Source: Octopus sinensis (Eukaryota). From it: a stretch of 64,000 nt of DNA. The translations under genes and the position numbers were made by a program. The notes under the pieces were generated by a model that saw only the letters and a program-made list of their open reading frames with translations, had not been told where the DNA came from and did no database searches. Location of the stretch: the NCBI RefSeq assembly GCF_006345805.1, contig NC_043012.1, positions 53,630,001 to 53,694,000 on the forward strand. The letters are read 5' to 3'. Below, piece after piece: positions 1-64,000 of the stretch; within the stretch, counting starts at the first letter, position 1, and the number at the start of each line of letters is the position of its first letter.

Positions 1-1310
1 GTGATGGTGGTGGAGGGGAAGGTGGTAAAGTCAAAGGTATTACTGGTGATGGTACTAAGAAAATGAATTCAGTGGCTAGTCACTCTTTCTCTCACATACC
101 CATTCTTTCTCTCTCTCTTACTAATACTCCCACTGCCACCATCAACACTACTACTTTTAATAAAACAACATCAACAGTAGAAGCGTCATTGACTAGTGAG
201 TCAGGGTGTCAAAGTGTGACACACTGACACACAGAAATTAGTTTTCTCATTTATTGTAGAAGCTGGCAGAAACGTTAGCACGCCGGGCAAAATGCTTAGC
301 GGTATTTCGTCTGTCTGAGTTCAAATCCCGCCGAGGTTGACTTTGCTTTTCATCCTTTCCGGGTGGTTATGTTAAGTACCAGTTGCGTACTGGGGTCGAT
401 CTAATCAACAGTTCCCCAAAATTTCGGGCCTTGTGAATCGTAAGCACGTCGGACAAAATGCTAAGCGACATTTCCTGTGACCCTTCATACCTTGAATTTA
501 AATAATACCAAGGACAACTTTACCTTTTATTCTTAGGGAATCGATAAAATAAGTACCTGTCAAGCACAGGGGCTGATGTAATCAACTACCATTTTCCCCC
601 AAAACTGCTGGCCTTGGAGGAAAAAGAATTATTTTGAAAAAGAGTAAGACGATTGACACAACCCAAATAGAAGAATGAAATGTATTCTTAGTTACTTTAT
701 TATTATGATAGCAAAAGGTAGTGAACTGGTAGAATCAATAGCACTCTGGACAAAAGGCTTAGCGACATTTTGTCCGTCTTTAATTAGTGAGTTAAAATTC
801 CGCAGAGGTCGACTCAGCCTTTATTTCTTTCGTGGTCGATAAATTAAGTAACAGTCAACAGTAGGGTCGATGTAATCGTTCACACCAACCCTAGAAAATT
901 TGAAGCCTTTTCGCTATAACAGAAAACAATATTGTGAGACCAAATTCTGCCTGGGTATAATTTGATTTTGCTCTCCGCTGTGTGTGTGAAATAATTCCTG
1001 AGAATGGCTGCAATGATATTTGGGAATCGATTCAACTAATTACAATTAATTCCCTGCTATTATAGATCTTGCATCTTTCCTCCCAAATTTTGGTCTGATA
1101 TCGAAGCAAAATAGAAAACCGATAACTTAAGAATTTTAGACACAAATCAGAAATCAATATATCTTGAGCACAACATAGATTAGAACATATCAAACATTGC
1201 TACACAGAATGATATCAAATGTTGCTTGCATAATTACGATTGGAAGATACCAAGCACTGCTTTTATGATTGACTTGCAAATGCATTGATATGATTTACTA
1301 TATATTATAG

Positions 1311-1483
1311 GGTGTAAACTCGGAGCCACCGGATATTCTTCGCTTACACATCCAGTCGGATATTCGAATGAGATTCGCCACCACGCAAATTACAAGTTTG
1401 GTTGCCAATAATAACAATTATTCTCAAGAAGTCACCTTTAATGTCAACTTACCAGAAGAGGCGTTTATATCCAGTTTCAAAAT
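1311..1483 (+). CDS. ITIH-A exon 2 (VIT start, [29 protein letters not shown]...)
   Basis: tatag| acceptor, |gtaagt donor; paralogue 48903-49075. Confidence 0.9.
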
Positions 1484-4400
1484 GTAAGTATTTTATACTG
1501 ACGTTGAAAGAAAGCGTAGTCATCTATTAAATTATCGAATAATGATAACATATTTCGTATTTCTTTATAAACAGGGTAATCGATGATGTTGAATATCCAG
1601 GTGAAGTTAAAGAAAAGGAGCAAGCTAAAAAGGCGTACGAAAAAGCCAAACGCAAAGGTCAAAGTGCTGGTCATGTTGCCAAAAAGTTAGTAAATTCTTT
1701 TATTCTGAAAGATCAAATTCCGTTCTTTTCTTTGTAACTACTTTCCAAACGAAATTTCTTCTACTCAAAGAATTTAGGTTCTTTTTTCATTCGAATTCAG
1801 TGGCTGTTTTCAAAATCGATGTCATGAATCAATGAATATATAATTATTATTTGTTAGGTTGAAGCCGTAAAACTGCGTGTCTTAGGGGTTATGGGATTGC
1901 GCTTATGATCAAGAGAGTGTGATTGCGTTGTGCTTTTGAGCAAAAATATCATTTCACATTACCTCACACCGCTTTTGAAGGTGAATAGTCCTGTGACAGA
2001 CTGGAAAAACAGCCTGATGATCCAACGGCTCGAGAAGGATCTTCGATCTTCTTTTTTTAACTTAGAGGCGGAAAGCTGGCAGGATGCTGAGCGAGTTAGA
2101 CGAAAAGCTTAACGGCATTTCTTTCGCCTCTTTACGCTTAGCGTTCAAGTTTCCACCGAAGTTGAATTTGGATTTCATTCAATCGGTTCGATGAGATAAG
2201 TACCACTTGAGCACCGGTGTCATTTTAATCAACTTAGCCTCTTACTTAAAGCCACTGGCTTTACTTAATCAACTAATCCTCTTACTTTAAGACACCGTAC
2301 CAAAATTCGAAACAATTATTTGCGTTGAATGAATTTGTTCCAGTACGTTACATTCTGAGTTCAAATAGTACCAAAGTTAATTGTGCTTTTCTTCAAACTG
2401 GGATCGACAAAATTAAGTACCAGTCAAGATAAGACAAACAAATGCCCATACAAATTATGAAGTAGCAATTGATACGATCAACTAATATCCATTTTCTAAA
2501 AATTACTAGCATTGTACATAAATTATGAATAATCATTAAATTATTTTTACGGTGGGTGGACAGAAAAGTCGAAACGTCTGTAGCAATAGAATAATATCAT
2601 TAGTTCCGGATTTTCTCATTTTGAGTTCAAATCCTGGTTAGGTTAACTTAGCATTTCAAAATTCCAACTCGATAATATAAGATACCAGTGAAGTATTGGA
2701 GTCAATTCAATTATCAAAGGAGCCCCCACCTCCAAATCTCTTAACATTTTGACTGCAAAAACATTATGAAGTTAACTTTCTGTTTTCTTTTTATTTATAA
2801 TCCCTTTCACACAGGATGCACAAATAGAATATAAACATACCTCAGTAATTGACTGGTGCTCGTTCTATTGTACATTTTTACTGAAACACTATGAGGCGAA
2901 CAATCACCATCTAGTCAGGTGGTGATGAGCAAATATGCACACAACAGTGCTCAAGCACGCGCACACAGACATACCTACACAAACACACACATACATATGC
3001 ACGCACACATACAGACAACAACACATACATATATATAGGAATATATATATGTGTGTGTCTATAGCTTCTTATAATATTCTTTCGATATATTTTCCTCCAT
3101 TTATTTGTTTAGCCCTACCGCCACAGATTCACACATAGCCATAACTTATCTGCTCATAGTGACACACTTTCGTTAAAAGTGTAAGGTGTGAAGAAAGGTC
3201 AGTGTTCTTGATCCTTTATATATTTCACGAGCTCGGAGACAGAAATCGCGTTAACCAGGCATAATGAATCATGCTGTAGGTGAACGGGAACAGCGGTTGT
3301 GGATATTTTGCTGTTATCTCTATTCGTGGTTACAGTGTACTCGAGTTGCCCTAATTAAATAAGAGCCAGTTGAATACTGCAGTCTATCTCATCGACTAAC
3401 CTTCTTCACTTTCCGTCTAAGTAACTCGCTCACATCGTTTCTGATGAAGGAATATCCCTAATATCCCAGAAACAGTTGTAAGACTACCTTTCTATTTGTA
3501 CATGTCCTATAAATTCCACACTGCCTTGGCTTTGTTGTCTCATTTTATTTAACATATACATGCTCACACAAGACTCGCAATAGACTACTCACTCGTATTA
3601 TCGTCGAACCAAGAACCTAACTACGGTCCTCCCGTAGCCTTACCTCTCATCTTAGTTCTTCTGGATACCAATACTTTTCATATCATTGATATATATTGCT
3701 AAACACATGCAAATGAAGTAAAAGCAACCATAGTGTAACAAATATTATTAAACACATATACTAATCTGTGTGGAGGCGCGTGGCTTAGTGGTTAGGGTGT
3801 CAGCATCATGATCGTAAGATTGTGGTTTTGATTACTGGACCGGGCGACGCGTTGTGTTCTTGAGCAAAACACTTCATTTCACGTTGCTCCAGTTCCGTCC
3901 AGCAGCGGAACACATACGCCATAGAAACCGGGAAATCGGGCCCATGAGCCTGGCTAGGCTTTAAAAGAGCACGTTTATTATTTTTATACTAATGTCTATG
4001 CATTGTGAATTTTGCAGTGGCTACAATAGCGTAGCGGAGTAAATAACTCTTATGTCGCCGATGTTGACACACCTTAGGGTCGGGCGAGATAACTCACTCT
4101 TAGTCTCATTTGGGAGTGATGGATATCGATATTTCGCCATTTGTGTGCCTTTTCAGTATAAAGCAACTGCTTGAGTTGAAGGCGAAACAGAAACAAGTCC
4201 GTGTCCAAGTTTTTTTCTTCTGGGGTGTTTTGTAAATGTATTCTTTGAATAATGCTGTGCTCAATATTCTATTCAAAATCCTATATCCTATGAAATATTC
4301 AATATTTAGACCTCGAGATACAAACAAATTCAAGATTAATATCAATGTTGCTGCTCTGAGAAATGTGACATTCGAAGTTCGGTACCAAGAGTTGTTAAGA

Positions 4401-6412
4401 AGAAAACTCGGTTTGTATGAACATTCCATCTACGTGAACCCTGGTCAACCTGTTGAAGATGTAAAAATACAAGTCTATATAGAAGAATCTAAAGAAATTC
4501 GTATCTTGAGGGTACCACCTTTACGTTCAACTGATCCAACATTCACTGACGCGACACCAGAATCAAGTGAGTATTATCTTGCGAACGTTCTGTGGGCAAG
4601 AGGGAGTTCATTTTTGTTAACTTCTCTAGTATATACATACTTAGAATGATCATAATTCTTCCGTATGTAACAACAATTTTAAGTATAAATATTATCATGG
4701 GGGTACTGTACATAAAAGACATTTATAATATCTCATTTTAAACCAGAAAATTCTATAGGGTTATTAAAAGACTATTGAATTTTTCGCTATGTATATGTGT
4801 GAGATCAGGAGAAAAATTATCTCATCTGAGTTTCTTATGAGCATAAATCAGTACTAACGGACTCTGTGTTTGAGATGTCTGCGAGTAAACCGATAGCGCT
4901 ACTCCAGAGTCGTACTCTAATATGTGAAAAATTCTGGTTGAACAAAATGATAATACGAATGCATCATAAAATATCCATAAATTACTTATTCATAAGCAGA
5001 CAAAGAATGCTAAATTCACTTAAGTGACTATTATTTTATATCAAAATTTTCATCGCACAAATTACGATCATCTGACGTGATATCACCGCTTCAATGTTTT
5101 GTGACGTATTATAGTGTGTGTGTGTGTGTGTGTGTGTGTGTTGTGTGTGTGTGTTGTGTGTGGGTGTGTGTATGGGTGTGTGTGTGGTGTGTGTTGTGTG
5201 TGTGTGTTGTGTGTGGGTGTGTGTATGGGTGTGTGTGTGGGTGTGTGTTGTGGAGGGATCTTGACCACCGCCACGTGACTGAAAGTGGACTGATGCATTT
5301 GAATAATAATAAAGAAACTGTTTCAACCGAGAGTAGTTTACAGTAAGAGTTGACAGTGGTACTTGATTGCATTGATCGTCCGTATGGTTTACTGTATTAC
5401 TTTAATAACTTTACGTTTGGAATAGAATGGATTGCTTTCTGTGTGAACATATTTACTCTGCGAAAGTCACATTCTATATAACCATATCCAAATATCTATT
5501 TGGGCAATGCTATTCTTACACACTTATGCACAACTCCCAACATAGCAGGATGCATGTATGCATTTATATATATATATATATATAAACAAAGATAAATGCG
5601 ATACAATAAAATTAATTATAATCGCCGGTGTACCAGTACACGCCATATATTATACATATATCATTACATTCAAGGCGAAGAGTGCACTAGATACACAATA
5701 GCTGGATAAATTTAGTGAGATGAAAATTAAAAACTTTTACAAACTTAACTTTTCTTATACTGCAGTTTCGCCAAATTCAGTAATAAAAATAGTATTTATT
5801 TACTCAGGCTGGCTCTTCAGTAAGATTCCTGTTAATGATGGGAAGACCATATCAATAGACCCATGTGCGTCTATCGAAATGCTCATTCTAAACTATTCAA
5901 AACACTGCGCAGACTCAGAACAAACCCGACAAAATAGGGGATTGTGGTATATCGTCTAACGGTCAGAAATTTATCGAGAGAATATGTAAACAAAGATAAA
6001 TGCGATACAATAAAATTAATTATAATCGCCGGTGTACCAGTACACGCCATTGGCTACTATTTCCATCAGACCGACCAAAAATTTGCTTGGCGTCATTCTC
6101 TGTTACAAATATAATTTCGACATTTCATTAAAATATTCGGAAACAATAAAGTTTTCGCGAAATTTCGTTAACAGCGACCAATCCAGACGCAACAATTTCG
6201 CGCCCTTCAATAAAGACAGCTGAAATTACATACGTACCATCAGACACTGGAACTCTGGATGGTATTTTTGAAATCAAGTATGATATAGACCGACGCAAAC
6301 AGTTCAATGGTGATATATTGGTAAGTGAAATTTGCCTTATATTTTAATTCTGCACTCACATTGTTATTACAGTATATGTTCTCACGGCTACACACACACA
6401 CACACACATGTA

Positions 6413-6456
<44 letters not shown>

Positions 6457-7844
6457 TAGCAGTATCGCCCGGCGTTGCTCGGGTTTGTAAGGGAAATAAC
6501 TATATAAGCATTTTTAGAGAGTTATAGCCAAAAAATAGCAAAAAATGCATTAAAAATGGAAAAAATATGATGGTAAATTTTTTGAAAAATCGTTGACTCA
6601 TCGTAGACATTTTTAGAGAGTTACTTCCCTTATATAATAGCGAAAAAATGCATTAAAAATGGAAAAAAAACGATGGTAAATTTTTTTTAAATCGTAGACT
6701 CATGTAGACGCTTTCTTAGCCATTTCTGTTTTGGTGTCTTCAAGCCATGAAGTCGTTGTTCTAAAAGAACGCTGGTCTCCTTGACAACGCTTTACGACGT
6801 ATTTCCTTACACTCCCTTCCCCACAGCTTCACGAGGGAGGGGAGAAGCAAACAGGTGCAGGTGTGACCATGGACGCCAACTCCGCCGCCATCGACACACG
6901 AAAAATTATGTTAATTATTTTTAAAATCGTAGCTCATCGTAGACGCGCGCTAATACTCAGACGGGCTCGATATAAATCACGACTATAAGCTACCCGAATT
7001 TGGTTAACTGCACCGCAAAATGTGGGAGTAGTTAGAATCTAAATCGAAGGGGACAGACACTCACACAACTACAGTTTTATATATAAGATATACATAGCGC
7101 AGTAGTGGTGAGAATGTGACAGCAAAGAAAAGCATACATTCACTCTCTGCATGCAATTAGACTCGGAAAGTTCGTGAGGAACCCATTGACCCAATTTGCT
7201 GACTTTTCCGATAGCACACAGGTCTCAATGAATGGTTGAATGACCAATCCAAGCTTCTCTGCTAGTTCCCCTCAACAGTTACGATGATATTTGTTTCCAC
7301 CAGGGTTTTCAGGATGTCCTTGTCGAGTTCTCACAGATCTTTCAGGATGAGGCTCGTCTTCTAGGCTGTTCAATATAGCTTTGAAAAAAATAGCTGTTAA
7401 AATCGAAATGCACTCTTCAAAACTTGCACTATTAATAAGGACAAGATAAAATTACTACCTGCTTTTATAGCAAGTTAATATAAGTAGTTTATCCCATTCC
7501 CCTCTGACTTTTAGTTCAAGCTGTTGAAAAAACCGCATTATTATATATATATACATACATACATACATACATATACACACACACTCTCTCTCTCACACAC
7601 ATGCACACATTATATTCTGTTATTCTTTTATATGTTTCAGCCTTGAGGTTGTGGCCATGCTGGATCATGTGTGTGTGTGTGTGTGTCTATCTGTCTGTCT
7701 GTCTGTATGTATATATGTATATGTATGTGTGTGAACAATAATATTTTCAACAGATGTGTTGCAAATGTATCTGATTGTTCTCAGCTTCAATACTATGTGT
7801 GTGTGTGTGTATGTATGTTATATGTATGTATGTGTGTGTTGTGT

Positions 7845-7875
<31 letters not shown>

Positions 7876-9009
7876 ATGTATGAGTGTTGCCTCAAATCAC
7901 TATCTCTGGCTATTTACTCTCTTCCAAGAACATTTTCACTCACACTTATGTGTTAGCTTCCCATACATTTTACTCATGTATCTATCAGCGTGATAGAGAG
8001 AAACAAATATTACATCTAGTTTCACTTTATTCGTTGTCCACTGTGTGTTGTGCGTTTGCGTGTGGTGTAAACCAGACTAAGAAAAGCATTTGACACACAC
8101 ACCAGAATGTGAGTTTTCTGTAAATTTTGCTTATTGGAGTTTAAATTTTAAAAACTGGACCTGGCATGACGCGATGCATTGTACTCTTAAAATTTCTAGG
8201 TAAATTGTAATTGAAGAAATCCTATATTGTAGATTTGTATAACTCCCAAAGGGAGGCAGATAAAATCTGCCTTTTATAATAAGAGATATATATGCGCAGG
8301 AGTGGCTGTGTGGTAAGTAGCTTGTTTACCACCACATGGTTCAGGGTTCAGTCCCACTGCGTGGCTCTTGGGCAAGTGTCTTCTACTATAGCCCGGGCCA
8401 ACCAAAGCCTTGTGAGTGGATTTGGTAGACGGAAACTGAAGAAGCCCGTCGTATATATGTATATATATATGCGTGTGTGTGTTTGTGTGTCTGTGTTTGT
8501 CCACCTAGCATTGCTTGACAACCCATGCTGGTGTGTTTATGTCCCCGTTACTTAGCGGTTCGGCAAAAGAGACAGATAGAATAAGTACTGGTCTTACAAA
8601 GAATAAGTCCCGGGGTCGAGTTGCTCGACTAAAGGCGGTGCTCCAGCATGGCCGCAGTCAAATGACTGAAACAAGTAAAAGAGTAAAAGAGTAAAAGAGT
8701 ATATATCACCATGACCGTGACCGACCAGGCCATCAGATGTTACACATCGCTGGTCACAATGCGCTTCGCATTGTGGCGCCACCAGAAGAGAGAGTGAGAG
8801 AAAGTTGTGGCGAAAGAATACAGCAGGGATCGCCAACACCCCTTGCCGGGGCCTCGTGGAACTTTAAGTGTTTTCTCTCAATAAACACTCACAACGCCCG
8901 GTCTGGGAATCGAAACCGCGATTCTACGACCACGAGTCCGCTGCCCTAACCACTGGGCCATTGTGCCTCCACACACACCACACACACATACACACACACA
9001 CACCACACA

Positions 9010-9060
<51 letters not shown>

Positions 9061-10501
9061 ATATATCGTGGCACTCGCCTGTTGCGACGACGAAGTTCCA
9101 GTTGGTCCGATCAACAGAACAGCCTGCTCGTGAAGTTAACGTGCAAACGACTCAGCAGTCCACAGACACGTGTACCCTTAATGTAATTCTCAGGGAAATT
9201 CGGCTTGAAATACAGGAACAACAGAAACAGGAAATAAAAGTGTGAGAGAAAGTTGTGGTGAAAGAGTACAGCAAGGTTCGCTGTATATATATATATATAT
9301 ATATATATATCTTTATATATAAAAGTAAGGTTGTGTGAGTGTCTGTCTCCTACGATTTAGATTTCTAACTACTCCCACATTTTGCGGGGCAGTTTAACCA
9401 AAACCGGGTATCTTATAGTCGTGATTCATATCGAGCCCTTCTGGGTATTAGCGCGCGTCTACGATGAGTCTACGATTTTAAAAATAATTTAACATCATTT
9501 TTTATTCCATTTTAATGCATAATTTTTTGTGTGTCGATGGCGGCGGAGTTGGCGTCCATGCTCACACCTGCACCTGTGTTGCTTCTCCCACTTCTTCCCT
9601 CCCTCGTGAAGCTGTGGGGAAGGGAGTGTAAGGAAATCAACGTCGTAAAGCGTTGTCAAGGAGACCAGCGTTCTTTTAGAACAACGACTTCATGGCTTGA
9701 AGACACCAAAACAGAAATGGCTAAGAAAGCCCAAAAGCAAATTCTACAAAATCGGGAAACACGCCACACAGGGAAGGTTCCCCGTGCAAAGAATTTGCAC
9801 AACCGAATGTTATAGTTGTTGCACAAATCTATATATATAAAACTGTAGTTGTGTGAGTGTCTGTCACCTTCGATTTAGATTCCTAACTACTCCCACATTT
9901 TGCGGTGCAGTTTAACCGAATTCGGGTATCTTATAGTCGTGATTCATATCGAGCCCGTCTGGGTATTAGCGCGCGTCTACGATGAGTCTATGATTTTAAA
10001 GAAAATTTACCATCAATTTTTCCCATTTTTAATGCATTTTTGGCATATATAAGGGAAGTAACTCTCTAAAAATTTATTATTAAATCTCAGAACGTAAAAA
10101 GCTACAGTAACACCCCCCACCCCTTGTGGTTAACCATATTGAGATGGCTATTATACTTTACATCTCTAAAGATGCTTATATGGTTACTTCCCTTACAAAC
10201 CCGAGCAACGCCGGGCGATACTGCTAGTATATATATATATATATATATATATATACGTATGTAAGTATCTTTGTGTGTATATAAATATATTATGTATGCA
10301 TGTATGTTTCTGTATATATATATATATTCTATCTACTTTCTAATTCCTACACACAGTTTCTCTCTCAATTTTTTCGTTCTCTCTCCATTTTTCTCTCTCG
10401 TCCCTTTCTATCGAAGAGAATTGACTCTAAATATCAAAAACTTTTCCATTTCTTCCAAGCATTAACTTAATACACCTGCTTGTCCCCTTACTCATCTGAA
10501 G

Positions 10502-10537
<36 letters not shown>

Positions 10538-10743
10538 CGCCATGATAGACCGTTAGCTCCTACACGCATTTTTTCTCTCCTTGTTTCTCTCCTTGTTTCT
10601 TTTCTGTGTATCTTTCTGCCGAAGAACGTAGGCTCGAAACGTAAAAGACTTGTTATATTCTATTCCTGAGCGCCATACTAATACATTTGTTTTTGTGTGT
10701 ACTCCACCTGCTTCGTCTTTGTTTATTTTCGTAAACCTTCTCG

Positions 10744-10795
<52 letters not shown>

Positions 10796-12087
10796 CATAT
10801 ATATATGTTTATATGCATACAAAAATATATTTTCCTGTCAGGCAGTGAATGGATATTTCGTACACTTCTTTGCACCGGCTGATTTGGAACCAATTCCCAA
10901 GGACATTTTGTTTATCTTGGACACAAGCGGCTCAATGTCGGGACGTAAAATAGCACAAGTGATTCAAGCAATGATATTTATCATGCATGACTTGGTAGAA
11001 GGTGATCGCTTCAACATTATGGACTTTGACGACCAAATAATTTTTTGGAAACCTACTCTGCAGCCATGGAATCCAGAAAATGTCAAAGATTCGTTGAAGT
11101 GGGTTAGACAGAGAAGGGCATCTGGAGGTAGGTTCTGCTTCAGTTATGCGCTGTAATAGTGAATGCACATCACTAGGCCTGAATGAAGCATCTCATCTCT
11201 TGCACTTCGCATGCATTTTTCTTGCATTTTTTAAAACTGTCTTTTAACGTATATGTTGACTCATAACTAGGAGGAAACATCTCTCTCTGTCTCTTTCTCT
11301 CTGTCTCTCTCTCTGTCTCTCTCCTTTTCTCTCTCTCTCTCCCTGTATATATATACATATACATACATACATATATATATATATATATGCATATTGAAAG
11401 AGAAAAGGGGGGAATGTAGTAAGAGCATGTTTTGAAAAATAGATGGTCCGATGAAGTTCCACAATAATAACCTTGATACGAAACAGCTGTAAAAGCGGGC
11501 GAGAGGAATAAACGTCTTTTAAGCAATTACGGTAGATTAAAAGTGTACTATATTTTCAAGATAAACGTTCAAATTAAAGTACTTAAATATCTTGAACTTC
11601 GAACTTCGATGTAGATGAAAAACGTAATATTTTAAAATTATACATAATTTTCGTAAATATGTGGATATAGTGCCGATGTCAGTCGTACGTGTCAAATTTA
11701 AATTAAATTTATTCTTAAATTAATTTATTTAATTTGAAAGATTAAGTAGAAACTATAGTCCACTATTAACCTACTGTAATTAAAAAAAAAACTTTTATTC
11801 ATCTTGCCCGCGTTTACAGCTACTTCGTATCAAGGCTTTATTGTGGATATTCATTGGAACAGCTATAATGCCGCCTTGCATAAGCATGTTGGAACTTGAG
11901 AAGAAAGTTAAATTTTCTTATCCTCTGACCTTTATGTATATATGTATATATGTATGTATATATATATATATATATATATTTAAATAATGAGGGAGATAAA
12001 TTTAATATTAATTTAATTAATATCAATTTAAAACCAGTAGCCTAGCATACAAAAATCTGAAAAATCAGAGAAAATTCTTATACATGT

Positions 12088-12148
<61 letters not shown>

Positions 12149-12532
12149 GTATCTAGTATATGTATATGTATCTATTTCGACTTTAGGTAGTGTCTCTTAG
12201 TATGTCGCTTAAAGCACGTTCACTCTTGGGCTACCTGATGTCCGCCATCTGTCGGTGTACCTAGGTACGACCGGCAAGAAGAACATGGCAAGGAGCACTC
12301 AGTATATCTAGTGGGTTATCTTATTTTACACCCACCACATGAAGTGAAACAACCTGTACTGTTTGATGCAACACAACTAAATGCATAATAATATCCTATC
12401 TCTTAGGAACAGCTGCAGGATGGGTCGATACGATCGTCGCGCTGCATAATTATTCGAATTTAATACATCTTTCGTTTCCTTCTATATATATATAGCATAT
12501 ATATATATATAATATATATATATCAATATATA

Positions 12533-12570
<38 letters not shown>

Positions 12571-13431
12571 AGCTCATCTCATTAAGCGTTCAGAATATTT
12601 TTCCATCGAATTGGCGTAACAACCCTCATCCTTTGATTTTACTGTTTTGTTCTCATTGTTTTGTCTTTTACTGTTTTTACTTTATTATTGTTTTTACTGT
12701 TTTGTTCTCACTGTCCTGTTCTTGTTACCACTTTCACCCTCCACAAAAAACTCAAATTTCATTTAATTTTCTTTGCGGGAAGGACTGTTTCAACGAAGTC
12801 GCGTCTTTTCCTTATCTTCGGAACGCGGAGTAGAGGAATCAGGGACAACTGAAGAAGGGGAATATTCTTTATGTTGTGTCTCGTTTCTCTGTTTTTTCTC
12901 GTTGTTTGAAAATAGTCCTTTTCTATATTTTTGTTTTTATGATTTCCTTTCTCATTGTTTTCAACGTTTTTTGATGTCCTGTATCCATATATGCATCCAT
13001 ATTTACATATATATGTAGGTATGTACATATATATATATATGTATATATGCATATATTTATATATTGTTTATACTATATATATATGTATGTATGCATGTAT
13101 TAATGTATGCAAGTGTATGTATCACAAGCACAGTTTAACATGCACATGTATGTAAATATAAATGTATATTTATATATGAGTAGGTATATATGTACAAATA
13201 TATAAATATCTATATAAGTACGTGCGTATGTATGTATGATTACATTCATATGTATATACATGTAGGTATACATATATGTGTGTGTAAGTAAGTATTATTT
13301 GTGTCTGGTCGTTTGTATGTATGTTATATAAATATATATATACATATATATATGTATATATATATATATATAATATTATATATATATATATATAATATAT
13401 ATATATATTACATATATTATATATAATATAC

Positions 13432-13487
<56 letters not shown>

Positions 13488-13604
13488 CAATATATATTAT
13501 ATATATATATATATAGATATACATATTATTTATATAATATATATATATATATATATAACATATATATATATATATAATAACATATATATTATATATATAT
13601 ACTA

Positions 13605-13635
<31 letters not shown>

Positions 13636-13733
13636 TATATATATACATTATATATATATAATATATATATATATATATCTATATATATATATATACCATA
13701 TATATATATATATATACCATATATATATTACAT

Positions 13734-13778
<45 letters not shown>

Positions 13779-15662
13779 ATATTATATATAATATATATAT
13801 ATATATAACTGTTCGTATGTCCGGCCACTCTGAATGTTGTATTAATCCAATAGTACTGGTTACATGATCGCGTCGTGAATAACTAAACTGCTCCTCTAAC
13901 ATGCTACCCCAGTAAGGATAGTTACTGAAAACTCGTATAACGCTTATTTTCCTTTCTAATGTGAAATATGTTATCAAATGGCAAGAACAGACAACATTAT
14001 GTTTATTGTTTTTCCTCTATTTCACATACCTTGTTATGTAATTTTTATTTCTGGAATGTTGTTCATTGTAAGCTAAAAGAATGACCGACGAACAACTGAA
14101 AAAGATTTAATTCTAGTCCACTGCAGCAGATGCAGGAGAGTAAGTTGGTAGTATTTCCTTTAGTGACTGAAACAAGTAAAAGATAAAAGCGAACCAGAAG
14201 CCGTTAAATTAATTTTCAAACGCAACTGTTGTTCACTCATTATTGGGTTGGCCAAAAAGTCCATTCGGGTTTTGTCGACAATAAACTTCTATCACTTTAA
14301 TAAATGATTAATTTCACTATGTCCTTTGCGCATGCGTACTCGTTAGATAATTGACACTTCAACGTTGTGAACTTGCGGTGAAGCATTCTATGTGATTGGA
14401 ATCATGCTGGAAATGGTAGACCAAAGTGAACATTACCGACATCTCATGTTTGTTTTTCTTTTAATTTAAAAATGCAAAAAAGCGGTAGAGATCTGCATGA
14501 AGGCATGCGTTATGTACAGAGAGGATACTATTAAGCAGTACTGATTTTCAAGATTCAAACGGGAATTTTTCGTTCCTCACTCTAACCGAACACCTGCGTT
14601 TACTGGCGACAAAATAAAGGAGTTATTTGACACTTACCCATGTTATAAGGCAATGAATGTCGCAAGTATTATACTCCAGGTATTCCACTCATGTGTTGAG
14701 TACCTATTTCTTTATTACCCACAAGGGGCTAAACACAGAGGGGACAAACAAGGACAGACATAGTATTAAGTTGATTAACTGGTACTTAATTTATCGACCC
14801 CGAAAGGATGAAAGGCAAAGTCGACCTCGGCGGAATTTGAACTCACAACGTAACGCAGACGAAATACCGCTAAGCATTTCGCCCGGCGTGCTAACGTTTC
14901 TGCCAGCTCGCCGCCTTTGTGTTGAATACCATCTGCATCAACATGGTGATGACGGCAAACTCGATGTTTGAGATTCATATTAATTGAATGAGGTTAAATT
15001 CGACCAACGGTTTCCTGTCTGCGTTTTGTTACAGAAACGTGAAGCAAACGATACATTTTTTTAAGAGAATAATAGCATGGGACCAATTATGGATCGTTTA
15101 CAACAATGTGAAACATCCGATCACGGTGTTCGCGCAGAATACCGCTACAAACAGCCTCTAAAGGAAGACATAACCCGAAGAAGTTTATGCTTCCAGTTTA
15201 GGTGTTGATATTAAAAGCTTCTTCCACAAACAGAAACATCGATTAATCATAAAGGCAATGTCTTTCATTACAATTATGCCAGACCGCACTCTTCTTTGTA
15301 GACGCACAGAAGTTACTGGGGCTTGACTCTGAAGTTTTTCTGTACCCTACCTGTTCGTCCTATATGGCGCATGCAAAATTTTATATTTCACCCAGGAGTG
15401 AAATATACACTGACGCCATATCCGGCATCTCTAAAACATTTCATTTACGCCAATAACATTTTTTTCTTTACTCATTACGCCTATTGTTTGAGTCACAAGA
15501 ATTTTAGAAAAGTGATGCGAGCGCCAGGAATGTAGTGCATGGCACTTATCAAACACTGGATTTTGCAGAATCATCTCAACCTTTTCATCATCCTTGTAAC
15601 CTTCTACCGTTTACATATACATACATACTTATATACTATACACACACACACACACGCATACG

Positions 15663-15749
<87 letters not shown>

Positions 15750-15944
15750 TTGTGTGTGTATGTATGTATGTATGTATGTGTGTATATATATATATATATA
15801 TATTTTATGTATGTATGTATGTGTATATATATGTATGTATGTATGTGCATGTATATATATGTATGTATGTATGTGTATGTATATATATGTATGTGTGTAT
15901 ATATATATATATATTATGTATGTGTATATATATATATGTATGTG

Positions 15945-15978
<34 letters not shown>

Positions 15979-16009
15979 CATACATATATATATATTATAT
16001 ATATATATA

Positions 16010-16108
<99 letters not shown>

Positions 16109-19100
16109 TAAAGGGTGAAATTTAATAGTCTTTGCAACAAGTTGCTAGACCACATACCGAAAGTTTTAGAAAGTTTTATTTCTAAAACTTTTGGTATGTG
16201 GTCTAGCAACTTGTTGCAAAGACCCTCATTGTTATAATTGTATATATATATATGAGAGAGAGAGAGAAAGGAGTAAATTATCATGCCGGATACCGTATTA
16301 TCTTACAAACGGATATACATTCCGGTTATCCACAGCGGTCCGGTTTTATAGTACTCGAGCATTAAAGAGATACTGGTATTAGTAAGCATTACTTGTCGGT
16401 AAATGCTCTGAATTCTTACATACATTGTATTACTATCTCTATTTTATTTTTTATTTTTTATTAACAGGTACTAATATAAATCATGCACTTCTAGATGGTC
16501 TCGATTTAATGTCAACTATTTCGAATATAACATCAGAAGATCGGTCTCCAGTAATCGTGTTTTTAACTGACGGTGCTGCATCATCTGGTGTAACTAGAAG
16601 TACTGATATCCTGCGCAATGTGGCTGAAGCTAACGAGAAAACAATTCCTGTGTTTTCTCTGTCTTTCGGCGCCGACGCTGATTTCACCTTACTTCAGAAA
16701 ATATCTCTACAGAACTATGCCGTGGCCCGACGCATTTATGAAGCATCTGATTCTGCCATCCAACTGAAGAATTTTTACAACGAAATATCTGCTGCGCTAA
16801 TGACCGATGTAAAATTCAAATACTTTGGTAATGTACGTCGACCACAGATTTAATATCATTCATATTTGGCGTTCAAGCGTTAAAAAGTACTTTAAGATTT
16901 CCCACTCTTAAACGAAGAATGCCTGGCTATAATGTCCACGTTTAGAAAAATCTGTTCAGTTATAGAAGTGTTCAAGGCTAATATATGTTGTATGAGAGTT
17001 CAGTTTCAATATCTGCATATTCTAGTATTATTATTTTCTATGGATATTCTTAGAGTAATCCGTAGATATATTTCGTGTATTATTCCGGGCGTACTATTTA
17101 CAGTAAAAATAGCCATCTTTTTATTAATTCAGTTGCTTCGTCACATGTTAAGAATCCTTTTGAATATTTTTCTATTGCTTTATCGTTATTTAATACATTA
17201 TTTTTAAATGTTTTCATGAAAAATCAGCAAGTTTTATGCATTTTAATTGGTTCCTCAGTGCACTAAATTTATCTTGCTATTTCCGAGATTGCTGAATGCT
17301 GATATGAGTAAAAGAGACATTTCTCTTGAAAGAGTCGTTATTTAATGACCAGAATATTTAGAGCTATTTTGATATAATCTTGTCTCCCCAAGTATATTTT
17401 GCTGGAGTTGGTCTGGAGCATCCCGGTATATTGTTGAGTATTATTTGAGAATATGCGCCACACAACCTACATGACATTTCCGAATTGAATTTTAGAAATA
17501 CCCGATATTATTATCAATATATATCCCAGAAAATGATCTGTTCCCAAAACAACAAATGCAGATGCTTCAATTGTTCTGTTTTCTTCTAGATTTGTTTGTT
17601 CACGCCACTGATAATGACTTATTCGTGTAATGTGTATCCAGCTCGAATTTAGCTTTTGCCTGATCATAATGACTAAGTACACATCGGAGTTAGTTAACAA
17701 AATACTGAGCAATATTAATAAAATCTTTTCAAACCAATCCCTAACCTTTAATACTTTTCTACTATTCTCTTCGGAGGTTGTGCTTCTATCTGCGACACAC
17801 TTGTTTGAGGTACGCTGCAATTTTTTTATAATTTTGTCACATAAGCTTATAGTGCCTACCACAGAGCAAAATGGTATAGTCTGCACCAGAAATGTATAAA
17901 TAGAACAGCTAGTCGTTTTGCTAGTGTGCTTTCACACAAGCAGTTTTCTCCTCGCCTATGCCCAAATATTTGTAGAGAGGCGACGTGAACTGCTCCAATA
18001 TTATATCCGCTCCTTGACTTCCTGGTGAGCTTTTTTTAAATACAGCTTGTATTTATTCGATTAAAGAACATTTAAATGCCTTGGCTAAGCTATTTAGCAA
18101 TATAGACATGACTCACATACTAGGTTATTCATCAACTGAAGACGACGATGAGCCTCGGTCGTACATTTCGTCTTTAATATCTCAAATTGACTTTCAAAGT
18201 TAGAAGATGCAAATCACTTGAGTTTTTATATTTATATATAATTTAATTTGCAGGAGTATTCATTTTCTTACTTACAACAATTGCAGCCACGCATATTATT
18301 TCATTTAACCCGGTGACTTTTATGTACGTGTCAGTTTACACTAAATTTCTGATTGTTAGGTTTACGCATTTGTGCAGTTACTTGCTTGACGTTGAGTTTT
18401 TATTCCTGAGAGAGTGAGGGCGCGTGGCTTAGTGGTTAGGGCATTCGGCTCATGATCGTAAGGTTGTGAGTTCGATTCCCGGCGACGCGTTGTGTCCTTG
18501 AGCAAGACACTTTATTTCACGTTGCTCCAGTCCACTCAGCTGGCAAAAATGAGTTGTACTTGTATTTCAAAGGGTCAGCCTTGTCACTCTCTGTGTCACG
18601 CTGATTATCCCCGAGAACTACGTTAAGGGTACACGTGTCTGTGGAATGCTCAGCCATTTGCACGTTAATTTCACGAGCAAGCTGTTCCGTTGATCGTATC
18701 AGCTGGGACCCTCGTCGTCGTAACCGGCGGAGTCTTTTTTAATTCCTGAGAGATACTTCCGTTGCTCGATAATATTATGAGTTGATTTTATTTTTATAAT
18801 TATATCCACCATTAGATTATCATGTTTCTAACTTCACATTCAGATACAAACGTCTGTTTCTGCTATCCAGATCCCATGGTTGTGTTTCTGCATACTGATA
18901 AAACATTACATTTCGATCAGCTTTTGTCTTTATCGTCACCATCTTATTGCTGGATGTATGGATTGAAACTTGGAGGTTTTATTTCTAAACGAACATTTTA
19001 TTACTCTTAGTATATAATGTTTCATATTTAGAATCCAATCTAGAATTATGCAGACAACCAGAAATTAAACACCTAATAAATATTAGAAATCAAAGCGTTC

Positions 19101-22007
19101 GTAACGTATTGCAGGCGCTAATATTGTAATAATATTTATTTCTAAAGAAGATTTTGTGAGGCAAAGTATCTCTCTTTTACACCTGCATCTAACTGATATG
19201 AATATTCTGCTTCATAATCTTATTAACTATTCATATTAAAGATTTGCACATTTAATTATAGCATATATATCTTAGCAACTGAGAGTTTCAATTTTATCAG
19301 TATTTGGTTTACAGCAAATTCCGTGAGTTACAACAATGTGTCTGTATGTTTAGGAAACTTTCGACTTCCAGCTGAGTTTGAAGTCAGGGAATCTTTTAAT
19401 ATCGCAGCTGATGTATAGTTATTTGTTGGGCTTTACGGAAAACCTAGATTTTAAAAGTATTCACAGTTGTTTTATATTCGTCTGGTGGGCATTTTGAGAG
19501 AGTATTTTTATATAACTGCTCTGGATAAATCTCGTTGCAGTAACAAGTTATATTCCTTGCATGCGCAAGTGACCTTGTATTTGTAATATCTTTCTTTCAA
19601 AGTGTATTTGGTCTGTGAATGTGGTTTATTTACACTTTGTTATGATTTATGGAACAGTTTTACGTTTGTGGTACTGCAGTGGGTAGATTTTCGTGGTGAG
19701 GGTATTGTCTCCAGATAGTGCTAACATAATCAAAAATGGATTTAATATACTTTTTGTATATAATTGTCGATTCTAATAGAATACGAGTATTTTAATGAAT
19801 TAACAATAAAGTCAACACTGTCCTCAGAAATGTCTTTACTCATAGCGCCCCCTTAATCAATCTAAATTGTCCAGTGCCCATCTCTTTGGGAATCTTTGTT
19901 TTCGTCCACACTGCATTACCAAATTATGGTTTTGACTCACATATTTCTGTTCTAACTACAGGTGGATAACGATACGCTAACCAATAATGAATTCCACAGA
20001 TATTTCAATGGTACAGAAGCAGTAATTGCCGGGAAACTGACGGATAAGGACGCTTCGAGAATTACTTGGAATATAATCGGCAGCACAAGTTCAGGTGGTA
20101 TTGATATTGGAGAAACAACTGAAGCGCTCCAATTGTCTGATGAAGGCAAAAGAGAAAGCTTGTTATCTGATGAAGACATAAAAAGCATTCCAGAGAAACT
20201 GTGGGCATATCTGACAATCAAACAGATTCTAGATCAAATGACTGCCAGTGACAACCAAACGGAGAAAGATGAGTTGAAGAATCGTGCGATTGAACTGTCC
20301 TTAAAGGTAAGACTGGAAACTTTACTTACGATCTCTTGTTCGAGAAAGGAATAAATTTCATGAAGTTTATGTCTCTCTCAAGCTTGTTAATTGGTAAAGG
20401 GGAAATAATTGTCATCAAAGCAGAATTGAGTCCATCGTGTAATTTTACTTCGGACGCATCAGCCATTAAGTATCAATTGTCATTAATGATAAATTTTGTC
20501 ACACTAAGTGAAAGTCTGTACAAGATAAGCGGGACACTGTAACATTAATACCTGCCCTAAATGCATCAGTGACAAAAAGGATTGAAAGTAGCAGCATCTG
20601 AAAGATAGAAACAGCATCACGACATCGTGAGTAATTGGCAGCTTACAATTTGTTCTACAGCTCTCAGCATTTTCACTAAAAATTCCCCAGAGATGTTATC
20701 GATGTTATCGTATACAGAGGTATAGCTGTCTTATAATCTCCTTTCCAAAATACTGTAAGGCTGCTTTAAAGGGAGGTGCATCTCGTACAATATGCGCTTG
20801 CGATTTCTTCCATCCATCTTCTATTTTGAATATGAAGAGTATGCTATCATACGCTCTCCCCTACTTAAAGGAAATTTCATTCGACGTTTCCCCGAGAGCT
20901 GTTTCTAATTTTTATATGAATGGAACTTTGGAAAGCCCACAAAGACTTGCCTATGTAGAGGTGTATGAACTAACTTATGAACTAACTGATATCACGCATT
21001 TTTAGTTTCTGTGAAAAAGTTTATAGGAGTGGCTGTGTGGTAAGTAGCTTGCTTACCAACCACAATGGTCCCGGTTCCTTGGGCAAGTGTCTTCTACTAT
21101 AGCCTCGGGCTGACCAAAGCCCGTCGTATTTATGTATATATGTATATATATGTAAGTGTGTGTATATATTTGTGTCTGTGTTTATCCCCCTAACATCGCT
21201 TGACAACCGATGGTGGTGTGTTTGCGTCCCCGTAACTTAGCGGTTCGGCAAAGTGACGGATATAATAAGTACTAGGCTCACAAAGAATAAGTCCTGGGGT
21301 CGATTTGCTCGACTAAAGGCAATTCTCCAGCATGGCCGCAGTCAAATGACTGAAACAAGTAAATGAGTAAAATTGTAACAAAATATATCTTGACAGAATT
21401 GACACTTACAAATGACGGTATTTGACTTGTATTTTCCAATGCTTTTTGTTGACGAAGTATGAGCGTGCATACACGCGCCTCTGTATGTGTGTGTGAAATT
21501 TGCCATCACTGCTCATTCTCTATACCCTCCTGATTTTTGCTGTGGATGAACTGAATTTCGGCCTCCTTTTCTGTGTGTCTTGTAAGGACATTTCCAGAGC
21601 TGGCAATTCCCCGAATAAAATTTCATAGAGAGCCGTCTTATACTTACTTTGCTTTGTCACGTCTTCCAGAACATATAAACCGTTTTCTAGCCAGATAACA
21701 TTACACTAAAATATTGCCGTTCACCCTAAACAACTTTGCACAACAACACCTGCCCTATTCAAATCATTAAGGTAGCATCTGGAAAATGTTGTTGTTCACT
21801 TCGGAAATAGAGTGAAGGTTCGATATTAGTCTAAATAACTGAAGAATGTACCAAGTGCATTATACAAAGAGAATCGTTGTTTCATTGATTAAAAAGGTGA
21901 GGTGTTACATTTGTGGAATTGTAATTAATCAACCTGTTGAAAAATATGATTGCTATACGTACATACATATCTATATCTATATATATAATATATATATATG
22001 TATGTAT

Positions 22008-22049
<42 letters not shown>

Positions 22050-22131
22050 GCATATTCATATATATTTATATATATATATATATATATATATACATACATA
22101 CATGCCTATGTATATATGATACATACATATG

Positions 22132-22196
<65 letters not shown>

Positions 22197-24192
22197 AACC
22201 CGATTATCTGAATGTTCTTGTTCTTTTATCTCTAGTACAAATTTGTGACTCCTGTAACGTCAATGATTGTCGTCAAACCAGACAAGAAAGAAAATACGGA
22301 TGAAGACGCTGCAGAAGAGGCTAGCCGCGATCGGCATCCACCTGCACGTCCTGCACCGGTGTACAAACGTGGTATGTATTATAATAACAGTATCGCAAAC
22401 CCAGTCTTTACAGTGCATTCACTAAGTTTATGTTCACTAAGTTTATGTTCATGAACACAGAAATACAGTTTTAAAACGTTCCATACTGTATGCAGTTATA
22501 TGAACTTAGTGATAAATTTGAATGAGAGCGAAATGGTCGATGGAATCAATAATATTAGATTCCTTGAAACTGATTTTAAGTTTTTTAAGACAGTAAAAAG
22601 ACAAAGTGAGCATTGGTGAGTTATTTAGAAGTTCGCTTAGCAAACACCGCGTTTCAGGTTCAATCCTGCTATGCGGTGCCATGTTGCGGCTCCATGGACA
22701 AATGTGGTCTATAAGCCCGCTTGATCAGTGCTGTGGCAGTGGAATTGTCAAACGGAAACCGCGAAGAAGCCTGTCATGTTTGTATATATGTATGTGAATA
22801 TATGTATATATGTGTGTATGTATGTGCGTGTATGTACATTTGTGCGCATGTATGTGTGTGTGTGTTTGTGTATATACCTATATATGCATGTATGTATCTA
22901 GAATAAATCTTTATATATGAATAACAGTGGCTGTGTTGTAAGGAGCTTGCTTTCCATCCACATAGTTCCGGGTTCAGTCTGATTGCGTGGTACCTTGCGC
23001 AGAGGTCTTCTCATATAGCCTCGGGCCGGCCAAAGCCTTTTGAGCAAATTTTGTAGATGGAACCTGATGAAGTCCATCGTCTATGTATATTCATGTGTGT
23101 GTGTTTACAGTTCCAATTATGGATTGAATCTGTAGTCTTCGAATCAGCTTTCTCCTGTTTTTGAGAAGCCTAATTTCTCAAGAGTGGTATTTAAGCAGTG
23201 TCTACATATCCCAGAGCCTCAATAAGTACAGATATAAGCCTGGACTTATTGTACGTACGTATGTATGTATGGTTGTATGTATGTATGTATGTATGTATGA
23301 ATGTATGTATGTATGTATGCATGCATGTATGTATGCATGCGTACATGCATGTATGGCGCTCTCGCATCCCTCTGCCTGCGACCCATATTAGCTCTAGATA
23401 TCTTACCCTAGCTTGTCTTTCATTCAAGTCAGTAGATTGGAGAGCCTCTGTGAAGTGCTGTGGAAAATGTATTCGACGTAGAATATTAGATTGTGCAATC
23501 ATCGGCGAGGCTGCTATTCGATGCCTGGTACTTCGTTGTGCCATATATTTACTTCTTTGTATATTTTTCCCTCACGGGCTATTCTTTACTGGGAAGCAAT
23601 ACTCTAGTATTGCATTACTAATTTATTGAAACTTCTTCACAGTTCTCGTCTTGTTAGCGTTTCGGCGTTTTAGTCGAGTGTAATGGCATTAATGTGGTAA
23701 CATCTGAAAGGTTGTCGTGGTATATGTTTGGCTGATGAAGATAGATCAAGTTTATGGGTGGCAGACATATCTTGAAAAATCTGAAACCTGCAACGGTCCC
23801 ACATTATCCTTTTCCAGGTATTTCATCTTTCAGATGTTCTCCCTGGAGGTAAGACAATTTTTTCTAGTTTGTTGCACACACGCATTTTTGCTAGTACGTA
23901 CGCGGTGAAGCTATACATTAGCGTCGTATTATTACGTTCGCTATTTCCAGTAAATATCGGTACTTCGTTGTGCCATATATTTACTTCTTGTATATATATA
24001 CATATATATATATATATACTTATATATATATACTTATATATATATATATATATATACTTATATATATATATAATATATATATATATATACTTATATATAT
24101 ATTATATATACTATATATATATATATACTTATATATATATATTATATATATACGTATATATATATATATATACTTATATATATATATATACT

Positions 24193-24264
<72 letters not shown>

Positions 24265-25199
24265 ATATATTATATTATATATATATACAATATATATATA
24301 TATACTTATATATCGGCGGCTTATATTATTTGCTGCCGATAAATTTGGCGCGAGTGCGATGATTTGAAAATTTTAGGTCAGATATTGCCGAGGCAGGGAC
24401 AGAAATGCCTCGTGAAAATATCTGTTCCGATCTGGCTATTTCTTACTGACGATTCTAAGGGCCTATGGAAGATTGGCTTGATTTAATTTAATCAGGTTAA
24501 TTTACCATTAAACAGTAGATGAAACGGTGCATCGTATAAGAATTACAGGGTAAATGTTTTTTAATTTTCTCCTGGTTTACGGAATTAATGTTATTTTGCG
24601 GTTGAAGCTTTGGCTGTTATTTCTAGTGGGTGAATGGCCTATTATGGCCGTTCCTTGATTGTGATGTTGAACTTAAAAATGGTCTATGACTATTAATTTT
24701 TCCCACTAGGCGCTGGTGGCAAAAAAATTCTACAAAATTTTTTGCCACCCTATATTGATTAATTATGAATTTTCTGGTTAATTCCGTAATGGAATCGGCG
24801 GCTTATTTTATTTGCTGCCGATAAATTGGCGCGAGTGCGATGATTTGAAAATTTTAGGTCAGATATTGCCGAGGCAGGGACAGAAATGCCTCGTGAAAAT
24901 ATCTGTTCCGATCTGGCTATTTCTTACTGACGATTCTAAGGGCCTATGGAAGATTGGCTTGATTTAATTTAATCAGGTTAGTTTACCATTAAACAGTAGA
25001 TGAAACGGTGCATCGTATAAGAAATTACAGGGTAAATGTTTTTTAATTTTCTCCTGGTTTACAGAATTAATGTTATTTTGCGGTTGAAGCTTTGGCTGTT
25101 ATTTCTAGTGGGTGAATGGCCTATTATGGCCGTTCCTGATTGTGATATATACTTATATATATATATACATATATATATATACATATATATATATATAAC

Positions 25200-25256
<57 letters not shown>

Positions 25257-25750
25257 ATATATATACTTATTATATATACATATTATATATATATATTATA
25301 TACATATATATATATATACATATTATATATATATATAATATACATATATATATATTATATATATATATATTATATATATATAATATATATATAAGTAATA
25401 CTAAGCAATAAAGGGTTAAGCAACGAATTGCCTTACCACAGACCGAATTTAGAAATAGCAGTCAAAGAGTTATAGCTATTTCTTCTACTAAAAAGGGAGA
25501 TCTCGGTAAAAAACACAGCAATTGGAAGAATTGCTGTGTTTTTTACTGAGATCTCCCTTTTTAGTAGAAGAAATAGCTATAACTCTTTGACTGCTATTTC
25601 TAAATTCGGTCTGTGGTAAGGCAATTCGTTGCTAAACACTTTATTGCTTAGTATTACTTAAATTTTCCTCGAATGAGGCTTTTACATGCCGAAGACTACT
25701 TGGTGTAATTGATAATTATTCCAAATTAATTAATTTCACCCTTCATTATA

Positions 25751-25794
<44 letters not shown>

Positions 25795-28338
25795 TTGAGT
25801 CTTCCCATAAAAATTTTTTTTTTAATATGTGAACTAAAAGACTGAGGGGGATGTAATCAACTACCTGCATCAACTTGCTATAAAAACAGGTACTAATTTT
25901 ATTACCTTGTACTTATTTGTAGTGTAAGTCTGTAATGATTATATTCCTCGGTGCTGTTTCATCAGAAGTTAAGGATGGATGTGAATTAACTTTGTAATGT
26001 AATTATTCTATTGTCTCGTCTCAAGTTGAATTCCAACTGTTATCATGTTTGTCCCGAAGTTCTCGACGTAAAATTAACGAAGCGAATGTCATTTATCTAC
26101 CCCTTGATTTCTGATGTCATACGATAAGTGCCAACCAAGATGTCCTAGATCAGCCAAGCTAGAAATAGCAATCCAAATGCTGTTAAATCAGACCCCAGTG
26201 CTGGATATTCAACAACCAAATGAAGGGCAGATTTTTTCACCTCGAGACCATCCTGACTCCAAAAGGGTATAATGTGTCTATGTAGAGCAAATGCAGATAG
26301 TTACTCCCCATGGCCAATAACCTCACCAAGGAAATTACACCTGAAGACAACAACTCCCCAGAGCAATTACCCGCTAAGACAATTACTCTTAAGCAGTTAA
26401 CCCCCGATATGTACCGTATTTTCTGGTGTAAAGCCGCTATTTTTTATCTGGGAACTTTAGAAAGGTTCGCCTAATCTGTGTATAAGTTTCAAGAGATCGA
26501 ATGATTCCACTGATTTTTTTTCTGAGGAAAGATCGGTCGGTGAACAACGTGATAGACTACTACTACATTACATAGGCGCTCCGAAGAAAACAAGGCATAT
26601 TTGTTTTGTTTTACCTTCATGTTTTGATAATGTTATTTTTAATCTAAAAATGACTTTAATATTGATGAAACGTGTTTGTTGTTGATTATTTCTAGAAAGA
26701 AATATTTAGAAATATGCCATACAATGTTGGCACTCCGTCGGTTACGACGACGAGGGTTCCAATTGATCCGATCAACGGAACAGCCTGCTTGTGAAATTAA
26801 CGTGCAAGTGGCTGAGCATTCCACAGACACGTGTACCCATTACGTAGTTCTCGGGGGAGATTTATTGTGACACAGAGTGTGACAAGGCTGGCCCTTTGAA
26901 ATACAGTTACAACAGAAACAGAAACATAGAGTGAGAGAAAGTTGTGGTGAAAGAGTACAGCAGGGTTACCCCACCCCCGCTCTAGCCAGAGTCTCGTGGA
27001 GCTTTAGGTGTTTTCGCTCAATAAACACTCACAACGCCCGGCTGGGAATCGAAACCGCGTGTCTACAACCGCGAGTCCGCTGCCCTAACCAGTGGGCCAT
27101 AGCGCTTCCACTACCATACAATATTTGCGAGGAATCGCATATAATTTGCACTTATAGATGATGATTTAAAACTTCTTAATATATTGGAGAGGGGATAATT
27201 AATCCAAGAGGTAGTTGTTGTCTGTGTGGAATCGTCTTGGGGGTGGGGAGTAATTGTCCTGATACGGAGACACTGGGGACCCGGACGCACAGAATTTCGC
27301 GTTTATTAACAGATATGTGCGTGAATGTGTGTGTATGTGTGTGTTTATGTGCGAATACGTATGTGTATGTACACGTACAAGCACATGCACACATGGCCAG
27401 ATATACACACTCATACGCAGATGGAAAATCATGTATCAGTGGTGTTTGAGACATTGGATCTTTTCGGTTTGAACGGCAGTTTTTTAAAATAATTTCCACA
27501 TAACTAAACACTTTTAAACTTTGTAGACTGGTAGAATGTGTTACTTAAAACATCTTTTTCTCTTGGCTTTATTGAGAAAATTCTATGTTGTTTTTTTTCA
27601 ATTTCTGCAATTTCACCAATGAATGACGTCTATTGAGGTGAAAACATTCTGTGCCGTATGAATATGTCCCTCGTTTAAGAAATAGATTGGGTTTATTTAC
27701 ATTTCTGAAGAAAAAAAAGATACCCTTCCCCCCACCCTAACCCTAACTCTAACCCTAAAACAGATTGAAAAATTTAGATCGATACTAGAGTCATAATCAT
27801 GGGCGACAATTTCATATGACACTGCTAGAAAAAAACTGCCGTTCAAACCGAAAAATTCCGAAAATTTATCTTTTATTGAGCGTGACAGTTTGTTCATCTT
27901 TCATTCAATACACATAAGCAGTTCACTTATGACATACACTGCTTTGAAAGATTCTCTACATTTTATTTATCTTAAAAATAAACAGCTGAAACATTTAACA
28001 TATTGTTATTGTTCCCCACCCGCCGAAAAAGTTTGCTATTAAATAATCTACATTATTACCAGCACACACATATATTACAGACACACACACACACCCATAT
28101 ATGTCAAATACTAACGTTGATATTCCAATGATTTCTTTTCTCTATTAACAGTTAACCGACCCCCTCCTCGTGGAGGTATGTATGACAATATGTTTGTTCT
28201 AAATACTTTTAAAATATCTTTGTTTAATTACTAATTTTCTTTTCCTTTGCATAGACAATCCATCCGATTTCATCATTTGTTATATATATAGTTTAAGAAA
28301 TTTTATGACACCCGAAATTCTCATTATACTTATATACG

Positions 28339-28415
<77 letters not shown>

Positions 28416-28421
28416 GTGCAG

Positions 28422-28452
<31 letters not shown>

Positions 28453-31372
28453 CCTATATATATATAAATTTAATTTATATATATATATATAAATTAAATA
28501 TCAGTCGTGTACTGGGGTCGATCTAATCGACTAGCCCCTCCCCAAAAATTTCGGACCTTGTGCTTAGAGCAGAAAAGAATATATTGTATGTCTATAGCTT
28601 ATTACGTATGTGTGTCATGGTGGGATAGATATCGTATGTTGAACGGTTCTGTATTGAAAACATATTCATGGCATTTTGATAAATGCGAAAAGAAAACGTT
28701 TCAACAGTTTTATGCCACTTACAAAAATTCTTTGTAGTTTCTTGAAATGATTCATGAGTTTGCACATCTTGCTTGAATTTATAAGATATCCAACAACTTA
28801 GTAAACACCATTATATGTTTAAGTCATCAATATACGGCATACAATGAACGGCATGCAATGATTGCATTTCTGAAATGTTTTAATATCATTTAGATTGTCA
28901 TCTCCGAAATTCTGTTGTGTCTTGAGGAACATTATGCCAATAATAACCACACGCCCTGATTCAATTCCATTTTACTATTATTCGTCAACTGGTTGGCTAT
29001 TTCACCAGCCAATTAATCAATTATTTGACTAATCATTCGGCTAATCAATGAGTCAATCCTATTTGCCAATTCGCAACCTACTCAAAAGTCAGCTTTAGGT
29101 CTATCTGATTGACTGATTATCCGCATGATTAATTGAATAATTGATTACTTATTTGGTTAAACTGCTAACCAATTCACCAATAATACTAACGAAGGTAAAT
29201 TGAACCAATGACTGTATTTATTATCGATATAGTGACCAATAATAATCAGTTCCAGCATACGAATTCAGATAACGAAATATCTCTGAAATACTTTCACCAA
29301 ACCTTGGCGTCAGTGTCAGAACTAACAAATACTACAATCAAAAGTTTCTTTCAGGAGATGTCATTTGTCTTCAATACATTGCATCTAAGAAAGATATTTA
29401 TAAGCTTCATTCTATGTGAAAACTTTATTAAAACCATACAGCTTTTTGTGTATAAATCATCATGTTCATGACAAAATCTCTAAACTGGTAGCTTTATATT
29501 TCAAAGAATTCATTTTTCGATGCTAATGCAAATTTATTCCAAAGTTTTCTTTTTTGTGTGTGTGTGTTTTTCATCTTTCCAGGTTCTTATGGCGATCCCC
29601 ATTTCTTGGTGAAACTGAAAAACGTGACTTACCCTATATGTTACAAAATGCCCGCAAAACCAGGAGAGCTAATGACGTTAATATACGATCCAGTATTACG
29701 TAAGTTACCTTCTTAGCTTTGTTCTTACATAATATTTAGGAGTTTCTGATACTCAACAGGAGAATCGAGAGAAGTCTTATTGCACAATCATATATATTTT
29801 ACTTAAATCAGAGAAATAAAATCCATTTCGTTAAACACAAAGGTGGACATAGTGGTGGCAAGATCAGTAGAGGAGATATTTTCTTTCAACCTTTTCTTGG
29901 TTTGACTTATTGACGACAGCCATACTAAGAGGTTATTCGACCATATGGACTCCACTATTTTAAAGTGTTATTCTTAATTCACCGATCTCTTTTGTCGAAC
30001 CGCTAAGTTATAGCGCAAAAACGTCAGCAGTGACTCAGACACATGCTCTCTCTCAACACAGAAATGTGTGTGCATGGTGTGATGTGGTGTGGTGTGTGTG
30101 TGTGTGTTTGTTCTGTGTGTGTGTTTGTTCTCTGTGTGTGTGGGTTGTTTTTATACACTGAAATTGTTATTACAGGATGAAGGCTGCGAACCGGTCATAT
30201 ATGCACATCTCGTAACTCCTCGCTTTTTATATAATCATCATTAAATAATTCCATCGACCGTCCGGATTTTATAGAACTCTGCAATGTAATCATGCGTATT
30301 CGATTACTATGTGGTACGACAGCTAGGTCCAGCAGAGAAGATATGTGTAATAGGCATATGATTCGATGAATCTATATTTTGCACTACAAATCAAATTTAT
30401 ATATATATATATATATATATATGCAGTTTATGCACACACGCACACACACACATATGTGTGTGTGTGTGTTTGTGTGGAGGCACATGGCGTAATGGTTAGA
30501 GCAGCGGACTCGATGTCGAAGGATCGCGAGTTAGAATCTCAGACCGGGCAATGTGTGTGTTTATGAGCGAAAACACCTAAGCTCCACGCAGCTCCGGCAG
30601 AAGGTAATGGCGAACTTCTGCTGACTCTTTTTTCGCTACAACTTTCTCTCACTCTTTCCTCCTGCATCTTGCAGCTCACCTGCGACGGATCGGCGTCCCG
30701 TCCAGGTGGGAAACCTATACGCCAAGAAAATCGGGAAACCGGCCCTGCTGAGCCAGGCATGGCCCGAGAAGGAACAAACAATATACACACACACTCGTGC
30801 ACATTCACACACACACATATGTATATATATATATATATTTATATGCAGGTACTGCAGGTCGTCCACACAATCCTGAGGTTAGATGTGGTCTGTAAAGCCC
30901 AAGAAAATTATCTTCATTAAACTCACACTCCCGTGGGGAGAGGATTGAGATGAGGCCCAGGACGAAAGCGTGCCAAATATGAAACCCTTCTGCAGAATTG
31001 CAGGGAGAAACGATGACACGTATGGCTTTTTCCAGTCGATGTTGGTGTAGGGGATTCCCTGCTCAGTCTCCATGGACGATCCTTACAGCCATTGAAATAA
31101 AAGGGAAAGGGCGAAGCGGGGCTGTGCTCATGAAGGGAGAGGCAGCTGAAAGAGCCAGTCGTTGGATTTGAAACAAGAGAAAGAAGTTAATATGGAACCC
31201 AGAAGTAGATGAGGAATAGTGACTTGGCCACCTCTGCGGACCCACAAACGGGAGGGTGTTACGTTTCAGGGTCGAATCACACCCGATGAAAGTTGGAGAC
31301 GTCTGATGATATCTGTTCCACCTGACTTTAGTGAATGGAAAAATGAAAAGCACCTCCGTATAGATGTTATTA

Positions 31373-31449
<77 letters not shown>

Positions 31450-31838
31450 CGTGCGTGCGTGTGTGTGTATATGTGTGTGTATAATTATAAATCAAACGAA
31501 GCAAAAAAACAATTCTTTCAAAGGGATGAAAAATATGTTATGTTATAATATATCATTTCTTTTTTAGAAGCCAATGTTTGCATTTAATATTCGTTAAGTC
31601 CATACGCCACCGAAATGGCCTTTAGTAGAAAGAATTATTTTCATCATCATCACCATCTTCACTAAGGCGGACAGCTGACAGAATCGTTAGCACACCGAGA
31701 AAAATGCTTAGACTTTGCCTTTCATCATTTTGGGGTCGATGAAATAAATACCAGTTACGTACTGGAATAGGAGTAATCGACTTCCCAACTCCCTTCAAAT
31801 TTACTGTTATTTTTTATTATTGTCATTGTTGTTGTTGA

Positions 31839-31881
<43 letters not shown>

Positions 31882-32300
31882 TTTATGAATTTTTTGTATT
31901 TTTCATTTGATAGAAATCAATGTGACGGGGAAAATAAGAGAAGGTACAGGAAGTTATAAGCCTGATCGTCCGAACAGAACATACATCGGTAAAGTTTATA
32001 TTAAAACTGCCAATATAGAAATAATGATAGCAACACACCAAATAGTATTCAACGGTAAACGCCTTATTTGGAAGAATGAATCAGACATCGCTTTTAATGG
32101 AGCATCCTGCGAAGTGAATGGAAAAGGAACATTTGTGGAAGTAAAGATTAATCCTGGTTTAACCTTTCTTATCAGACGGAACTTACACGCACGTATGGGC
32201 CCTAAATATGGTTATTTAGATTTCTTCCTCATGACTGACGATGGATTCTCCCCAGAAGTATCCGGAGTTGTGGGTAAGTTGCTTTATAATTTTATTTTTG

Positions 32301-32342
<42 letters not shown>

Positions 32343-35300
32343 TATTATTATTATTATTATTATCATCATCATTCAGTAGTTTTATTTTTATAACGTGCTT
32401 TCACTTCACTACCGAGCTCAGCTCTGTGTGCCTTGGGTATGTGCTGTGATTTGTTGTGATGCTCTGATGGTTACTGTATTGAAACTGTTCTGCGTAGGAT
32501 GTGTGCAGTACCCAGTAGTGCAATTTTCTGTATGTTATATGTGTTTGTAAGTCCTGGTGTTTTTGTTATGTATTTGTCTGAATATTTTTTTATCATGCCT
32601 AATGCACCTACTCTGATAGGAATTGTTTCTGTTTTTAGATTCCATATTCTAATTACCTCTATTTCCTTTTTCATCATGATCTCTGACAACTATATCTGGT
32701 CTGTTGGCCTTAATTTCTCTATCTGTGTGTATTGGCATATCCCAGAGTATGTTTGCTTTCTGGTTTTCTGTGACCTTTTCTGGTGTGTGTCTATACCATC
32801 TTTTTTCTATTGTTATTCCATAATTTTGACATAGCTTCCAGTGTATGTAGGTCCCAACTGTCGTGTCTGTGAACATATTCCTTCTTAGCCAGGACTGGGC
32901 AGCCAGAGATAATATGATTTATTGTTTCTTGTCCATCTCCACATATTCTGCAGTTATTTGTTATATTTCTTTTCATTACATGTTTTTGGTAATTTCTGGT
33001 GGGGAGGCTTTGGTCTTGTGCTGCAATTAAAAATCCCCCTGTCTCTGCTTTGAGTCCTGAGCTTCTCAACCACTGCTGGGATTTTTCTTTGTCTATTTCT
33101 TTTGCAGTTAGTTTAGTCCAGTACTTGCCATGAAGGGGCATTTCTTGCCATCGTTTTATTATGGTCCGTTGCTGTTCTAGTTTTAGTTTTGATTTCATTT
33201 GCTTTATAGCTTTTGTTGTGTTTTCTTCTTCTTTTTCTTCTTTTTCTTCATATTTGTTAGGTGATATGATTACTTGTTGGTATTTGTCAGCTTCCTTAAA
33301 TACTGAGAACAACTTTTTGTTTTGCTCGTGTTTTGCCGCTATTTGTATCAGTTTTGCTTGCTTCTGAAGTAGGTATTTTTGCAGTCCTATGGTGCTTATT
33401 TTATAGTAGTTTTCCAGCTTCTATACGTTGTGTATATAGCCTTTCTATGTCAGATTTTGGGTGATGCATCCTAAATCTTGTCATTATTTTCCTTGTTTTC
33501 CTATCTATTTTGGTTAGTTCATTTAGCGTCCACTTAAGGATATTGTAGCTCTAACTTATAACTGGGACGGCTAAAGTGTTAATACCTATTATATTGTTTT
33601 TAGCATTGGGCTCTCTTTTTAGTATTGATCTAACTCTTCTATAGTATTCTTTTATTTATTATCTCTTTCATTTGTGTATGTTGTGTCTTATCTAGTTCAT
33701 GGATTCCTAAGTATTTGTAAGTTTGGCTTTGGTCTAATTCCCTTATTTCATTGGTTTTATCTAGTGCAATGTTGCTACTCTTAACTAGTTTTTCTCTTTT
33801 CAGGGTTACTTTGGCGCATTTTTCTAATCCAAATTTCATATCTATTTCTTTGGTAAATCCGTGAACTGTCTTTAATAGTGTTTCCAGCTGTTTGTCATTT
33901 GTAGCGTATAGTTTTAGGTCATCCATATATAAAAGGTGGCTGATCGTTTTGCCGTTACATTTATATCCGCATCCAGTTCTATTTAGCATATCAGATAGAG
34001 GTGACAATGCCAAGCAAAAAAGGAGTGAAGAGAGCGTGTCTCCCTGGAATATTCCTCTTCTAATGGGGATGGCTTTGGTTTTCACGAGTCCCTCTTTTGT
34101 TTGGAGCTGTAGCACTGTTTGCCATTTATTCATAGAGTGTCCTATGTATTTTATAATTATTGATGCTACTTTGTTAATGGCTAGTGTTTCGAGGATCCAT
34201 GTCTGGGGGATGCTATCAAACGCCTTTCTGTAGTCGATCCAGGTCATACTGAGGCCTTTCTTCTTTCTGTGGCTGTCTTCAGTTATGGCTTTATTTATCA
34301 TTAGTTGGTCTTCACAACCATATGAGCCTTTGCGGCATCCTTTCTGCTCTTCTGGAAACAGGTTGTTTTCGTCCAGGTGCTTTTTTAATCTTTGTGATAT
34401 TACTGCAGTGAATGCTTTGTACATTGTAGAGAGACAGGTTATAGGTCTGTAGCTTTCTGGTTTTGCTGTCTCATTGGATTTGGAGTTTAAGATGGTTTTC
34501 CCCTTCGTGAGCCATTCAGGCATTGTCTCTGGCCCTGCCAGTGTGTTGTGAAAGTTTTCAGCCAGCTTTTTGTACATTCCTGTCAGATATTTCAACCAGA
34601 AGTTGGGCATCTTGTCATGCCCCGGTGCCTTACAGTTGCTTAGTCTTTGCAAAGCCTGGGTGACCTCTTCAGTTGTTATGGGGGTCCAAAGATGTTCAGA
34701 TGCTGAGTTTGTTGTTTTAATACTCCTTTTTTTTTTTGGTTGTTCTTTCGCCGACCATATTTCTTTCCATAATTCTTCCACTTTTCTGCCATTGGTGCTG
34801 CAGGGATTTCTATACAAGATGTATACAAGTGTTTGTATACATCGTCGGAAAATACACTTAAAATTAATCATACAAAAAAAAATTACCTATCTTGTTTAAA
34901 ATTTGAATATTTCAACTTGAATAATTTTCATATTTAAATTTTCCCCTCATCATTTTGTAACCTTTTCTTTTTTAATGCGAAATTTGCTTGAGGGGCACAA
35001 ATGTATTTTTTCGAATTCTGTTTCCCTCAACACCCATCCTTGCATACTTAGGTAATGAAGCTCAGATTCATATTTCAGTTGTTTAAAAAGCTCCTAATGA
35101 TACTAAAAAGCTAATGATACTAATCATTAAAAATATAATGCTCTTGACTGTCATATGAACACATACATTCAGAAACATACACATATGCATACACACACAC
35201 ACACGCACACATCAAATACTGAAATTAGTACATCAACGAGGCAACAAAATGGTTGTAATCATAGGGAAATTATATGGAAAATATTTAAGGAAAACTGGAA

Positions 35301-36012
35301 TTTGAGTAAAGAAGAAATGTTATATAGAAAACTTTTCTTTGACTTGAAAGCTTTAAATTATATAATAATGTACCTTTGGTAAAATTAGCGGAAAGAAGGA
35401 TGAAATTACTCAGCGACTTTAACAACACAAAATATTGACGAAACCACGACGTCGTGATTACTTTTTTTACCATTACTATAACAAGATTCTATTGCACTAG
35501 ACAGAATATCATCAGCACATTTGTCGACTGCCAGACATTATTAAGAAACTTGGAGTCGAAATTCTTTCAACAGGAAGCATTCAAGTTCTGCTCAGTTTCT
35601 CAAGATATTACACAGTAAATATATAATACACTGAAAATTTAAAATTATGTAACGAATCGCGTAATGATGAAACGAAACAGACATATTGTATTATTCAATA
35701 GTTATCCCTTTGGTTGAGGAAGCTCCTCATCGAAATCTATTAATAATTTTGATTTCAAACGTTGATACAAGATTTCCATTTCACCCTTCTTTATTTTCCC
35801 GGCACCCGTGAGAATATAGGTAAAGCGTTTTCTCGTACGATACAAAATCAGTTTTTCTATAGGGTTGTGTGTAAGGCGACTTGTGACACATTTCCTTTCA
35901 GTAGGGTTTATTGTTTTTGTTTGCTTTTTTCCATATTCCTAAAAATGATGCTACATTTAGATGAATAAAGATTATTCAAGAAAAATACTACATACATTTT
36001 CATTCACTCCCG

Positions 36013-36045
<33 letters not shown>

Positions 36046-36046
36046 C

Positions 36047-36088
<42 letters not shown>

Positions 36089-36377
36089 TATATATCGACT
36101 ACTGATTTTATTGATTTGTATGTCCCATAATATTTTAATAACCTATCTGCATATATCAAAATATATTTCTTTTATTATTTCAGGTCGGTTCATTCCAATG
36201 ACGGGTCACCTCATGAAGGAACACAAAATTTCAGAATTTAAAACCGAAGCAAGGTTGAAACTTACGGAACCGAGAATACATTACAAGCGAGCTGTTCACG
36301 TAGTCATGCATAAAATACAAGATTTAATGTTTAAGATCCCATGCTGGAAGATAGACATTGATAAGCTTGGTTTTTAA
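1311..36377 (+). CDS. ITIH: ITIH-like gene copy A (VIT-VWA-GDPH-ITIH C-terminal), spliced, 5' partial
   Basis: 12 GT-AG exons with compatible phases: 1311-1483, 1575-1685, 4310-4566, 6175-6320, 10842-11127, 16468-16832, 19962-20306, 22236-22371, 28152-28175, 29583-29699, 31914-32273, 36184-36377 (2514 nt, 837 aa plus stop). Motifs [55 protein letters not shown]. Signal exon not in window. Specific ITIH orthologue not assignable. Confidence 0.92.
1575..1685 (+). CDS. ITIH-A exon 3 ([24 protein letters not shown]...)
   Basis: acag| ... |gttagt; VIT-like motif; paralogue 49170-49280. Confidence 0.9.
3437..3484 (+). ncRNA. Degenerate minimal hammerhead
   Basis: GTTT-CTGATGA-aggaatat..atatccca-GAAA-C AGTT GTA-AGAC. 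Confidence 0.55.
4310..4566 (+). CDS. ITIH-A exon 4 (VIT end, [12 protein letters not shown])
   Basis: ttag| ... |gtgagt; inside ORF 4236-4649. Confidence 0.9.
5583..6050 (-). mobile_element. Retrozyme-like or Penelope pLTR-like element, 404-nt unit with 64-nt terminal direct repeat
   Basis: Identical 64-mers at 5583-5646 and 5987-6050 bracketing the hammerhead; (TA)n at its 3' end. Confidence 0.7.
5753..5825 (-). ncRNA. Type-I hammerhead ribozyme (canonical core)
   Basis: Minus strand: TCTTA-CTGAAGA-GCCA[...]TGGC-GAAA-C TGCA GTA-TAAGA; stems I and II complementary, palindromic stem III. Confidence 0.85.
6175..6320 (+). CDS. ITIH-A exon 5 ([11 protein letters not shown]...[14 protein letters not shown])
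   Basis: acag| ... |gtaagt; phase 1 to 0; paralogue 52133-52278. Confidence 0.88.
6456..7088 (-). mobile_element. Non-autonomous Helitron
   Basis: Minus-strand 5' TC(TTATATATAAAA), 3' hairpin CCCGAGCAACGCCGGG then CTAG, in AT target. Confidence 0.85.
7095..7380 (-). mobile_element. Mariner transposase N-terminal fragment
   Basis: Minus translation SLEDEPH...ELAEKLG...[14 protein letters not shown]. Confidence 0.75.
8296..8700 (+). mobile_element. tRNA-derived SINE family 2; copies ~21024-21372(+), 22926-23085(+), 55190-55350(-)
   Basis: GGAGTGGCTGTGTGGTAAGTAGCTTG...GGTTCAGTCCC head; (GTAAAAGA)n tail. Confidence 0.85.
9310..10227 (+). mobile_element. Composite non-autonomous Helitron (two 5' ends, 9310 and 9828)
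   Basis: A|TC start, subterminal hairpin, CTAG|T end; same family as 6456-7088. Confidence 0.85.
10611..10648 (+). ncRNA. Degenerate ultra-minimal hammerhead-like motif
   Basis: TCTTT-CTGCCGA-agaacgtaggctc-GAAA-CGTA-AAAGA; core has A>C change, probably inactive. Confidence 0.4.
10842..11127 (+). CDS. ITIH-A exon 6 (VWA N-half, MIDAS DTSGS)
   Basis: tcag| [12 protein letters not shown]... |gtaggt. Confidence 0.92.
11445..11860. repeat. Diverged inverted repeat whose arms start with a hammerhead relic
   Basis: ccGATGA...cGAAACAGCTGTA at 11448-11491, mirrored at ~11810-11860. Confidence 0.7.
13330..13808. repeat. Long imperfect (TA)n microsatellite; others at 15660-16104, 23990-24311, 44420-44510, 44850-45120
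   Basis: Directly visible. Confidence 0.95.
14241..15400 (+). mobile_element. Degraded mariner element interrupted by a SINE (14700-14915)
   Basis: TA + TTGGGTTGGCCAAAAAGT TIR; relic peptides [14 protein letters not shown]; right end approximate. Confidence 0.7.
16128..16223. repeat. Inverted repeat, 45-bp arms, 6-nt loop
   Basis: GTCTTTGCAACAAGTTGCTAGACCACATACC... and its reverse complement. Confidence 0.92.
16468..16832 (+). CDS. ITIH-A exon 7 (VWA C-half, GTNIN, FLTDG)
   Basis: acag| ... |gtacgt; inside ORF 16425-16853. Confidence 0.92.
18418..18735 (+). mobile_element. tRNA-derived SINE; related copies ~3772-3985(+), 8780-8971(-), 9068-9281(-), 26729-27110(-), 30476-30780(+), 47944-48279(-), 58265-58500(+), 60798-61083(-)
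   Basis: Box A TGGCTTAGTGG, box B GTTCGATTCC, shared body segments. Confidence 0.85.
19962..20306 (+). CDS. ITIH-A exon 8 ([13 protein letters not shown]...[11 protein letters not shown]...LSLK)
   Basis: acag| ... |gtaaga; 345 nt, phase 0/0. Confidence 0.92.
22236..22371 (+). CDS. ITIH-A exon 9 ([15 protein letters not shown]...VYKR)
   Basis: ctag| ... |gtatgt. Confidence 0.9.
24438..24543 (+). ncRNA. Type-I hammerhead ribozyme with long stem II (copy 1)
   Basis: ATTTCTTA-CTGACGA-T TCTA[~58 nt incl. hairpin]TAGA T-GAAA-CGGTGCATC GTA-TAAGAAT; predicted cut after 24536. Confidence 0.75.
24919..25025 (+). ncRNA. Type-I hammerhead ribozyme with long stem II (copy 2)
   Basis: As copy 1, with perfect 8-bp stem I ATTTCTTA/TAAGAAAT; predicted cut after 25017. 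Confidence 0.78.
25392..25660. repeat. Near-perfect inverted repeat, 132-bp arms, 5-nt loop
   Basis: Arms 25392-25523 and 25529-25660, about 3 mismatches. Confidence 0.95.
27456..27859. mobile_element. MITE with ~25-bp TIRs and an internal (CCCTAA)n tract
   Basis: TTTTCGGTTTGAACGGCAGTTTTTT ... AAAAAACTGCCGTTCAAACCGAAAA; telomere-like repeats ~27733-27758. Confidence 0.8.
28152..28175 (+). CDS. ITIH-A 24-nt micro-exon 10 (VNRPPPRG)
   Basis: ttaacag|TTAACCGACCCCCTCCTCGTGGAG|gtatgt; phase 1/1; same size and splice context at 62558-62581. Confidence 0.75.
29583..29699 (+). CDS. ITIH-A exon 11 ([13 protein letters not shown]...)
   Basis: ccag| ... |gtaagt; GDPHF motif; paralogue 63206-63322. 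Confidence 0.9.
31914..32273 (+). CDS. ITIH-A exon 12 (ITIH C-terminal domain)
   Basis: atag| INVTGKI...YLDFFL...SGVVG |gtaagt. Confidence 0.88.
32300..34800 (-). mobile_element. 5'-truncated, frameshifted RLE non-LTR retrotransposon (Dong/R4-like)
   Basis: RT ORF 33639-34871 ([21 protein letters not shown]), [32 protein letters not shown]-terminal [14 protein letters not shown]; 3' end runs into (TAA)n. Confidence 0.9.
36184..36377 (+). CDS. ITIH-A terminal coding exon 13 (GRFIP...[12 protein letters not shown])
   Basis: tcag| acceptor, phase fits; CW motif typical of ITIH C-terminus; AATAAA at the stop, 36472 and 36584. Confidence 0.82.
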
Positions 36378-39300
36378 TAAAATCACATAAATTTACATTT
36401 AATTTCATCAATATTTCATATCTTTAAGGACCGTCAATTGTATAGCTATGAGTAACTGAAACATTCACCCAAATAAATATTTTTTGTTTAAGAAATCATA
36501 TTTTTTGTTATTTATCGTTAATAGATATTATGATCATTGTGCATTTTATAGAGTTGTATGTTTATTTTGTTTATAATATTACAAATAAAATATCTCATTA
36601 AGTATGTTATTTCAATTGTTCATTGTTCGTAAACGGTGACGGATTAACAGAACAGGTAGAGCTTCGGATAGGCTTTATGCTCAATCTTACAAGAAAAGTG
36701 GTTTTTTTTTCTGCTGACATCTTTCCTACATCAATAAAATACGAAACCCTTGAGTACTGATCGCTGAAACAGAATTTTTGTGTCCTCAAAAATTTTAGAA
36801 ATATTTGTTACTAAGGACTGGTGCTTATTTTATCAGTGGAAATTAAACTCAAAATTAAAAAAGGGGCGGACAAAACACCACAAAGTATTTTGTCCGGCGT
36901 ACTAAAGATCCTGCTAGATCTCCGCCTTAATAATAATGATAATAATATTGCTTTTAAATTTGGCACAAGGCCAACAATTTTGGGGGCAGTGGGATAAGTC
37001 AGACCGTGAGACGAACGAAATACCGCTAAGTATTTCGCCCTCACATTAACGATTCTGCCAGCTCGCTGCCTCCCGCCACGCAAGAACGTGAGACTACAAT
37101 GTGTCCCACTAGTTATAGGTCAATTAACAACTATTTCTAATGATTTGAAGAAATGGAGAGAGGAAATAGACACAAAACACAGTTTAGTGCCGCTGCAGAA
37201 AACAGCTAAGGTACTTAGAAAGGTTCTTTGAATGCAAGGTAGAATTTTTTTTTTGGTAAAACCAACAGTCTAATCTCATGTGCGAATATGGAATAATAAT
37301 AATTCCTTATTTTTTTAACATAACGGCGGCAAAGAAAAAGGACGATACAACATAAAGGACAGTGATGGATATACAAAAAAAATAAGAATGTAGCAATGAA
37401 CAATAAAATAGAATATAATAAGATTCCTAAAAGTCGGTTAAGTTCCAGCCATGTGCAGCGAAGGAACCCCACTCATCCTCATTGCCCTGATCACCAAGGA
37501 CACTATAGGCAAGTACCTTTCTCCCATCCACTCTTTCCGGCTTACAAGTCACACGAGTCAACCTCGCTACATTACCAGTAACGCGAGTCAACCTCGCTAT
37601 ATTACTCCATCTTTCAACAAAAATACAAGGACGCAGCACTTCTCTCACCAAACTCATTTTCCTTCTCAAGTCGAACTTGTAAAAAATCAATGACGGCTTA
37701 GCTGGAGAGGAAACAATCTATCTTCGGTCTTTTTAACCTCGTTCACCATCTACCTCTTTCTCATACTCATCAGATAGAGGTAAACTATCTGCTCTTCCCG
37801 GCCGAAAAATGACGACTGAGCGATTCTCAAAGTGGGTCCACTTTACACGTGACAACAAAAGGGCGACAAATCACGAGTCAGAAATGCCAGAACACTGGAC
37901 GACTGCGCGGAGAACGGTTTCATCACCCTATGCACATCATTCGGACTGGTCAATCTGACAGCATTTTTGTTTCTGTAGATCCCGTCGCGAATCAGCCAAG
38001 ACCCCCGAAGTAGTGCTAGGCCAGTGATTTCCAATATTTTTGCGCCCCAGTATTTTCGTTGAAAGGCGGATGAATGTGGTGAGGATGATTCGTGTGAATG
38101 GACCTACTATGAACACGCGTCTCTAAGCCGTTGGGGATGAGGAGGAGAGGGGGCACCTTCCTGGGATCGCCTTGAAGATGTGGGTGACCAGGACATGTGA
38201 GGTTCCGTGGGTGCTCTCGAGCGGGATTACTTCCTTTTGGGAAATTTTAGTGCTTTAACTTTGATGTTAATAATAATTGCTTATTGTTTACATGTTGTAT
38301 TGTATTAGGCACTGATTGTAGTTTATTTTTCTATTGCCCTTTTGGTTATCACTTGTTGAGCTCTTGTGGTAAACAAACGGAAGGATATCATTATTATTAC
38401 CATCATTCGGTTTTTACGTTGTGTGTTCAAATTTCGCCGATGTCGACTTTGCCTTTCATATTGTTGGACTCGATAATAAAGAAAAAAGGTTTAGTTTGAG
38501 CAATAGGGTCAATGTAATCGACTTGTTCCCTTTTCACAGTATCAGGTTCTGTGCCTATAGTAAAAAGGAAACATGGTAATTATTAACATCATTAGTTTTT
38601 GATGATGTCTGATGTGATTTTGGCTCGAAATGGTGATTTTTGCTCTGCTACAATGAAAAACATGCGATGGAAGACTTAAAAAAATATATATTAAAAAATA
38701 CAAGAAGGAAACTAATCCTAAAAGGGTTAGTAGTTTTAAACTGCACAAAGATCTGGGAGACTGTGAGTCATAGCAACTTCGTTAGGCCCACTTGCGCGCA
38801 CGCGTGTGTACATATATCATGGAATGTGTGGGGGTAGATGTGTGTGCGTCGAAGTGTCTCCGACGGTGTGTGGTGTGCGGCCAATAACACTGTATTTATT
38901 CCACGTCCTCGCGTTGTTGTTTTTTCTTGCTTGATCATGTTTGGATTGACTATATATATATATATATATATATAAATTCTTGGCACGCTCAGTTTCTTCT
39001 CCCTCTCCTTAATTCCTTCTTTCTCTCTTTTTCTCTCTATTCTCCGTCTCTTTAATTCCTTGCCCCTTTTTTTCTCTCTCTTCTCTTCTCACGTGACCGC
39101 CGGTCAACTACAGCCTTTCGGCTTCTGACCAGCGCCAGAACAACATCGAATCTTTCGTCTGCCGTAAGGCATTATTTTTCTCACAAGCCAGCTAATTTGA
39201 ATTGTCTAAAGTCGAAAGGCACCTGTTGTCTTTGTCCTATTATTATTATTATTATTATTATCATTTTTTCTTTGTTTTTTGTATTTATATTCGTATTACT

Positions 39301-40109
39301 TTTTGTTTTTTGTATTTATTTTCGTGTAACATCGTCCGTTTTTCTGTCCTTGTTTCGTATATATTCGATCCTTTTTCCAAGAAATCTAATGCTCGTAGCT
39401 TAGTTTTTCCTTGGGGCTGGCCAAATCGGAGCAATCTCAAGATTAATCAGCCGAAGTTGCGGTTCTTGACTGAAGATTAGAGGCTTCGAATGACCCGTCC
39501 GTTTTCGTATCGTCTATTTGAATGTTTTGCGTTCTTGTCCCATTTTATATATTTTTTATACATATATATATATATGTGTGTGTGTGTGTTTGTGTATGTC
39601 TGTGAGCGTGTGTTTGCATGTATATATAGATAGATAGAGACAGGCAGACAGACAGATAACGATAGAGAATATAGAGACTGTTAGATCCTCAAACTTTGTT
39701 TTTTTTTATTTTACACTTTCATACAGCATACCTTTATGACTATTACTACCGAGAAGTGTTTTCACTGCACAAAATGTGGGTAGTTGCACATGCAACCGGG
39801 CACAATTTTTCTGTGCAACATCGTTCAAGGTTTTTCAACCAGCCAGGCCCGAAGTGAACTGAATAAAGTTAGCATTTTGTTGGTTAGGATCCACATATAT
39901 ATGTGTGAGTGTGTGTGTGTGTGTGTGGTGTGTGTGTGTGTGTGTGCGTGTGTGTGTGTGTGTGTGTGTTTTCAGTTTTTATAAATAACATGGAAAAAAT
40001 AAACAGTTACCAGGGTAGCAAAAATTCACACAAGTACCAAGGATGTAACAGCCCACATATAAAAGTAGAAACTCCAGGTTTAGGTGGAATGCTTTTTATA
40101 ATGTAGATA

Positions 40110-40430
40110 AATAAATAAATGAAGTTAAACACAGTTGTTATTCAAATTCTTTTACTTTTTAGATATTTTTAGAAGACAACATTGGTATTATTCCAGAAGG
40201 AATAAAATGGTGCAAAACAATGCAATCTTCTCATCAGGGAAAGAAAGAAACGAAACGCATCAATAAGACTAAAATGTCATTTTGATGTGTTTGGTTCCTT
40301 TCCGTCCCTGTTGAGAAGATTGCATTGTTTTACACCATTTTATTCATTCTGGAATAATACCAATGTTGTCTACTAAAAATATGTCGGAAGTAAACGAATT
40401 TGAATAACGCCTGCGTTTAACTGCATGTAT
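40110..40430. repeat. Diverged inverted repeat, ~150-bp arms
   Basis: gacaacattggtattattccagaa / ttctggaataataccaatgttgtc and other matches. Confidence 0.88.
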
Positions 40431-41414
40431 GTATGTATATATATATATATTTATTCATTAAGAATCGAGGTACATCAATGTGTATGATGCCGTGAAATGG
40501 CTAGATAAAACCGTGAAATAATCCATCATCATCGTAATCCCCAATAATACAGACTGGATACTTCCTCTTATTTACCAAAGCCCCGATTAATTGCGAGGAT
40601 ATTGGTGTGACGCAAGTACAGGTAAATAATAGCCGAAGGGAGTTTAACTTCGCGACTATTGTCTCTCTAGGGTTCTTTATTTAATGTAGTCGTAACAGAT
40701 TACATCATGCATTACATGAATTACCAGGTTCATCAGATGTTATGTAAACATAGTGAACCCGTGGTTAACCGTTTAATTTCCGTAAGCAGATTTTTTAATG
40801 TTAAAGTTAACAATATACGAGTCTAACTGCTGAGTATGTTCTAGAGCTGGAAATCAATTATGGTGCAGATGAAGGAGGGAAAGAAGAAACAATTTATGGC
40901 CCAATACCATAAGTTAACAGGAGGAAACTCTTGTTTTTACAGACAAAACGGTGCAAAGGGTGGAATTATATGCTCAGTGTTTACGCAGAGCAGACATTTT
41001 GGTCGGTTCAAGGCAGACATATTATAGTTTACGTAAATTACACACACACACACACATATATCCCACCCGACGCCACTCCATTTATCTCCTTCATCTCCCA
41101 CTCCGATACACTCTCACTCATGCTCACCCACCCCTCCACTACCCTAACCCTAACCCTCCCCCGTACCGCTTCCTTGACTCTCTCTCCTCCCAGCCTCCCA
41201 CCACCTCTACCATCATTTCTCCACTTAAACCACACTCCTCCACCCAGTTCCTCCATCTACGCCAGCTCTGCAGTGATGACCATGAATTTGAGACCCAGTC
41301 TCAACTCATGGGTCACCACTTCACCGTAGGTGGATGGACACTCACCATTATCCAAGCCACAAAGCATATTGTCCCGTCTACTAACTTATCTGCTAGCTCC
41401 CTTCATTAATAATG

Positions 41415-41451
<37 letters not shown>

Positions 41452-41669
41452 TAATAATAATAATAATAATAATAAAACTAATAATAGTAATAATAATAAT
41501 AGTAATAATAATAATAATGCTTTCATATTTGCTAAAAGGCTAGCAATTTTAGGGGAGTTGGATATGTCAGACCGTAAGGTGGACGAAATATCATAAAGCA
41601 TTCCGCCCGGCGCGGTAATGATTCTGCTTCTTCGCCGCCTCCGGAAAATACGGCAAAATGTATGCATTT

Positions 41670-41895
41670 AGTTATAGGTAAATTAGCAAATATTCCTAAA
41701 GGTTTGAACAAATGCATTGGGGAAATAGGCTTAAAGTCTAAATTATTGCAGCTCCAGAAAACAGCATTATTAGAGATAGCTAAGATACTTAGAAAAGTCC
41801 TTGGCTTATAAGGTTACGCGTTGAAGCCTTATAGTAGGAGGGAGTTTTTTTCCAACTGTCTAATCTGTTGTGGGAAAGTGGAATAATAATAATAA
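41670..41895 (+). mobile_element. RLE LINE 3' tail (duplicate at ~37110-37300)
   Basis: VIGKL...LQKTALLEIAKILRKVL* followed by (AAT)n. Confidence 0.65.
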
Positions 41896-42567
41896 TGGTT
41901 CCTTCTTTTTTGGCCACAAGGGCTACACAACAAAAGGACGACACAATATAAGTACACTGGTGGAGTTACATGTAGCACTTTTTTCTAGTTTCAGCTCAGA
42001 GCTGCGGCCATGCTGAAGAACCGTCGTTTTCTTGTGAACAGAAAAAAAGTTGAGACAATGAACAATAAAACCATAGAAAAGGAGAGTCCCAAAAGGTGAG
42101 TAATTTCCAGCACGGACAGCGAAGGAATCCCACCCATCATGTTTATCCCGAACCCCAAGGACACCGAAGGAAGCAGGCATCTTTCTCCTATTCATTCCCA
42201 CCGGCCTACAGGTACATACCCACGGTATGTCAATTCACATGAGACACCTTCGCCACGTTATCCCATTTTCCCCAAAAAAATATTGGGGCGCAAGACTTCT
42301 CTGACCCCACTCAATTTCGTTCTCAAGATGTGGAGGAAAGGGGTACCTGCCTGGGACACCCCTGGAGTTTTGGGTGACCAGGATGTGTGGGGTTCCTTCG
42401 TTGTTCCTGTGTGGGACTACCCCATTTTAGAAAGTTTTATTTCACGAACTTTGGCGTTAATTATAATTGCTTGTTTACACATGCTTGTGTGTGAAGCCCC
42501 ACTTTATTTTTCTCTTTATTATTATCACGTTTTGGGTCTTTGTGGACCACAAAGACAATATCATTAC

Positions 42568-42568
42568 C

Positions 42569-42617
<49 letters not shown>

Positions 42618-42642
42618 ATGCTGGTGCTACTGGTGTTGTTGA

Positions 42643-42694
<52 letters not shown>

Positions 42695-42708
42695 GGTGGT
42701 GGTGGTGG
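42568..42708. repeat. Compound trinucleotide microsatellite (AGT)n-(GTT)n-(GGT)n
   Basis: Directly visible. Confidence 0.95.
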
Positions 42709-42753
42709 TCCTCCTTCAATCCCCATCATCAACAGGATCATTATCATCATCAA

Positions 42754-42990
42754 GGTGACGAGCTGGCAGAAACGTTAGCACGCCGGGCGAAATGCGTAGC
42801 CGTATTTCGTCTGCCGTTACGTTCTGAGTTCAAATTCCGCCGAGGTCGACTTTGCCTTTCATCCTTTCGGGGTCGATAAGTTAAGTTCCAGTTACGCACT
42901 GAGGTCGATATAATCGACTTAATCCGTTTGTCTGTCCTTGTTTGTCCTCTCTGTGTTTACCCCCTTGTGGGTAGTAAAGAAATAGGTATT
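42754..42990 (+). mobile_element. SINE family 3 with GCCTTTCATCCTTTCGGGGTCGATAA central domain (Meta/MESC-like); copies ~258-435, 715-930, 14700-14915(-), 31665-31800, 48362-48530
   Basis: Recurrent GAGCTGGCAGAAACGTTAGCACGCCGGGCGAAATGC head and conserved centre; domain name from memory. Confidence 0.8.
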
Positions 42991-43916
42991 TCGTCTACCG
43001 TTATGTTCTCAGTTCAAATTCCGCCGAGGTTGACTCTTTCGTCCATCCTTTCGATAAAATAAGTACCAGTTGGACCCTGGAGTCGATGTAAACGACTCAT
43101 CCTCTTCTCTCATAAGCCGTCCTTGTGGCAAAACCTGAAATAGTTATTATTGTCATTCGGTTTTTACGTTTTGTGTTCAAATTTTGCCGATGTCGACCTT
43201 GTCTTTCACACTATTGGAGTCGTTAAAATAACCAGCATTTAAGCACTGGGGTCGATGTAATCGACATGTTCCCCTGCCTTCTTGCAACTTCAGACCTTGT
43301 GCCTATAGTAAAATAAAAGAAATGATAATTATTATTATCATTAGTTTTTGAAGATGTATGAGGTGATTTTTGTCTGAAATGGCGTGACGAAGTACTCTGT
43401 TGCAGTAAAAGCGCACATGATGGAAGACTTAAATAATAAAAAAAATATTATAAACTAACGGAAGGAAACCTGAAAAGTGGCCTAATTCTAAAAGGGTTAG
43501 TAATTTTAAACTGCACCAGGATCTGGGAGGGTGAGAGCCATAGTAACAACTTTAGGCCCTGTTGTGAGTGTGTATTTGTAAATTACGGAATGTGTGTAGG
43601 GGATATGTGTGCGTCGCAGTGTCTGCGACGGTCTGTGATGTGCGGTGACGATTCTCCTGCCTGACTACATATGCGGCTAGATGCGTCTGTGTATATGCTG
43701 TGTGTGTGTATGTGTATGTGTGTGTGTGTGTGTGTGTGTGCACTTCATCACGTGCTTCTTTATGCATATCAAAATTCACGCGCACACAAAAGTGAGTGTG
43801 TCTTTATGTGTGTCGTTATTCGTATGTATATAATTGGTGCATATGCATCCTCACTAAATTACATACGCATATATTTGCTTATATCCTCACTGAAATATAT
43901 GTGTTAGAAAATAGCG

Positions 43917-43953
43917 TATAAAAGGGGAGAAACTTGAATAAACAGTATCAGTT
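43917..43953 (+). promoter_or_regulatory. Core promoter of ITIH-B: TATA box and initiator
   Basis: TATAAAAG at 43917-43924, TCAGTT Inr-like at 43948-43953, ATG ~48 nt downstream. Confidence 0.7.
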
Positions 43954-43997
43954 CGGCTTTATTTTTCCCTTTTGAGAGCCTGACACTGAAGAAGCTA

Positions 43998-63322
<19,325 letters not shown>

Positions 63323-63509
63323 GTAAGTTAAATTCTCAGCTTTGTTCATACATAATATTTAGGAGTCAACGGTCATCCAACAAAATGTCTGTTAATATGT
63401 ATATATTCTTTTAAAATATATATATATAACTATATATAAAACATGTATAAGCGTTATATATGTTCCATTGTTGGGATTATGGTTTGTCTATCACTTTTCT
63501 ATTCAGTTT

Positions 63510-64000
63510 AACCCCGTATTTGCTATGAAGGGGCTTTTCTTGAACATCGCTGTATCATGATCCGTCGCTGTTCCTGATTTAGTTTCGTTTTCAGTTGATT
63601 TACAGCTTTTATTGTTTCTTCTTTTACTTCTTACTTATGATGTACTTTGACATCATTTTTGTGTTTGTCAGCTTCGCTAAAAACTGAAAGCAGTTTTTTG
63701 TGTTGTTCGTGCTTTGTGGCTATTTGTATTAGTTTTCTTTGCTCGAGAAGTAGTAAATTCTGTAGTCCTATGGTTGTTATTTTGTAATAGTTTTCTTTTT
63801 GTATAAGAGATCTACCACATTCCATACATTGTATATCTTATCTTTCTATGTCATTATTTTTTCATATTTTCTGACTATTTTGATTATTTCATATACAGTC
63901 CAATTGAGAATATTGTAGCTGTAACTTATAACTGGGACGGCTAGAGTGTTGATACCTATTATCTTGTTTTCTCGCAAGGGGCTCTCTTGTCAGTATTAAT
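63510..64000 (-). mobile_element. Dong/R4-like LINE fragment running off the window
   Basis: Similar by eye to 33130-33630 (ataactgggacggcta.agtgtt.atacctatt). Confidence 0.8.

Follow-up and report, generated by a model that had tools for sequence, protein, structure and literature searches.

Metazoan non-LTR retrozymes are described, in the available parts of PMC7229834, as tandem non-coding units of 150-450 bp with a GC content below 50%, each carrying a type I hammerhead with a short helix III, dispersed as monomers to multimers, represented in RNA-type data and coexisting with Penelope-like elements; their units measure 350-390 bp in mussel, 220-245 bp in coral and 330-350 bp in axolotl (Cervera and de la Pena 2020, PMC7229834). 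The octopus family described here shares these features and is a non-LTR retrozyme, a class of element already known, with a unit of 404 nt and arrays of up to 11 units, while its copy in the window (the whole 64,000-nt stretch of Octopus sinensis DNA that was analysed) is only a 1.16-mer. It differs from those retrozymes in lacking a visible target-site duplication (TSD), its target being (TA)n, and in that its predicted circle is not unusually stable (MFE of the circular monomer -83.2 versus -77.1 +/- 5.8 for shuffles, z=-1.06). A fixed 3' end, a 5' truncation series and uniform arrays, all found here, are not described in the available text of PMC7229834.

Penelope-like elements, as far as the available text of PMC11167929 and PMC8557442 goes, are similar in having a fixed 3' end beyond the hammerhead, an AT-rich target, 5' truncation, tandem structure and an indiscernible TSD. 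The octopus family bears the ends of a non-autonomous Penelope passenger (fixed 3' end, microsatellite target, 5' truncation); unlike Penelope-like elements, it lacks an ORF and has a start site resembling its (TA)n target in five of six letters; in the anole element, by contrast, initiation takes place at a site without homology to the cut DNA (PMC11167929). The retrozymes of Li, Clavereau and Pollet 2026 (bioRxiv 10.64898/2026.07.22.740005, available portion) likewise occur with endonuclease-bearing Penelope-like elements and have Penelope-like ends; in contrast to them, no pLTR sequence match was obtained here and most arrays look born at length. A plant-type LTR retrozyme was rejected, considering the type I topology, the single hammerhead and the arbitrary length of the repeats, as against the type III hammerheads in two LTRs and the 4-bp TSD of the plant elements.

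We consider it rather likely that the window insert, a 5'-truncated member of a 404-nt non-coding hammerhead retrozyme family residing in (TA)n, was made by a Penelope-type reverse transcriptase that copied a predicted monomeric circle slightly more than once. More-than-unit copying from a circle is already published (PMC4209133, PMC7229834, available parts), circles having been proposed as templates for such copies in PMC4209133. Judged on titles and abstract beginnings, the literature yielded neither a cephalopod retrozyme family nor a haplotype test such as that given below, and the available text of PMC13282606 mentions neither ribozyme nor retrozyme.

The element in the window

The main features are collected in Table 1. 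At an offset of 404 nt the maximal exact repeat is 64 nt long, and the identical 64-mers, the minus-strand type I hammerhead and the (TA)n at the 3' end that a sequence-only reading had reported were all confirmed. A 25-mer from the repeat has 349 exact matches in the genome versus none for its reversed control; the repeat is therefore not due to chance.

Table 1. Positions of the retrozyme copy, its parts and its surroundings in the window.
Feature	Position	Strand	Remark
Retrozyme insertion, 404-nt unit + 64 nt (1.16-mer, 468 nt)	5583..6050	-	5' end 6050, 3' end 5583
64-nt redundancy, first copy	5987..6050	-	6050 is the 5' truncation point of the window copy
64-nt redundancy, second copy	5583..5646	-	Fixed 3' end of the family
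(TA)10 microsatellite	5565..5584	.	Target at the 3' junction of the element
Type I hammerhead motif	5753..5825	-	Predicted cut between 5758 and 5757; core and stems assigned by eye and from pair counts
Substitution private to the window copy	5885	-	1 of 68 loci covering the site
Host-gene exon	6175..6321	+	Spliced contigs in runs X3 and X8

The element lies antisense within an intron, 125 nt upstream of the tabulated exon, and the neighbouring host exons are at about 4537 and 10843. The sequence-only reading labelled the host gene ITIH, a putative name that fits a known motif; a Pfam search with one host exon assigned no family. Window positions 4210-6374 and 50762-52330 are tandem paralogous host genes, 75-81% alike over exons and parts of introns. 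The similarity to the paralog that had been said to resume directly after 6050 does so, the alignment picking up at 6051 (6051-6374 versus 52010-52330, 81%). The paralog was discarded as an empty site, as positions 5000-5582 do not align with it; no closer paralog exists. In both DNA-type runs a flank contig terminates exactly at 6050, as might be expected if another allele lacked the junction, and no empty-site contig was seen among the pieces listed (420 others stand outside that list).

At its 5' junction the window copy is not accompanied by TA. Its truncation point is immediately upstream of a predicted GC-rich hairpin, a stopping place of many short copies. No TSD is discernible, which is explained by the target being (TA)n. 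With one private substitution in 468 nt relative to its own haplotype group, the copy is, on sequence grounds, young, as had been proposed. Since it holds a single hammerhead, release of a monomer is not expected, and it is probably a dead end.

Family structure, ends and target

Within the 2.72 Gb of the genome searched, similarity returned at least 105 matches at 95-100% (40 of 782 candidates scored), while a 26-mer across the 3' junction gave 159 exact matches, so that the family comprises at least 159 loci. The loci analysed were the 43 behind 100 listed of the 349 25-mer matches, 100 listed of the 159 junction loci, and others, in total 121 loci including that of the window copy; of the 127 chains obtained from them, 122 are elements with the standard end.

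With unit position 1 set at window position 6050 and counting along the minus strand, the 3' end falls at positions 63-70 in 44/44 elements from the 43 loci among the 25-mer matches listed. It is directly followed by (TA)n of at least 10 nt in 40 of these 44, and TA is also found on the 5' side in 27. Because the 25-mer lies near the 3' end, a hammerhead-chosen set was added as a check, and it shows the common 3' end in 31 of 33 elements; of the two exceptions, one ends at an AU-rich stretch near 388 and the other is a palindromic fragment. Sister families, about 77-88% identical, have 3' end and target in common. This end lies 175 nt downstream of the predicted cleavage site, and we infer that it is an internal start of reverse transcription. 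Five of the six unit letters at the junction are identical to (TA)n, and most copies bear the target's letter there, which suggests priming by the nicked microsatellite.

The 5' ends behave otherwise, 66 distinct ones being found in 99 junction-chosen elements (among the matches listed); their spread over the unit departs slightly from uniformity (KS p=0.035, n=70). Among these 99, 29 elements are at most 64 nt long, 24 measure 65-404 nt, 28 measure 405-808 nt and 18 are longer, and element lengths as a whole span 31 to 4,541 nt, up to 11 full units. A rearranged locus (L171), the window copy and six similarity-chosen loci were excluded from the 5'-end counts. Considering this variability, the 64-nt redundancy in the window is one draw from a truncation series. 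The circular permutation that the sequence-only reading looked for is accordingly present at one end only: the 5' ends vary round the unit, and the start points are not permuted because the 3' end, the presumed origin of reverse transcription, stays constant.

The longest stop-to-stop frame in the element has 85 aa (56 aa on the ribozyme strand), and the element is non-coding.

Hammerhead motif and its conservation

In unit coordinates the hammerhead occupies 226-298, with stem I at 226-230 and 294-298 (window 5825-5821 with 5757-5753), CUGAAGA at 231-237 (5820-5814), stem II at 238-241 and 278-281 (5813-5810 with 5773-5770, plus a long AU-rich extension) and GAAA at 282-285 (5769-5766); the predicted cut, at GUA, follows 293. 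Stem III has 2 bp with a palindromic UGCA loop; a short stem III with such a loop is a form reported to work as a dimer (PMC4209133, available part). Only one of nine retrozyme dimers tested cleaved according to the available portion of Li et al. 2026, a finding that counts against the circle route. An Rfam scan gave no hits at the gathering score, and none of the 7 hits up to E=10 was a hammerhead. Stems I and III are only weakly formed in the predicted circular monomer, which, like its ordinary stability, counts against the circle.

Stem pairing is kept in 98.9% of 176 cells, and one compensatory change is found in stem II of a sister family. In family A, whose loci were picked independently of the hammerhead, variants shared by at least two loci affect 0/31 functional hammerhead positions versus 52/373 others (p=0.012); with the stricter threshold of at least three loci the figures are 0/31 versus 34/373 (p=0.059, not significant). 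The conservation claim rests on this family A test, as conservation in 16 sister loci is partly circular, these having been chosen by the hammerhead pattern. Array-fixed variants occupy 41 positions, none of them functional, while changes within arrays affect both classes alike (8/3174 functional versus 115/38008 other). Hammerhead variation falls on the tolerant positions 7 and 17 plus loop III; as evidence against selection, core letters are lost at two loci. Selection on the hammerhead in templates is thus favoured at the looser threshold (p=0.012), as far as the pattern of variants tells. Such selection for cutting would be most easily explained by circularised cut monomers, since the cut strips the core from a linear template.

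It also speaks against selection that one sister lineage (L241, L248, L256) lacks the G10.1-C11.1 pair and is nevertheless present at several loci, with multiple units at two of these; the lineage provides a natural test of the need for cleavage. At L241, L248, L255 and L256, A replaces G at hammerhead position 10.1, with stem II covarying. For the anole element, cleavage by the hammerhead is reported to be unnecessary for insertion in vitro (PMC11167929, available part), which counts against the circle route. The octopus family also bears on the role of hammerheads in Penelope-type transposition.

RNA-type runs

Two runs from two studies, X3 and X8, are RNA-type by an automated guess, no run with the unit being on record as RNA. 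Both contain a 434-nt contig (404+30) covering the unit, together with the spliced host exon, and intron cover is absent; the family is transcribed if the guess about these runs is right. In our own reading the 434-nt contig is a closed loop in the assembly graph, and it fits a circle or a multimer transcript alike; the contigs give no strand. At 5885 the unit contigs of both runs carry the family allele and not the substitution of the window copy, indicating that the RNA originates from other loci. In X8 a further contig runs into the unit out of a (TA)n flank.

Uniform arrays and the nature of the template

The family can be used to discriminate between arrays that were long from the outset, having arisen from RNA circles, and arrays that have grown in place. 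Over 34 family-polymorphic sites there are 1,392 locus-by-site cells; the units within an element are concordant in 1,374 of these and discordant in 18, versus 398 +/- 19 discordant cells when units are shuffled among loci. The 25 arrays of at least two full units represent 13 haplotypes, small steps apart, and the mean distance is 0.51% within arrays versus 2.35% between loci. Seven variants are each private to one locus and present in every unit that covers the site, for one of them in 8/8. The 11-unit array shows 0.14% divergence, and substitutions are absent from three arrays of 6, 4 and 4 units. The counts leave out calls lying no more than 3 nt from a gap, together with the initial 8 nt and the last junction bases, and indels were ignored as probable assembly errors; assembly polishing could mask some heterogeneity and would not be expected to create locus-specific fixed variants. 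Haplotype-uniform arrays with fixed private variants thus indicate that each array descends from one monomer sequence.

A circle would yield a one-monomer array in a single step, and on these array sequences a monomer circle copied from a fixed internal start is the favoured template. Against the circle stands that no variant was found to be single-unit in one array yet fixed in another. Uniformity can also be produced by local expansion or conversion, which does occur: private variants are present in only a subset of units in 6 of the 15 arrays with at least three full units, and L148 contains a 4-unit block duplication (a multimeric circle was rejected for this locus, since two variants break the 4-unit period as a single block duplication predicts). 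These observations speak for a model, favoured by Li et al. 2026 in the available portion of the preprint, in which Penelope machinery copies linear uncleaved multimers and short insertions expand locally by unequal crossing-over or conversion. The same model would accommodate the spread of a sister lineage with a non-canonical hammerhead and the X8 contig reaching the unit from the (TA)n flank, and uncleaved RNA is the main in vitro substrate for the anole element (PMC11167929, available part). Nonetheless, homogenisation would have had to take place independently no fewer than 13 times, and quickly enough for arrays of 4 to 11 units to be near-identical; in most long arrays, moreover, neighbouring units differ about as much as units far apart. 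The model also offers no reason for selection on the hammerhead, as cutting would shorten the template to 175 nt and remove the catalytic core. Taken together, we regard copying of linear multimers with local expansion as possible and on the whole unlikely.

Linear self-cleaved monomers, copied by a reverse transcriptase that on reaching the 5' end switches back to the 3' end, time after time and without a covalent circle, would account for hammerhead selection, and for uniform arrays too if the jump stays on the same molecule. Jumps between molecules would yield mosaic arrays, and a linear self-cleaved monomer should leave copies of at most ~175 nt stopping at 294. Instead, the predicted cleavage site is crossed 142 times with 4 stops (4/146 passes), stops that lie within background given that 16% of other windows are as high, so that no pile-up of 5' ends was found there; only 1 of the 99 elements is 171-180 nt long. 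Nor were recurrent indels found at the cleavage site in the ten long arrays listed. Repeated jumping on linear monomers is hence judged very unlikely.

The circular template advanced by the sequence-only reading is in this way favoured from family-level evidence, and not from the 64-nt overlap on which that reading relied, which reflects the point of 5' truncation of the window copy.

Probable Penelope-type machinery and proposed mechanism

The family shows the architecture of a Penelope 3' end (hammerhead, U-rich stretch, fixed end at (TA)n), as would be expected if each element were the ordinary pseudo-LTR and tail of an autonomous Penelope-like element truncated before its ORF. However, another unit or target DNA is found upstream of the unit, and a tblastn search with a Penelope-type ORF in the 3 kb upstream of 140 elements found none (0/140) abutting a same-strand ORF, with 0/20 ORF hits at further loci; this search, made with a single query, may miss distant clades. 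Same-strand Penelope fragments occur at two elements, 534 and 1,719 nt away, and opposite-strand fragments at nine, as would be expected where elements share a target. An ordinary pseudo-LTR is therefore a highly improbable reading, and an autonomous Penelope-like element, with an RT + GIY-YIG ORF between pseudo-LTRs, is disfavoured, no such ORF adjoining any of the 140 elements in this search. Fixed ends with TSDs or attachment to a Penelope ORF, by which the sequence-only reading would have recognised such an element, contrast with what is found: no TSD is visible, the 5' ends vary from copy to copy, and none of the copies searched adjoins a Penelope ORF.

As to the enzyme, a young Neptune-type Penelope-like element was found at L238:1174-4877 with an intact 781-aa RT + GIY-YIG ORF (RT E=1.2e-6, just under the Pfam cut-off; C-x4-C-x2-C linker; GIY-YIG E=3.3e-6). 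Craig et al. 2021 (PMC8557442, available part) connect this linker with microsatellite targeting and with the clades Neptune and Nematis, and describe a bias of Neptune and Naiad towards microsatellites. An overlapping upstream open frame of 479 codons also lies in the L238 element. All 30 of 30 loci of this Neptune family carry one fixed 3' motif, 24 going straight into TA and 6 via an extra tail. Comparison of the family's tail with the retrozyme gave nothing significant (best E=1.6; one family in depth, 27,817 candidates), and tails in 976 kb of flanks gave a weak AT-rich match only. A short-stem hammerhead pattern had 3 matches, none resembling the unit, and all but one of the matches to a loose tail pattern came from the retrozyme family or its sisters (first 100 of 354 rows). 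A Neptune-type Penelope reverse transcriptase is probably the driver; with no significant tail match and the other families only sampled, the partner is assigned at class level only.

In the cycle that we propose, tandem loci would be transcribed, paired hammerheads would excise monomers, and a host ligase would close these into circles, as for other retrozymes (PMC7229834, available part). A Neptune-type Penelope protein would then nick (TA)n, priming would take place at an internal AU-rich site that is constant in the family and lies 175 nt beyond the point of ligation, and synthesis would run round the circle until it aborts. Internal initiation is demonstrated for the anole Penelope-like element (Frangieh et al. 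2024, PMC11167929, available part). The full proposal, namely rolling-circle target-primed reverse transcription of a ribozyme-closed circle with a (TA)n-primed internal start, each array a clone of one monomer and the hammerhead selected only in templates, is one to which we give slightly more credence than doubt. If true, it would provide direct population evidence for the hitherto hypothetical life cycle of retrozymes, as well as a natural substrate for finding the driving Penelope enzyme. The value lies in the family, which is young, has more than 100 loci and shows nested haplotypes, the window locus itself being a passive copy.

Other elements and irregular loci

At L239:9083-9160, and also at L153, the 5' end of a copy is joined to ~12 TTAGGG telomeric repeats at an internal chromosome position. 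Within the unit the join lies where the sequence resembles a telomere, and telomerase may have acted when the 5' end was joined. L183:3200-3620 is a long palindrome that takes in the flanks, has the internal hairpin of the unit at its centre and contains two inverted hammerheads ending at unit position 302; the same junction occurs as a loose end in run X18. L121:1-6501 holds two near-identical elements of 552-554 nt, 1.86 kb apart, having the 5' end and flanks in common, which reflect either a segmental duplication or an assembly duplication.

Unrelated hammerhead families, most ending in (TA)n, were observed at L181, L182:5432, L095:2389, L107:1895, L143:409, L135:1181, L169:1471 and L196:5121. 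Among them, L181 is a long tandem array with units of ~520-550 nt, and at L135 and L169 the hammerhead adjoins its own reverse complement. In the window itself, long inverted repeats with spacers of 5-6 nt are located at 25389-25663 and 40101-40444 (135 nt at 97% and 169 nt at 85%, respectively).
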